This document shows positions 1 to 64,000 of a stretch of DNA of 64,000 nt, one piece after another. This DNA comes from Nannocystales bacterium (GTDB lineage Bacteria; Myxococcota_A; Polyangia; Nannocystales; Nannocystaceae). Within the stretch, counting starts at the first letter, position 1, and each line of letters opens with the position of its first letter. The stretch spans positions 164,571 through 228,570 of the forward strand of contig JBOEGF010000009.1 in assembly GCA_050633305.1 (NCBI GenBank). The letters are read 5' to 3'. The notes below the pieces were generated by a model that saw only the letters and a program-made list of their open reading frames with translations, was not told the DNA's origin and made no database searches. Made by a program: the position numbers and the translations under genes.

Positions 1-711
1 ACGGATGAGTCGATAGCCTGCGGACGCGCGTCCCAGCCCGCCTGCCGAGCCGCCCAGCACCAGACCTCCATGGCGGCGTCCACTCACGGACAGCTCCGCA
101 CCACCGCCCGCGAGTCCTCCCGGAGCGGGTGGGCCCAGCGGCCATTGGACGACTCCGCGGAGGGTGAGACCCAGCTCATCACGCGGGGCGGGCGGTGCCT
201 CGGGACTCGAAGGTTCGGCGGGTTGGGTGGGTTGTGAAGAGGGATTCGGGGGTGGCTCTGGTTCCGGCTCTGGTTGCGGTTTGGGCGTGGCCGGTTGCTC
301 GTCTGGCACGGCGACGTTCTGTGCGTCGGCGACCAGCGCGTCCTCTTCGACGCTTGCGATCAAGTTGGAGAGCGTGCTCGCGATCAAACGGGCCGCATCG
401 CCTCCGTCGTGGCTGGCGACGTGCCGGTAGTATCCGCGGCCGTCGGCCAGGATCAACGCCAGACTCCAGCCGCCCTCGACCGGTCGCACCAGCACGTATC
501 CCCAATGCTCAACGCCCGCCCGGGCGTCGGGATTGCCTGCCGGAATGCGAGAGCGGTCGGGGAGTCGGGTTTGCAAAGCCCGGTCGAAGGAGTCGGCGGG
601 GACGCCTTCGATGTCGAGGGCGAGCAGTTCGATGCGGGGGTCCGCGGGGTCGGCCGGGGCGAGATGTGCGAGGGCGACCAGGGACGCGCTGAATACGGGG
701 ACGAGCATCAT
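1..711 (-). CDS. Secreted protein, putative outer-membrane beta-barrel partner of the ECF operon (runs off the window start; absent from the ORF track)
   Basis: Manual translation from ATG at 711 is open to base 1: MMLVPVFSASLVALAHLAPADPADPRIELL..., then a Pro/Glu linker (PKPQPEPEPEPPPNP) and Gly-rich alternating strands (ELGLTLRGVVQW, GAELSVSG, AGYRLIR). The start overlaps the upstream stop (ATGA). Confidence 0.75.
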   Translation of the reverse strand, partial: MMLVPVFSASLVALAHLAPADPADPRIELLALDIEGVPADSFDRALQTRLPDRSRIPAGNPDARAGVEHWGYVLVRPVEGGWSLALILADGRGYYRHVASHDGGDAARLIASTLSNLIASVEEDALVADAQNVAVPDEQPATPKPQPEPEPEPPPNPSSQPTQPAEPSSPEAPPAPRDELGLTLRGVVQWPLGPPAPGGLAGGGAELSVSGRRHGGLVLGGSAGGLGRASAGYRLIR

Positions 712-1412
712 TGAGGCAGGCAAGCCTCGCGTCCCTCATTGTAGGCGCAGTTCGGCAGTTCGTCGCAGATCGGAACACTCAGCACCTCCATACAGGGCAC
801 GCACGCGAGGGCGAAGCACTGTTCCTCGAGCGCCATGCAGCCCTTTGCCTTCTCACAGGGCCCCGGATCGAGCGCGCTGCACTCGGCCTCCTTGGCGCAT
901 TCGCTGGGGATGCAACCCCCGCCTTCCCAGATGCATTCGGGTGCTTCGAACAGACAGGCTTCCTCGCCGCCGACGTTGCACAGATTCACTGTGCATTCTT
1001 CGCCGTTCCACAAGCAACCCGGGAACGCCTCCTCGCAGGCGGGTGCTTCTTTGGGCGTGCAGTCCTCCGGGTCCTCGGTGTCTCCGACGGTCGAGCTCTC
1101 GGTGTCGAGCGCCGTGTCTTCGCTGGTCTCGGTTTCGGTTTCGGTTTCGGTGTCGATGTCGGACGTCGCCGATTCGTCGCTCGTGCTGGACGTGGTGAGC
1201 TCCGGGTCAGGCGTCGTGGAGGCCCGCGTCGTGCTCAACCCATCGCCCGAGGTGGTGGTCGGAAACGTCGGCATCGAAGATCCGTCCGTGTCGTCCGGAC
1301 CTTGCGTCGTGCTCGAGCTGCCCTCGATCGGTCCGACAAAAAAGTCGGCAGTGCACCCGAGGGGGTTCAACACCACGACGAGCAGGGGCACGGTCCGGCA
1401 GCGTCGGATCAT
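708..1412 (-). CDS. Cys-rich lipoprotein with Thr/Ser/Asp linker
   Basis: MIRRCRTVPLLVVVLNPLGC lipobox-like signal, T/S/D/E linker (DTETETETETSEDT), C-terminal Cys repeats (CEEAFPGCLWNGEEC, CLFEAPECIWEGGGC). ATGA coupling at 1409-1412. Confidence 0.8.
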   Translation of the reverse strand: MIRRCRTVPLLVVVLNPLGCTADFFVGPIEGSSSTTQGPDDTDGSSMPTFPTTTSGDGLSTTRASTTPDPELTTSSTSDESATSDIDTETETETETSEDTALDTESSTVGDTEDPEDCTPKEAPACEEAFPGCLWNGEECTVNLCNVGGEEACLFEAPECIWEGGGCIPSECAKEAECSALDPGPCEKAKGCMALEEQCFALACVPCMEVLSVPICDELPNCAYNEGREACLPQ

Positions 1413-2644
1413 GGTGTCTCCTTCTCGCGCGCAGCGGCGAGTTCTCTGTGAGCCTGGGCCCGAAACGAGCCGCGCGGCATCGCTTCGAGATACGCGCTCC
1501 AGCACGCAGCTTTCGTGTCGTCGCCTGCACGCCGGCACAGACCCGCACGGGCGTCGTCGGCGAACCGGCCATCGGGGAAGCGCTTGAGGTAGGCCTTCCA
1601 CAGGGCGACCGAGGACCGCCCTCGTTGTCGCTGCAGGGTAAACAGCTCCCCGTAGGCGCTCTCACCCCAGCTCCCCCGCCCATCGATCGCGATGATCTTG
1701 CGGAACGTCGCCTCGGCCTTGTCGAGTTTGCGCGCTTGCCAGGCCGCATTGGCATCTCGCTCCAGCGCGGCCAGACGTTCTCGCCGAGATGGGGTTCTGG
1801 CCCGCCGCTTGGGACGTGCGTGTTGGACCGGAGCGGGCGACAGCTGGGGCTGGGGCTGGGGTTGCGGAGGCGGCGTGGCCGAAGTGGGATCGGGTCGCGG
1901 GGCGGGCGTCACGGGCTCCACGTTCGAGGCCGCACCGTTGGCCAAGCCGCCGGCGAGTTGGCTCTCCTGTTCGACCGCCGGTCGCGGGGAGAGCATCGCC
2001 TCGTTTGGTGCGTCCCCCTCGGCACTCCACAGCCCACCGCCGAGGTCGAACGCCGTCGCCAGGCCGGCTCCCACTCCGAGCGCAAGCACCAGGCCTGCGG
2101 CGATCGCAATGCCGAAGCCTCCGCGTCGATGGCTTCCTTGGTCCGTCTCGCCCGAGGCGGATCCTCGCCGGACTCGGGCCCGGACGAGTTCGTGGTCAAC
2201 GTGCCCGCGGACATCGCCCACAAAGGTGTCGAGCGCTGGGTCGTGTTGTCCCGTCTTCAGCCGACCCGCATGTTTCAAAGAGATGATGGGCGCGTATTGC
2301 CCCACTTCATCGACGGCGGACTGCGGGATGGTCTCTGGCGCGATGGCATGCGCGCGGCTGACCACGGCGAGAAAGTCGGGCACCGCTTCGTCGGTCGCCA
2401 TCAGATGGGTCGCGACCTCGGAGACGAGTTCGGCGAGCGCTGGGTCGGGCTCGGACAGCGGTTGCTCGGCGGGCTCTTGCTCGGAGGCCAGGCCCTTCTG
2501 CGATAGGCCCCTCTGCGATAGCTCCTGGGCGCGGGCGAGCATGGCCTCGAAGTCTGGCTGAAGCTCGTCCACGGCGACGTCGTGCTCGACCCGGTCGCTG
2601 ACCTCCGCGAGGAAGCCGTCGAGTTCGTTGGAGCGATCGCTCAT
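1409..2644 (-). CDS. Putative transmembrane anti-sigma factor with C-terminal TPR-like domain
   Basis: Start MSDRSNEL overlaps the ECF stop (ATGA at 2641-2644). Single TM (GFGIAIAAGLVLALGVGAGLA), Pro-rich linker, TPR-like tail with WKAYLKRFPDGRFA and WSAYLEAMPRGSFR. Confidence 0.75.
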   Translation of the reverse strand: MSDRSNELDGFLAEVSDRVEHDVAVDELQPDFEAMLARAQELSQRGLSQKGLASEQEPAEQPLSEPDPALAELVSEVATHLMATDEAVPDFLAVVSRAHAIAPETIPQSAVDEVGQYAPIISLKHAGRLKTGQHDPALDTFVGDVRGHVDHELVRARVRRGSASGETDQGSHRRGGFGIAIAAGLVLALGVGAGLATAFDLGGGLWSAEGDAPNEAMLSPRPAVEQESQLAGGLANGAASNVEPVTPAPRPDPTSATPPPQPQPQPQLSPAPVQHARPKRRARTPSRRERLAALERDANAAWQARKLDKAEATFRKIIAIDGRGSWGESAYGELFTLQRQRGRSSVALWKAYLKRFPDGRFADDARAGLCRRAGDDTKAACWSAYLEAMPRGSFRAQAHRELAAAREKETP

Positions 2645-3252
2645 GCGTTCTCCTGTCGCGGTTCCAGCCAGCCCAGTCTCTCCAGCTCGCGCCGGATCCT
2701 CTCTCGGGCCCGAGAGGCTCGGACTGAGAGGTTGCCCGCGGTGATGCCAAGCTTGGCCGCCGCCTCGGCGGGGGTGTTCCCTTGAAGGTCCCGCAACACG
2801 AAGGCCTCTCGAAGGTTCTCCGGGAGCGTCTCGAGGACGGCGTACAGGGCCTCGGTTTTCTTGCGGCTGAGGTGCGCTTGGTCCAACCGAGGCGCCACAC
2901 CGGCGTCGACCGCCGCGTGCATGTTGCGGAGCCTGTCGTGGGCGGTGGCGGTGTTGCGCTGAGACCTCCAATGGTTTCGCACCACGTTGAGCGCGATTCC
3001 GTGCAGCCAGGTTGAGAGCGTGGCGCGACCATCGAAGGAGGGCAGCTTGACCAGCGCCCGGGCGAACGCCTCTTGGACGAGTTCCTCGGTGAGTCCGGCA
3101 TCACCGGTCAGAAACCGTACGTGCCGCACCATCGGGGGGAAGTGTGTGCGGTACAGGACCGCCCACGCTTGCATGTCACCGTTTCGCGCACGCTCAACCA
3201 ACCCCACCTCGTCCGCCTTTGGCGTCGTCGTGTGCGTGGCGTGCGGTTCCAT
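2641..3252 (-). CDS. ECF (sigma-70 group 4) RNA polymerase sigma factor
   Basis: Region 2 (EELVQEAF...FDGRATLSTWLHGIALN) and region 4 (LPENLREAFVLRDLQG...AAAKLGI...RASRAR); 203 aa. Confidence 0.95.
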   Translation of the reverse strand: MEPHATHTTTPKADEVGLVERARNGDMQAWAVLYRTHFPPMVRHVRFLTGDAGLTEELVQEAFARALVKLPSFDGRATLSTWLHGIALNVVRNHWRSQRNTATAHDRLRNMHAAVDAGVAPRLDQAHLSRKKTEALYAVLETLPENLREAFVLRDLQGNTPAEAAAKLGITAGNLSVRASRARERIRRELERLGWLEPRQENA

Positions 3253-3254
3253 CC

Positions 3255-3289
3255 CGAGTCCGTACCCCCTGTCGCCCCTAGATTACAGG
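3255..3289 (-). promoter_or_regulatory. Putative ECF-dependent (autoregulatory) promoter of the sigma operon
   Basis: Minus strand reads CCTGTAATCT-N16-ACGGACTCG-gg-ATG; the same motif and spacing occur on the plus strand at 3342-3376. Confidence 0.65.
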
Positions 3290-3341
3290 GTCCGCCGAGA
3301 AAAGTGGGTGTGCGAGCCGGCCCAAGAAAAGTTGATGTGCG

Positions 3342-3376
3342 CCTGTAATCTCGGCGGTGGTTGGGCAACGGACTCG
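3342..3376 (+). promoter_or_regulatory. Putative ECF-dependent promoter of the acidic lipoprotein gene
   Basis: CCTGTAATCT (3342-3351), N16, ACGGACTCG (3368-3376), 8 nt before ATG 3385. Confidence 0.65.
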
Positions 3377-3384
3377 CCGTACCC

Positions 3385-4137
3385 ATGAAGACGCTTCAGA
3401 TCATCCAAAACCTTGGCCTCGGCTTTTCCCTTCTTGTCGCTCCCCTTGCTGTTGCTTGCGACGTCGAACTCGACGACGACGTCGAAGAGGGTGAGGACGG
3501 GGAAGACGGCGAAGACGAAGAAACCGGCGACGACGGTGCCGAGAGCGACGGCGAGAGCGGCGAAAGCGGCGAGAGCGAAGGCGACGGTGAGAGTGAAGGC
3601 GACGGCGAGAGCGAAGGCGATGGTGAGAGCGAAGGCGACGGCGACGGCGAGAGTGAAGGCGATGGCGAGAGCGAAGGCGACGGTGAGAGTGAAGGCGACG
3701 GCGATGGCGAGTGCGCCGAAGCGTTCGAGATCTGCGAGCTGGAGGAGCTGAGCGAGGAACAGTGCGCAGCCGAGTTCCCCGAGTGTTTCGAGGGCGAGGG
3801 CGAGAGCGACGGCGAGGGAGACGAGTGCGCCGAGGCGCTCGAGATCTGCGAGCTGGAAGAACTCAGCGAAGAGCAATGCGCAGCGGAGTTCCCCGAGTGC
3901 TTCGAGGGCGGTGGCGAAGGCGGCGGCGATGAATGTGCCGAGGCCCTCGAGATTTGCGAGCTGGAGGAGCTGACCGAGGAGCAGTGCGCGGCGGAGTTCC
4001 CCGAGTGCTTCGAGGGCGGCGGCGAAGGCGGCGGCGAAGGCGGTGGCGAAGGCGAGTGCGAGAACATCGGCGCCGTCTGTGAGGAACTCGAGCTGACCGA
4101 AGAGCAATGCGTCAGCGAGTTCCCCGAGTGCTTCTAA
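3385..4137 (+). CDS. Hyper-acidic repeat lipoprotein (GESEGD repeats plus four 4-Cys modules)
   Basis: MKTLQIIQNLGLGFSLLVAPLAVAC lipobox. The mature part has no K, R or H. Tandem ESEGDG repeats, then 4 x ECAEA(F/L)EICELEEL(S/T)EEQCAAEFPECF-like units. Confidence 0.85.
   Translation: MKTLQIIQNLGLGFSLLVAPLAVACDVELDDDVEEGEDGEDGEDEETGDDGAESDGESGESGESEGDGESEGDGESEGDGESEGDGDGESEGDGESEGDGESEGDGDGECAEAFEICELEELSEEQCAAEFPECFEGEGESDGEGDECAEALEICELEELSEEQCAAEFPECFEGGGEGGGDECAEALEICELEELTEEQCAAEFPECFEGGGEGGGEGGGEGECENIGAVCEELELTEEQCVSEFPECF
3571..4134 (+). repeat. Coding tandem repeats: 18-bp GAGAGCGAAGGCGACGGC-type units, then four ~81-bp Cys-module units
   Basis: In-frame repeats visible in the DNA with synonymous third-position variation (e.g. 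GAGTTCCCCGAGTG(T/C)TTC four times). Confidence 0.9.
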
Positions 4138-5258
4138 CGCTTCGGCACTGACTTCGTCGCGACGTCCACCCAGACGAGGTGGTGGTCCGACGGTTCGGCC
4201 CGCACGGTTCGTTCGACCGCTGCGGGCCATTGCACGGCCGACGACAGCACCCGGAGCGTGCGGGACGGGAGGACGTAGTCGACCCGGAGGTTCCCCACGG
4301 TGTCGTCGCTGAAGTCCGCGGTGTCCAATCGCGGGTCCCCGAGGTGGGTTGTGTTGGCCTGCTTCTGCGTTCGGCTTGCGGAGGCCGCGCCCTCAGAGGT
4401 CGGCTTCGGGTCTTGAATTCGTGGATGCGCGAGCAGGGCGGTGATGCCCGCGGGCGCGCCCCCGTCCGTGGGATCCGCATTGAGGTCGCCAAGCACGACG
4501 AAGTGCTCGGCAGCAGGCAGCGTGTCGATGTGGTGGACCCAGAACAGGACCTCGTCCCGGTTGCGGTGTCCATTGCGGTCCTCGGGTCCATCGAACGCCG
4601 GAGGGGTGGGGTGGCTGATCAGCAAATGGACCCGTCCCAACGGCGAACGCACGACGACGTCGCAGTGGTTCTTGGACGATAGTGGTAGCGCGGCCTGAGC
4701 TTGGGGGCTGTAGTAGTCCGCCGGTGCGTCGGTCGACGCGTCGTCGGGCAGCGTGGCCCACGGGAGCGACGCCCAAAGCACGTCGCCGAAGCAACGCGTG
4801 CTCTCGATCGGGAAACGGGAGAGCAAGGCCATGCCGTATTGACCCGGGTATCGGCCAAACCCGCGAGCATCTCCGGGACCGGTCGTGATGCCGTCGCGGT
4901 CCAGGTCGATCCCCGTGGGGTGCCCGGTGTTGCTCGGTGGGACGAAGCGGTGAGGGTAGGGCTGTCCGGGGATCGAGGTCGCGAAGGCTTCGACGGCATC
5001 CGCGTCGATCTCGTTGAGGAGAACGATATCCGGGTGCGCGGCGAGCAGAGCTGCGGCAACGTCGGCGGCCTGGGGGTCTCCTGCGCGGACGGCTGCCGCG
5101 AGGGCACCCCGCTCATCGCGGTACAGCGAGGTGTTGTAGGTCGCGACGCGGAGTCTCAGCTCGGGTGCCGGGTCCGAGCCGCAGGATCCCGCAAGACCCA
5201 AGAGCACCGCGGCCCCAGCGAGCGTCGTCAGCCGCGGAGTTCGGCCAGCGCTCTCCAC
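4134..5258 (-). CDS. Endonuclease/exonuclease/phosphatase (EEP) family lipoprotein; start uncertain
   Basis: LRVATYN, DIVLLNEID, GDLNADP, RVDYVLPS and SDHHLVWVD motifs; LLGLAGSC lipobox. Confidence 0.85.
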   Translation of the reverse strand: MESAGRTPRLTTLAGAAVLLGLAGSCGSDPAPELRLRVATYNTSLYRDERGALAAAVRAGDPQAADVAAALLAAHPDIVLLNEIDADAVEAFATSIPGQPYPHRFVPPSNTGHPTGIDLDRDGITTGPGDARGFGRYPGQYGMALLSRFPIESTRCFGDVLWASLPWATLPDDASTDAPADYYSPQAQAALPLSSKNHCDVVVRSPLGRVHLLISHPTPPAFDGPEDRNGHRNRDEVLFWVHHIDTLPAAEHFVVLGDLNADPTDGGAPAGITALLAHPRIQDPKPTSEGAASASRTQKQANTTHLGDPRLDTADFSDDTVGNLRVDYVLPSRTLRVLSSAVQWPAAVERTVRAEPSDHHLVWVDVATKSVPKR

Positions 5259-5770
5259 AACAACCACGCAACAGCCCAGACGATCGCGAGGTCGGCGAGT
5301 CCCACGTGAACGCCCGACATCGAGAACTCGGCGAAGCTCGAACCTGCATCCATCATGCGAGGGACCGCGTGGAGCACGAGGCCGCCCCACAGCGTTCCGA
5401 CGGCGAGCGCATCGCTGCGGGTCCGCCGACTCCAACGCAGCACGACGATGCCGACCACGGCGGCCACGGCGAGCAGCGCGAGGCCGTAGACCGCGACCAT
5501 TCCCTCGGGGACCGGCAGCTCGAACGGGGTCGCCCCTGCGCGCGCGGTCGGCTGGAGCGACACGTCCCCGACCAGCGCGACCGGCGAGCAGTCGGGGGGC
5601 AACGTCCACACCGCGGTGAGGGCATCGTCCAATGTTGCAGTGGAGTCACAGGCTCCGGCGCGCGCCAGGACCTTGATCCAGCTATCGCAAACACCGATCC
5701 AGGCTCCGAACAGCAGCCCCGACAGGAGGGCGCCGCCTCCCAGGGGGGGGTTGGCATCCGAGTTCGACAT
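5228..5770 (-). CDS. Degenerate signal peptidase II (LspA)-like membrane protein
   Basis: About four TM segments with LspA-like landmarks in order: DSWIK, GATPF, LWGG..H..PR, FAEF, GLADLAI. Confidence 0.6.
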   Translation of the reverse strand: MSNSDANPPLGGGALLSGLLFGAWIGVCDSWIKVLARAGACDSTATLDDALTAVWTLPPDCSPVALVGDVSLQPTARAGATPFELPVPEGMVAVYGLALLAVAAVVGIVVLRWSRRTRSDALAVGTLWGGLVLHAVPRMMDAGSSFAEFSMSGVHVGLADLAIVWAVAWLLWRALAELRG

Positions 5771-5878
5771 GCTCGCGACGCGCAATCGTCCCAGAAATCG
5801 GCCCCCACCACCAGCTGTCCCTGGCCCCCCGGTTCATAGGCCGTTCCCTGTGCGCGTGTGGTGCGGTAGCATCGGGGC

Positions 5879-7198
5879 GTGACGGCCCAAGAGGGCGAAT
5901 CCTCTCCGAAGAGCGATGCCAAGGCCGAGACCCCCAAAGGGGCCTCGAAGAGCCCCGGCGCGCGCGGTCGGCGAGGACGCAGCCGTGTCTCACCCTCCGA
6001 CCCGGGCGATGACGCGAGCGCGCTGGGGATCTACTTCCGCGAAATGGCAGCGGTCTCGGTCATGACTCCGCAGCAGGAGCGTGAGTCGGCGGAGCTGATC
6101 CTCGACGCGCGCACCAAGTACTGGCGGTCGATCTTTTCCTACCCGCCGTTCATCCCAGGCATCGCAACGATCATCAGCGAGACGTTCAACGAGGACGACC
6201 GCCCGCAGGAGCTGCTCGAGAGCATTCAGCGGACCTCTCGCAAGTACCGAGACCGACAGACCCGCGCCAACGAAGACGCGTACGAGCTCGACTGCACGAA
6301 GCTCTCCAGTGACATGGCCAAGCTCGATACCGACGGTATCGCGTGCGAGCCGGTCTACGAGGACCTCTTGGCGATCCTCGAGGGCCGTCGCGATGAGGTC
6401 CGGATCCAAGTGACGCTTCCGCCCTCGGGCTCCGCACCGTTCGCCAAGTACGTCGATCGGGTGCGGCTGGCGGGTGCGAACCTCTGGCGTCGCAAGGATC
6501 AGTTCGTACGCGCCAACCTGCGGTTGGTCGTCACGATGGCACGTCGCTACAACCGCGGCGCACTGCCGCTGCCCGACCTGATCCAAGAGGGCAACATCGG
6601 GCTGATGAAGGCCGTCGATCGCTTTGATCCGGGCCGTGGCTTCCGTTTCAGCACGTACGCCAGCTGGTGGATCCGGCACGCGATCAGCCGCGCGCTCGCC
6701 GACAAGGGCCGCGAAGTTCGCGTGCCCGTCCACATGATCGACGTCTATCACAAGCTCAAGCGCACCCGGCAGCGCTTCGCGACGATGAAGGGCCGCGAGC
6801 CGACCGACGAAGAGCTCTCGTCCGAAGCCGAGGTTCCGATCGAGAAGATCCAGCGGCTTCGGCAGTGTTTGCTCGATGCGGGTCCCAGCCTCGACAGCCC
6901 GGTGTCGGGTGCAGAGGGTCGGACGGTGGGCGATCTGATTGAAGACGAGACCACGCCGCTCCCCGCGGAGATGCTCCAGGCCCGGGCCATGGGGGACAAG
7001 GTTCGCGAGCTGCTCGAGCGTCTTCGTCCCATCGAGGCCGACGTGATCCGCAAGCGCTTCGGGTTGGAGCAGGGCGAGCCGATGACGCTTCGCGAGATCG
7101 GCGAGCAGTATTCGCTTTCCCGAGAGCGGATCCGCCAGCTTCAAGAGCAGGCGCTGATCAAGATCCGTCGGGAGCTACGGCGACAGGACCTGATGTGA
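5879..7198 (+). CDS. Sigma-70 family RNA polymerase sigma factor (RpoD/RpoS-like, lacking region 1.1)
   Basis: Region 1.2 (ALGIYFREM), ANLRLVVTMARRY, DLIQEGNIGLMKAVDRFD, RFSTYASWWIRHAI, TLREIG...SRERIRQ. Confidence 0.95.
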   Translation: MTAQEGESSPKSDAKAETPKGASKSPGARGRRGRSRVSPSDPGDDASALGIYFREMAAVSVMTPQQERESAELILDARTKYWRSIFSYPPFIPGIATIISETFNEDDRPQELLESIQRTSRKYRDRQTRANEDAYELDCTKLSSDMAKLDTDGIACEPVYEDLLAILEGRRDEVRIQVTLPPSGSAPFAKYVDRVRLAGANLWRRKDQFVRANLRLVVTMARRYNRGALPLPDLIQEGNIGLMKAVDRFDPGRGFRFSTYASWWIRHAISRALADKGREVRVPVHMIDVYHKLKRTRQRFATMKGREPTDEELSSEAEVPIEKIQRLRQCLLDAGPSLDSPVSGAEGRTVGDLIEDETTPLPAEMLQARAMGDKVRELLERLRPIEADVIRKRFGLEQGEPMTLREIGEQYSLSRERIRQLQEQALIKIRRELRRQDLM

Positions 7199-7455
7199 CG
7201 GCTCCAAAGCCCTCCCTCGCGCTGTACCACTACTTCGGTTGCCCGTTCTGCACGATGGTCGACCGGGTGGTCCAGCAGCTCGGACTCGAGGTCGAGCGAC
7301 ACGACATCTTGCGAGATCCGGACGCTCGTGCGTCGCTGATCGATGCGACCGGTCGACAGACCGTGCCCGTGTTGAAAATCGGCGACGGAGCGGACGCAAA
7401 GTGGATGCCCGAGAGCCGCGACATCATGCGCTGGCTGCAGCAAGAGTACGGATAG
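7195..7455 (+). CDS. Glutaredoxin-like protein
   Basis: CPFC active site, GRQTVPVL cis-Pro motif, ESRDI; GTGA overlap with the sigma stop. Confidence 0.9.
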   Translation: MTAPKPSLALYHYFGCPFCTMVDRVVQQLGLEVERHDILRDPDARASLIDATGRQTVPVLKIGDGADAKWMPESRDIMRWLQQEYG

Positions 7456-7468
7456 GCGCCGCTGCTGC

Positions 7469-8332
7469 TTACTCTTGGGAGTCGGGTGAGGGGTTCGTGG
7501 TCAGCGCGATGCCGCCGTCGCGCAGCGCGATCGTCCGGGCCTTGTACAAGACCCCGACGCCGCGCTTGAACGCCTTCTTGCTCATGCCCAGGTGTTTCTC
7601 GATCTCCGCGGGGGTACTGCGGTCGTGCAGCGGTAGGAAACCGCCGGCGGCTTCGAGGGCCTCGAGCACCGTGGCCTGAGCATCGAGCATGCCGGCTTTG
7701 CCGCGTCGCTTGAGGCGGATGTCGAGTCGGTTGTCGCCTCGCACCTCGCGGACGTAGCCGGTGTGCTGGGTGCCGAGTTTCATCGGACCGTACACGTCGC
7801 TGTGATGGACCAGCCCGCGATGGCGCTGGTCGACGATGACTTGTACGCCTGCATCGATTCTTCCGTAGACCAGAAGCTCGACCTCTTGGTCGATGTCGAT
7901 GTCCTCCACGTCGTAGTCGAGGTAGGTCGCGACGTGTGTCGATCCGATCAGGCGCTCGCCTTTGCGATCCAACATGACGTAGACGACGTAGTCACGCCCT
8001 TCTTCCATGCGCTGCGCCTGCTCGAACGGCGGCACGTAGAGATCCTTGGGCAACCCCCAGTCCATGTACGCACCCGCGTGGGTCACCGACACGCATCGCA
8101 TGCAGGCAAACTCGCCGAGCGCGGCGACGGGGGAGACCGTCGTCGCTTGGACGGTTCCGTCTCGACCCTCGAAGATGAAGACCCGAAGTTGCCCGCCGAC
8201 CCTGACATCCGGCGGCGCTTCTCCACTGGGAAGCACGAGGGGACGATCCGGCGCTCGCAGCGTGATCCGGTCCGCGGTGGCCTCGGTGACCTCCAGCGTT
8301 TGAAATCTTCCCAGCGCGAGCGGGCGTTGCAT
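7469..8332 (-). CDS. cvfB: CvfB family S1 RNA-binding protein
   Basis: GAYMDWGLPKDLYVP; C-terminal winged helix GFLPLHDRSTPAEI...MSKKAFKRGVGVLYK. Confidence 0.85.
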   Translation of the reverse strand: MQRPLALGRFQTLEVTEATADRITLRAPDRPLVLPSGEAPPDVRVGGQLRVFIFEGRDGTVQATTVSPVAALGEFACMRCVSVTHAGAYMDWGLPKDLYVPPFEQAQRMEEGRDYVVYVMLDRKGERLIGSTHVATYLDYDVEDIDIDQEVELLVYGRIDAGVQVIVDQRHRGLVHHSDVYGPMKLGTQHTGYVREVRGDNRLDIRLKRRGKAGMLDAQATVLEALEAAGGFLPLHDRSTPAEIEKHLGMSKKAFKRGVGVLYKARTIALRDGGIALTTNPSPDSQE

Positions 8333-8455
8333 GGGCGTGAGCCTACAACCTCGGGTCGGGTTGTGTGCCTCAGCCCAGTCATGTAAACCCCGCGCCCTCT
8401 ACCGGCCGCATGGACGCAATGGTCCGTTCACGCACGGGGTGGAGCACCGAATCCC

Positions 8456-10144
8456 ATGTCCCAAGCACCGAACCGAGGGAGCGTCCGCGCAGACGTCCTA
8501 AGCGGTATCACCGTCGCCCTGGCACTCGTACCCGAGGCTGTCGCCTTTGCGTTCGTTGCGGGCGTGCCGCCCGTCGTTGGTCTGTACGGGGCGTTCATGA
8601 TGGGCCTCATCACGTCGCTCTTCGGTGGGCGCCCTGGGATGATCTCGGGGGCAACCGGGGCGATGGCGGTGGTCATGGTTTCGCTCGTGAGCGAGGGCAA
8701 CGCGCTGGGACTGGCCGCAGGGAGCGACTCCGCGCTCACCGGCCTGCAGTACCTGTTCGCGACGTTGATTCTCGCAGGCATCCTCCAACTCGGCGCCGGT
8801 GCCTTCGGTCTGGGCAAGTTCGTCCGCATGATCCCCAGCTCGGTGATGATGGGCTTCGTCAACGGGCTGGCCATCGTCATCTTCCTCTCCCAACTCGGGA
8901 TGTTCCGCACCCAAGGCTCGTGGATGCAAGGCACGCCCTTGATGACCATGCTTGGACTGACCGGTCTGACGATGGGGATCATGGTCGTGCTGCCCAAGCT
9001 GACGAAGGCCGTTCCGGCGGCCCTGGTCGCCATCGTGACGGTGGCCGCGATCACGATCCTCGGCGAGATCGATACGCCGACGGTCGCCTCGTTCATCACG
9101 GATCGGGGCGGGACCGGAATCGCCGCCGGGCTCCCGAGTTTTGCGGTCCCGATCATTCCGCTCAACCAGGAGACGCTGGTGTTCATCCTCCCGTATGCCG
9201 GGATTCTCGCGGCGATCGGGCTGATCGAGTCTCTGATGACGCTCAACCTGGTCGATGAACTCACCGAGACCCGCGGCAACGCGAACCGCGAGTGTTTTGC
9301 TCAGGGCGCGGCCAACATCGCCAACGGCTTCTTCGGCGGCATGGGCGGGTGCGCGATGATCGGGCAGAGCATCATCAACATTCAGTCCGGTGGTCGCTCC
9401 CGGATCTCCGGTGTCGTCGCGTCGCTCGGCTTGCTCGGCTTCATCCTCTTTGGCGCCTCGCTGATCGAGATGGTCCCGATCGCCGCGCTGGTCGGCGTGA
9501 TGTTCATGGTGGTGATCGGGACGTTCGCGTGGAACACCTTCCGCATCATCAACAAGGTGCCCGCGGCGGATGTGGCTGTAATGGCGCTCGTCACGGGGCT
9601 GACCGTCGTCTTCGATCTTGCCGTCGCGGTGTTGTGCGGCGTCATCGTCTCGGCCCTGGTCTTCGCCTGGGAAAACGCGTTGCGGATTCGCGCACGGAAG
9701 TCGATCGACGAGCAGGGCGTCAAGCACTACGAGATCTACGGCCCGCTCTTCTTCGGCTCGACAACCCTGTTCGCCTCGAAGTTCGATGTAGCGTCCGACC
9801 CCGACGAGGTCGTTGTCGACTTCGCCGAGTCTCGTATCGTCGACCAGAGCGCCATCGAGGCGATCAACAAGCTGGCGGAGCGCTACCAAGCCGCCGCCAA
9901 GACGCTCCACCTGCGTCACTTGAGCCCCGACTGCATTGCGCTCATTCGCCGCGCCGAAAAGATCTGCGACGTGAATGTGCTCGAGGACCCGGAGTACTTC
10001 GTCGCCGTGAACGACTACCGCAACGCGATCGAGAAGACGCTCGCTGGTGTCACGGACGGCGGAGCGGGCAGGCTTGAAGACGCCGATGTTCATGGGCTCG
10101 CTCGCGAGGGCCGGGCTCTGCAGCGACGGACCGACGCGGACTAA
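8456..10144 (+). CDS. SulP family anion permease with STAS domain
   Basis: LSGITVALALVPEAVAFA, GRPGMISGATGA, GLIESL, GGCAMIGQS, GPLFFGS and a STAS tail. Confidence 0.95.
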   Translation: MSQAPNRGSVRADVLSGITVALALVPEAVAFAFVAGVPPVVGLYGAFMMGLITSLFGGRPGMISGATGAMAVVMVSLVSEGNALGLAAGSDSALTGLQYLFATLILAGILQLGAGAFGLGKFVRMIPSSVMMGFVNGLAIVIFLSQLGMFRTQGSWMQGTPLMTMLGLTGLTMGIMVVLPKLTKAVPAALVAIVTVAAITILGEIDTPTVASFITDRGGTGIAAGLPSFAVPIIPLNQETLVFILPYAGILAAIGLIESLMTLNLVDELTETRGNANRECFAQGAANIANGFFGGMGGCAMIGQSIINIQSGGRSRISGVVASLGLLGFILFGASLIEMVPIAALVGVMFMVVIGTFAWNTFRIINKVPAADVAVMALVTGLTVVFDLAVAVLCGVIVSALVFAWENALRIRARKSIDEQGVKHYEIYGPLFFGSTTLFASKFDVASDPDEVVVDFAESRIVDQSAIEAINKLAERYQAAAKTLHLRHLSPDCIALIRRAEKICDVNVLEDPEYFVAVNDYRNAIEKTLAGVTDGGAGRLEDADVHGLAREGRALQRRTDAD

Positions 10145-10252
10145 GGGCCTCTTTTTCGCGTGATAGGCGCGGTTTGGCGGCACACTCCCTCGCATCCGCC
10201 AAGAAATTGACCTGGATCCGCCAAACGTTCAGGGTCGCGCCGAGTGCCGACC

Positions 10253-14640
<4,388 letters not shown>

Positions 14641-14684
14641 CCGCCGCACGGTCTCCTCGCCTGCTGGTGTCGTGGAACTCGACT

Positions 14685-14851
14685 CTAGCAGGGTGAGGAA
14701 AAAGTCCCACGCAGTGCATAACGGCGCCCTCGCCATGCATAGCTGCGTTCCTCATCGGTCACAGGTGTCCAACCAGCTCCCTCTTCGCGCCTTGCTCTGC
14801 ATGGCGATGACACCGTTCTGCATACGCGCGACTCTTTCCTCACCCTGCTAG
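14685..14851. mobile_element. MITE-like non-autonomous element: 159 bp flanked by CTAG, ~59-bp imperfect inverted repeats
   Basis: Left end CTAG-CAGGGTGAGGAAAAAGTC; right end GACTCTTTCCTCACCCTG-CTAG. Arms 14685-14743 and 14794-14851 match at 49 of 59 positions, the first 17 perfectly. No credible ORF inside. Confidence 0.65.
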
Positions 14852-15954
14852 GGGCTCAGCACCGCCGCGAGCTGCGTCTCGAGGTCGGCCGGAGCACCCG
14901 CGATACGGAGGCGCTCCGAGCCGCGTGCGTCGAGGACAACCGTGGTGGGCACGTCCCGGACCGCGAAGCGGCTGAACCACTCGCCGCCGCGGTCGAGCGC
15001 CAGCGGAAACTGAATGCCATACCGCTCTTGATAGCCGCGAACCTGGTCTTCGTCGGTCCACAGTGATTGCGCGACGCCGATGAACCGGGCTTGCGAACCC
15101 AGCGTGGCATGCAGTTCGTTGAGTCGCTCTTGCTGCGCGATGCAGGCTTTGGACATGGCAGGCCGGCTGTCCGCCAGGTACCAGTCGCACCAGGTCGCCA
15201 CGAACGAGAGGACGGTGGGTTGCTCTGCCGCTGCCGTGACCTCGAAAGACCCGCCGTCGAGCAGCTCGAGCGGCGACGCTCCGGATTCGTGAGCGAGCGC
15301 AGGGGCCTCGCGCGGGGGCGTTGGGGTGGGTGCGTGGTCGGAGGACATCGCGGCGAGGGCTTGGTCCAGATCCTGGGACGCGCGGTGCCCGACGTACGCG
15401 ATCGAGCCGGACGCGTCGATCAAGATGTGCTGGGGGGTGACCTCGACCTGAAACGCCGCCGCAACCCTTCCGTCGGCGTCGTAGCCGATCGGCATGGACA
15501 GGTCGTGGTCGCGCTGAAAATCACGGACGGCGTCCTTGCTTTCGTTGAGCCCCACGTTGACGGCGACGATGGTCATGTCATCTCCGTACCGCTGCTGCGC
15601 AGCCTCGAAGTGCGGCATCTGTTCACGGCAGGGCACACACCAGGTCGCCCAGAACTTCAGGTAGACGGGCTTGCGGCCGACGACGTCGCTGAGGTCGAGC
15701 GAGTCGCCGTCGAGCAGGTCCACGACCGGGGTGGGGGCAGGATGCCCGACGACGTCCGCTTCGACGCGTTTCGCCCGGAGTTCGCCGACGTCCTCGATCT
15801 CCTCCCCGGTTGCAACGTCTTGCGTTTTCGCGGAGTCCGCATTCCCGGCTTGCGCGGGTGGCTTTGGCTCTGCGGCGGGAGGCGCCGACGTGGAGCAGGC
15901 CAAGGTGGACGCGGTCCACAAGACCATGATGGCGGTCGCGGTTCGCTGGCTCAT
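14848..15954 (-). CDS. Two-domain TlpA/thioredoxin-like lipoprotein
   Basis: STLAC lipobox. Domain 1 FWATWCVPC...TP; domain 2 FVATWCDWYLADSRPAMSKAC...VP. Confidence 0.85.
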   Translation of the reverse strand: MSQRTATAIMVLWTASTLACSTSAPPAAEPKPPAQAGNADSAKTQDVATGEEIEDVGELRAKRVEADVVGHPAPTPVVDLLDGDSLDLSDVVGRKPVYLKFWATWCVPCREQMPHFEAAQQRYGDDMTIVAVNVGLNESKDAVRDFQRDHDLSMPIGYDADGRVAAAFQVEVTPQHILIDASGSIAYVGHRASQDLDQALAAMSSDHAPTPTPPREAPALAHESGASPLELLDGGSFEVTAAAEQPTVLSFVATWCDWYLADSRPAMSKACIAQQERLNELHATLGSQARFIGVAQSLWTDEDQVRGYQERYGIQFPLALDRGGEWFSRFAVRDVPTTVVLDARGSERLRIAGAPADLETQLAAVLSP

Positions 15955-16038
15955 CGGTCGGGACCGTAGCAGCGTGTCGGTGCACGTCCACAGTCAGGGC
16001 CCGCGCAGGATGTGCATCCAGATGTCGGCGCTTCGCGC

Positions 16039-16407
16039 CTACCGGAAGGTTGCGAACGCGACGGCCGACGCGGCCACGAACTCGACGACGAAGTACAGGC
16101 GGGGGAAGCGGCCGAACGAACCATCGATCGAGGCCGATATGAGTCTGCCGATCGCCATGCCGAACAGCGCCGCGGCCACGGCGAATCCTACGCCGGGACG
16201 GAGGGTGTCGACGAACGTCGCTGTTGCCAACGCGGCGGCCATCGCAAGGCCGAATCCTCCGTACACGGCGCGGACCTCGTTGCGGCCGTCCGGGGTCAAA
16301 GTGTCGACGCCAAACTGGTCGGTGACACGCGTCGGGAGTACGAACGCGATGAGTCCCATCGTGCCGAAGCCCAGCGCGCAGGTCAGGAAGGTCAAGCAAG
16401 AGAGCAT
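16039..16407 (-). CDS. DUF4345-like small membrane protein
   Basis: NEVRAVYGGFG and GRLISASIDG motifs; about four TM segments. Confidence 0.75.
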   Translation of the reverse strand: MLSCLTFLTCALGFGTMGLIAFVLPTRVTDQFGVDTLTPDGRNEVRAVYGGFGLAMAAALATATFVDTLRPGVGFAVAAALFGMAIGRLISASIDGSFGRFPRLYFVVEFVAASAVAFATFR

Positions 16408-16613
16408 GGGGTTCGAACCTCGTGGTCCGGAGGAGAGCACTGGTGAAGCGGCGGCGCTTTCGAGAACCGGCCGCGGCGGTTTCCGAGCGTGGCGCGTGGC
16501 CATTTTCGCGCCAGCGCAGAGTTCCCCGCGCCGAGACGGTGAGATTCGTAGGCGTGCGCCGTTGGCCGTTGGCGGCCCCGCACGGGCTTGGCTCCTGTTA
16601 CAACCCGCTTTCG

Positions 16614-17795
16614 ATGGCTTCGCCCGCGCACGTCAAGGTTCAGCTCCGTAAGCCGCTGCGTCGAACGATCCGCCGCGGGCACCCGTGGATCTTTCGCGAT
16701 GCGCTGGCGCGTCTCAGCTGCACGCCCGGCGATGTCATCACGATCGTCGACGAGCGGGACCGGTTCATCGCCCGAGGTTGGGCGGAGGAAGGCCCCATCG
16801 CGGTTCGACTGCTCACGACCGTCAACGAGCCGATCGACAAGGACCTGCTTCGGGGACGTATCGAAGCGGCTGCGACCCTGCGGGCGCGCATGGTGCCGCC
16901 GAACACCACGACGTACCGTCTCTTGCACGGCGAGGGAGATCGGCTGCCGGGGGTCGTCTGCGACGTCTACGGCAACCACGCCACGCTCAAGCTCGATGGC
17001 ACCGCGACGCTCGTTTGGCGAGACGCGCTCGTCAGCGCATTGATCCCCACGTTGCAGGCCCAAGGGGTTGAGGGCCTCATGCTCCGCACGGGGCGTCGCG
17101 GCCAGAAGAAGGTGTCGCAAGTGTGGGGGCAGCCGTGCCCACAGAAGGTGGTGGTGAGCGAGCAAGGTCTTCAGCTCAGCGTCGACCTCGTGCACGGGCA
17201 GAAAACGGGCATGTTCGTCGATCACCGCACCGCGCGTCGGGTGACCCGTAAGATCTCCGCCGGGCTCCGGGTCCTCGACCTGTACAGCTACATCGGTGGG
17301 TTCTCGGCCTCGGCGGGGCTTGGTGGGGCGTCTTCGGTCGTCACCGTCGACATCTCCGCGGGCGCCATCGAGGCGGCCAGCGAGACCTGGGCGCTCAACG
17401 GGCTCGACCCGGCGCATCACACCCCCGTGGTCGCCGACGTCCCCAAGTTCCTCGCCGCCCAGCAAGAAGCGGGCGCCCAGTTCGACCTGATCATCGCCGA
17501 CCCCCCCAGCTTCGCGCCCAACCATGCCGCGAAGTCCGGCGCGCTCAAGGCCTACGGCAAGCTGCACCAGGCGTGCTGCCGGTTGCTGGCACCGCGAGGC
17601 TATCTCTTGGCGGCCTCCTGCAGCAGCCACGTCACCCGCGATGACTTCGAGATGTGCCTGATCGAGGCCGCGGACAAGGTTCGCCGCAACCTCCAAGTGC
17701 TCGATCGGTGGGGGGCACCCCCTGATCACCCTAGGTTGCTCGGATTCCCCGAGGGTGACTACCTGAAGTCCGTGCTGAGCCGGGCCGTCGACTGA
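16614..17795 (+). CDS. RlmI-like SAM-dependent rRNA m5C methyltransferase
   Basis: RGHPWIF (PUA domain), [43 protein letters not shown]. Confidence 0.9.
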
Positions 17796-17892
17796 TCCGT
17801 GCAACCGGGGGCAGTGGTGGCCGTCGTACCCTCCACGGTGGCCCCGGTGCTCGGTGGGCGAGCACCCCGCAGCGACCCCCAGGTATAAACAC

Positions 17893-19239
17893 ATGATGTC
17901 CCGCGCCCTTAGCTCCTTCTCCCTTGCAACGCTGTGTGCGCTGCTCCCTAGCACTGCACTCGCCGACGAGGTGCTGGACGCGTCCGGCGTCGTGATCGAT
18001 TTTACCGGTTTCGATGGCTCAGGGTTCGCCCCCGAGCCGGCCGAGGGCCAGTTGGACTCGGATGACTGGATCGTCACGGGGCTCAGCGATGGGGACTTCG
18101 ACTTCGGCGACACCGTGATGACGGGCGACTACGCGCGCGGGGTCTCGGAGGGTGGGGAGACGACGGGTGGGGTGTACGCGTTCGATCCAGAGAACGACGC
18201 CACGACCCTCGCGCTCGGTGTCCAGCCCGGCGAGACAGACTTCACGCCGGGTGCGTTCATCCTGCGGCTACAGAACCAGACAGGCGGCGTCCTCAACCGC
18301 CTTCAACTCGCCAGCACGCTGTTCGTCTTCAACAATGCCGCGCGTAGCAACAGCTTGACCCTCGAATACTCCACGGACAACGAAACATGGCTGGCTGTCG
18401 TCGGGGCCACCGTGACCTCCGGCGAGGCGGCGGACGCACCGGCAACATGGGTCGCTACGGACACCGACGACGTCATCGACATGCTTGGCGTCGGCGAAGG
18501 TGAGTTCATCTACTTCCGGTGGCAAGGCGACGACGTGAGCGATGCTGGCTCGAGGGACGAGTTCGCGATCGACGACATCTTTGTCCTGCCGATCTCCATC
18601 TGCGGCAACAACACGATGGATCCCGGCGAAGCCTGTGACGACGGCAACACCGACGACGACGACGGCTGCACATCTCTGTGCATGTCGGCAACGTGCGGCG
18701 ATGGCTTCGTGCAGAAGGACTTCGAGCAGTGCGACGACGGCAACGACGACAACACCGATGAATGCATCGCCTGCGTGCTCGCCGAGTGCGGAGATGGCTT
18801 CGTGCAAGAGGGCGTCGAAGAGTGCGACGACGGCAACGGAGATGACGGAGACGAGTGCGCCAACGACTGCACGCTCGGCGAGGACCCTTCAACCTCCGGA
18901 GCCACGAGCACAGACGGCGAGACGGGCGATGCCGAGACCGGAAATGCCACCGGCGATACCGACGGCGGTTCCACGGGCGGAGCCTCGGGAGATCCCACGG
19001 CCGCCAGCACCGACGCGACGGTGACCGCCGGCGCAACGGTCACCATCACGGTCACCGACGGCAACGCGAGCGGCGATGGCTCGGATGACGACGGCAGTGG
19101 CGGGGCGGACTCGGCAGGCTCGGACGACGACAGTGGCGGCTGTGCGGTCGGTGGCCGGGGACGCGGAGGTGCGCCCTGGCTGCTCGCCGCATTCGGTGTG
19201 CTTGGCCTGCGCCGACGACGGCGTATGTTGGCTCGCTGA
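17893..19239 (+). CDS. Secreted MYXO-CTERM protein with myxobacterial Cys-rich (DUF4215-type) repeats
   Basis: Signal peptide, three CGD/NG...E.CDDGN...C repeats, T/G/D linker, C-terminal GGCAVG...[17 protein letters not shown]. Confidence 0.9.
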
Positions 19240-19333
19240 AATCGCAGTGGTCCCGGAGACGGACCGCGCGTAGGGGGACAAATCCCCCAACAAGTCCTTG
19301 AAGGCTCCGGCGAATGGCCTCATTCCGTAAGGG

Positions 19334-21583
19334 ATGGCCTCAGCCAAGCGCGACGACCGACGGGGCGTCCCACGTCTCCTCGGGGCGCGTGATCGGACGA
19401 TGTCGCTGATCGCCGCGGTGTTGGAGGAGGAAGAGGCCGAGCGTGAAGCCCCCGCGCGGCAGCATCGAAAATCGCTCGCCCGCGGTCGTGTCGGGTTCGT
19501 GCTGACGGCCGGATTCGGCTGTGCGCTCGCTGCGTTGGCGGGTGGACTGGGAGCTTCCTGGCTCGACACGCCCGAGCTCGATCAGTTCGAGGCGCTGCTC
19601 GAGGTCGGTGGCGTCGATGCTCTCGAGGATGCGCTGTCCGAGCTGGAGGCCGTCTCCGGTGCGGACTCCTCCTCCCGTGCCCGGATCGCTCGGGCTCACG
19701 CGCGGGCCCAGCAGGCGGCCTGGGGTTCAGCCTTCATCGCGGAGGCGGACGGGTTGCTGGCGCCCGGTGACGACGGTGTGCACGCCGCTCGGGCATCGGC
19801 TCTGCTCGCAGGGATGGAGGGCACCGCGCGGGATGCCGAGGGTGCCTGGGCACGCGGTCTTGCGGCGGGTCGCAGCCTCGAAGTCACTGCGATGCATCGG
19901 GCGGTGGACGAGCTCCAAGCACAGCGTCGCCGACCGGCCGGTGCCACGCGCACGCTTGCCGCGCTCCAGTTTTCGCTCGGAGACGTCTCCGCGGCGTTTG
20001 CCACCCTCGAGGAGGTGCACACTCCGCAGGCGGCCGCCGACCGAGCGTTCCATGCCGCCTGGGTTGGACCCGTGCAGGACCAAGCTCCGATCCTCGCGCA
20101 GGAGGTTCCGGGCCGGAATTCATTGCTGAGGGCGTTTTCGGCGATCCGAGATGCGGACCACGAGCAGGCCGTTCTCGCGCTGGCCGATGCCCGCGGGCAC
20201 CTGCTGCCGTGGGACCCCGTCGCCGTGAGCACGGCGCTTCGGTTGAGTTTTATCGCCGCCGATGCGCAGGGCCTGCGGTCCTGGTCCAAGGACGACTCGC
20301 GGCCTTGGTCCGCCGAGGTCCGCACGTTGGCGGCCGCGTATGCCGACGTCCTTTCCGGACAAACCGACAGCGCACAAGCGCGATTGGACGGCTTTTCGGC
20401 CGACGCTCCGTGGGTGGCCTACCTCGGTGGATTTGTCGCCGCGGAGCAGCAGCAGTGGCCGGATGCAATGCGCCACTGTGCGGTTGCGCGACGGGGAATG
20501 GCGGGGCGGGCCGAGCTCGACGTTCTCGCCGCCTGGGTGGCGACCCATGTCTTGGACGCCGAGGTCGCACATGCCCAGCTCGTCGGGTTGTCCGAACATG
20601 CAGCGTGGGCGCCTCGGGTGTGGACCGCCTTGGCGCGAGCGTCGGAGCGTGTCGGCGCGCCGCAACAACAGGTTGAGAGGTTCTACGAGCGGGCGCTCGA
20701 GGTCGAGCATCGTCCGGCTGCGGCCGCGGCTGCGCTGGCCGCTCGGGCGTCGGGGGATGAAGCGCTTCACCTTTGGACGATGGCGAGTGAGTTCGAGCCC
20801 GCCGCGGCGCAGTACCGGGTGTCTCTGGGGATGACGCAGGTCGGCCAGGGTCGACTCGCGGAGGGGTGGTCCAACGCGAGTTCACTCGAGCATGGGGACG
20901 CCGATGCCTGGCTGTCGCTGGTCCAGCTGGCCCTCTTCCGGGCCCGTGCCGGCGGGACCGTGGATTCCCGTGCCGAGGGTTGGGTCCGCAAGGCCGAGGC
21001 TGCGGCCGCAACGACCGAAGCGGTCGAAGTGGCTCGGCTACAAGTAGCGTTCGCGCGAGGGGAGGACGTCTCGAAGCAGGCCCGAGCCTTGAGCCGGGAC
21101 TACCCGCGACGTGCCGATGCTGCGGCACTCTCGATTCGCAGCCAGGGACGCGCGGGCCGCGTGCTCGCCGCGCGCCGCGACGCGGTGCTGGCCCGCAGCC
21201 GTCTCGAGAGGCCCGAGATCCCGCTGACGACGCTGGCACTTGCAGAGGTCCTCCGCGAACACGGCGAGCTCCGAGAGGCCGCACAGCTCGCGTTCAAGGC
21301 TTGGAGTGGATTGTCGCCGGAGGCCGACGCCCTCGAGGCCCTCGTCGTGGCTCGGACGGCGGCGGACATCTGGCTGGACCTCGGGAACGCGTCCGGCGCT
21401 CGGTCGATCGCCCGAGAGCTGACGAGCCGGCTGCCGGCGAGTCCCGATGCCTGGTTGCTCCGCGCGCGTGTCCAGATCGCCGCGGGGGTGCCCGCCTCTG
21501 CGTGCCGGAGTCTGGGTCGCGCTCGAACCCTCGATCCCGATGTGGTGCTCGAAGGCTCGCGGTGCGAGGCAGACCCCGCGTAA
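19334..21583 (+). CDS. Membrane-anchored Ala-rich TPR-like protein
   Basis: One N-terminal TM, then helical repeats (P..PDAWLLRARV, ARTLDP). Confidence 0.7.
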   Translation: MASAKRDDRRGVPRLLGARDRTMSLIAAVLEEEEAEREAPARQHRKSLARGRVGFVLTAGFGCALAALAGGLGASWLDTPELDQFEALLEVGGVDALEDALSELEAVSGADSSSRARIARAHARAQQAAWGSAFIAEADGLLAPGDDGVHAARASALLAGMEGTARDAEGAWARGLAAGRSLEVTAMHRAVDELQAQRRRPAGATRTLAALQFSLGDVSAAFATLEEVHTPQAAADRAFHAAWVGPVQDQAPILAQEVPGRNSLLRAFSAIRDADHEQAVLALADARGHLLPWDPVAVSTALRLSFIAADAQGLRSWSKDDSRPWSAEVRTLAAAYADVLSGQTDSAQARLDGFSADAPWVAYLGGFVAAEQQQWPDAMRHCAVARRGMAGRAELDVLAAWVATHVLDAEVAHAQLVGLSEHAAWAPRVWTALARASERVGAPQQQVERFYERALEVEHRPAAAAAALAARASGDEALHLWTMASEFEPAAAQYRVSLGMTQVGQGRLAEGWSNASSLEHGDADAWLSLVQLALFRARAGGTVDSRAEGWVRKAEAAAATTEAVEVARLQVAFARGEDVSKQARALSRDYPRRADAAALSIRSQGRAGRVLAARRDAVLARSRLERPEIPLTTLALAEVLREHGELREAAQLAFKAWSGLSPEADALEALVVARTAADIWLDLGNASGARSIARELTSRLPASPDAWLLRARVQIAAGVPASACRSLGRARTLDPDVVLEGSRCEADPA

Positions 21584-21610
21584 CCTGCCCGGGCAACCGC
21601 GACGCGGTCT

Positions 21611-22096
21611 CTACCCGATCTCGAAGTCGAAGGCGGGGATGTCGGGGTCCTCGACCGCAAACTCGACCTCGAAACCCGGAGGAGGCTCCATCTCGGACTC
21701 GGGTTCGATACCCATCGGGGGCTCGACCGCGGCTCCGGCCGCGACCTCGTCGTCCTCGTCTTCGACGAGATCGGAGAGCTCCTGAACGTCGTCTTCGTCC
21801 GGGACGTCGCCCGCGATCGACCCCGATGGTCGAAATGCGACGACCTCCACCCATTCCGCGTCGATCAGCTCCTCGAGTCGCAGGAGCGCGTCGTCGTGCC
21901 GATCGAAGTCCGAAGGCGTCCACGCGAACTCGCGCACGAGGAAGTCGACCACGCGCTCGAGCGCGTCCCGAGGCCCGTGGCGAAGGACGCGGACAAACTC
22001 CTGCGCAGGTACGGTGTCACCCGCATCGCGTTGCGAAGCCCGGCCTCGCTGACACCGGTACAGCTCGAATCGCTGTAGACCGTCGTACACCCGCAC
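21611..22096 (-). CDS. Hypothetical protein with acidic C-terminal tail; start uncertain
   Basis: Protein-like composition that fills the gap; tail EPPMGIEPESEMEPPPGFEVEFAVEDPDIPAFDFEIG. Divergent from the 22186 gene. Confidence 0.7.
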   Translation of the reverse strand: MRVYDGLQRFELYRCQRGRASQRDAGDTVPAQEFVRVLRHGPRDALERVVDFLVREFAWTPSDFDRHDDALLRLEELIDAEWVEVVAFRPSGSIAGDVPDEDDVQELSDLVEDEDDEVAAGAAVEPPMGIEPESEMEPPPGFEVEFAVEDPDIPAFDFEIG

Positions 22097-22185
22097 ACAG
22101 CCACCGTACCATGTCCACACGATACCGACCTGAGGTTGTGACCGCCGTGAATGCGCGCGAGACTTGGGAGGAGTAGCCGAGCACG

Positions 22186-24165
22186 ATGACCGCCAACGTC
22201 TTCGAGGAAAGCAAAATGACCCTGACCGCTTGGATCTCCCGTGGGAAGGGCGATCGGGCGAAAGCCAAGTTCGAGTTCGAGCAGGAAGGGGGCGCGGAGA
22301 CCGTCGAGGCTGCCGAGTTGGAGCTGGGGGGGAAGGAGGCTGGGAAGAAGAAGGTCTCCACCACCATCACGCTGCCCAAGTGCAAGGACGACGAGGACTT
22401 CTACACGCTCAGCTACAAGGTCACCTGCGAGGGGAACGAGTACCCCGGTGGTGACTTCAAGGTCTGGCTCAAGACCGCGACATTCAAGGCGGTGAACGCC
22501 GAGGACGGAAGCGAGCTTCCCGGGGTTCAGATCGAGTTCTCGCAGAAGAAGGAGCCCCTGCTTCGGACGGACGACAAGGGGGTGTCTCCGTTGCCGATCA
22601 ATGGCACTGCAGCGTTCACGGTCATCGCGAAGTCGCCGTGTTGGATCGAGAAGTGGACGACGGAGGTCGGGCGCCTGCGAGAGGCGGAAGTCTCCAAGCG
22701 CAAGTACACCGCACTGCTCTCGTATCCTCCACCCGACGACAACGCCGAGGACAAGCCGCACAAACAGTACGTCAACCTCAAGGTCGATCCGAAACTACCC
22801 AACCAGGGGAGCGTGCTCACGGTGTCGGTTGGCGCTCAGACCGATGTCGAGTGCATTCCCGGGCCGAAGGACGAGGAGGTCTACGTCAAGGTCGAGTTCG
22901 ACACGAACAACTCCAAACGGAACTCCCCGAAACCATCGATCACGGTTGGCGGGACGGTCGTGGAACCGACCAAGGGAGTGGCGGAAGGGAAGGTGCCCTA
23001 CAACGACAAGGGGGTCGCGGAGTTCACCGTGCAGCTGGGACAAGCGGGGGGCGACAAGGTGAAGGTGAGTGTTGGAGTCACGCCTGCTTGTGAGGATGGC
23101 ACCGTGTTCATCGAGAACTGGCGGAAGCTCTGGTACCAGCTCACCCTGCCGAAGGGAGCGGCGGAGCCATCGCTGGCGCGGATGGTTGGGGCGCTCGGCG
23201 AGGTCTTCGTGGAGTACGTCCAAGAGGGGAAGACCGTCGAACTGGCTGAGGATGAAGGTCCTGCGGGTTCCTGGTTTCCAGGCAAGTGGCTCAAGGATGC
23301 GGGGACGAAGTACCTGAACATCGGAAACCACAACAAGACCTACTTCCACGGCAAGTTTGTGGACGCCAAGACCCCTCACCAGGTGCACGTGCTTTGCTGT
23401 CACACCCAGTACGATGCGAAGGCGGCCTCGTGCGATACCGATGTCACCCTCACCCTCGACTCCACGAACGAGGCGACGTGGAGCGACGGGACCAAGGTGA
23501 AGGGGAAAGACTACAACGCCGGAAGCGGCTTCTTCCCCAAGTCGCTCAAGGATGGGACCAGCTCGTTGATCAGCGGAGCTTGGGAAGCCGACGACGGCAG
23601 CGTGAAGGGGAAGATCGAGGACGCGGACGTGTGGGTCGACGACTATGCCAACCATGGCTGGGTTACGGTCAAGCTCCCCGACGACGCGAAGACCTACGTT
23701 GAGGCCAAAGCGGGAAACAAGGTGGAAGTCGAGATGACCCTGCATGTCTCCAAAGGCCCGTACCTGGGCGAAGCCGATGGAAACAGCGGGTGGTTGCAGC
23801 TCATCGTGTTCAAGGCCGCCGAGAATGTCGTGAACGACGTCATGGCTCACGAGCTTGGGCACACGATGAACCAGGTCCCTCAGTCTTCAGGCGGCAAGCC
23901 CCCTGGACTCTCGGCTGTGGTGCACGGTCGGGAGTACACGGGCAACGAACACCAGGGCGGCCACTGTGCCGACGGGATGAGTTCCGCCAACTACAACGGC
24001 GGGGCCGGCAAGGTCGGTTCGGACTACGCGGGAGACTTCTCCGGAAAGGCCGAGTGCACGTGCATCATGTACGGCGAGAACGGAGCGGGATCGACATGTG
24101 CGGGCAAGTTCTGCACACGTTGCCAGCCGTTCATCAAGGCGGAAGCACTCGCCAGCCTCCACTAG
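22186..24165 (+). CDS. Signal-less 659-aa protein with C-terminal zinc-metallopeptidase-like (archaemetzincin-like) domain
   Basis: GGAGGA SD-like site upstream; MAHELGH (HELGH at 23848-23862), then HQGGHC, CTCIMYG and FCTRC; beta-rich, Lys-rich N-terminal region. Confidence 0.8.
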   Translation: MTANVFEESKMTLTAWISRGKGDRAKAKFEFEQEGGAETVEAAELELGGKEAGKKKVSTTITLPKCKDDEDFYTLSYKVTCEGNEYPGGDFKVWLKTATFKAVNAEDGSELPGVQIEFSQKKEPLLRTDDKGVSPLPINGTAAFTVIAKSPCWIEKWTTEVGRLREAEVSKRKYTALLSYPPPDDNAEDKPHKQYVNLKVDPKLPNQGSVLTVSVGAQTDVECIPGPKDEEVYVKVEFDTNNSKRNSPKPSITVGGTVVEPTKGVAEGKVPYNDKGVAEFTVQLGQAGGDKVKVSVGVTPACEDGTVFIENWRKLWYQLTLPKGAAEPSLARMVGALGEVFVEYVQEGKTVELAEDEGPAGSWFPGKWLKDAGTKYLNIGNHNKTYFHGKFVDAKTPHQVHVLCCHTQYDAKAASCDTDVTLTLDSTNEATWSDGTKVKGKDYNAGSGFFPKSLKDGTSSLISGAWEADDGSVKGKIEDADVWVDDYANHGWVTVKLPDDAKTYVEAKAGNKVEVEMTLHVSKGPYLGEADGNSGWLQLIVFKAAENVVNDVMAHELGHTMNQVPQSSGGKPPGLSAVVHGREYTGNEHQGGHCADGMSSANYNGGAGKVGSDYAGDFSGKAECTCIMYGENGAGSTCAGKFCTRCQPFIKAEALASLH

Positions 24166-24184
24166 CTCGGACGAAGGGCACGAC

Positions 24185-25264
24185 GTGAGCAACGGCCAAT
24201 TTTCACTCGACGACGACGACTTCTGGGACAACCCCACGAAGAACAAGGCACAGCTGATGAAGGGGTTGATGCGGGGCAAGCGTAGCTGCGTCGTTCTCGA
24301 CGCGCCGCGGCACGTGCCGACTCCGGACCGCAAGACCCTCCCCGTAGCGGGAATCCACGTGCGGACGCTGCGGGAGAACTATCAAATCGACCAGGAGAAG
24401 CATCTCCTCGCGGTCGCGGTGGACACCGAGGACAACACGGCAAGGGTCGGGGTTGCGTTGGGTACCGGCAAGACGCCCGGTGGTCGTCCGGTCCCGCCCC
24501 AGGAGGACCCCGGCGAGGGATTCGTCGGCAACATGTTCGTCTGCGACGTTGGCCGACAGCTCGGTGTTCCGCTGGAAGGACGGCAGGCCGTCACCATGAT
24601 GGTGCGCGAGTACCTGTCCAACACGTGCACGCTGGAGGTCGGTCCGAGCATGCACGCGTTCGAAGACGACGAGGTCCGCCGGTACGTCGAGGCGCGTCGC
24701 GGAGCGTTACAACCTCCGCGAGTCCGGTCGGTGTGGCCGCCGCTTCCACAGATCTCGGGCGCGATCACGCGAGCGCTCCAGGGGAAGCCGGACCCGTTCC
24801 CCAACTACAAACAACGGGATGACTCCCCGCCTGTCCCCGATGATGTCGGCGTCGAGTTCACGATCGACCGAGTGACCGAGGCAATCCCGGGACGGCGCTG
24901 TCTGTTGCGCGGCGCGTTTCGGCTCCCGGTCACCGCTCACGAGCGCGTGGGCGTGGATGCGGACACAGGAAGACTGCGCGATGTCGGCTGCCCGGGCGCA
25001 ACGGCGGTGGTCGGCATCCATCTCGTCGCAACGGGCACCACCCTCACCGGGCCCTTTGTCTTTCCTCTACGGGTCCCCAGCTTTGATGTGCTGGAGTCCA
25101 GCGGAGATACGACCGCCACGGGGTTCTTCAACATCGACCTCTTCGGGCTTGATGCGATGCCCAAGCGTGCTGGCACGTACTTCTTCACCGCATTTTCACG
25201 GGAGGTGACGCGCGGGCCTGTCTACGTCGGTCTCGCGCCTTCGGTCGGCGTGAGTGAGGGATGA
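24185..25264 (+). CDS. Hypothetical cytoplasmic protein, paralogue of 25261-26361
   Basis: GTG start after GAAGG, 19 nt after the upstream stop; shares ordered motifs with the next gene. Confidence 0.75.
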   Translation: MSNGQFSLDDDDFWDNPTKNKAQLMKGLMRGKRSCVVLDAPRHVPTPDRKTLPVAGIHVRTLRENYQIDQEKHLLAVAVDTEDNTARVGVALGTGKTPGGRPVPPQEDPGEGFVGNMFVCDVGRQLGVPLEGRQAVTMMVREYLSNTCTLEVGPSMHAFEDDEVRRYVEARRGALQPPRVRSVWPPLPQISGAITRALQGKPDPFPNYKQRDDSPPVPDDVGVEFTIDRVTEAIPGRRCLLRGAFRLPVTAHERVGVDADTGRLRDVGCPGATAVVGIHLVATGTTLTGPFVFPLRVPSFDVLESSGDTTATGFFNIDLFGLDAMPKRAGTYFFTAFSREVTRGPVYVGLAPSVGVSEG

Positions 25265-26361
25265 GTTCTCAAGCCCCGTGGTCGCGGTGCGTTTGGGGAG
25301 CGTTTGTCGTCCTGGGCTTGGGCTGCAACGACGCGAAGACCGTCGATCCGCAGACGCCTGCCGCAACCCTCGAGCCTCCCGGTGCCGTCGACCCCCCTGA
25401 ACCTGAACCTGACCCTGAACCTGAACCTGAATCCGAACCCGTGCCTGCGACTCCGATGACTCCAGATCCCGCTCCACAAATCCACGCGCTGGGCATCGAT
25501 GACGCCGCATTCTTCGACGGTGGCACGAGCAAGGCGATGGCGGTCGCGCGTCGGGAGCTGCGAAAGGGGGGAGTGCGGGTCCTCCGAATCGACGCTCCAT
25601 TCGTCGTGGACACCGCAACACAGTCTTCTCTGCCAGTTCATGGTGTGTTTGCGCGAGAGGACTCGGACGCCGCCGATCTGGAGCAGAGCAGCATTGTCGT
25701 CGCCGTCGACGTGACGAACAACGCGTTCCATGCGGGCACGGCACTGCGAAGTTCGAAGTTGTCGGGCAAGGGCGGAGGCTCCAAGGAAGGCTCGAAAGCG
25801 GGGGCGAAAGCGGATGCAACGCAAGCCGCGTTCGTGGCGTCGTCGTTTGACCTCGATGTGTTCGAGCGACTGCCCGAGCTGCAGCGCAAGGGCGTGAACG
25901 TCCAGCTCTACGTGGTCCAGCAGGGCCTGCTCTCCAACGGCACGCGCTGCGCTCTGAGCGGGACTGGAACCCATGCCGCACAAGGCTTGCCGACCAAGCT
26001 TGCGGCAAACCTGGAGGAGCACGCGGACTCGCCGAAAGCGCCCGCGGGAGGCGGCGTGGTGCTCTCCGTCCCCGGCGAGGCTGTCTCCGAGCCCGGAGCA
26101 TCCGTCGTCTTGCGCGGTGCTGTGCGTGCGCGTGGCGAGAGCGCCCGGGTGTTCTTGATGGCGACGAGCGACAAGGCGTCCGGCCCGTTCAGTTTTGTCG
26201 TGGACGTCCCGCTCCGCGAGGGGGTCGGTCACTTCAACGTCGACGTCGTCGGGGATGAGGGACCGCCGAAACGGCCCGCGCAATGGCACTGGTATGCGTT
26301 CATGGGAGAGAGCAGCGCGGGGCCGGCAGACCTGCTGCTCACGCCCGGCGCGCCCTGGTAG
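25261..26361 (+). CDS. Hypothetical lipoprotein, paralogue of 24185-25264
   Basis: FVVLGLGC lipobox, PEPEPDPEPEPE linker, then a domain similar to the preceding gene; ATGA overlap. Confidence 0.8.
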   Translation: MSSQAPWSRCVWGAFVVLGLGCNDAKTVDPQTPAATLEPPGAVDPPEPEPDPEPEPESEPVPATPMTPDPAPQIHALGIDDAAFFDGGTSKAMAVARRELRKGGVRVLRIDAPFVVDTATQSSLPVHGVFAREDSDAADLEQSSIVVAVDVTNNAFHAGTALRSSKLSGKGGGSKEGSKAGAKADATQAAFVASSFDLDVFERLPELQRKGVNVQLYVVQQGLLSNGTRCALSGTGTHAAQGLPTKLAANLEEHADSPKAPAGGGVVLSVPGEAVSEPGASVVLRGAVRARGESARVFLMATSDKASGPFSFVVDVPLREGVGHFNVDVVGDEGPPKRPAQWHWYAFMGESSAGPADLLLTPGAPW

Positions 26362-26378
26362 CGTGAGCGGCAGCGCGC

Positions 26379-27130
26379 TCAGATCATGATCTCGATGAGT
26401 TCCGCGGCCTCTTCGTGCTCCGACTTGTCGGGCGCGTCGTTCGCCTCGGTCGGCGTCGCAGCGGACTCCAGCGCATGCGAGAGCGGACACCGTCCATCCA
26501 TGGTCTCGCCTCGCCGATAGCGCCCCAGCAGCTTCCGCGACCGTTCGGCGAGCATGCGCCGGACCTCGCGACGCATGCCCTTGACCCTTGGGATCTTCAT
26601 GTCGTCGTAGGCGGTGGTCTGGTGCCGCATCCACGCGATGGTGGCTGCCTCGGCGCGTCGGTCGACATCGATGCGCTTGGTCCGAGCGACCGTGCCGCTG
26701 CCCACAGGTGTAGCGTGAACGGCGATGGCCCGGGCCATGCGCTCCTGAAGCTCGCGGTAGCGGACGTCGAAGTCGAGGAAGAGCGAAACGGCGACGGTGA
26801 ACTCGACGACGTAAGCTTCTTGCTCCTTGGCACGACGGGCTCGTCCAGCTTCCAGGCGCTTGGTGTACTTGGGGTCTTCCTTCTCGCCCGCACGCTCGGT
26901 CTGGAGCCGGGTGATGGTCTCCGCGGGGGCCCAGATCCCCTGAGAGAAGGTGCGGCGGCCTTTCTTGGCCTGGATGACCCACGCGGGGCCGGCTGCCTTC
27001 ACACGGCGAGTCAGCGCTGCGTCTCCGGGCGGAAGCAGTGCCCAACCGGCCGGTACCTCGAGGACGCGCCCATCCTCGGTGCGAGGGCGGCGTGGGTCCT
27101 TGGTCGCCCAGAGCTTCAGCGTCTCAGGCT

Positions 27131-27134
<4 letters not shown>
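26379..27134 (-). CDS. DUF2293-like domain protein
   Basis: LLPPGDAALTRRVK, HATPVGSGTVART, IAWMRHQTTAYD. Confidence 0.8.
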
Positions 27135-28462
<1,328 letters not shown>

Positions 28463-28503
28463 GGCGCCGCAAGGAGTACCAGCCCGCGCGGGTGCGGTGC
28501 GCG

Positions 28504-30186
28504 CTATCCGGCGGCGGGTGGGATCGACACGACCCGCAGGCCGGCACCGCCAGGATAGGCGAAGCTGACGGCCTCGTCGTACCCGAACACGGACACACCG
28601 ATGCGTCCGCGGGCCTCGATGATGTGCTGCCCCTCGTCGACTGGCAGCTGCGCGTAGCGGAACTGCTCTCCGTCGAGAACGCCGAGCATGCTGTACCGCG
28701 ACTCTGGGACGTCGTCGCCGTCGAGCGTCACGGTGCCGTTTCCTTGGGCGACGACCGAGATGTGGGTCTCGACGTATCCCGCGGGCACGACGAAGGCGAG
28801 GCGGGACTCGAACTGTAGCGCGGAGGGGACGACCATCATCGCGGGATCGCCGACACCCTCGCCGGGGAGAAGCTGGTTGCTCAGGAGGAACTGCGCGAGG
28901 CCGAAGGCGTGCTCGGGGTCGGCGGACGCGACGGTAAACGGCGCGTCGGTTTGGAACTCCAGCGTCTCACCTGAATTCACGTGGGTCGGGGCGCCATCGG
29001 GTTTCTCGGGGCAGTACAGCAGCTGTGTGCCGTCGAAGGAGCCCGTGATTCGGTACAGAGCGGGGTCGTCTTCGCCGTCACCGGCCACGCTGGGCGGCGG
29101 GGCGACCGCGTAGCGGCTGCTCCAGGCGGTGCGCGGAGAAAGCTGATGCTCGAGGTGGTCGGCGCAGCACTCTCCAGCTTCCAGCGGTTCGATCGTGGCC
29201 ACGTTTCCACCGAACACGGCGACGGGGGCATTCGCAGTGACTCGGGTCCCCGAGAGGTTGCCCGTTTCCCCAGTTCCTTGAGTGGAGACGATCGTCCAGA
29301 CCTGGCCTTCGCCCATGACCTTGGTCTTGGTGGTTCCTCCCGCGAGTGGAGCGGTGGGGTCGATCTGGACCTGGGTCCCGTCTTGAGTCGCGACGACGCT
29401 GACGAAGGCGCCCGCGTTGCGCGGGTCGGTGTCGCTGGGTCCTTGGGACAAGAGGATCGCCGAGCCCGTGACCGCGACATAGTCGTCGCCCAGGGCGTGC
29501 GTGGGCAAGAGCAACGACGCGTCGTTGGAGTAGACCTCGGTGGTGTTGTCGAGGGGGTTGAACTGGTACGCAACGATGGGGGTGTTGCTGGAGATCCGGT
29601 ACGCCAAGCCATCCGCGGTTCCGAAGTTCGGCTCGATCGACGCGGAAGGGAGGGTGAAGGTGTGGGTTTGGCGAGGCTCGACCAGTGCCATCGCAAACGG
29701 GATCCCCTCACCGGGCAGGTACACATCGACCTGCGCAGCTGCGAGCCCGGAGGGGTTTCCGACCGCGACGGAGAACTGTTGGTCCGCAGCCGGAGGGCTC
29801 ATGAACGTGCCGCGGTCGTCGTTGGGCAGGTCGACCGCCCAAAACTCGCAGCCCAGGTTCGTGCTGATCGTGTCGGCCTCGTCGCAGCCGAACTCGAACG
29901 TCACGCCGCCGTCGGGGGCACCGACGTCAAACTTGAACCCACCGTCGTCGGTGGTCGATCCGCTGGATGTGGCTGCGGCGTCATCCGTGCGGCAATGCGC
30001 AGGGGTTGCATCGGAGCCCCCAGATGCTGCCGTAGGGTCGGGGAGCGGGAGGCCGCCGGGACCCGCCGACGCTCCCGAAGTCCCGCTTGCACCTGGCAGC
30101 GGTGGCGGGTTGCCCTCCTCGACCTCGCCACAGCCCAAGAGCGCGGTCGCGATGAGCAATGCCCAGGGGCTCTGCGGTGCCGTCAC
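28504..30186 (-). CDS. IgGFc-binding-domain lipoprotein
   Basis: ALLGC lipobox; NLGCEFWAVDLPN, YQFNPL, SNDASLLLP, DHLEHQ, GDPAM, SFAYPGG. Confidence 0.85.
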   Translation of the reverse strand: MTAPQSPWALLIATALLGCGEVEEGNPPPLPGASGTSGASAGPGGLPLPDPTAASGGSDATPAHCRTDDAAATSSGSTTDDGGFKFDVGAPDGGVTFEFGCDEADTISTNLGCEFWAVDLPNDDRGTFMSPPAADQQFSVAVGNPSGLAAAQVDVYLPGEGIPFAMALVEPRQTHTFTLPSASIEPNFGTADGLAYRISSNTPIVAYQFNPLDNTTEVYSNDASLLLPTHALGDDYVAVTGSAILLSQGPSDTDPRNAGAFVSVVATQDGTQVQIDPTAPLAGGTTKTKVMGEGQVWTIVSTQGTGETGNLSGTRVTANAPVAVFGGNVATIEPLEAGECCADHLEHQLSPRTAWSSRYAVAPPPSVAGDGEDDPALYRITGSFDGTQLLYCPEKPDGAPTHVNSGETLEFQTDAPFTVASADPEHAFGLAQFLLSNQLLPGEGVGDPAMMVVPSALQFESRLAFVVPAGYVETHISVVAQGNGTVTLDGDDVPESRYSMLGVLDGEQFRYAQLPVDEGQHIIEARGRIGVSVFGYDEAVSFAYPGGAGLRVVSIPPAAG

Positions 30187-30312
30187 TGATCATCGATAGC
30201 GTCGCAGAGGACCGGCTTCAAGGTGGGCGCTGTGCTGCGCTGTGGTTTTTTTCGGGGCACGCGCGCTGAGCGACACCCCCAGCGGGCGCTCGTGGGCGTA
30301 TGCTCGGCCCAG

Positions 30313-31029
30313 ATGGTTGCTCGCCAAGCCCTGCTCCACGCCGCGACGAACTACTTGCGAAGCCATCCCGAAGAACTCGCCCGACTCTTGCGAAACGCCA
30401 TGGGTCTGCGGGTTGGGGTCCCGATCGCGGGTCTTCGATGGTTGGCGTCGCGGGGTGGGGACACTGGACCCACCGATGTCGAAATCGATCCCGACCCGCC
30501 GGGGATCCGTGTCGGGGCGACGCTGGACATGATGGGCACGCCGGTGCGCGCGCTCACCAGCATCTTCATCGAACGAATTCGGGCCTCTGACGAGGAACTG
30601 CGGCTCGAAATCCGACTCGAGGGGACCACGCTCCGCGTGCTCGATGAAGACGCGGCCTCACCTGTCGCGGCCTTGATTCGATCTGGTGCGCTGGATTTGA
30701 CCAAGAGCGGCTCGCTGGCGTCGCACATGCCGAAGGTGGGGGCGTTGCTCAGCGAGTCCACGGGCAACAAGCTGGTCATCGACCTCATGAAGCATCCGAA
30801 GATCGGCAAGAGCCGCGCCGTTCGGCGGGCCCTCGGGTTGGTGTCGTCCCTGGTCACCGTCCATGGTGTCGAGAGTGACGAGGGACACCTCGATGTCCTC
30901 TTCCGCGCGCTTCCGAGGGGGATGGGAGGGGCGGCGCGGGCGGTTCGCGACCATTTGTTCAGCGCAGGCCCTCCGTGGGTCCGGGGCATGTTGCCTGGCC
31001 GTAGTTCCGACTCCCGTCCAGGGTACTGA
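30313..31029 (+). CDS. Hypothetical protein
   Basis: Protein-like ORF directly upstream of the agmatinase gene; no motif recognised. Confidence 0.7.
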   Translation: MVARQALLHAATNYLRSHPEELARLLRNAMGLRVGVPIAGLRWLASRGGDTGPTDVEIDPDPPGIRVGATLDMMGTPVRALTSIFIERIRASDEELRLEIRLEGTTLRVLDEDAASPVAALIRSGALDLTKSGSLASHMPKVGALLSESTGNKLVIDLMKHPKIGKSRAVRRALGLVSSLVTVHGVESDEGHLDVLFRALPRGMGGAARAVRDHLFSAGPPWVRGMLPGRSSDSRPGY

Positions 31030-31044
31030 CCTGCGAGTCGGACC

Positions 31045-32121
31045 ATGACGCCACGGCGGATCGACCTCGATCGGTTTGACGAGGATGGGGCCGGAGATCC
31101 CGGCGGCAGCGTATTTGGCCTACCGTACGCGGCCGAAGAGAGCTCCGTCGTCATCATCCCGGTGCCGTGGGAGCCGACCGTCAGCTACGGTCGGGGCACC
31201 GCGCTGGGGCCGGCGACGGTGCGCGCGGCTTCCGAGCAGCTCGATCTCTACGATCCCGAGCTCGCGATTCATGGACTCGCCCGGCCGTGGGTGTTCGGTC
31301 TGCACATGCTGGCCGAGGACCCGCGGGTTCGGGGCTGGAACGAGACCGCGTGCCGCCTCGCGCTCCCCATCGTAGAAGCCGGGGGCGTTCCCGCTGGAGA
31401 TCCCGCGGTCGCCCGCGTGGACGAACTGGGTGCACAACTCGACCAGTGGGTCTTCGGTGAGGCGGCGGGGTGGCACGCGCGCGATCGCATCGTTGGGTTG
31501 GTCGGAGGAGATCACTCCAGTTCGTTCGGCGCGATCCAAGCTGCGGCAGCGGCCCACGACGGACTTGGGATTCTGCACGTGGACGCGCATGCCGACCTGC
31601 GGATCGCGTACGAGGGGTTCGCCTGCTCGCACGCCAGCGTCATGCACAACGTGCTGGAACGAGTCCCCGGGGTCGCCAAGATCGTCCAGGTCGGGATCCG
31701 AGATCTCAGCGCGACGGAGGCAAGGCGGATCTCGGAGGAACCGCGGCTTCACACGTTCTTCGATCACGCGCTCCGATCCGCGGCGGGGCAGCCCTGGGAG
31801 GCCCAGTGCGCGTCGATCGTCGCCTCACTGCCACAGACGGTCTACGTTTCGTTCGACATCGACGGGCTCGACCCTTCGTTGTGCCCGCATACCGGCACCC
31901 CGGTGCCCGGTGGCCTCTGTTTTGGGCAAGCGATGACGCTGCTGCGGGTGCTGGCGACCAGCGGCCGCCGCGTCGTGGGGTTCGACCTGGTGGAGGTTGC
32001 GCCGCCTCCCTCGGGACCCTCCGGGCCTGCCCAGCAGTGGGACGGCAACGTCGGGGCCCGGGTCCTGCACCGCCTGTGTGGGGCCGCATTGCTGAGTCAG
32101 GGCGCCCGAGACCCCGGCTGA
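31045..32121 (+). CDS. speB: Agmatinase (ureohydrolase/arginase family)
   Basis: GGDHS, HVDAHADLR, SHAS, SFDIDGLDP, TGTPVPGGL, GFDLVEV. Confidence 0.85.
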   Translation: MTPRRIDLDRFDEDGAGDPGGSVFGLPYAAEESSVVIIPVPWEPTVSYGRGTALGPATVRAASEQLDLYDPELAIHGLARPWVFGLHMLAEDPRVRGWNETACRLALPIVEAGGVPAGDPAVARVDELGAQLDQWVFGEAAGWHARDRIVGLVGGDHSSSFGAIQAAAAAHDGLGILHVDAHADLRIAYEGFACSHASVMHNVLERVPGVAKIVQVGIRDLSATEARRISEEPRLHTFFDHALRSAAGQPWEAQCASIVASLPQTVYVSFDIDGLDPSLCPHTGTPVPGGLCFGQAMTLLRVLATSGRRVVGFDLVEVAPPPSGPSGPAQQWDGNVGARVLHRLCGAALLSQGARDPG

Positions 32122-32143
32122 TGCGGTTGCGCGAAAATCCTCT

Positions 32144-32172
32144 TTGACAACCGTCGCCGGGTCGAATAAGTA
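32144..32172 (+). promoter_or_regulatory. Sigma-70-type promoter of tRNA-Pro
   Basis: Perfect TTGACA at 32144-32149, 17-nt spacer, imperfect -10 TAAGTA at 32167-32172. Confidence 0.55.
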
Positions 32173-32189
32173 CCTGCCTCTAAAAGCGA

Positions 32190-32267
<78 letters not shown>

Positions 32268-32272
32268 TCATC

Positions 32273-32299
32273 ACCCTGCGGGTTCGCCCGCGGGGTTTT
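32273..32299 (+). terminator. Intrinsic terminator after tRNA-Pro
   Basis: CCCTGCGGG-TTCG-CCCGCGGGG followed by TTTT. Confidence 0.85.
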
Positions 32300-32517
32300 G
32301 AGTTTAACGACCTTGCACCCGTGTTGGCCCTCCAGGAGGGCCTCCCCGCTGCAGCCTGTGGGAGGGGGACTTCGGGCCGAACTGGCCATCGAAGTGGCCG
32401 GTCCGGTCCGTGTGTCCTCGGGCGCCGTCGGCCAAGTTGGCCGCGAACCCGAGGGCTACCGCCTGGCGGTCAGCGGTCGCGAAGCGTCCGTGCCCTCACA
32501 ACCCGAAGGAAACGACG

Positions 32518-33012
32518 ATGAACAAACTGAGAGTATTCCTCCTTGCAGCGGGAGCCAGCCTGGGCCTTGGCTGTTCGGAGCCGGAACTACACGAGCACCG
32601 CTGGGACGATATCGAAGTCGAGGAGGGCGAGGCGCTTGATGAGCTCGAAGATGCGGAGACCGGGGGCACCGACAGCGAGGACTTGCTCGACGTAGACGGC
32701 GAGGAAATCGATGGGCTGCGTGCCGACGGTCTCGAATCGGAAGCCGTTGGGGCTCTGTGTCGGCTGGGCGCCAACCGAGGTTGGAACTCGCTCCCCGATT
32801 GTGGTGCAGGGGAGTTCTGCGGTGCACTCGGAGGCGGCGGGCAATGCTCACGGGTCATGGGGCGGTGCATCGCACAGCCCCCATCGTGTCCTCCAGGTGG
32901 GACCGCCGTCTGTGGATGCGACGGCCAAGACTACGGCAGCGAGTGTCACGCCCACTTGGCCGGGGTGAGCGTCTCGTACGGCGGAAGCTGCACTCCCGGG
33001 TCCCTGGACTGA
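32518..33012 (+). CDS. Lipoprotein with Kazal-type (protease-inhibitor-like) domain
   Basis: GAAGGA SD-like site; LGLGC lipobox; AVCGCDGQDYGSECHAHLAGVSV...GSC. Confidence 0.85.
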   Translation: MNKLRVFLLAAGASLGLGCSEPELHEHRWDDIEVEEGEALDELEDAETGGTDSEDLLDVDGEEIDGLRADGLESEAVGALCRLGANRGWNSLPDCGAGEFCGALGGGGQCSRVMGRCIAQPPSCPPGGTAVCGCDGQDYGSECHAHLAGVSVSYGGSCTPGSLD

Positions 33013-33108
33013 CTGTGGTGGGACAGCGCTCGGAAGACTGCGAGCGCTGTCCGGCCGTTGAGCGAAAGCGCTCGCTCTCGCTGCGCCGGGGTGCGAGTGC
33101 AGGAGGGT

Positions 33109-34248
33109 CTACTGGGTCACGCCGAGCCGACTGACACCGGGGACGTCGGTGGTGCGCTCGAGCACCTTCTGTTCGGTGGCGGCCCGGAACATGGAGTTGC
33201 GGCTGCGGATCTTGCCTCCGCTGAGGAACCCTTTGTAGCTCGCGAGTGGCTGCACCTGGTAGTTCCACAGTGAGTCAGCGTGCTCCCACTCCTTGTTGTA
33301 GATGGTGCGGAGCACCAGACTCTGCGAATCCCCGGGCAGACCTGCGATGTTGGCGAGGTACTGCTTGTTGTACTTGTAGTACTCCTCGGCATTCGAGAGG
33401 TACAGCACGCGGACGGGAACGCCGAGCTTGGTGGCTGCGATACCGACGCTCGTCATGGTGTCCGCGCCGGTCAGGTCGCCATCCATGACACGGACCCGGT
33501 CGTTCTGGAAGAGCGTGCGAATGTGGGTGTAGTAATCCGGGTTGGACAACCAGCTCGTCCGTGCATCGCCCTGGTGGCGATCGATCACGTGCTTGAGGTG
33601 CCGGAAGATGGTCTCCCGGGAGGCCCGATAGGTTTGCAGCCGTAGCCTCCGAGTCTTCTTGTCGACGTCCGCATAGGCCTCCTCGAGAAGGGCGAGGCTG
33701 GCGTCCTGCTCGGTGGCGTTGAAGCGTTGGTGGAGTTCATCGGGCGATTCGGATGCCTCGATCAGGACCTCGTAGTTGTTGTGGACGTCGACCACCATGT
33801 GGTCGATGTCGAGAAGAAACATCAGCTCGGCACCCTGGGCTGCAGCGACCGTGTAGCACTGGTCGGGACCCACACCGACGAAGGCTCCGCCGAGGTCCTT
33901 CACGTAGGGAAACCACGTGTCGTGGCGTCGCTCGTTGCTCTTGACGTAGTGGTTGGGAAGGGGCTCCCCGCCGTCGGTGGGTCCTGCGAGGAAGGTGACC
34001 TGATCCTCTGCGGACAGCGGCGCGAGCGGGTCTGTGGGAGCTGGGGGCGGTGCCGGCTCCACCGCGTCGGCGGCCGGCGGAGCCTCTGCGACGGTGGCAG
34101 CCTCGGGAGCGACCGGTTGCTGCGCCTCCGCGGGCTTCTTCGCGCCTTCGGCTGGCGGAAGCGTCTCGTTGGTGTCTCGGTTGGTGTTGGGGCCGCATCC
34201 CAACGCAAGAGCCATACAGACAGAGGTCAGTGCGCCCAGACGGAGCAT
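33109..34248 (-). CDS. Conserved hypothetical lipoprotein
   Basis: ALALGC lipobox, Pro/Ala linker, SNERRH, GGAFVGVGPDQ, LYLSNAEEY. Confidence 0.8.
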   Translation of the reverse strand: MLRLGALTSVCMALALGCGPNTNRDTNETLPPAEGAKKPAEAQQPVAPEAATVAEAPPAADAVEPAPPPAPTDPLAPLSAEDQVTFLAGPTDGGEPLPNHYVKSNERRHDTWFPYVKDLGGAFVGVGPDQCYTVAAAQGAELMFLLDIDHMVVDVHNNYEVLIEASESPDELHQRFNATEQDASLALLEEAYADVDKKTRRLRLQTYRASRETIFRHLKHVIDRHQGDARTSWLSNPDYYTHIRTLFQNDRVRVMDGDLTGADTMTSVGIAATKLGVPVRVLYLSNAEEYYKYNKQYLANIAGLPGDSQSLVLRTIYNKEWEHADSLWNYQVQPLASYKGFLSGGKIRSRNSMFRAATEQKVLERTTDVPGVSRLGVTQ

Positions 34249-34293
34249 CCGCGGAGTCTAAGCAGATCGGAGCCCCTGCGTCGAACTACTGGC

Positions 34294-35190
34294 TCAACCG
34301 CGTTTCCCGGAGGAACCACGGGTGTTGCCCGTCTTGCGGAGGACCGTCGCGTGCAACGCGGCCACGCGCGAATCGCCCAAGGCTCCCGGTGCGTGAAGAA
34401 GCAGGTAGCGAACCCGCGGCAAGTCGGACACCGGAACCCCGACCATGCCACGCGGTACGCGACAGCACCCATTGACCACAGCGGGACCGAGTCCCAGGGA
34501 GGCGAAGTGCAGCATGGGCTCCCAGCCCGAGGCCTCGACGGCGACCGAGAGCTCGTGCCCGCTGGCGCTGAAACCGGTGGCCAGGGTTTGTCGGAGTCGG
34601 CTGCCCTGCGCAGGGACGACCAGTGCCTCGCCCGCGAGCGAGGCCAGGGAGATCTTCGTGCGAGTCGCCAACCTATGCGTCTTGGGGACCACCGCGACGT
34701 GCTGGAACTCAGCGAGCGGCTGTCCTTGCAGTTGGTCGGGAACCTCAGCGGCGACGGCGACCGCCAGCTGTGCGTCGCCGACCCGAACCGCTTCGATTGC
34801 GGGCTCCGCGGCGCGCGTGAGCAGTCGCAGTGGCGCGACCGCGGAGCGGACAAAACTCCGAATCGCGGGGCCCAGGAGGTACAGGAACGAACCTTCCCCA
34901 GCGGCGAGGATGAGGGGACTCGTCGGAGCGTGCCCGCGAACGGATGCGATGAAGTCTTGAGTGCGGCTCCGCATCTCGCGGGCAAAACGAAGCGCCTCGA
35001 TGCCGGCGTCGGTCAGCACAAGCCGGCGGCCACGACGTTCATACAAAGAAACCTCGAGCGCCTCCGCGAGTTTGCGGACCTGGGTGTGGAGCGCCGGTTG
35101 TGACATGTGGAGCCGAGCCGCGGCGCGGGTGAAGTTGAGGTCTTCCGCGAACTCGGCGAACCCCTCCAGCCAGTCGAGCTTGGGCGACAT
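34294..35190 (-). CDS. LysR family transcriptional regulator
   Basis: NFTRAAARLHMSQPALHTQVRKLAEALEVSLYERRGRRLVLTDAG HTH, followed by a substrate-binding domain. Confidence 0.95.
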   Translation of the reverse strand: MSPKLDWLEGFAEFAEDLNFTRAAARLHMSQPALHTQVRKLAEALEVSLYERRGRRLVLTDAGIEALRFAREMRSRTQDFIASVRGHAPTSPLILAAGEGSFLYLLGPAIRSFVRSAVAPLRLLTRAAEPAIEAVRVGDAQLAVAVAAEVPDQLQGQPLAEFQHVAVVPKTHRLATRTKISLASLAGEALVVPAQGSRLRQTLATGFSASGHELSVAVEASGWEPMLHFASLGLGPAVVNGCCRVPRGMVGVPVSDLPRVRYLLLHAPGALGDSRVAALHATVLRKTGNTRGSSGKRG

Positions 35191-35197
35191 GAAGTCA

Positions 35198-35218
35198 ACT
35201 ATCTCATTTATGGATAGT
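35198..35218. promoter_or_regulatory. LysR-type binding site (T-N11-A dyad)
   Basis: ACTATC-N9-GATAGT perfect dyad in the AT-rich gap between lysR and the divergent gene. Confidence 0.7.
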
Positions 35219-35270
35219 CGATGCCGAAACACTTCTTCCCGGAGATGTCTTGGCGGGTCACGTTGTGGCC

Positions 35271-35822
35271 ATGGATTGCAAACAACACGGGCTCGGGCCC
35301 GAACCCAAGGTCGGGTTCGACATCGGCCGGGTCATCATTCACGCAGGGGATGGAGCGCAGGACACATCCTTCCTGTCCGGCAACGACGACGACGCGATGC
35401 GAACACCGCCGATGAAAGGGGCGTTCGAGGTCATCGCGGAGGTCAACGCGCTGGTCGGCGGTCGGACGTGGATCATCTCCAAGTGCGGGCCCAACATCGC
35501 AAGGCGGAGTCTGCGGTGGCTCCGACACCATCGCTTCTATGAGCACACCGGAATGCGCGAGGACCGGGTCATCTTCTGCCGGAAACGGCCGGAGAAGGCA
35601 CCACACTGTCTGAGGCTCGGCCTGGACGTCTTCGTGGACGACAGGCCCGACATCCACCAGACGTTGGCGGGGATCGTGGGCGTCCGGGTCTTGTTTGGCC
35701 CACAAAAGCGGGGACGCCAGACGCCTCCGGGAGTCCTCGCGGCGCTCGATTGGGACGAGGTCAGGCAGCTCTTGATCCCGCTGCTGTGTCCCGGACACGA
35801 GGGCGCGTCCTCCCTCGGGTGA
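35271..35822 (+). CDS. HAD-superfamily-like protein (DxG variant)
   Basis: VGFDIGRVII (motif I), IISK (II), EK (III), VFVDDR (IV). Confidence 0.7.
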   Translation: MDCKQHGLGPEPKVGFDIGRVIIHAGDGAQDTSFLSGNDDDAMRTPPMKGAFEVIAEVNALVGGRTWIISKCGPNIARRSLRWLRHHRFYEHTGMREDRVIFCRKRPEKAPHCLRLGLDVFVDDRPDIHQTLAGIVGVRVLFGPQKRGRQTPPGVLAALDWDEVRQLLIPLLCPGHEGASSLG

Positions 35823-35899
35823 AGCGCCCGTGCTCCGCAGCCCTCCATGCCCCCATGCCGGTCCCGGTGGGCGTGCGGATCATTGATGACGACGCATCG

Positions 35900-36457
35900 T
35901 CACGAGCTTGTGTCGTCGAAACGGATGTAGGCCGGCGGAACGTGCTCGACGAGCCAGACGCCGTTGGGGGCCTGGTAGAAGACGAAACCGGCCTCAGCCA
36001 TCCGCTTCGCGTGAATCGTCAGAAGCACCGGTGCCCCGCGGCGTGCACCAACACTTGTCGCTGTCTCCGGGTCCGGGCTGAGGTGGACGTGATGACGCTG
36101 CCCGCGTCGTAGCCCTTGCGTCCGGACCTTCGATCGCGCGGCTGCAACCGTGCCGTGAAACAGCACCTCTGGCGGTGGTGCGGGGGGGTAGTCCAACTGG
36201 ACAGGGACCGAGTGTCCCTGCACGGCACGGATCATCAGGCCGTTGTGGCTCAGGGCGAACCGACGTTTCTCGTTGGTGGATACGAGCTCGCGGACGCGCG
36301 CACGGGTGAATGTCCTCCCGTCCGCCGCGGCCGCTGCGATCAGCTCGTCGATCGACACCCAGCCCTCCGCCGTCAGCGTCAGTCCAACAGCATGCGGCTC
36401 GTGACGCAGCATCCACGAGAGGTACTTGCTGGCCGCGACATCGTCCTGCGCACTCAT
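35900..36457 (-). CDS. kptA: RNA 2'-phosphotransferase (Tpt1/KptA)
   Basis: SKYLSWMLRH, KRRF, IRAVQGHS, LFHGT, RHHVHLS, NGVWL. Confidence 0.95.
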   Translation of the reverse strand: MSAQDDVAASKYLSWMLRHEPHAVGLTLTAEGWVSIDELIAAAAADGRTFTRARVRELVSTNEKRRFALSHNGLMIRAVQGHSVPVQLDYPPAPPPEVLFHGTVAAARSKVRTQGLRRGQRHHVHLSPDPETATSVGARRGAPVLLTIHAKRMAEAGFVFYQAPNGVWLVEHVPPAYIRFDDTSS

Positions 36458-36647
36458 GCTGGACCCGAGTGTAGCGGCGCGGGCCCATCGGGGCGGGCCC
36501 GCGGACGGGTCGTGCCCAACGGTGGGGTTGAGCGGACCCTCGGTCGTCCGCAGAACGACGAGGGGGGTCGGCGGGTTCGATGGAGAGCGGGCGGAGAGAG
36601 CAGACCCGGATTTCCGTGGCTCGGGAATGGGGAACGTTCGGCGGGGC

Positions 36648-38270
36648 ATGGGTACTACCGGCATCGTGCGTCGCGCCCGACTTCATTTCACCACGCTGCT
36701 CCTGCCAGGCCTTCTGGGGCTCGCCGCCTGCGACACGAGCCCCGCGGGTGCCCAACAGCCATCGTTGGAGGGCGAGGACGCTGAGACCGGCGGGACCACG
36801 GGGGCCGGGGACCGTGAGTCCGGCTCTGGAAGCACGGGTTTCGAGTCGAACTCGGACTCCGACTCGGAGGACGGCGGCGTGGCCTCGGCGGCAGCGGGGG
36901 ACTTCGAAGGCGACCCCGAGCCACAGGGTGCTCTGCTTGGCCCTACATCGAGGTACGTCGGCACATTTGGAGGGGAGTGGACCGGAACGCGGTACGAGTA
37001 TGCCAAGGGCCTCCGCGTCGGTGGGGCGTACCTGCACCCGATTCAGCGCTACGCGATCCCTTTCGTCGAGGCCAATGGAAGCGGTCGTCGAATCGAGTAT
37101 CGGCAGTTGGATGCGAATCCCGGCAGTTCGAGCTTTGGCAACACGGTGGGCTCGCTTCAGTACGTGACGACCGGGAGCTCGAGCATGAAAGGCATGGCCT
37201 CGACATCCGTGGTGCGAGGGACCCAGACCGACGGTGTGTTCGCCTTCTATGACGCGGGGCAGATCCGCGTGTTCGAGGTCAACGGTGCTACAGCGGCTCA
37301 TACGGCGCCTTCGGTGGTGCGGGACTCGCTGTTGTTCGGGGGTCCGTACCCGATCATTCCGGCCGTCGAAGCGGGTCGCTGGGGGTCGACCAGCCGGATC
37401 CTGATGGCGAACTCCAGCTACTTCCCGAACTTCCTCGGCGGCACGTCGTCGTTCACCATCAACTTTGGGCTGCTCAATCGGGCCTCGGACGGCTCGTACA
37501 GTCTCGAGCATACCGGGTCTACGCCGGTGCAGCCGGCGGGGTCGCCCTCAACATGTACTTCGCCTTTCAATGACATCGCCGCAGCCTGGGACACGGACCT
37601 CAAGGAATGGACGGTCACGTGGATGTGCGGGAGCTCGACCTACCTGCAGCGCGTTGGCTGGAATGGGGTCCCGCTCGGAGCTCCGTTCTTGCTTGCGACG
37701 CACCCATCGGACGAGTCGCATTCGGGCGTGATGATCAGCTACAACAAACACGTCAATCGCTTTCTCGTGCAGTTCCAGCACAACCTACGGGTCGTACGGC
37801 GCTACGGAAGCGGGTATCGATGCATGGACCGTTGGGGCAACGACACGAGTTGGTGGTCGTGTTCGGCCAACGACACCTCCGACCGTGTCCCAGCAGGACG
37901 TCTCGAGTCCGGCAGTCAGTGGGCGACGGAGGTCGACTACAACCCCGGCGCGTTCTTCCGCCTCGGGGGTCGGTGCATCGCCTCCTCGGGATGCGAGAGT
38001 TCCCAAGGTTCCGGTCACGGGGTCAGCTACGAAATGACCTGGCTCGACGAGTGGGGGCTGGTCAACGAGCCCCAGAACCCCCGCGGCTGGACGCGCGAGG
38101 AGGGCGTCACTTGGCCGTCCAGCAGTGCGGCGACCGAAACGCATCGGTACATTCGGGCGCCGCAGACCGGTCGTACTGCCGTCATTCATGTCCGGCAGCC
38201 AACCTCGGGAATGTACGGCACGGTGCGGGCGAGCTGGGTCGACGAGGGAAGTGTCGCGATCGACGAGTAG
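36648..38270 (+). CDS. Secreted lipoprotein of unknown function (beta-rich)
   Basis: LLGLAAC lipobox, G/S/D/E linker, then a Trp/Tyr/Gly/Ser-rich globular region. Confidence 0.75.
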   Translation: MGTTGIVRRARLHFTTLLLPGLLGLAACDTSPAGAQQPSLEGEDAETGGTTGAGDRESGSGSTGFESNSDSDSEDGGVASAAAGDFEGDPEPQGALLGPTSRYVGTFGGEWTGTRYEYAKGLRVGGAYLHPIQRYAIPFVEANGSGRRIEYRQLDANPGSSSFGNTVGSLQYVTTGSSSMKGMASTSVVRGTQTDGVFAFYDAGQIRVFEVNGATAAHTAPSVVRDSLLFGGPYPIIPAVEAGRWGSTSRILMANSSYFPNFLGGTSSFTINFGLLNRASDGSYSLEHTGSTPVQPAGSPSTCTSPFNDIAAAWDTDLKEWTVTWMCGSSTYLQRVGWNGVPLGAPFLLATHPSDESHSGVMISYNKHVNRFLVQFQHNLRVVRRYGSGYRCMDRWGNDTSWWSCSANDTSDRVPAGRLESGSQWATEVDYNPGAFFRLGGRCIASSGCESSQGSGHGVSYEMTWLDEWGLVNEPQNPRGWTREEGVTWPSSSAATETHRYIRAPQTGRTAVIHVRQPTSGMYGTVRASWVDEGSVAIDE

Positions 38271-38303
38271 CGGTTGCCTCGTGCCCGTCTCGTGAGGCGA
38301 CCG
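38271..38303 (+). terminator. Hairpin directly after the 38270 stop, possible terminator or mRNA-stabilising stem
   Basis: CGGTTGCCTC...GAGGCGACCG; no U-tract. Confidence 0.35.
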
Positions 38304-38410
38304 GTCGTGCCTTCCGGGTCCACTTCGCGCGACGACACGCCGCTTGATGCCGGCGTGCGCAGTGGCGCACGGAATGAGACTGCTCTGTCGCGGGTCCTCA
38401 GGGGACAGAC

Positions 38411-39346
38411 ATGAGCGCAGGAGGATTCGGGCCGGGTCAGGCCATCGCGAGGGTTGGCAACGCGCACATCGGGCTCGGCGCAGCTCGTCCGCACACACAT
38501 CGGTCGCCCGCGGGGCGCGCTGAGGTCCCCTGTGGGTGGCACTGCATGGACTGTGACTGGGTTGAACTCGCGGCGGCTCCACAGGGCTACCGTGGCACCC
38601 GCCAGCGTCCTGGTCCATGTCCTGGTTGTGGTGGCAGCGCTTGGGCCGACCTGGAGGAGAACGCTGTGGTCGACGGGTTGGCTGAGACCGACGACAAGCG
38701 GTGGGAGACCCGGACCTGGAGGCGTCGCGGGTTTCTGAAGCTCAGCGCGGTCCTTGTCGGCCTCGTCGGGGCGGTTTGCAGTGCGCTCGCACGCCCGGGC
38801 GACATCTCGTTCATCGTCTTTGGCCCGCTGTTGTTCGTCGTCGTCGCGGCGATCGTTCGTGGCGCGTTGTCGGACGTTCGCGGCGGTCGGCGGGCGCTGC
38901 GGCCGAGCCAATGGCGTGGCGCTGCCCTCAAGCCGGGGCGGACCGTATTGCGGCACCGAGGTGTGCCCACCGCCTCGGACGATGACGCGCTGCTGGTGGC
39001 ACCGCTGTCCGGGCGGGTCTGCGTTGCCTACGAACTCGCGGTGCGGCGCGACACCGATGTCGATGCAGCGCCATGGAGTTGGGCGCTCATCGAGCAAGCG
39101 GTCGCCGCCGTGCGGGTCGGCGATCACCACATCGACCCGGTTGCGACCCAACTCGTCGTGCGGCGGACTCCTTGTCCCGACGGTCTCGACAACCGTGGTG
39201 TTGGCGCGGCGTTGCGAATGCGGGGTGTGGACCTCTCGCGCGGGTCCTACGCTGTTTTCGAGTCGGTCATCGAACCCGGGGCTCCGGTCGACGTCGAGGT
39301 CGACGCACAGGGCCGGGCACGAATGAGTGCGCCTGTCGCTGGCTGA
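38411..39346 (+). CDS. Membrane protein with N-terminal Zn ribbon and GIDE-like C-terminal domain
   Basis: CMDC...CPGC, two TM helices, APLSGRVCVAYE, ESVIEPGAPV. Confidence 0.65.
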   Translation: MSAGGFGPGQAIARVGNAHIGLGAARPHTHRSPAGRAEVPCGWHCMDCDWVELAAAPQGYRGTRQRPGPCPGCGGSAWADLEENAVVDGLAETDDKRWETRTWRRRGFLKLSAVLVGLVGAVCSALARPGDISFIVFGPLLFVVVAAIVRGALSDVRGGRRALRPSQWRGAALKPGRTVLRHRGVPTASDDDALLVAPLSGRVCVAYELAVRRDTDVDAAPWSWALIEQAVAAVRVGDHHIDPVATQLVVRRTPCPDGLDNRGVGAALRMRGVDLSRGSYAVFESVIEPGAPVDVEVDAQGRARMSAPVAG

Positions 39347-39359
39347 GCATGCCCGCCGC

Positions 39360-40565
39360 TCAGTCGTAGATCACGGCCAACCGCGTACCACCGACGGAAA
39401 ACTCGGAGTCGCGCGGCAGCTGAATCGTGCCGTCGACCGGCTCGTCGTTGACCGCGATCAACTCCTTGCCTCCACCCAGGGGTCGCAAGTGCGGCAGGTT
39501 TGGATTTCCGCTCCACTCCAACACCGCGGCGACCGAGAGCACGTCGTCGTCGCGCAGCTTGATCTCGCACCGCTCGCCGCTGCCGATGCGGTAGCTGCCC
39601 GGAAGGAACAGCTGATCGTTGAGCGTGCCGTCGGGGTGCAGCATTCGAAGCTGCGCGGCGACGGGGATGTCCATTTCGCGATGCAGGACGAGTCCCAAGA
39701 TGTTGGCAAAGGCGCCGGCGTTGGGCGGGCGGTTCGCGGGGTCTTTGTCGAGCGCGCGACCGATGCCGTGGACCAACGCGTCGGACAACCCGTCGCATCC
39801 GGGCATCTCACTGAGCAGCGGTGGGTCGTTCCGCATGTGCGCGGCGAGCCACTGCTTGGGAGCGTGCCGAAGCTCCTCCACGGTTTCGGGGAGGGGTTTG
39901 TCCGGGAACAGCGGAGAGCGGCCACACAACAGCTCGTAGAGCATCGTGGCCAGGCTGTAGACGTCGCTGGCGGGGGTGAGCACCCGCGTCTTGAGTTGCT
40001 CGGGTTGGCTGTAATGCGGCGTGCCCACGATCATGTGGGCTTCGCTGGCGTTCACACCGATCACCGGGGTGCCGTCCCAGGAGCGCGCCAGGCCGAAGTC
40101 GAGCATCTTGATGTGTCCCTCAGCCTCGATGAAGAGGTTCTCGGGTTTCACGTCCCGGTGCACGATTCCCATCGCGTGGGCTTCGGCGAGCCCGAGGCAT
40201 GCCTGGTGAATGATGGTGACGGCTTGGGCGGGGTGCAGCGGAGCCGAGTGGTCGTGCCACTGGTCTAGCGTGCTGCCGACGAGCAAGTCCATCAGCAAGT
40301 AGATGTGGCCATCGGGCCGCAGGCCGCAGTCGAACGTGCGAACGACGTGCGGGTTGGTCAGAGAGCGGAGAATCGTAATCTCTCGCAAGGCACGCTGCGC
40401 CTCTTCGCCCGCGGTCACGGGTTCACGGGTCAGCTTGAGGGCAAGCGGCTGGGCATAGCCGGGCACCTCCACCTCGTAGACACGCGCGAAGGACCCAACG
40501 CCCAAGATGCCCTTGATGCGGATGCCTCCGGCGTAGACATCCCCGGGCTCGAGGTCGAGTGGCAT
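39360..40565 (-). CDS. Ser/Thr protein kinase (Hanks type) with degenerate C-terminal FHA-like domain
   Basis: LGVGSFARVY, ALK, HRDVKPEN, DFG, GTPHYSQPEQ, SDVYS; tail YRIGSGERCEIKLRDDDV. Confidence 0.92.
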   Translation of the reverse strand: MPLDLEPGDVYAGGIRIKGILGVGSFARVYEVEVPGYAQPLALKLTREPVTAGEEAQRALREITILRSLTNPHVVRTFDCGLRPDGHIYLLMDLLVGSTLDQWHDHSAPLHPAQAVTIIHQACLGLAEAHAMGIVHRDVKPENLFIEAEGHIKMLDFGLARSWDGTPVIGVNASEAHMIVGTPHYSQPEQLKTRVLTPASDVYSLATMLYELLCGRSPLFPDKPLPETVEELRHAPKQWLAAHMRNDPPLLSEMPGCDGLSDALVHGIGRALDKDPANRPPNAGAFANILGLVLHREMDIPVAAQLRMLHPDGTLNDQLFLPGSYRIGSGERCEIKLRDDDVLSVAAVLEWSGNPNLPHLRPLGGGKELIAVNDEPVDGTIQLPRDSEFSVGGTRLAVIYD

Positions 40566-40770
40566 GGACGAAACTCGGCTGCAAGGTAGCAGAGTCTGGG
40601 CGCTTGTGGCACCCGCTGCCTTGCAGGCCGGCCGGATCTGAAACCGCACCTGAGTGCCGCATTGATGCAGGGGACCCGGGAGAATCCGCACGGTGTCAGC
40701 TGTGCGCAGGGGCGTCGCCGATGGCGGGGTTGTTCCTATAGTGCGCCTCAGTTTCGACAGGAGCTTCCCC

Positions 40771-41883
40771 ATGCGTATCGGCGTCCCCCAGGAAATCAAA
40801 ACCCATGAGTACCGCGTCGGGATCAACCCGACCGGCGTGAAGCAACTCGTCTCGGCCGGTCACACGGTGATGGTGCAGACCGGCGCGGGCATCAGCTCGG
40901 GCTTCTCGGACGAGACGTTCATCGCAGCTGGCGCTCAGATCGGCAGCGACGCTGCGCAGGTCTGGAATGAGTCAGACATGGTCATCAAGGTGAAGGAACC
41001 TCTCCCCGCGGAGTTCGGCTACTTCCGTGAAGGGCTGATCCTCTACACGTACCTGCACTTGGCCGCGTTCCCCGAGCTGACCGCGGAACTGCTGAAGAAC
41101 AAGGTCACGGGCGTCGCCTACGAGACCATCACCGACAGCAACGGCGCCCTGCCTCTTCTGCGACCGATGAGCGAGATCGCTGGCCGGATGGCGTCCCAAG
41201 TCGGCGCTGCATCCCTCGAACGCTTCGGTGGCGGAAAGGGACTGCTGCTCGGCGGCATCCCTGGAACCCGGCGCGCCCAGGTCGTCATCCTCGGTGGCGG
41301 GATCGTGGGTACGGCTGCAGCACGCATCGCGATCGGCCTCGGCGCGCGCGTGACCGTCCTCGACATCAACGCGGACCGGATGCACTACCTGGAGGACGTG
41401 TTCGGCAACTCCATCGAGACGCTGTATTCCAACCCGGACACCCTGCACGAGTCGTGTCGCAAGGCCGACATGGTTGTGGGCGCCGTGCTTGTCCCCGGTG
41501 CCGCGGCACCCAAGCTCGTGACACGCGAGCACCTGCGAAGCATGGAAGATGGCTCCGTCGTCGTGGACGTCGCAGTGGACCAGGGCGGCTGCATCGAGAC
41601 GTGCAGAGCCACCACCCACGACGCGCCGACGTTCGTCGAAGAGGGCATCGTCCACTACTGCGTCGCGAACATGCCAGGCGCGGTGCCGCAGACCTCGACG
41701 ATCGCCTTGACCAACGCGACCATCCCGCACGCGATCTCGATCGCGAACAGTGGCGTGGCCGTGGCCGCCAAGGCCGACATCCACCTGGCGCGGGGCATCA
41801 ACACCCTGGCCGGCGCCACGGTCTGCAAGCCCGTCGCCGACGCGCATGGGTTGGAGTACACCGCGCTCGATAGCGCGCTCTAG
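40771..41883 (+). CDS. ald: Alanine dehydrogenase
   Basis: MRIGVPQEIK.HEYRV, KVKEP, YLHLA, PMSEIAGR, GGGIVG, VAVDQGGC, HYCVANMPGAV. Confidence 0.97.
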   Translation: MRIGVPQEIKTHEYRVGINPTGVKQLVSAGHTVMVQTGAGISSGFSDETFIAAGAQIGSDAAQVWNESDMVIKVKEPLPAEFGYFREGLILYTYLHLAAFPELTAELLKNKVTGVAYETITDSNGALPLLRPMSEIAGRMASQVGAASLERFGGGKGLLLGGIPGTRRAQVVILGGGIVGTAAARIAIGLGARVTVLDINADRMHYLEDVFGNSIETLYSNPDTLHESCRKADMVVGAVLVPGAAAPKLVTREHLRSMEDGSVVVDVAVDQGGCIETCRATTHDAPTFVEEGIVHYCVANMPGAVPQTSTIALTNATIPHAISIANSGVAVAAKADIHLARGINTLAGATVCKPVADAHGLEYTALDSAL

Positions 41884-41930
41884 AGCGCGCGGGTGCCGTG
41901 GTGCGCCGCTGAGGGGGTTGAGAGCGGTCC

Positions 41931-42464
41931 TCACTCGATCCAGCGCACCACGGCCTCTCCCCGAGCCTTGGCGGTTTGGAAGAAGTCTCGGAGTTCGACG
42001 ATCCGCGGCTCGAAGTACGTGAGCATGTCTTCGAGCGGGGTGGTGTCGTCGAAAGGGTAGGGCGGCGCTTGCAGCAGGGCTTTGCGAACCGAGGCCGTGC
42101 GTAGCGGTCCCGTTCGCTCGAGCGCCCGCGCGATCTTGGCGACGCTGCCGACCCCGAGAAACGACACATTGAACTGAGGATCGTGCTTCCCGGCCTCGAG
42201 CGCCCCCGCGGGGTCGGTCGCAAACCAGCCTCGCTTTGCGGCGCTCAGCATCCGGGCCGCTCCGTCCCAAGCCTGGTCGAGGTCGAGACGGGCCGAGCGG
42301 GCGCACTCGACGAGTTGCCCGGTCAGCTGGGCGTCCAGTCCTTCGTCTTCGGCGACGTCCATCACCGAGTCCTCGGCGCCGAGGGCCCGCGCGAGGCCGG
42401 GCGAACGCAGCAGCCGTTGGAACAGCTCGTCCGGTACGCGAAGGAAGGTCGCTGTCACGGCCAT
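41931..42464 (-). CDS. DUF1877/YfbM-like protein
   Basis: LDLDQAWDG and ELRDFFQTAKARGEAVV motifs. Confidence 0.7.
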   Translation of the reverse strand: MAVTATFLRVPDELFQRLLRSPGLARALGAEDSVMDVAEDEGLDAQLTGQLVECARSARLDLDQAWDGAARMLSAAKRGWFATDPAGALEAGKHDPQFNVSFLGVGSVAKIARALERTGPLRTASVRKALLQAPPYPFDDTTPLEDMLTYFEPRIVELRDFFQTAKARGEAVVRWIE

Positions 42465-42760
42465 CGGCGGTCTCTGTGGATTGCGCGCCGACACGCGGAA
42501 CCCAGGATGCAGTAACACGTCGCCCGTGGCGGTCGTCTCGGCGGGTATCGTCAGGCGTCGCCTGAGATGGACGCTGGGCCCGTCCTCGTCGGATCTCCCG
42601 GGACGCTCGGGCTGATCCTATGCTCAGCTCCGCCAAGGAGGCCTCGGGCGGAAACCGGACGAGGCTACGCCGGGTCTCATCCGCTCTGGTGCCCCGAATC
42701 GGGTTCCCGCGGGGTGTCTCTCCCGCTCCTCTTTCCCGCGTGCTACGCCCCTGTTGCCTC

Positions 42761-43882
42761 ATGTCCGCCGCAACTCGCTTTCTTCTCCTTTCGGCCCTGC
42801 TCGCCGGAGGGTGTGATCCCGCCCGTGCGGACTCGGAGGGCTCCACCGAAGACGAGGTCGAGCAGAAAACACCCGTCGTGACGCAGTCGGTCGGCCGAGG
42901 CTCGATCGAGCAGGCGCTGACCGCCGCGAGCACCATCGAGGCCGAGCGCATGGTCACGGTACACGCCGAGTCCACCGGGAGGCTGATCAGCTTCGGGCTC
43001 GAGGAGGGCGACAACCTCAAGGCCGGGGCTGCCGTTGCGCGGATCAAATACGACAGTCAGGCGGCAACCTTCGACCGCGCGAAGACCTCGCAGGAGAAGG
43101 CGAAGCGCGACTTGGAGATCGCACAGCGGCTCCACAAGCAAGGCCACGCCTCGGACGACGAGCTCGCCCAGGCTGAGCTCGCGTACAAGACGGCGTCGTT
43201 GGATGTCGGCGACAGCAAGCGCAACATCCGAAACACCCGGGTGACCGCGCCGTTCGGGGGGACCGTCACCGAGCGTTTCGTGACCGAAGGCGCCTTCGTC
43301 AGCTCGGGTGCGCAGCTGATCACGATCACCGACTTCAACACGCTCGTTGCACGGGTGTACGTACCCGAGCGGGAACTCGACCGAATCGCCGCCGGGCAGT
43401 CCGCTTTGGTGCAGGGCAAAGCGGCCCGTAGCCGGCAGGGGCAGGGGACCATCAAGCGCATCGCTCCGGTGGTCGACGCGACGACCGGAACGGTCAAGGT
43501 CACGGTGGGCCTCCCTCCGGAGCTTGCGGGTGGAGAAAGAGGATTCTTGCCTGGCATGTATGCGGAGGTTCGACTCACCACCGAGCGCAAGGACGACGTC
43601 TTGCTGGTCTCCAAGCGAGCCCTCGTGCGCGAGGAAGAAGCGGTGTTCGTGTTTGTCGTGCAAGCGGATGACACTGCAAAGCGGGTGTCGGTGGAGTTGG
43701 GTCTCGAGGATGCCGAGCGCGCCGAGGTTCGCTCCGGGCTCTCGGAGTCGGACGAGGTTGTGGTGACGGGTCAGGCGGGCCTCAGCGATGGCGGAAAGGT
43801 CGTCCGGGTGGATGCCTCCGGAGAGCCCCTCGCACAGGCCGACACGGCGGAGCCCACGTCGGCGACGCCGGAGGCTCCGTGA
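42761..43882 (+). CDS. RND efflux periplasmic adaptor (MFP) lipoprotein
   Basis: LLAGGC lipobox, VTAPFGGTV, IAPVVDATTGTVKV, LPGMYAEV. Confidence 0.92.
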   Translation: MSAATRFLLLSALLAGGCDPARADSEGSTEDEVEQKTPVVTQSVGRGSIEQALTAASTIEAERMVTVHAESTGRLISFGLEEGDNLKAGAAVARIKYDSQAATFDRAKTSQEKAKRDLEIAQRLHKQGHASDDELAQAELAYKTASLDVGDSKRNIRNTRVTAPFGGTVTERFVTEGAFVSSGAQLITITDFNTLVARVYVPERELDRIAAGQSALVQGKAARSRQGQGTIKRIAPVVDATTGTVKVTVGLPPELAGGERGFLPGMYAEVRLTTERKDDVLLVSKRALVREEEAVFVFVVQADDTAKRVSVELGLEDAERAEVRSGLSESDEVVVTGQAGLSDGGKVVRVDASGEPLAQADTAEPTSATPEAP

Positions 43883-46800
43883 ACGACGTCCCGACCGGAG
43901 AGGCCGCACCGCAGTCCGGCCCTCCACCGGGTTCGGGTCAAGCCGCCACCACAGACGTGGAGCGGCTCATGCAGCGCTTCGCGTTCACCGCGACGCGTCC
44001 AGTCGCAGTGGCGATGGTGTTTCTTGCGGTGCTGGTCTTCGGAGCTTTCAGCGCGCGGATGCTTCCGCTTTCGCTGATGCCGGACATCTCGTATCCAAAG
44101 CTCACCGTCCGCACCGACTACGACGGCGCCGCCCCGGCCGAGGTCGAGAACAATGTCTCGCGCCCGCTCGAGGAGGTCCTCGGTGTCGTCACCGGTGTGA
44201 CGCGCATCGAGAGCGTGTCACGGGCCGGGTACAGCGATGTGATCCTGGAGTTCGGTTGGGGCACCGAGATGGACGACGCCAACCAGGATGTCCTCGAGAT
44301 CCTGGACCAGGTCACCCCGTCGTTGCCCGACGGTGTCGACCAGCCGCTCATCCTCCGCTACGACCCGACGCTCGACCCCGTGCTCACGTTGAGTCTCGAA
44401 GGCGTGGGGGACCGCTACGTGGGGGCAGGGGGCTTGGGCCGGCTCCGCAGGGTTGCGGACCAGGAGGTTCGTCGACTTCTCGAGCCGGTCGAGGGCGTGG
44501 CTGCGGTTCGCATCAAGGGCGGCCTCGAGGAGCAAATCTCGGTCGAACTCGATGAAGGCCAACTTCGCCGGACCGGCGTCGGCATCGACACGGTGCTCGC
44601 TCGGCTTTCCGCCGAGAACATCAACCTTGCGGGAGGACAGCTCGAGGATGGGCGGACGCGGTACCTGGTGCGGACCGTCAACGAGTTCCGCGACCTCAGT
44701 GACATCGGCGAGATCGTCATTACGCGACAGGGCGATCGGGATGTTCGCCTCCGCGACCTCGCGAGTGTGGCCGAGGGCCACAAAGACCGTGAAGTCATTA
44801 CGCGGGTCGACGGAAACGAGGCGGTGGAGGTCGAGGTCTACAAGGAGGCCGACGCCAACATCGTGGACATGGCGGCGCGGGTCCGTGAGCGGATCGAGGA
44901 GCGTCTTGCCCCGCGCCTCGAGCAGCAACACGAGGCGTCGATTTCCGTCTCCTCCGACCGGTCCACGTTCATCGAGTCGAGCATCGACGAGGTCCGAAAT
45001 ACGGCCCTGTTCGGCGGCCTGTTGGCGGTTGCGGTCCTGTTCTTCTTTCTTCGAGACCTGCGCAGCACCGCCATCGTCGCCGTCTCGATTCCGGTCTCGA
45101 TCCTCATCACGTTTGCGCCGCTTTCGCTGGCCGATGTGTCGCTCAACATCATGTCGCTCGGCGGCTTGGCGTTGGGGATCGGCATGCTGGTGGACAACTC
45201 CATCGTGGTGTTGGAGTCGATTCACCGCTGCCGACAAGAGGGGGATGCCCTCGTTCGGGCCACCTTGCGCGGTGTCTCCGAGGTCGGCGGTGCCGTGTTC
45301 GCGGCCACCCTGACCTCCATCGCCGTGTTCTTTCCGATGGTGTTCGTCGAGGGGGTCGCCGGCCAGATGTTCGGAGACCTCGGCCTGGCGGTGGTGTTCA
45401 GTCTGCTCGCCTCGCTCGCGGTGGCGTTGTTTCTCATCCCGATGCTCGCCTCGCGTGAGTTCGGCGCCGAAGCGGAGCCTGGCGAAGGGAAGCGGCTCGG
45501 TCCGTTGCGCGCGCTGGGGCGAACGTGGGCGAGCTGGGCCGCAGTCACCGAGTTCGGTGAGAGCCTCGCGGGGGTTCGAGCCGCGTGGTGGCGCGTAGTT
45601 CTGCTTCCGTACGCGCTGCTTCGCTTCGCGCTACATCTCGTATTCGAGCTCCTGGGCAAGCTACTCCTCACCGCGTTGCTCCCGGTCGTGTTCGCGACGG
45701 TGCTTCTGCGGCGGGCCATCGGCGAGCTGTTCGGGCTTGTGGCCTGGGTCCCGTTGAAGGTCTTCGGTGCTGGCATCTCGGGGGTCGAGCATGCGTATCC
45801 CAGCGTGATCCGCTGGTCGCTCCGAAACCGGGTGATGGTGTACCTCCTTGGGCTCGGGTCGCTAGGGTTCGTCGGCTGGGGCGCCGCGCAGCTGGATACC
45901 GAACTCATCCCCGCGATCCACCAAGGTGAATTCACGGCCGAGCTTGCCCTGCCCGTGGGGACACCGCTGACCACGACCGACGAGGCGGTCCGGCCTCTGG
46001 AGAGTCTCGTCGCCGAGACGACCCCTCACCTGCGCACGCTCACCACCACGGTCGGCAGCGAGCAGGATCAGTCCGACGGCTCCCAACGTGGTGAACACAC
46101 CGCGCGCATGCGGGTCACGTTGCAAGACGAGCAGGCGGACGACCTCAAGGCCCGCTTGGGACTGGGCGGCGACGTTCGTGCTCGGGCGGAGGCGATCGAA
46201 GATGAGGCGCTCGCGGCGGTTCGGGACGCGGTGTCGGGCATCCCCGACCTCGAGGTCAACATCTCTCGGCCGGTGCTGTTTTCGTTCAAGACGCCGGTCG
46301 AGGTCGAGATTCGCGGCTTCAACCTCGAAGACCTCGGGACGGCAACACGGGCGGTCGAGCAGCGCTTGTCCCGTGTGCCTGGACTGCGCGACGTCAAAGG
46401 CTCGATCGCGCCGGGCAGCCCAGAGATCCACATTCGCTACGACCGCGACGAACTCGCCCGTCGGGGACTCGACATCCGGGCGGTGGCGGAGCGCGTCCGC
46501 GATGAGGTTCAGGGCGCCGAGGCGACCAAGTTCAACCGGATCGACCGCAAGATACCGGTTCAGGTGCGGCTGTCGGGGATCCGGGAGGCTTCGCTCGAAG
46601 ACCTTCGCGACCTGGTGGTCAACCCCGGCGGATTTCGGCCGGTGCCGCTGTCTGCGGTCGCCGAGCTGGAGATCGGCCGCGGCCCCAACGAGATTCGCCG
46701 AATCGGGCAACAACGTGTCGGACTGGTGACGGCCAACGTGCAGGGGATCGGCCTGGGATTCGCGTCCGAGTTGATCGACGCCGCGATGGATGACGTCGAG

Positions 46801-47550
46801 CTCCCGACCACCGTCACGCCCGTGGTCACCGGTCAGAGTGAGGAGTGGGAGACGAGTTCTCGCTCGTTGCTTCTCGCGCTGGGCCTGTCCGTGTTCTTGG
46901 TCTACGTGATCATGGCCTCTCAGTTCGAGAGCCTGGCGTACCCGTTCCTCATCCTGTTCACCATCCCGCTCGCGTTCGTCGGTGTTGTTGCGGCGGCCTT
47001 GGTGTTGGATATGCCCCTGTCGGTGGTCGTGTTCCTGGGGGCGATCATGCTCGCGGGCATCGTCGTCAACAACGCGATCGTTCTGGTCGACTACGTCGGC
47101 AAGCTCAAGCAACGCGGCTACCCCACCGAGCAGGCGCTCGAGCTCGCGGGCAAGGTTCGGCTGCGACCGATCATGATGACGACCCTGACGACGATTCTCG
47201 GCTTGATGCCGATGGCTTTGGGCCTGGGCGACGGCGCCGAGATTCGGACTCCGATGGCGATCACGGTGATCTCCGGGCTGGCATTCTCCACGGTGCTGAC
47301 GCTGATCGTCATTCCCACCCTGTACGCAGGAGTCGACCGGATGCGTCGCTCGGGACCGACGCTCTCCACGGCACAGCGTCTCGACGCGGAACTTGCCTTG
47401 ATGCGTCCTGAGCAGCTCACGGCCGAGACGCATGTGGCTGAGGAGAACACGGAGCTTGTGGATGGGGCGTCGCCCGCGGAGTCCACCCCCTCTGAAACGG
47501 CTCCCCCAGACGACCCCTCCGAGCGTCCCGCGACGGAGGACGACGCATGA
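43879..47550 (+). CDS. RND efflux permease (AcrB/SwrC-like), subunit 1
   Basis: GMLVDNSIVVLE, SQFES, GIVVNNAIVLVD, RLRPIMMT; extra membrane-associated insert after TM6. Confidence 0.95.
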   Translation: MNDVPTGEAAPQSGPPPGSGQAATTDVERLMQRFAFTATRPVAVAMVFLAVLVFGAFSARMLPLSLMPDISYPKLTVRTDYDGAAPAEVENNVSRPLEEVLGVVTGVTRIESVSRAGYSDVILEFGWGTEMDDANQDVLEILDQVTPSLPDGVDQPLILRYDPTLDPVLTLSLEGVGDRYVGAGGLGRLRRVADQEVRRLLEPVEGVAAVRIKGGLEEQISVELDEGQLRRTGVGIDTVLARLSAENINLAGGQLEDGRTRYLVRTVNEFRDLSDIGEIVITRQGDRDVRLRDLASVAEGHKDREVITRVDGNEAVEVEVYKEADANIVDMAARVRERIEERLAPRLEQQHEASISVSSDRSTFIESSIDEVRNTALFGGLLAVAVLFFFLRDLRSTAIVAVSIPVSILITFAPLSLADVSLNIMSLGGLALGIGMLVDNSIVVLESIHRCRQEGDALVRATLRGVSEVGGAVFAATLTSIAVFFPMVFVEGVAGQMFGDLGLAVVFSLLASLAVALFLIPMLASREFGAEAEPGEGKRLGPLRALGRTWASWAAVTEFGESLAGVRAAWWRVVLLPYALLRFALHLVFELLGKLLLTALLPVVFATVLLRRAIGELFGLVAWVPLKVFGAGISGVEHAYPSVIRWSLRNRVMVYLLGLGSLGFVGWGAAQLDTELIPAIHQGEFTAELALPVGTPLTTTDEAVRPLESLVAETTPHLRTLTTTVGSEQDQSDGSQRGEHTARMRVTLQDEQADDLKARLGLGGDVRARAEAIEDEALAAVRDAVSGIPDLEVNISRPVLFSFKTPVEVEIRGFNLEDLGTATRAVEQRLSRVPGLRDVKGSIAPGSPEIHIRYDRDELARRGLDIRAVAERVRDEVQGAEATKFNRIDRKIPVQVRLSGIREASLEDLRDLVVNPGGFRPVPLSAVAELEIGRGPNEIRRIGQQRVGLVTANVQGIGLGFASELIDAAMDDVELPTTVTPVVTGQSEEWETSSRSLLLALGLSVFLVYVIMASQFESLAYPFLILFTIPLAFVGVVAAALVLDMPLSVVVFLGAIMLAGIVVNNAIVLVDYVGKLKQRGYPTEQALELAGKVRLRPIMMTTLTTILGLMPMALGLGDGAEIRTPMAITVISGLAFSTVLTLIVIPTLYAGVDRMRRSGPTLSTAQRLDAELALMRPEQLTAETHVAEENTELVDGASPAESTPSETAPPDDPSERPATEDDA

Positions 47551-50500
47551 AGGGCGCCCAGAGCCACGTCCTGGTTCGGCTGTCGCTACGGCGACCCGTC
47601 ACCATGATGATGATGCTGCTCTCGATGCTGGTGCTGGGCGGCATCGCGTTGGCCCGCATCCCGCTGGAGCTCATCCCTTCGGGATTCTCGCCTCCATTCC
47701 TGCGAATTGCCGCCGAGTATCCGGACGCCACCGCCAAGGATGTTGAAGAACGCATTACGCGTCCGCTCGAAGACGCGGTCGCGACGACGCCGGGCATCGA
47801 TCAGATCAGCGCCACCTCGACGTCGGGCAGCAGCTCGATCACCATCGTGTTCAAGAACGATGTCGACATGGACATCGCCTATCGGCAAGTACGAGACCGC
47901 ATCGCGCGGGTCCGAGCCGACCTGCCCGACGAGGTCGACAAGGTCGAGATTCGCAAGGAGTCCGCCGAAGCGATTCCGGTCGCGTTCTACTCGGTGGCTT
48001 GGGATGCGGACCTGCCCGACCCCCAAGGGGTGATCGAGCAAGCGCTCATTCGTCCCCTGCAGCGCATCGAAGGTGTTGGCCTGGTCAACGTTTGGGGCGA
48101 GGAGAAGAAAGAGGTCCGCATCGAGATCGACCGCGGTCTCGCCGAAGCCCATGGGCTCGACATGGTGGCCATCGCGCAAACGCTGGGCACGTCCAACTTC
48201 ACGATGGCCAGCGGGACCCTCGAAGAAGACGAGGGGCAGTACATGCTGCGCTCGGTCGCGTCTTGGGATGCCCCAGAGGACATCGCGGAGTTGATCGTCG
48301 GGCCCAATGGCGTTCGGCTGCGGGACGTCGGAACCGTCACCTTCGACTTCCCCAAGCGCACCCGCTACGACCGCTACCGAGGCCGTCCCTCGCTGGTGTT
48401 GTTCGTCGTCAAGGAGTCGACCGCCAACACCGTCGACGTCAGCGAGAAGATCAAAGCCGTCGTCGAGCAAGCGCAGACGGATCCTCTGCTTCAAGGGGTG
48501 ACCGTGCAGTCGATCTTCGTGCAGGGCGATACGATCCGCTACAGCCTCCAGCAAGTCGTCGACTCGGGAAAACAGGGAGGGATCCTCGCCCTGTGCGTGC
48601 TCTTGTTCTTCCTTCGACGGCTGAGGCTGACGGTCATCATCTCGCTGGCCATCCCGCTGTCGCTCTTCTTGGCGCTGCCGTTCATGTACTTCTCGGGGCA
48701 GACGGTCAACCTCGTCTCCCTGATCGGCCTGATGATCTGCATCGGCTTGGTGGTGGACAACTCGGTGGTGGTCGCGGAGAACATTGGCCGGTACCGCAAG
48801 CGGGGCCTGGGTCCCTACGCGGCGGCGCTCCAGGGGGCGAGCGAGGTTGGACTGGCAATCACCCTCGCGACGATGACGACGCTCGTCGTGTTCCTTCCCG
48901 CCGCGCTGCTCTCCAGCGGGCCGACCCAGTTCTTCATGGTCCGGATGGTCACGCCGGTGTGCGTGTCCTTGGTCGCGAGCCTGTTTGTGGCGCTCGTGCT
49001 GATCCCGCTCAGCTCCGCGACGCTGCTGGCCGACGATGGCGACGACGCGGAGCGCCCCCCGGTCACCGGGTGGCGAGCCTCGCTCCGCCGCGTCGATGAC
49101 GTTTGGAAACACTCCATCGGATGGCTGTATGACCAGACCATGGGCCGACTGGGGCGTGCCTACGTCAGGTTGCTGCGGCTCGTCTTGCGGCGGCGCTTCG
49201 ATGTCGTGGTGGTGTCCCTGCTGGCGATGGCCTCGATGGTGGTCCCGGCGATGGCGGTGCAGTGCAACTCGGGCAACGAGTTCGGCACCCGCAACATCAC
49301 CGTCAACTACTCGATGCCCTCGGACACCACGTTGGAGGAGGCGAACGCCTTTTTCTCGAAGATCGAGACGCGCATGAACGACATGCCGCCGGAGTCGAAG
49401 GTGGATGGAGCCTACGTGGGCTTCGACGAGCAGTCCGGTCGAGTGCAGATCTTCTTCCAGCCGCCCGAGCCCGGAGAGCCCGATTTCGAGACGGTTGCCA
49501 AGGAACTCGCGGACTCCCTCCCCACACCGCCGGGCTGGCGCAAGCGTTCTCAGTTTGGAGACGCCGACGGTGGTCGCGACGACTCGTTCCCCGTGGTGAT
49601 CTACGGCAACGACCACGAACGTGTTCAAGACGCCCGAGAGCGGCTGGAGGAGCAGCTGCTCGAGTTGGAGGGCGTCATTGGCCTCAAGCAGTTCGGCGGG
49701 GACGACCGACGCCGCAACGAACTCGCGCTGTCGATCGACCGGACGATGTCCGAGCGCTTTGGTGTCAGCGGACAGGTGGTCGCCAACACCGTGGCCTACG
49801 CGATCCGAGGCACGCCGCTGCCGCGTTTTCATACCGAGGAGCGAGAGGTGGATGTTCGGCTGCGCTACCGCGAGGACGACCGGCGGAACGTCGACCAGCT
49901 GTTGGGGTATCGGGTTCCGAGCGTCTCAGGCAGTACGGTCCCGATCTCGGTGTTGTCCGAGAAGGAGGTCCGCAAGGGCGAGTCGAGGCTCACCCGGAGC
50001 AACAAACGCGTGGGTGCGCTCATCCGCCTCGAACTCGACCCCGAGCAGCGCATGCCGGCCGCCAAACGGGTGGTCGCCTACCTCGAGGACTACGAGCTCC
50101 CCGAAGGACTCAGCTTCGACGCAGATCGAGAACAGAAGAGCGTCGACGACATGCAGCGAGACCTGGGCGGCGCGCTGCTGCTCGGGTCGATCTTCATCTT
50201 CTTGTTGATGGGCTTCTTGTTCGAGTCGGTGGTCCTGCCGCTGTCGGTCCTGCCGTCGATCCCCCTGTCGTTCGTCGGCGTGTGGTGGTTCTTGTTCATC
50301 ACGGGCGAGCACATCGACGCGCTGGCTGGTATTGGCATCGTGCTGCTGCTCGGTGTCGTGGTGAACAACGCGATCGTCCTGATCGATTTCGTCAACCAAG
50401 CTCGCCGCGATGGTCTGAGTCGTGACGCGGCGATCGTGGCAGCCGGGGAGCTGCGTTTTCGGCCGATCATGATGACGGCCCTGACGACCATCGGGGGTAT

Positions 50501-50693
50501 GCTGCCGCTGGCCTTCAGCGCGTACACGGGCGAGGGCATTCCGTACGGCCCGTTCGGAAAAGCGTTGGTCGGAGGGATGACGACCGCCACCGTGCTCACG
50601 CTTGTCGTCGTGCCCGTCACGTACACGTATCTCGACGACCTGCGCAGCGGGGCGCTGACTTGGTTGCGCCGCCTGACCCGTCTCGGGCGGTGA
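47547..50693 (+). CDS. RND efflux permease, subunit 2
   Basis: GLVVDNSVVVAE, LFES, GVVVNNAIVLID, RFRPIMMT; ATGA overlap. Confidence 0.95.
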   Translation: MKGAQSHVLVRLSLRRPVTMMMMLLSMLVLGGIALARIPLELIPSGFSPPFLRIAAEYPDATAKDVEERITRPLEDAVATTPGIDQISATSTSGSSSITIVFKNDVDMDIAYRQVRDRIARVRADLPDEVDKVEIRKESAEAIPVAFYSVAWDADLPDPQGVIEQALIRPLQRIEGVGLVNVWGEEKKEVRIEIDRGLAEAHGLDMVAIAQTLGTSNFTMASGTLEEDEGQYMLRSVASWDAPEDIAELIVGPNGVRLRDVGTVTFDFPKRTRYDRYRGRPSLVLFVVKESTANTVDVSEKIKAVVEQAQTDPLLQGVTVQSIFVQGDTIRYSLQQVVDSGKQGGILALCVLLFFLRRLRLTVIISLAIPLSLFLALPFMYFSGQTVNLVSLIGLMICIGLVVDNSVVVAENIGRYRKRGLGPYAAALQGASEVGLAITLATMTTLVVFLPAALLSSGPTQFFMVRMVTPVCVSLVASLFVALVLIPLSSATLLADDGDDAERPPVTGWRASLRRVDDVWKHSIGWLYDQTMGRLGRAYVRLLRLVLRRRFDVVVVSLLAMASMVVPAMAVQCNSGNEFGTRNITVNYSMPSDTTLEEANAFFSKIETRMNDMPPESKVDGAYVGFDEQSGRVQIFFQPPEPGEPDFETVAKELADSLPTPPGWRKRSQFGDADGGRDDSFPVVIYGNDHERVQDARERLEEQLLELEGVIGLKQFGGDDRRRNELALSIDRTMSERFGVSGQVVANTVAYAIRGTPLPRFHTEEREVDVRLRYREDDRRNVDQLLGYRVPSVSGSTVPISVLSEKEVRKGESRLTRSNKRVGALIRLELDPEQRMPAAKRVVAYLEDYELPEGLSFDADREQKSVDDMQRDLGGALLLGSIFIFLLMGFLFESVVLPLSVLPSIPLSFVGVWWFLFITGEHIDALAGIGIVLLLGVVVNNAIVLIDFVNQARRDGLSRDAAIVAAGELRFRPIMMTALTTIGGMLPLAFSAYTGEGIPYGPFGKALVGGMTTATVLTLVVVPVTYTYLDDLRSGALTWLRRLTRLGR

Positions 50694-50703
50694 TACGCTC
50701 AGC

Positions 50704-51930
50704 GTGACGGTGGATCGCCCTCGCAGCTCGTTGCCCCTGCTTGCCGGGCTGTACACCGTGCAGGGCGCGGTCTTCGGCTTCACGACCGGGGTCTTGATCC
50801 CGGCGTTGGCCGCACGCGGGGTCTCGCTCGAGGAGCAGGCGGGGATCCTGGCCTTCGCGAGTCTTCCCTGGGTGCTCAAGCTTCCGGTCGCGGTCGCGCT
50901 CGACCGACTCCGTCCGGGGGCGGCGAGGGTGGCCGGGCTTTCGATGGTGTTGCTCTCGGTCGTGTTGTTTGGGCTGGCGGGTCTGGGCCCGGGGCTCCCT
51001 TGGTTCTCAGGGCTGGGCGTGGCGTGGTTGGGCATCAACCTGCTGCTCGCGGCGCAAGATGTTTCCGCCGACGCGTTGGCGATCGATACGGTCTCGGCGG
51101 AGCATCGCGGTCGGGCCAACGGTGCGATGTGGGGCGGCCACCAGGTCGGCGGCACGCTGCTGGGCACGGTGGGGCTGGGGATGGTGCTCAGCGTGAGTGG
51201 CTTGGGGACGACGCTTGCGTGTTTAGCGGGGTTCGTCCTGCTCGGCGGCGTGTGGGCGTTCCGCTCGAACGTTCGAGCGTCGGTTCAGGCTCGGCAAGAG
51301 GGGCTCGCTGGACTCCTACGCTCACCCACGACGTGGCTCGTTGGCGGGCTTGCCAGCGTGTTTCTCGTCGCGGACGTCTTCACGTCCGCGCTGGCGGGCG
51401 AGTTTCTGGTCAATCGACTGGGCTGGGGGTTGCCGAGGGTCACCGGAATCCTGCCATGGGCGAACCTGGGCGGGCAGGTCGTGGGGTACGGCATCGCGGT
51501 TGTCGGTGTGGACCGGCTTGGACACGCCCGCGCGACTGCACTGGGGAGTGCGCTGCTCGGGGGGCTGTGGCTGCTCTTTGCTGGGGCGGAGCCGGCGTGG
51601 GTGTGGCCGGGGTTCGTCTACGGCTTCGTCGTGTTGCAGGCCGGGGCGACGGCCTTGATGTACGTGGGTTTGTACGCGTGGCTGATGGGCCACGTGGACC
51701 CTCGCTTCCGCGCCACGCACTACGCGGTGTTCATGTCGCTGCTCAACGCCCCGCGCGCCTGGGTTCCCGGCCTGGCGGCGGGCGGACTGGCGGCGTTGGG
51801 TTGGTCGGGCGTCTTCGCGCTCGCAGGGAGCGTGCAGGTCGTGTTGGGCGCGACGGCCTGGGTTCTGGGCCGTCACGCTTCGTCCGCCGGGACCTCCGAG
51901 GGGACTACGGATACACGAGCTGAAGCGTGA
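50704..51930 (+). CDS. MFS transporter (AmpG-like)
   Basis: LYTVQG, LPWVLKL, AQDVSADALAID, ATHYAVFMSLLN; about 12 TM segments. Confidence 0.88.
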   Translation: MTVDRPRSSLPLLAGLYTVQGAVFGFTTGVLIPALAARGVSLEEQAGILAFASLPWVLKLPVAVALDRLRPGAARVAGLSMVLLSVVLFGLAGLGPGLPWFSGLGVAWLGINLLLAAQDVSADALAIDTVSAEHRGRANGAMWGGHQVGGTLLGTVGLGMVLSVSGLGTTLACLAGFVLLGGVWAFRSNVRASVQARQEGLAGLLRSPTTWLVGGLASVFLVADVFTSALAGEFLVNRLGWGLPRVTGILPWANLGGQVVGYGIAVVGVDRLGHARATALGSALLGGLWLLFAGAEPAWVWPGFVYGFVVLQAGATALMYVGLYAWLMGHVDPRFRATHYAVFMSLLNAPRAWVPGLAAGGLAALGWSGVFALAGSVQVVLGATAWVLGRHASSAGTSEGTTDTRAEA

Positions 51931-52999
51931 CATCGTCGAAGACGACATCGCAGGGGCCCCCGGAGAACACGTTGTTCGCACACTCGATGCGGACCGTGGC
52001 CTCGGGTGTCTCCAGCGGAAGGGCGTTGGCCTGCTCGACCAGGGTCCAGTTCGCCTCCGACCCATTGACGAGTGGAACGAAATCGTCGCCGAGGTCGATG
52101 TAGACCCGGTAGCTGTGATCTGGGTTGGCGGTCCGCGTACGCGCGCGCACGCGGTAGCGCAAGCCTGCGATCGATGTGTCGTCCTGCCAGTTGCTCAGGT
52201 CGACACTCTGATCGAGGACCGCGACGCCGAACGCTCCCGTCGGTGCGAACGCAAACGAGCCGCCGAACGCGGTGCCTGTGGTGGTCCAGCTGGGCAGTCC
52301 GGTCGGCACGGTCCAGTGCTCGGTGTTCCCAGACTCGGCATCGCCGTTGACCAGCAAGTTCGGCGACTCGCCTTGCCCCGCACCGAGCAGGGTCAGGGCT
52401 TCGGTGGTCGTTGGCGCCGCCAGGTTGACCCCGTCGTAGTACTCGATGAGCAGCGTGGACTGGACGGGCCCAATCCGGGTTGGCCCGAAACGGAGGTCAA
52501 GCCGGCAGGTCTGCCCAGCTTCCAACTCTGTGCCGCAGGTTCCTTCGGTGCCCGGGTAGCCGCCGGGAAAGGAGAAGTCGCCGGGGATCGTGCCGGTGGC
52601 CATGGAGGTCGCCGTGTGGCCGCCGACGTTCTCCAGGACGATGAGACTGGAGGCCGCACCGTCCACGGGGATGTCTCCGTAGTCGAGGGAGGGCTGGCCG
52701 AGGGTCCACTGGAGCAGCGCAGGCGTGTCCGCGACATCCCCCGTCGACGACGACCCGTCGGTCACGGTCGTCTCGGTGGTCGGCGGGATCCCGCCCGAGC
52801 TTTCACCGGAGGTGCCCGTGTCGTCGTCGTCGCCACCGGTCGTGATGGTGGCGGTTGCGTCGGTGTCGTTCTGCGACGTCGAGGGCGATGGGTCGAAGGT
52901 TCCGCTGTTCCCCGCGGTGCCGGAACTACATGCGGCAAGGGTGAGAGCGCCCACAAGCGCGAAGGAAGTCGAGTTCAAGAGTCGGTGTCCTCGGAGCAT
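51905..52999 (-). CDS. Lipoprotein with Ig-like (choice-of-anchor D-type) and carbohydrate-binding-like domains
   Basis: LTLAAC lipobox, T/G/D/S linker, LDYG...LENVGG...C...L..GQTC.L.LRFGP, then NLLVNGDAESG...W...VFDDV. Confidence 0.8.
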   Translation of the reverse strand: MLRGHRLLNSTSFALVGALTLAACSSGTAGNSGTFDPSPSTSQNDTDATATITTGGDDDDTGTSGESSGGIPPTTETTVTDGSSSTGDVADTPALLQWTLGQPSLDYGDIPVDGAASSLIVLENVGGHTATSMATGTIPGDFSFPGGYPGTEGTCGTELEAGQTCRLDLRFGPTRIGPVQSTLLIEYYDGVNLAAPTTTEALTLLGAGQGESPNLLVNGDAESGNTEHWTVPTGLPSWTTTGTAFGGSFAFAPTGAFGVAVLDQSVDLSNWQDDTSIAGLRYRVRARTRTANPDHSYRVYIDLGDDFVPLVNGSEANWTLVEQANALPLETPEATVRIECANNVFSGGPCDVVFDDVTLQLVYP

Positions 53000-53150
53000 C
53001 GTCGTCCGCGATCGCTCGACCGTAACACTGTGGGTGACGGTGATCACCATCGCTCCTGGTGACGGTTGCACGGCTGTGGCGCAACGCGCAGGGTAGCGCC
53101 CGAATCGCAGCCGGGTGACTCCGCCGAGGTCTTGCGATCGGGAACGCTCG

Positions 53151-54611
53151 ATGACACGTGCACCAGGAATCAGTGGTTTCTCTCTCCAAGTCCCGAAACT
53201 GCGGGTTCCGCTCGCGGCGTGGGCGGAGTGGACCGACGCCGACCCTTCGAAGGTCGAGGCGGTGGTCGGGCGGAGTTTTCGGGTGTGTTCGCCTCGGCAA
53301 AACGTCTACACGCTCGCGGCGGATGCGGTGCTCGATCTGATCGAGCGCTTCGACGTCGACCCGGCTGACATCGGAATGCTCGCGCTGGGGACCGAGTCCA
53401 GCACGGACAACGCGGCTGGCGCAGTCCTGGTGCGAGGCATGCTCGACGAGGTTCTTCCCGGACGTGGCCGGGGGCCTGTCGCCCGGACATGCGAGGTCCC
53501 CGAGTTCAAGCACGCCTGCCTCGGTGGGGTTTACGCGCTCAAGGCCGCGGCACGCTACCTGGGTGCGGATGGGCGGGGACGTCGTGCCATCGTGGTGGCC
53601 TCAGACATCGCCGAGTATGAGCGGGGCTCGACCGGTGAGCAGACCCAAGGCGCAGGAGCGGTCGCGATGCTGCTCGACACCGATCCGGCGCTGTGTCACC
53701 TGAATCTGGATCGAAGCGGATCGGCGTCTGCGTACCGCGGACTCGACTTCCGCAAGCCCTTCGCGCGTCACCGCGATCCGTCATACGCCCAGGCCACGCA
53801 GCGCCTGCACGACTTCCCGATCTTCAACGGGACGTACTCGACACAGTGCTACGTCGAAGCGACGGTGCGTGCCATCGACGCAATGTTTGAGCGCGTCGAG
53901 GGTCCCCGCGCGGACTTCTATGATCGTGTGGCTGCGGTTTGCTGCCATCGCCCGTACGAGCACATGCCCATGCAGGCGATGGCGGCCGTCTTGGTGTGGT
54001 CGGCGGCGAAGGATGGGGGGGCGGCAGCGCTTGCGCCGATGTGTGAGGGCACTGACTTGGACCCCGCGCAGGTCTACGAAGAGATCAAGATGGCGCCGGA
54101 CCTGTACGCTCGGGTGAAAGCCGACGGAATCGCGGCGGCACCGTTTCCCGCATTCATGGCGCTGACCCGGGTGTTCCGTCGGAGTCCGGCGTTCAAGGCG
54201 TTCGCCAGCAGCAAGCTGCGTCTGGGCAACACCATCACCGCTGACCTCGGCAACCTCTACACGGCGTCGCTCCCCGGATGGCTGGGCGCAGCGTTCGAGG
54301 CCGCCCACGCTGAAGACCGCGAGCTCGCAGGCCGTGATCTGCTGGCCGTGGGGTATGGCTCAGGAGATGCCGCCGAGGCGATTCCGATGACCGTGGCGGC
54401 GCACTGGCGGGAGGCCGCTGCAAAGCTCGACTTCACAGCTTCGCTCCAGGGCGCCCATGATCTCACGCGCGAGCAGTACGAAGCGCTTCACGATGGCGCT
54501 GCGGTGGACGGGCTGCCCGAACCCCCGGGCTTTGTGGTCTCGCGGGTGGGCGAAACCTACGACGAACGCTTCCAAGACCTCGGCGTCGACTACTACGACT
54601 TTTGCGGCTGA
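53151..54611 (+). CDS. Hydroxymethylglutaryl-CoA synthase family protein
   Basis: GTESSTD (Glu), KHACLGG (Cys), SDIAEY, EQTQGAGAVA, DFRKP, HRPY (His), GNLYTAS, GYGSG. Confidence 0.9.
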   Translation: MTRAPGISGFSLQVPKLRVPLAAWAEWTDADPSKVEAVVGRSFRVCSPRQNVYTLAADAVLDLIERFDVDPADIGMLALGTESSTDNAAGAVLVRGMLDEVLPGRGRGPVARTCEVPEFKHACLGGVYALKAAARYLGADGRGRRAIVVASDIAEYERGSTGEQTQGAGAVAMLLDTDPALCHLNLDRSGSASAYRGLDFRKPFARHRDPSYAQATQRLHDFPIFNGTYSTQCYVEATVRAIDAMFERVEGPRADFYDRVAAVCCHRPYEHMPMQAMAAVLVWSAAKDGGAAALAPMCEGTDLDPAQVYEEIKMAPDLYARVKADGIAAAPFPAFMALTRVFRRSPAFKAFASSKLRLGNTITADLGNLYTASLPGWLGAAFEAAHAEDRELAGRDLLAVGYGSGDAAEAIPMTVAAHWREAAAKLDFTASLQGAHDLTREQYEALHDGAAVDGLPEPPGFVVSRVGETYDERFQDLGVDYYDFCG

Positions 54612-54678
54612 GGCACGCCCCCGCTCACCGCCGGGGGAGGGGCGCGCACGTTGAAGACGTGTCGGATCACTGCGAGCG

Positions 54679-55533
54679 TTACGGCGCGGGCGTGGGCTTC
54701 TCTCCCCGCGCGGTGGCGAGTGCATCGTCGAGCAAGTCGAAGAGGTCGGTGCGCTCTTGAGGCGGGATGGCGTGCCGCACCCCCTCATAGGATTTGAGCG
54801 TGACGGCGTAGCCCTTGGCGACGAGGGCATCGATCGCCTCCTTGGTGGGCTCGTACCGCACGGCATTGTCGGCGGTCCCGTGAAGGGCCACGATGTCGGG
54901 ATGCGTCGCGGTCGGTCCTGCCTCCGGCCAAAGCGGGGGCGGGAGCCAGCCGCCTACGGGAATCGCGAAGCCAACTTGCTCGGGGTGTTGGATGGCGAGG
55001 GTGAAGGCGAGCATGCCGCCTTGGCTGAACCCTGTGACGATCGGTGCCCCTTGGGTCGGCCTCGACTCCCGCAGCGACGCGATCGCCACCGCGAGCTTGT
55101 CGGCGGATGCTTTGATCCCTCCCGCCAGGCCTTCCACATCGTTCGAGCGGGCGCGAATGGGGAACCAGGACCAGCCGCCGCCCTCCGTCGGGTCGACGCC
55201 TTGCGGGAGAATTAGTCGGGCTTCTCCCCCGTAGGTGTCGAAGAGATGGGCGAAGTTGTCGGGGTCGTCGCCGAGGCCGTGGATCGCGATGATCATCGGA
55301 AGGGTGTCTTCCGGTTTCGCGTGGCCCAAGATGCGCTCGACGTAGGCCACCTCTCCTGCGACCGGGCGTGTCGCCACGGCGACCGGGGCATCTTGCGGCT
55401 CTGGCTCCGTCGGGGCCGGCGCGCTCGAGACCGGCGCGGGTGCGGTGGCGGGCGGCGTTTCGGGCGGGGGAGTGGAACGGTCACACGCGGTGACGTTCGC
55501 GGCGACGAGGGTCCACAGCAGCAGAGCTCTCAT
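54679..55533 (-). CDS. Phospholipase/carboxylesterase (alpha/beta hydrolase) lipoprotein
   Basis: HGLGD, GFSQGG, HGTAD and GVRH catalytic-triad motifs; VTAC lipobox. Confidence 0.9.
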   Translation of the reverse strand: MRALLLWTLVAANVTACDRSTPPPETPPATAPAPVSSAPAPTEPEPQDAPVAVATRPVAGEVAYVERILGHAKPEDTLPMIIAIHGLGDDPDNFAHLFDTYGGEARLILPQGVDPTEGGGWSWFPIRARSNDVEGLAGGIKASADKLAVAIASLRESRPTQGAPIVTGFSQGGMLAFTLAIQHPEQVGFAIPVGGWLPPPLWPEAGPTATHPDIVALHGTADNAVRYEPTKEAIDALVAKGYAVTLKSYEGVRHAIPPQERTDLFDLLDDALATARGEKPTPAP

Positions 55534-55605
55534 GGTGCCGGGAGCATCGCACGGACCTGGCGGTGGCCCGAGCGGGTGGCTCGAGGCCTGGCGTGTCTCA
55601 CGCAG

Positions 55606-56895
55606 TCACGGCTCGAACACGGGGAGGGCGCGGACAAACACGCTCGCTGGAGGATCGTCCTCGTCGATGCTGGGCGTCTCGCATTTGCCGAAGGTCGCGG
55701 CATAGATGAAACCATCGCGACCGCGGACCCAGGCGCTGGGCACGAACAAATGCCCCAGGTGCATGTCGGCGACGACGGCTCCGGCGCTGTCCAGCTGGGC
55801 GCCGCGAACCCAACCCTGGCAGTAGTCCCCGAACAAGACGTGGCCATCCAGCGCCCCCGCGTAGGGGTCGTTGTCGTGTGCCTGGACCTCGAGCGCGACG
55901 TAGGCGACCCGAGCGTTGGTCGGAACAACATCGGGGTCCTGCGCCGCGTAGGTGCTCACGCCCGCGTGTGGCCACTGCAAGACCGGATCGATGAAATCGG
56001 AGCAGCCCTGCTCGCACGGACCTTCTGCCGCGGACCATCCGAAGTTTTGGCCGGCCTGCGTGATGACGTTGACCTCCTCAAAGGTATTGGCGCCCACGTC
56101 TCCGAACCAGAATCGCCCGGCGGAGTCGCGGATGCCTTTCCATGGAGAGCGCAGTCCCGTCGCGTACACCAGGGGGTGCCCTTCGTCCTCGGAGGCGAAC
56201 GCATTCCCCGGGGGGACGGTGTAGCCCTCGCCGGTGGGCTCGCGGTTGGGGATGAGACGGACCAGGGCCGACAGCGCGTTGGTGGTGTCTTGGCCGTTTG
56301 CGTCGACCTTCTTGTCGCCGAACAGTGCCCACATCGTGCCGTCCGGCTCAAAGCCGATCGAGCCGACGTTGTGCCAGGGCTTGGGGGCATCAGGATCGCC
56401 GACGGCCAGGATCAACGCAGCGCTCGCCGGGACGGAGCCGTAGTCGGACGCTTCGAACGTGTAACGATGGATCTCGCTTTGCTGCTCGGAGGCGCACATG
56501 CCTACGTAGAAGAACCCGTTGGTGTCGAAGTCGGGGTCGAGCGCCAGGGAGATGAGACCGCAGTCGAGTACCGAGTAGGCACCCTCCAACATGAAGCTCC
56601 CCAGCAGCGCGAACCGGTCGCCTTCGAGCCGAAGGTGCCCGACGCGGCCGGACTTCTCCAGCACCAACAACTCGTCGGTACCCGGGATGAATCGGGCGTC
56701 CGTGATCATGCCCCAGTTGCCTTCGGCCTCCACGGTTTCGAACGACAGGCCGACGAAGGTCCCAGGGGCGCCGGTTTCGGCGGTCGGCGAACCGCTGCTC
56801 GCTGCGTCGGTTGCGTCGCCACTGCCCGGTGCGCCCGGCCCTGAGCTGCAGGCCGCGAGTATCCCCAACGCGACGAAGCTGGATTGCAAGCGCAT
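55606..56895 (-). CDS. PQQ-dependent sugar dehydrogenase (GSDH-like beta-propeller) lipoprotein
   Basis: ILAAC lipobox, GLISLALDPDF, HNVGSIGF, YATGLRSPW, DVGANTFEEVN, NFGW. Confidence 0.88.
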   Translation of the reverse strand: MRLQSSFVALGILAACSSGPGAPGSGDATDAASSGSPTAETGAPGTFVGLSFETVEAEGNWGMITDARFIPGTDELLVLEKSGRVGHLRLEGDRFALLGSFMLEGAYSVLDCGLISLALDPDFDTNGFFYVGMCASEQQSEIHRYTFEASDYGSVPASAALILAVGDPDAPKPWHNVGSIGFEPDGTMWALFGDKKVDANGQDTTNALSALVRLIPNREPTGEGYTVPPGNAFASEDEGHPLVYATGLRSPWKGIRDSAGRFWFGDVGANTFEEVNVITQAGQNFGWSAAEGPCEQGCSDFIDPVLQWPHAGVSTYAAQDPDVVPTNARVAYVALEVQAHDNDPYAGALDGHVLFGDYCQGWVRGAQLDSAGAVVADMHLGHLFVPSAWVRGRDGFIYAATFGKCETPSIDEDDPPASVFVRALPVFEP

Positions 56896-56936
56896 GCCGG
56901 GAGCGTAGCAGCAAGGGCGCCGGACTCCAGGGCGGC

Positions 56937-57482
56937 TCAAGATGCGTTGACGAGGTTCTGGAGCGCGACGATGGTCCGCCAGTTACGGGCGGTCGTGGTG
57001 CACGACAGCACCCGGTCCGAGTAGGTCACGTCGAGCTTCGAGCGGGCGCTCCCGTTGGGATAGTCGACGTACAACGCGTCCCTGAGCATCTCGAATCGTT
57101 CGCCGAGGCGGCAGTCGGGCTCGAACTTTGCGCGGACCGGCTTGGTGGTCGTGCGGTCGAGCAGCATCGCATGCACCCGCTTGGGGTCCTTTGCGGCCTC
57201 GGCAGCAAAGGGGTTCCCTTCAACCAGGGCGTTCCAAGCTTCGGCGGTTCGGACCACGATCGGCACGGAGAACCCGGTGGATAGCTCGATTGCGTGGGCG
57301 ACCTTCTGGGCAAGCTTCGCGCCTTGGCGAGCGGGTGCTTCGAACACCACGTTGCCGCTTTGAATGTACGTCTCGACTGCTGTCGCGCCCGCTTCTTCGA
57401 AGTGGGTCCGGAGGTCGGCCATGGGGAGTGTGTGGTTGCCCCCAACGTTGATGCCTCGAAGCAGCGCGACGAACCTAGCCAT
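56937..57482 (-). CDS. DUF1697 family protein
   Basis: VALLRGINVGG, TYIQSGNVVF, TARNWRT. Confidence 0.9.
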   Translation of the reverse strand: MARFVALLRGINVGGNHTLPMADLRTHFEEAGATAVETYIQSGNVVFEAPARQGAKLAQKVAHAIELSTGFSVPIVVRTAEAWNALVEGNPFAAEAAKDPKRVHAMLLDRTTTKPVRAKFEPDCRLGERFEMLRDALYVDYPNGSARSKLDVTYSDRVLSCTTTARNWRTIVALQNLVNAS

Positions 57483-57805
57483 GGGACGATGTTTAACACG
57501 ATGCAGCCGGGCAATGGGAGCGGGATGCTCGCTCCCAGCGCCGGTCGCCGACCGTACGGGGCGGAGCGACTGGCGCAGCCCAGCGTGACCTCATCCACCC
57601 GCACACTCTCAAATCGGCGGTTCGTCGCCCGTTGGCGACGCGCTGTGGGCGGTCGGGACGGCAGGCGCTCCGCGGGTTCGAAGTCGAGGGGCGCCGTCTG
57701 TCCGCGCGGGTGGCGGGGACCCTGCCGATGGCATTCGAGTGTGCCAACGGAACGGGTTGTGCCACCGCGGAACAAGCTGCTGTGAGCAGCTCTTCGCAGC
57801 GGCCC

Positions 57806-60649
57806 CTAGACCGTGACGCGGCGGGAGCCGAACGAGACCCGCCGGAGCAGGAGGTCGAAGATGAGCAGCGGGAGCACGAGGCCGGCGAGGACCCACGGCC
57901 ACAGTGGCTTTTGTCGCTCACGCCCCCCGGGGTCGCCAGCGTCTTCGACGACGGAGAGCAGTGAGCCTGTGGTGCTGGCGACGGACAAACCCTCGACGTC
58001 GCTTGGGTCGCCTGCCGCACTGGGAAGGAGCTCGGTGGGGTAGGGGACCGAAACTTGCGACACCGCCTCGGCTGCCAACCGGCGCGGCTCCTGGCTGACG
58101 TCGTAGAGCTGGGCCTTGACCAGGCGTTGGCCTGCCTCGACCGCTCCAACGTCGGCGACATATCGACCGGGTGCGGACAGCCGCAGCGGAACAGTCACGA
58201 TCCGCTCGGGGTCGTCTTCGGCCTTGGAGGGGTCCAGGACCTCGAGCTCGCCCTGAAGGTCGTTGGCAAAACCGCGGACCGCATCGACATCGACCGAGAC
58301 GGCGTAGCCACCTTCCCCGGACGGGGTCACGGCCAGGCTCGCGCCACCGAGCAGGCTCGCACCCTGCCGCATGGTGTCGCGGGCCAGCTGCGACCACAGC
58401 TTGGCGAACCCGCTCCACGACAGCCACGTTGCGGCCCAGCGGGCTTTCGCGTCGCTGGCGAAGGCGGCGGTCCGCCCCAAACCACGTCGGCCGCGAACCA
58501 GGAGCGGGTCGCCTTGGTGGGTGCGCAACAGGGTCTCGGTCATCGCCTTGGCTTTCACCGGGACCAAGCCGCGCAGGCCCGGCGCGCCGGAGAAGTCGAT
58601 GCCTCGTAGCGCTTGAACGTTCTTGGCGACGCGCGGGTACAGGGCCAGTTCCTTGGCGGCGTTGCGGGTCACCTCGCGGGTCTCCCGAGAGAAGATGCGC
58701 GGGACGTCGGTGCCGTCATGGCTGTAGTAGAAGCGCCCACGGCCTCGTCGTGCGACGCGGCGCAAGAGGTCCTTTCCGGCACCGGCACCGACGCCGACCG
58801 AGGAGACGGTGATGTCGGCATCGCGCATGTCACCCAACAACGCGGAGATTCCGTTCTCGGGGCTCTGGCCGTCGCTGAGCAGGATGACGTGTTTGACGAG
58901 GGCGTTGCTGCCTGCGAGCTGCAGGTAGGCCTCTCGAAGGGCGGGCAGCGCGTTGGTGCCTCCTCCTGAGGTGAGCCGCCGGATGTCGGAGCTGATCCGG
59001 ATCCGGTTGGAGGCGGGCTGCAGTCGCACGAGGTTGTGCGGCCTGGAATCGAAGGCGATGACGCCGATCTCGTCGCTCGGGTCGAGCGTCCGAGCGGTGG
59101 CGCGAGAGGCTTCTTTGACCAGGTCGAGCTTGTCCTCCGAGGACATCGACCCAGACTTGTCGATGACCAGGACCAGTGCGAGCTTGGGCTGTTCGCGTTG
59201 TCGCTCGCCCTCGAAACGGACGGGGAGAATCTCGCCGACGGTGCCGCGGCCCCATCCGCCCATGCCAAACGACTGGTCACCGCCCACCATGATGAAGCCG
59301 CCGCCGTGGTCCACGACGTACTGCTTGAGCGCCTGTTTGGAGGCTGTGCTGACGGCACCGGCGGCCAAGTCCGAGAACATGACCAGGTCGAATGCGCGTA
59401 GGCCTTCGAAGGTTTCGGGGACCTCTGCGCCGGTGGTGACGGTCACATCGAGGTGGTCCGAGCGCAGGGCCGATGCCAGCGGGGCGTTGCCACCCGAGCC
59501 CGCGAGCAGGACCTTGGGTCGTCCCCGGACTTCGCCTGCGACCGCGGCGGCGTCGTTGCCGGTCCGTCGGTTGTCCGGCCCGTCGAGGGAGTCGGGGTCC
59601 AGCTCGGCCTCGAACACGACCGGACCCGGCTCGGTCACCCGGGCCTCGAACGTGACCTGTTGTGCACCCCCACGCAGCGTCACCTCTGCAAACGGCTGCA
59701 GCGGGTTGGCCAGGCCATCGCGCTTGAGCGCGAGCTTCACCGACCCCGCGGCGGTCGAGAACACGTCCACCGCCACGTTGAAGGTCTCCCCCAATCTCAT
59801 CTCGGCCGGGAGATGGACGGCCTCGACCAGAACGTCGCCGCGTGCCGCGGGCTCGAAGCGGCGCACGTGCACGGCGACCCCGCGCGCTGCGAGCTCGGCG
59901 GTGGCCCCCGAGAGGTCCTCGCGCTCGGCAAGGGAGCCTCCTGCGTCGGTCAGCAGGACGATGCGCCCCTCGGTTTGAGGATCGATCAGCGCGGCGGCGA
60001 GCCGCAACGCGCTGGCATGGTCGCTGCCCAGCGCGGCCTCGGGGCGCCTGAGGAGGTCGTCGATCGATGTGTCGAGATCGACCGCGTGGACTTCCGCGCG
60101 CTCGGCATAGGTCACCACGGCCAGCCGAGTCCGGTCCTCGGGATCGATGTCGGCCGTGTCTTCGGCCTGCAGTTGGGCGAAGCCGGTGGTGACCAGGGCG
60201 CGCGCTTCGGCAAGCTGGGCGTCATCGATGCTGTCGGAGAGGTCGACGGCGAACACGAGCGTCTTGCCTCGGATCGGGCTGCGCAGGCTGGGCTGGGCCA
60301 GGGCTGTTGCGACGGCCATGAGCACGGCGAGGCGCGCGAGAAGCTGAACGATGACCTGCAGCCCCGGTACGTCGACCAGCGAGCGACGAAGGACGAGAAT
60401 GAGGTAGGGCAGGACCGCGGCGGGCATGAGCCACAGCGCCTCGGGTCTTGCCAACACCGCGACCGGGTCGGTTCCCGCGGTCGCCCCGAGAAGCTCGGCC
60501 AGGGCGCTGGGGAGCCGGATGGAGAACGCGGTTGGCCACGGCGCGAGCAGGAGGAGTAGGCCGACGGCCACACCGCCCAACAGCACGCCGATCGCGACGT
60601 CGACCGCGGGGTGCCGGAGGGCCGCTCGCATGCCATCACGAACGCTCAT
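57806..60649 (-). CDS. Membrane protein with two VWA domains and a GATase1-like domain
   Basis: DLSDS and DKSGS MIDAS motifs, GGGFIMVGG, C-terminal TM (PLWPW...RR); ATGA overlap. Confidence 0.88.
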   Translation of the reverse strand: MSVRDGMRAALRHPAVDVAIGVLLGGVAVGLLLLLAPWPTAFSIRLPSALAELLGATAGTDPVAVLARPEALWLMPAAVLPYLILVLRRSLVDVPGLQVIVQLLARLAVLMAVATALAQPSLRSPIRGKTLVFAVDLSDSIDDAQLAEARALVTTGFAQLQAEDTADIDPEDRTRLAVVTYAERAEVHAVDLDTSIDDLLRRPEAALGSDHASALRLAAALIDPQTEGRIVLLTDAGGSLAEREDLSGATAELAARGVAVHVRRFEPAARGDVLVEAVHLPAEMRLGETFNVAVDVFSTAAGSVKLALKRDGLANPLQPFAEVTLRGGAQQVTFEARVTEPGPVVFEAELDPDSLDGPDNRRTGNDAAAVAGEVRGRPKVLLAGSGGNAPLASALRSDHLDVTVTTGAEVPETFEGLRAFDLVMFSDLAAGAVSTASKQALKQYVVDHGGGFIMVGGDQSFGMGGWGRGTVGEILPVRFEGERQREQPKLALVLVIDKSGSMSSEDKLDLVKEASRATARTLDPSDEIGVIAFDSRPHNLVRLQPASNRIRISSDIRRLTSGGGTNALPALREAYLQLAGSNALVKHVILLSDGQSPENGISALLGDMRDADITVSSVGVGAGAGKDLLRRVARRGRGRFYYSHDGTDVPRIFSRETREVTRNAAKELALYPRVAKNVQALRGIDFSGAPGLRGLVPVKAKAMTETLLRTHQGDPLLVRGRRGLGRTAAFASDAKARWAATWLSWSGFAKLWSQLARDTMRQGASLLGGASLAVTPSGEGGYAVSVDVDAVRGFANDLQGELEVLDPSKAEDDPERIVTVPLRLSAPGRYVADVGAVEAGQRLVKAQLYDVSQEPRRLAAEAVSQVSVPYPTELLPSAAGDPSDVEGLSVASTTGSLLSVVEDAGDPGGRERQKPLWPWVLAGLVLPLLIFDLLLRRVSFGSRRVTV

Positions 60650-62601
60650 ACGGTGACCCTCCGATGATACGTCGCCCACTCCAGGGCGATGAGAGCCGCG
60701 GCCGCAAGCATGAGAGCGGTCCACAGCGGTCCCTCGGTCAGGGGCGCGGGATCGGGCGCGGACCCTGCCTCGGCCTCGGGGGGCAGGTCCATCTCGCCCA
60801 ACACCGAGTGCAGGTCCGAGGCGCCGGAGTTGGCCTGGTTGACGGCAACCTCGACCTGGGCCCCGCTCGTTGGCCCGTCGAGGGCACGAACCGTGTAGAT
60901 GCCCGGAACGAGGGCACGCATGCGGAAGCGTCCGCGTTCGACCGGGCGGACCTGTGGCTCACCGTGAGGGCCCTGGACCGCGACCCGGCTCATGCCTTCG
61001 GCAGAGAGCCCCAGGTCGGCGAGGCCCATCGCTTGGCTCAGGCCCAGCGGAGCACTCGCGACGAAGCCCGGCGTGCGTTGCTCGACGTAGCGAACGAGGT
61101 TGTCGATGAAGAGCGGGAACGCGATCCGCATCGGGAAGTCCGACTGGCGCGGATCGAAGCCGACGCCCAGGGTAATGTACTCGTCCTCACGAAGGGCGAC
61201 GATCGGGTCTCCCAAGGACCGCACCAATGCGTCATCGCCCGGTTGCAGGGCGAACGTGGTGCCTCGGCCGATGTTGACGTCCTTGAAGACGACGAACTCG
61301 AGCAGTGGGTGTTTGCGCGCTTGCTCGGTGAGGAACGGACGCGCCACGTCGCGAGCCTTGGCGATGGGGAAGGGCGAGTCTTCAAACCTCCACGGGTCGA
61401 ACACAGCAAGGTGTGTTCGCGGAAGCGTCGCGGGCAGGGGATTGTTGCCGACGTCGAAGATGACGAGGTTGTACTCGGCGAGGTCGGGGTCCTCGCCCTC
61501 CGCAGCATCGAGCTGGACGTGATCGCCGAGGTTGAGCAGCGCGGCGTCGAGGAACAGGTTGCTACCGTCGCTGATGAGCGCCACTCGCAGGGGCGAGAGC
61601 GGTGGCACCACCGCGAACGCGATGTCGTCGAAGTTCGGACCCAGCACCTCGGGTTCGTCGGCCGAGAGGCGAGCCTCGAACCGGGAGCGCGCGGCATCGA
61701 GGTCGGAGAGGACCTCGCGTTTGGTCTCTCCGGGTGCAAGGGTCAACGGGCGGCGCCCCACCGAGACACCGTCTGCGGTGACGTCGAGCGTGATGGTGGC
61801 GACGCTGTCGCCCAGGTTCTGCACCTCGGCCAAAACCTCGAGCTTGTCGCGTGCCTCGGGGTACCGGCGGGCCGCAAACGCGGTGATCGCCACGTTGTCA
61901 GCCGCACCGCTGTGGGTGTCGACCTCGCAACGGATGGTTTCAGTGTCGATGCATTGCCGCAGGGCATCCGCACCCGCCACGTTGAGCGCACCGTCGGTCA
62001 ACACGAGGACTTGCGCCCCGGGGTTGCCGCGCACTGCGTGTCCGGCCAGCGTCAGCGCGCCGCCCAGGTTGGCTTCTCCATGGCTCGGCTCGATCGTATC
62101 GATGCCTGCGAGTAGGGCTGAGATATCCCCAGACAGCGGGCTGGCGACGGAGACCTCTTGTGCCGCGACGATGATCACCGCGCGGTCCGAGGGACCCAGG
62201 CCCCGGACCTGGGCGGCCGCGCGTGCTTTCGCGGCGTCGATGCGGCGTCCGGGGCTTTCGTCGTCGAGTTCGGCCTCGGAGGGCCCCGCCATCGATGCTG
62301 ACGCGTCGACCACGATCGCCACGGTCATTGGGTCGCGAACCCATGCGTTGGTTCGCGGATCTCCGATCGCCGCGACGATCATCGCGAGGAGCAGAAGCTG
62401 AACGAGCCACGACAGCAGTCGCCTCAGGCGGCGCCAGATCTTTCGGCTCTCGGAGTCTCGCGTGACCCGTTCCCACAATGCGGCAAACGGAACGACGACC
62501 TTCCGCCGTCGCATGCGGAGCAAATACAGCAGCGTGATCGCGCCGCCGCAAACCGCGAACAGCACGCCGAGCTGGGAGAGACTCCACCCGGAGAAGCTCA
62601 T
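60646..62601 (-). CDS. BatA-domain/VWA membrane protein
   Basis: LLYLLRMRRR N-terminal BatA motif, DASASM MIDAS, C-terminal TM ending LEW. Confidence 0.88.
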   Translation of the reverse strand: MSFSGWSLSQLGVLFAVCGGAITLLYLLRMRRRKVVVPFAALWERVTRDSESRKIWRRLRRLLSWLVQLLLLAMIVAAIGDPRTNAWVRDPMTVAIVVDASASMAGPSEAELDDESPGRRIDAAKARAAAQVRGLGPSDRAVIIVAAQEVSVASPLSGDISALLAGIDTIEPSHGEANLGGALTLAGHAVRGNPGAQVLVLTDGALNVAGADALRQCIDTETIRCEVDTHSGAADNVAITAFAARRYPEARDKLEVLAEVQNLGDSVATITLDVTADGVSVGRRPLTLAPGETKREVLSDLDAARSRFEARLSADEPEVLGPNFDDIAFAVVPPLSPLRVALISDGSNLFLDAALLNLGDHVQLDAAEGEDPDLAEYNLVIFDVGNNPLPATLPRTHLAVFDPWRFEDSPFPIAKARDVARPFLTEQARKHPLLEFVVFKDVNIGRGTTFALQPGDDALVRSLGDPIVALREDEYITLGVGFDPRQSDFPMRIAFPLFIDNLVRYVEQRTPGFVASAPLGLSQAMGLADLGLSAEGMSRVAVQGPHGEPQVRPVERGRFRMRALVPGIYTVRALDGPTSGAQVEVAVNQANSGASDLHSVLGEMDLPPEAEAGSAPDPAPLTEGPLWTALMLAAAALIALEWATYHRRVTV

Positions 62602-63536
62602 CGCAGGATGCCCCCCTGACGAAACATGCGGAGCACGAGATCATCGAACGGGGTGTCGATGTTGGCGCGTACGTACCCGATGCCGCGGGTGCGGCAGTTT
62701 GTCTGCAGTTGCGCGCAGAAGCGTTCGTGCGCCTCTGCGTAGGAGGCCAACGCGCGTGGCGACAAGGTGACGTCGCGCTGCGTGTCTCCTTCGCAGTCCA
62801 GCAGCCGGACATCGCCGCGCAAGCCCGAGCCGGTCGGGTCGGCCTCGGCGGGATCGATGATCTGGATCGCGATGGGCTCGTGCTTGCGGAAGCGCAGCAT
62901 GTTGAGGCCTTCGAACGCCCCTTCGAGGTCATAGAAATCCGAGAGCACGATGGTCAGGCCGGGCTGGCTGCTTTGTGCGGCGACACGGCTGCACCCGGCG
63001 CGAATGTCGGTGGCGCCCCCGGTCTGTGCCGTCTTGAGGAAGTCGAAGACCCGGAAGATTCGTCCCTTGCCGCGGATGGCGGGCAGGGTGACGTGGCTGT
63101 CTTGGCTCATGCACGTGAGCCCGACCCGGTCGAGGTTGGCGAGTCCGACGTAGGCCAGCGCCGCGCCGACCTGTTGGGCATAGCGGAGCTTGGCGCCGCC
63201 GCGCAGGCACATGGAGTCGCTCACGTCGACCACGACCCGGATGGGAAGGTCCTCGTCCTCTTCGAACAGCCGGATCAGCGTGCGCCGCAACCGGACGTAG
63301 ACGTTCCAGTCGAGGTTGCGAATGTCGTCGCCCGGGGAGTACGGGCGGTGGTCGGCGAATTCGATGCCGCTCCCGACCTTCCGAGTCTTTCGTTCGGCGC
63401 GCTGACGCCCGCGAAAGAGCCGCCGTGCGATCACCTGTAGGAGTTCGAGGCGCGCCAAGAAGGCTTCGTCAAACAAGTCGTCCGACGACGGAGCGGACGC
63501 CTTGGGAGCGCCGAAGATACGTTCGCGAAGACCCAC
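62598..63536 (-). CDS. DUF58 domain protein
   Basis: GSGIEFADHRPYSPGDDIRNLDWN, DVSDSM, LSDF. Confidence 0.92.
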   Translation of the reverse strand: MGLRERIFGAPKASAPSSDDLFDEAFLARLELLQVIARRLFRGRQRAERKTRKVGSGIEFADHRPYSPGDDIRNLDWNVYVRLRRTLIRLFEEDEDLPIRVVVDVSDSMCLRGGAKLRYAQQVGAALAYVGLANLDRVGLTCMSQDSHVTLPAIRGKGRIFRVFDFLKTAQTGGATDIRAGCSRVAAQSSQPGLTIVLSDFYDLEGAFEGLNMLRFRKHEPIAIQIIDPAEADPTGSGLRGDVRLLDCEGDTQRDVTLSPRALASYAEAHERFCAQLQTNCRTRGIGYVRANIDTPFDDLVLRMFRQGGILR

Positions 63537-63547
63537 GCGTTTGGACC

Positions 63548-64000
63548 TCAGTCTTTCGGCACGCCTTCGAGGACCTGGCCGATGCAGTCGTCGATCGAAA
63601 TGCCCTCGGCTTCTCCCTCGAAGTTGAGGATGACGCGGTGTCGAAGCGCGGGCAGGGCGACCGCCTTGACGTCGTCGGTGCTCGGGGAGCGGCCGTGCAA
63701 CGAGGCCCGGATACGGGCGGCGAGCAGGATGGACTGGGCACCCCGTGGGCTGCCGCCAAACCGGACGTAGCGCTTGACCAGCTCGGGCGCGCGGGCGTCA
63801 TCGGGGTGGGTCGCCCGCAGGACTCGAACCACGTAGCGGGTGAGGCTCTCGGTCACGGGCATCGCCCGGACCAGTGCTCGCATCTCCAGGAGTCGCTCGC
63901 CATTGACGACGGGCTTGACGTCTGTGTGGTGCGTGCCGGTGGTGCGGTCGAGGATCTGCATGAGGTCGTCCTCCGTGGGGAAGTTGACCTGAATCTTGTA
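63548..64000 (-). CDS. MoxR family AAA+ ATPase (C-terminal part; truncated by the window end)
   Basis: YKIQVNFP, GGSPRG, ALRHRVILNFEGEAEG; lies upstream of DUF58. Confidence 0.9.
   Translation of the reverse strand, partial: YKIQVNFPTEDDLMQILDRTTGTHHTDVKPVVNGERLLEMRALVRAMPVTESLTRYVVRVLRATHPDDARAPELVKRYVRFGGSPRGAQSILLAARIRASLHGRSPSTDDVKAVALPALRHRVILNFEGEAEGISIDDCIGQVLEGVPKD

Follow-up and report, generated by a model that had tools for sequence, protein, structure and literature searches.

Organization and conservation of the locus

The window analysed is a stretch of 64,000 nucleotides from a Nannocystales bacterium. Four open reading frames, P0001 through P0004, lie exactly where the preliminary description had placed them (Table 1). 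P0001 and P0002 are separated by 19 nt; the genes P0002 and P0003 overlap by ATGA (25261-25264). The claimed paralogy of P0002 and P0003 is borne out by 26% identity over 361 columns (E 3e-17). Also, none of the four proteins had been assigned to a recognised family, and Pfam and NCBIfam scans of P0001 through P0004 indeed returned no match above cut-off. Promoter and terminator scans at the locus remained at chance level.

Table 1. Positions of genes and features in the window
Feature	Position	Strand	Description
P0004	21611-22120	-	169 aa; acidic repeat tail; divergent upstream of P0001
P0001	22186-24165	+	659 aa; putative T6SS cargo effector; signal-less zinc protease of predicted metzincin fold
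Three beta-sandwich domains of P0001	22186-23121	+	residues 1-95, 96-172, 175-312; from AlphaFold2 model and fold matches
Catalytic domain of P0001	23122-24162	+	residues ~313-659
H593 and C594 of P0001	23962-23967	+	H593, likely third Zn ligand
Met-turn C626-I-M628 of P0001	24061-24069	+
C643xxC646 of P0001	24112-24123	+
P0002	24185-25264	+	359 aa; GTG start; cytoplasmic partner, predicted immunity protein
K96 of P0002	24470-24472	+	in loop 92-102, predicted to sit on the protease cleft
P0003	25261-26361	+	366 aa; lipoprotein paralogue of P0002, likely envelope immunity copy

The cassette is present in all six genomes of the same genus. The module diverges fast: in the six closest loci identities are 54-59% for the protease, 45-51% for P0002 and 28-34% for P0003, compared with 81-88% for lysC. 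A tblastn search of the host genome gave no close paralogue; an HMM search retrieved one distant zinc protein, on contig C14, and no additional partner-family protein. Its divergence is much quicker than that of the flanking genes, and 30 of the 40 relatives searched gave no match to the module; on these grounds a housekeeping role was dismissed.

The closest loci share the genes that flank the cassette. Genus-wide retention and common flanks mark a module less mobile than many polymorphic toxins, which counts against the explanation favoured below. The tsxEI locus of M. xanthus is likewise conserved across its genus (PMC10433427).

The zinc protease

The N-terminus of P0001, judged by eye, has no hydrophobic stretch that could serve as a leader, and in the model a beta sandwich starts at residue 3. 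The protein is Lys-rich (Lys 9.4%, Arg 1.7%) with a net charge of -20. The missing leader and the Lys-rich composition agree with the preliminary description. The HELGH motif occupies residues 555-559 (23848-23862). The HEXXH domain is C-terminal, as had been claimed; it takes up the entire C-terminal half, about residues 313-659, and contains an inserted beta domain. From the AlphaFold2 model (mean pLDDT 90.7) P0001 is predicted to consist of three Ig-like domains and a metzincin protease with a Cys4 structural site.

The catalytic residues are strictly conserved. All 64 paired family members have H555, E556, H559, H593, C594, C626, C643 and C646; M628 is kept in 60 and replaced by Leu in the other four. 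The four invariant cysteines may form a Cys4 structural zinc site or may be linked as disulfides. Structural comparison of the model by VIA matched a reprolysin-type metalloprotease (1dth, Z 11.6) and an archaemetzincin (Z 10.2). The first 22 rows are zinc metalloproteases with Z 8.5-11.6, one of them titled only 'chaperone-substrate complex'; PDB 6o38 (Z 9.7), the entry of that title, we take to be CpaA-CpaB. Of the features of the metzincin clan, HEXXH with the catalytic Glu, a Met-turn and, in the model, the metzincin fold are present. The HEXXHXXGXXH spacing is not: the sequence reads HELGHTMNQVP, and the candidate third ligand H593 follows 33 residues on, a long-spacer variant.

Residues 96-172 resemble transthyretin/carboxypeptidase-regulatory domains (3e8v, Z 8.3; 5aq0, Z 7.4 over residues 96-173). 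The beta-sandwich region likely serves delivery or targeting; in relatives OmpA and PG_binding_1 replace the first part of P0001. Foldseek with the whole model gave generic Ig-repeat matches only (TM <0.2), and all Atlas matches were below 0.9.

At E<=1e-3 the family comprises 1,048 clusters of 50% identity and spans Myxococcota, Planctomycetota, Fibrobacterota, Acidobacteriota, Pseudomonadota and others. In a Pfam/NCBIfam scan of 42 members no family was found for the catalytic domain. This is likely an uncatalogued, new family of T6SS metallopeptidase effector-immunity pairs.

The partner proteins and the predicted complex

The N-terminus of P0002 leaves no space for a leader. Its fold model shows two Ig-like sandwiches (residues 31-157 and 221-351). 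Fold searches returned generic beta-sandwich matches only, the best with Z 7.2, a result that leaves room for a known family; a Pfam/NCBIfam scan of 33 partner-family or partner-position proteins assigned no family to the partner domain. P0003 starts with a hydrophobic leader, followed by Cys22 (25324-25326) and a Pro/Glu linker. The lipobox G-L-G-C22 is non-canonical at -3. Cys-ending hydrophobic leaders also exist in the second copies of loci L001-L004, L006 and L009, in accord with the lipoprotein assignment made earlier. P0003 is likely an envelope-located immunity copy. It retains the loop Lys and a strand resembling the pairing strand of P0002.

Binding of P0002 to the zinc protein, proposed earlier, is predicted with an ipSAE of 0.72 vs 0.00 for the best of three controls. 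In the calibration 116 solved complexes out of 157 attained that mark, as did 2 of 215 mismatched pairs; it applies only roughly to models built from own alignments. The runs share at least 90% of contacts, and the pLDDT of the partner is at least 79. The modelled interface joins H555, E556, strand 523-529 and residues 630-634 of P0001 with loop 92-102 of P0002; much of it consists of strands paired across to the beta domain inserted in P0001 (residues 413-423). The placement of the partner loop on the active-site cleft fits an inhibitor. P0002 is thus predicted to be an immunity protein which blocks the active site.

In 61 pairs the Lys-loop covaries with Q408/D410 (32/1/3/25, Fisher 9e-13). 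A quick tree traces most of this to one deep split and a few losses (second copy of L022, L043, L018/L021); we therefore treat the covariation as a lead and not as shown co-evolution.

Pairing across genomes and protection of two compartments

The preliminary description expected the two families to co-occur. A partner lies within 450 nt downstream of 68 of the 75 HExxH genes which have at least 500 nt of downstream sequence, in several phyla. Tandem zinc-partner cassettes are found in L010, L013-L016, L018, L021-L024, L034, L035, L038, L040 and L046, partner copies without a protease of their own in L021, L032, L036 and L046. Pairwise identities of both families correlate (Spearman 0.43, 0/500 permutations, uncorrected for kinship). 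The genes of these loci were called with a home-made program which missed low-GC loci.

A signal-bearing partner is present in 31 of 57 loci (30 by hydrophobicity scan, L026 by eye). The exported form is the second partner copy in 16 loci and the first copy in 15 others. In all 15 of the latter an in-frame ATG lies near the domain start, i.e., within -8/+5 codons (control windows, 16%). Anti-SD pairing of -3 kcal/mol or stronger is found at 14 of these 15 ATGs vs 37.5% of control internal ATGs (Mann-Whitney p 3e-5) and is indistinguishable from that of true starts (p 0.72), in a set which was curated by eye and contains near relatives (L034/L040). At the internal Met66 of P0003 the pairing amounts to just -1.7 kcal/mol. 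In about 24 of the 55 loci that have a partner, no exported form is seen.

Judged from these sequences, a cytoplasmic form, from its own gene or a predicted internal start, appears to be nearly universal and the exported form optional. For some distant relatives a single gene with two starts is predicted to yield both forms. The earlier idea of protection in two compartments thus gains independent backing from exported copies and candidate internal starts in other phyla. For some T6SS immunity genes two potential start sites have been reported. In the literature on T6SS, metzincins and archaemetzincins, consulted mostly as open-access texts without supplements, neither this family nor dual-start T6SS immunity is described.

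The near universality of the cytoplasmic form would also suit a T6SS-cargo protease whose cytoplasmic partner is chiefly a chaperone for folding or loading, like a pro-domain acting in trans, while immunity would be secondary or left to the lipoprotein. The large share of strand pairing in the interface points the same way, as do 6o38 among the fold matches and the precedent of CpaB, a secretion chaperone encoded directly downstream of CpaA (PMC4713064). Against this the model also covers the catalytic His and Glu and an edge strand, extra partner copies exist without a protease, and some loci separately contain DUF4123 and DUF2169, both known as families of T6SS adaptors. Further, CpaB is anchored in the membrane and assists a protein exported by Sec/T2SS, whereas P0001 has no signal peptide. 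We regard a chaperone as unlikely.

Still less likely is an exported nutritional or anti-eukaryote protease which is no interbacterial weapon and whose inhibitors merely shield the proteins of the producer. CpaA has tandem beta domains like P0001, and tandem Ig-like domains ahead of a metzincin recall CpaA-type proteases of host proteins. Retention throughout the genus also speaks for it, and among named Atlas clusters BsuPI proteinase inhibitors come closest to P0002 (0.80, a lead only). Yet an exported inhibitor is difficult to explain unless the enzyme enters the periplasm from outside, relatives carry OmpA and peptidoglycan-binding fusions, which point toward bacterial envelopes, and tandem, diversified cassettes together with rapid divergence fit a conflict.

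The T6SS link and the divergent gene P0004

The preliminary description had seen no secretion genes in the window, and contig C9, which bears it, has no match to VgrG or TssC. The host genome possesses two T6SS clusters away from the cassette, with 9 VgrG and 2 full TssC matches. Proximity to vgrG-type genes, suggested as a check, is evident in relatives. At least 9 of 57 loci contain vgrG or DUF4123. Verified by Pfam are vgrG in L010, L012, L013, L016, L019 and L030, DUF4123 in L034, L046 and L055, and DUF2169 in L010. These counts are lower bounds since the Pfam scans covered 128 + 63 + 89 of 598 called proteins. In most loci none of the scanned genes is a T6SS marker, though many contigs are short. 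TssC is found in 42 of 48 carrier genomes, which comprise non-independent kin, and has no match in six, for which completeness is not given. Among relatives TssC occurs in 10 of 10 with a P0001 match vs 14 of 30 without one.

A leaderless effector (by eye), a partner directly downstream and a T6SS linkage at the family level thus coincide, and the locus itself is an orphan. P0001 is likely delivered by T6SS. An antibacterial protease-immunity pair which travels by vesicles, lysis or another injection system would agree with the bare contig and with the six carriers devoid of a TssC match. We consider this very improbable: vgrG, DUF4123 and DUF2169 adjoin family genes in several lineages, and TssC is present in carriers from Fibrobacterota, Acidobacteriota, Planctomycetota, Verrucomicrobiales and Eisenbacteria.

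P0004 carries a net charge of -29. By orthologue alignment it probably starts at codon 9 (22096). Loci L001-L005 and L009 have this gene in the same divergent arrangement. Its domain of about 90 aa has a profile match to an N-terminal extension of the zinc proteins of L010, L013, L015, L016, L019, L020 and L022 (hhalign E 1e-4, score 30.3; best of 60 column shuffles, 19.9), and 7 of 13 further matches to the domain adjoin genes resembling vgrG or DUF4123. P0004 thus comprises an unnamed T6SS-associated domain and an acidic tail, and is likely an accessory or adaptor. Searches that use the domain as a marker may lead to more effectors.

Proposed function

In our opinion the locus is probably an orphan T6SS effector-immunity cassette, i.e., an injected metzincin protease with a cytoplasmic and a lipoprotein partner which are predicted to block its active site. 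Partner co-occurrence, the predicted binding to the cleft and T6SS neighbours in relatives support the toxin-immunity reading given at the outset. P0001 would be injected by T6SS into neighbouring bacteria and cut their proteins, with P0004 as a putative delivery accessory. P0002 would silence the folded protease before firing and guard against strikes into the cytoplasm. P0003 would protect the periplasm from protease fired by sister cells; such firing is invoked because it is the only obvious route into the periplasm for a protein without signal peptide. Distant relatives may obtain both partner forms from one gene via the internal start.

Predation or kin discrimination had been suggested. 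The latter is better supported and predation less so, because the available part of PMC10433427 shows no role of the myxobacterial T6SS in predation. Competition or kin discrimination, not predation, would then be the role.

More tentatively, and with considerable doubt as to the whole, we propose that T6SS metzincin toxins active in cytoplasm and periplasm may be widespread. Ig-fold immunity proteins would act as substrate-like plugs, whose Lys loop in the acidic pocket Q408/D410/E529 reports specificity; dual-compartment immunity would arise by duplication or by two starts, and a marker domain of the P0004 type, fused or split, would route the toxin to the spike. To our knowledge few T6SS protease effectors have been described. 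The data add a large family of putative T6SS proteases and a new predicted family of metzincin inhibitors. They raise two testable questions: whether two compartments are shielded from one toxin by gene duplication or by an internal start codon, and whether the residue in the inhibitor loop predicts the specificity of the protease.

Comparison with known systems

In Acinetobacter CpaA-CpaB, too, a dedicated partner is encoded immediately after a metzincin gene. CpaA uses Sec/T2SS, and its membrane chaperone CpaB has an SRPBCC-like domain (PMC4713064). The present pair differs from this type, in which a Sec substrate is served by a periplasmic chaperone anchored in the membrane: P0001 is leaderless, and P0002 is cytoplasmic, Ig-like, without membrane anchor and predicted to lie over the cleft.

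The archaemetzincin AmzA shares the metzincin fold (Z 10.2, rmsd 3.5, 166 aligned, 18% identity) and, including the four invariant Cys, the motif order HExxH...H-C...C-x-M...C-x-x-C (PMC3427221). The fingerprint HEXXHXXGXXHCX4CXMX17CXXC is nevertheless not matched by P0001; the order is kept, and the spacings are 33 (H559-H593), 31 (C594-C626) and 14 (M628-C643) vs 5, 4 and 17. Unlike AmzA, P0001 combines several domains, contains an inserted beta domain and has a partner dedicated to it. Archaemetzincins have a full catalytic set, yet were inactive on the substrates reported in the available text (PMC3427221), so catalysis by P0001 is not guaranteed.

The polymorphic-toxin metallopeptidases Tox-MPTase1-5 and PVC-metallopeptidase likewise have a C-terminal HExxH toxin domain and variable N-termini. 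In contrast to the present pair, the Tox-MPTase entries in the available part of the source name no immunity family (PMC3482391). The 42 zinc-family members gave no match to these Pfam families at E<=0.05, and P0001 has neither RHS repeats nor the HExxHxxQ-E signature.

Myxococcus xanthus TsxE-TsxI is a genus-conserved effector-immunity locus apart from the T6SS cluster, as here; unlike here, no dual-compartment partner is mentioned for it or other scattered T6SS cassettes in the accessible text (PMC10433427).

The Tpe-Tpi pairs (P. aeruginosa VgrG2b C-ter/PA0261, A. baylyi Tpe1/Tpi1) share a HEXXH enzyme, a downstream binding partner, here predicted, the T6SS context and an envelope-located immunity protein, in some members a lipoprotein (PMC6899460). 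P0001 has no sequence match to solved chains at E<0.6, and VgrG2b C-ter is absent among the 50 VIA rows shown. Tpe enzymes have a minimal core of three helices and two strands (PMC6899460), whereas P0001 is modelled as a full metzincin with Met-turn, Cys4, three Ig-like domains and no VgrG fusion. VgrG2b is toxic in the periplasm only and requires an exported immunity protein (PMC6899460); in the family described here, by contrast, a cytoplasmic partner form appears to be nearly universal, by duplication or by a predicted internal start.

Locus anatomy and divergence

All four genes of the preliminary description were found where it had placed them (table): a divergent small acidic-tailed gene (P0004), a zinc protein (P0001), its first partner (P0002) and a lipoprotein partner (P0003). 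P0002 and P0003 share 26% identity (E 3e-17). Pfam and NCBIfam scans returned no match over cut-off for any of the four proteins. The flanks are ordinary: to the left lie genes for topoisomerase and a methyltransferase and one of TPR-like type, to the right those for DUF2293 and aspartokinase; the nearest named relatives are from Nannocystaceae and other Myxococcota assemblies. The TPR-like gene has diverged a fair amount (45-68%) between the closest loci. A probable lipoprotein on the right, whose L001 orthologue matches Pfam IgGFc_binding, is unrelated to the protease-partner module.

Genes of the locus and of related loci (window positions unless a locus or contig is named)
Feature	Position	Strand	Remarks
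TPR-like gene	19334-21583	+	membrane-anchored, convergent with P0004
P0004	21611-22120	-
P0001	22186-24165	+	659 aa, zinc protein
P0002	24185-25264	+	359 aa
P0003	25261-26361	+	366 aa, leader ends in Cys22
Probable lipoprotein	28504-30186	-
Acidic-repeat gene	L007:9481-9975
Acidic-repeat gene	L031:978-1283
Acidic-repeat gene	L035:3124-3660
Acidic-repeat gene	L043:3424-3876
Acidic-repeat genes	L047-L049
Partner array	L036:2084-7870		Fibrobacterota
Long family member	L024:9824-14107
Long family member	L018:15918-18677
Long family member	L021:15733-18489
Distant zinc-domain gene	host contig C14:287228-290689	-	1,153 aa
Gene ahead of it	host contig C14:290729-291364	-	211 aa

Identity to the six closest loci is 54-59% for the protease, 45-51% for P0002 and 28-34% for P0003; in the flanks it is 81-88% for lysC (five loci) and 89-95% for parE (three loci). 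P0001 has a match in all six same-genus genomes, in 3 of 17 others of the family, all distant, and in none of 16 other genomes.

The zinc protein

The AlphaFold2 model of P0001 (mean pLDDT 90.7, 42-row alignment) has three beta-sandwich domains in residues 1-312, the second transthyretin-like, and a catalytic half which holds an inserted beta domain. Its best 22 structural matches are zinc metalloproteases, by title nearly all metzincins (1dth: Z 11.6, rmsd 3.7, 165 aligned; archaemetzincin: Z 10.2, rmsd 3.5, 166 aligned). Across the 64 family members pairable with a partner, H555, E556, H559, H593, C594, C626, C643 and C646 never vary; 60 of these members retain M628. The motif order HExxH...HC...CxM...CxxC is common to P0001 and the archaemetzincin fingerprint, in which four Cys bind a structural zinc, yet the spacings differ (PMC3427221). 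P0001 fails a test for archaemetzincin membership. In its manner of working it would be a long-spacer metzincin, and it is not an archaemetzincin.

The family comprises 1,048 clusters at E<=1e-3 (53 matches in another search), and was studied in 57 loci from several phyla. N-termini are variable and include OmpA and peptidoglycan-binding fusions (L012, L017, L033, L045). The long members of L018, L021 and L024 carry a peptidoglycan-binding domain C-terminal to the protease, that of L024 also a second, C-terminal HExxH-Cys domain; P0033 (1003 aa) joins the protease to a C-terminal domain resembling, by eye, an alpha/beta hydrolase. The 1,153-aa host protein ends in a domain distantly related to the zinc domain (HEIGH, HC, CVM, CxxC; E 8.5e-12) and has, by eye, an apparent subtilase region. 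No partner-family gene follows it; the gene ahead of it resembles, by eye, vgrG-adjacent peptidoglycan-binding genes.

Pairing with the partner

A P0002 relative lies <=450 nt downstream of 68 of the 75 HExxH genes with downstream room, counted with a profile built from these same loci plus matches from another search. Of the seven unpaired genes, L018 reflects a frame artefact, the L019 locus is frameshifted, two (L033, L037) have a diverged gene next, and three are long forms with another gene next. At many loci two or three cassettes stand in tandem, and every protease there has a partner of its own.

The P0002 model consists of two Ig-like sandwiches, and a structure search with it gave no specific match. 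The predicted complex of P0001 (12-659) with P0002 (2-352) scored 0.72, the best control 0.00; the mark for this score, which 116 of 157 solved complexes attain against 2 of 215 mismatched pairs, is only roughly applicable to our own alignments. Runs agreed in at least 90% of contacts, with partner pLDDT of at least 79. Every named P0001 contact falls within the catalytic half (408-423, 443-447, 516, 523-529, 541, 552, H555, E556, 588-591, 611-617, 630-634); P0002 K96 and T97 lie next to Y526, and its strand 111-117 pairs with 416-423. The modelled geometry is as expected of an inhibitor, and we consider it unlikely that P0002 is a chaperone. A partner-loop Lys occurs in 32 of 33 pairs with Q408/D410 versus 3 of 28 without; this is a lead only, because on the tree it comes down mostly to a single deep split.

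Proposed immunity in two compartments

Partners with a signal peptide or lipobox occur in 31 of 57 loci (L026 judged by eye). As in the window, the exported copy follows another copy in 16 (L001-L004, L006, L008, L009, L012, L017, L026, L027, L032, L036, L037, L041, L042). L032, one of these 16, also has an exported first copy. The first copy is exported in 15 other loci (by-eye curation; close kin included). In all 15 an ATG lies in frame no more than 8 codons before or 5 codons after the start of the domain, versus 16% of 1,377 control windows. Anti-SD pairing reaches -3 kcal/mol or better at 14 of these 15, versus 37.5% of 256 internal ATGs (p 3e-5), and is indistinguishable from that of 27 true starts (p 0.72). 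Such an ATG is retained, with mixed signals, in 12 of 17 exported later copies; at P0003 Met66 the anti-SD signal is near-absent (-1.7). From these sequence signals we infer that one partner gene can yield both cytoplasmic and exported forms, and that duplication in the window's lineage may have divided these two jobs between copies. Against the both-forms reading stand about 24 loci with cytoplasmic copies only. In two Fibrobacterota loci, L032 and L036, three to five partner copies stand in an array, like immunity islands, some with both lipobox and strong internal ribosome-binding site.

P0004 and acidic upstream genes

P0004 occupies this divergent position at the six closest loci too. Seven loci have a protease with a fused extension matched by the P0004 N-terminal domain, which further matches small genes in L012, L030, L034, L055 and L057; hhalign gave probability 58%, E 1e-4 and score 30.3, versus 19.9 for the best of 60 shuffles. 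Among 150 genomes of the class the domain has 13 matches in 10 genomes: two adjoin vgrG-like and five DUF4123-like genes (BLASTP to annotated neighbours), and six form the N-terminal part of longer proteins. Position, fused extension and T6SS-type neighbours thus make P0004 a likely part of the module. At L070, L074, L075 and L077 the P0004-like gene diverges, as in the window, across a very short gap from a vgrG-like or DUF4123-like gene. At L069, L072, L076 and L078-L080 the domain heads proteins of 300-600+ aa, which suggests a marker for further polymorphic effectors.

Unrelated small acidic-repeat genes come before the protease in L007, L031, L034, L035, L040, L043 and L047-L049. Those of L007, L031, L035, L043 and L047-L049 sit directly ahead of it and resemble the P0004 tail; their products may provide the Lys-rich N-terminus with an acidic partner.

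Delivery

Nine matches to VgrG and two full ones to TssC were found in the host genome, on contigs C18 and C26, where the surrounding clusters are read as T6SS. A host-genome search gave no VgrG or TssC match on the window's contig; therefore the cassette is an orphan, as M. xanthus effector-immunity loci are (PMC10433427). Of 48 carrier genomes, each standing for one of the 57 loci, 42 have TssC; among 40 relatives it occurs in all 10 that match P0001 versus 14 of the 30 that do not, kin not being independent. Pfam verified vgrG in L010, L012, L013, L016, L019 and L030 and DUF4123 in L034, L046 and L055, and found DUF2169 in L010 and Rhs in L011, L013, L016 and L019. In L023 and L042, weak, below-cut-off GPD matches immediately precede cassettes; remaining loci are mostly orphan-like or short. 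Delivery by a route other than T6SS appears very improbable, and an exported protease without antibacterial role is a doubtful reading of P0001.

Probably P0001 is a T6SS protease. It would fold in the producer's cytoplasm and be held silent by P0002; the T6SS would fire it into neighbouring cells to cut proteins inside them, and P0003 would shield the envelope against sister cells.

Comparison with known systems

Our literature search, in a collection with few subscription papers, found no description of this family. The Tox-MPTase models (PMC3482391) matched none of the family members scanned, and the module fails a membership test for CpaA-CpaB, the Acinetobacter metzincin with its T2SS chaperone. 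A sequence search of solved chains, with no match below E 0.6, and the 50 structural matches listed showed no homology to the Tpe-Tpi pairs, T6SS metallopeptidase effectors with their immunity proteins. The module would work in the manner of these pairs (PMC6899460), yet its fold class and its layout of domains are different, and it possesses a cytoplasmic partner.
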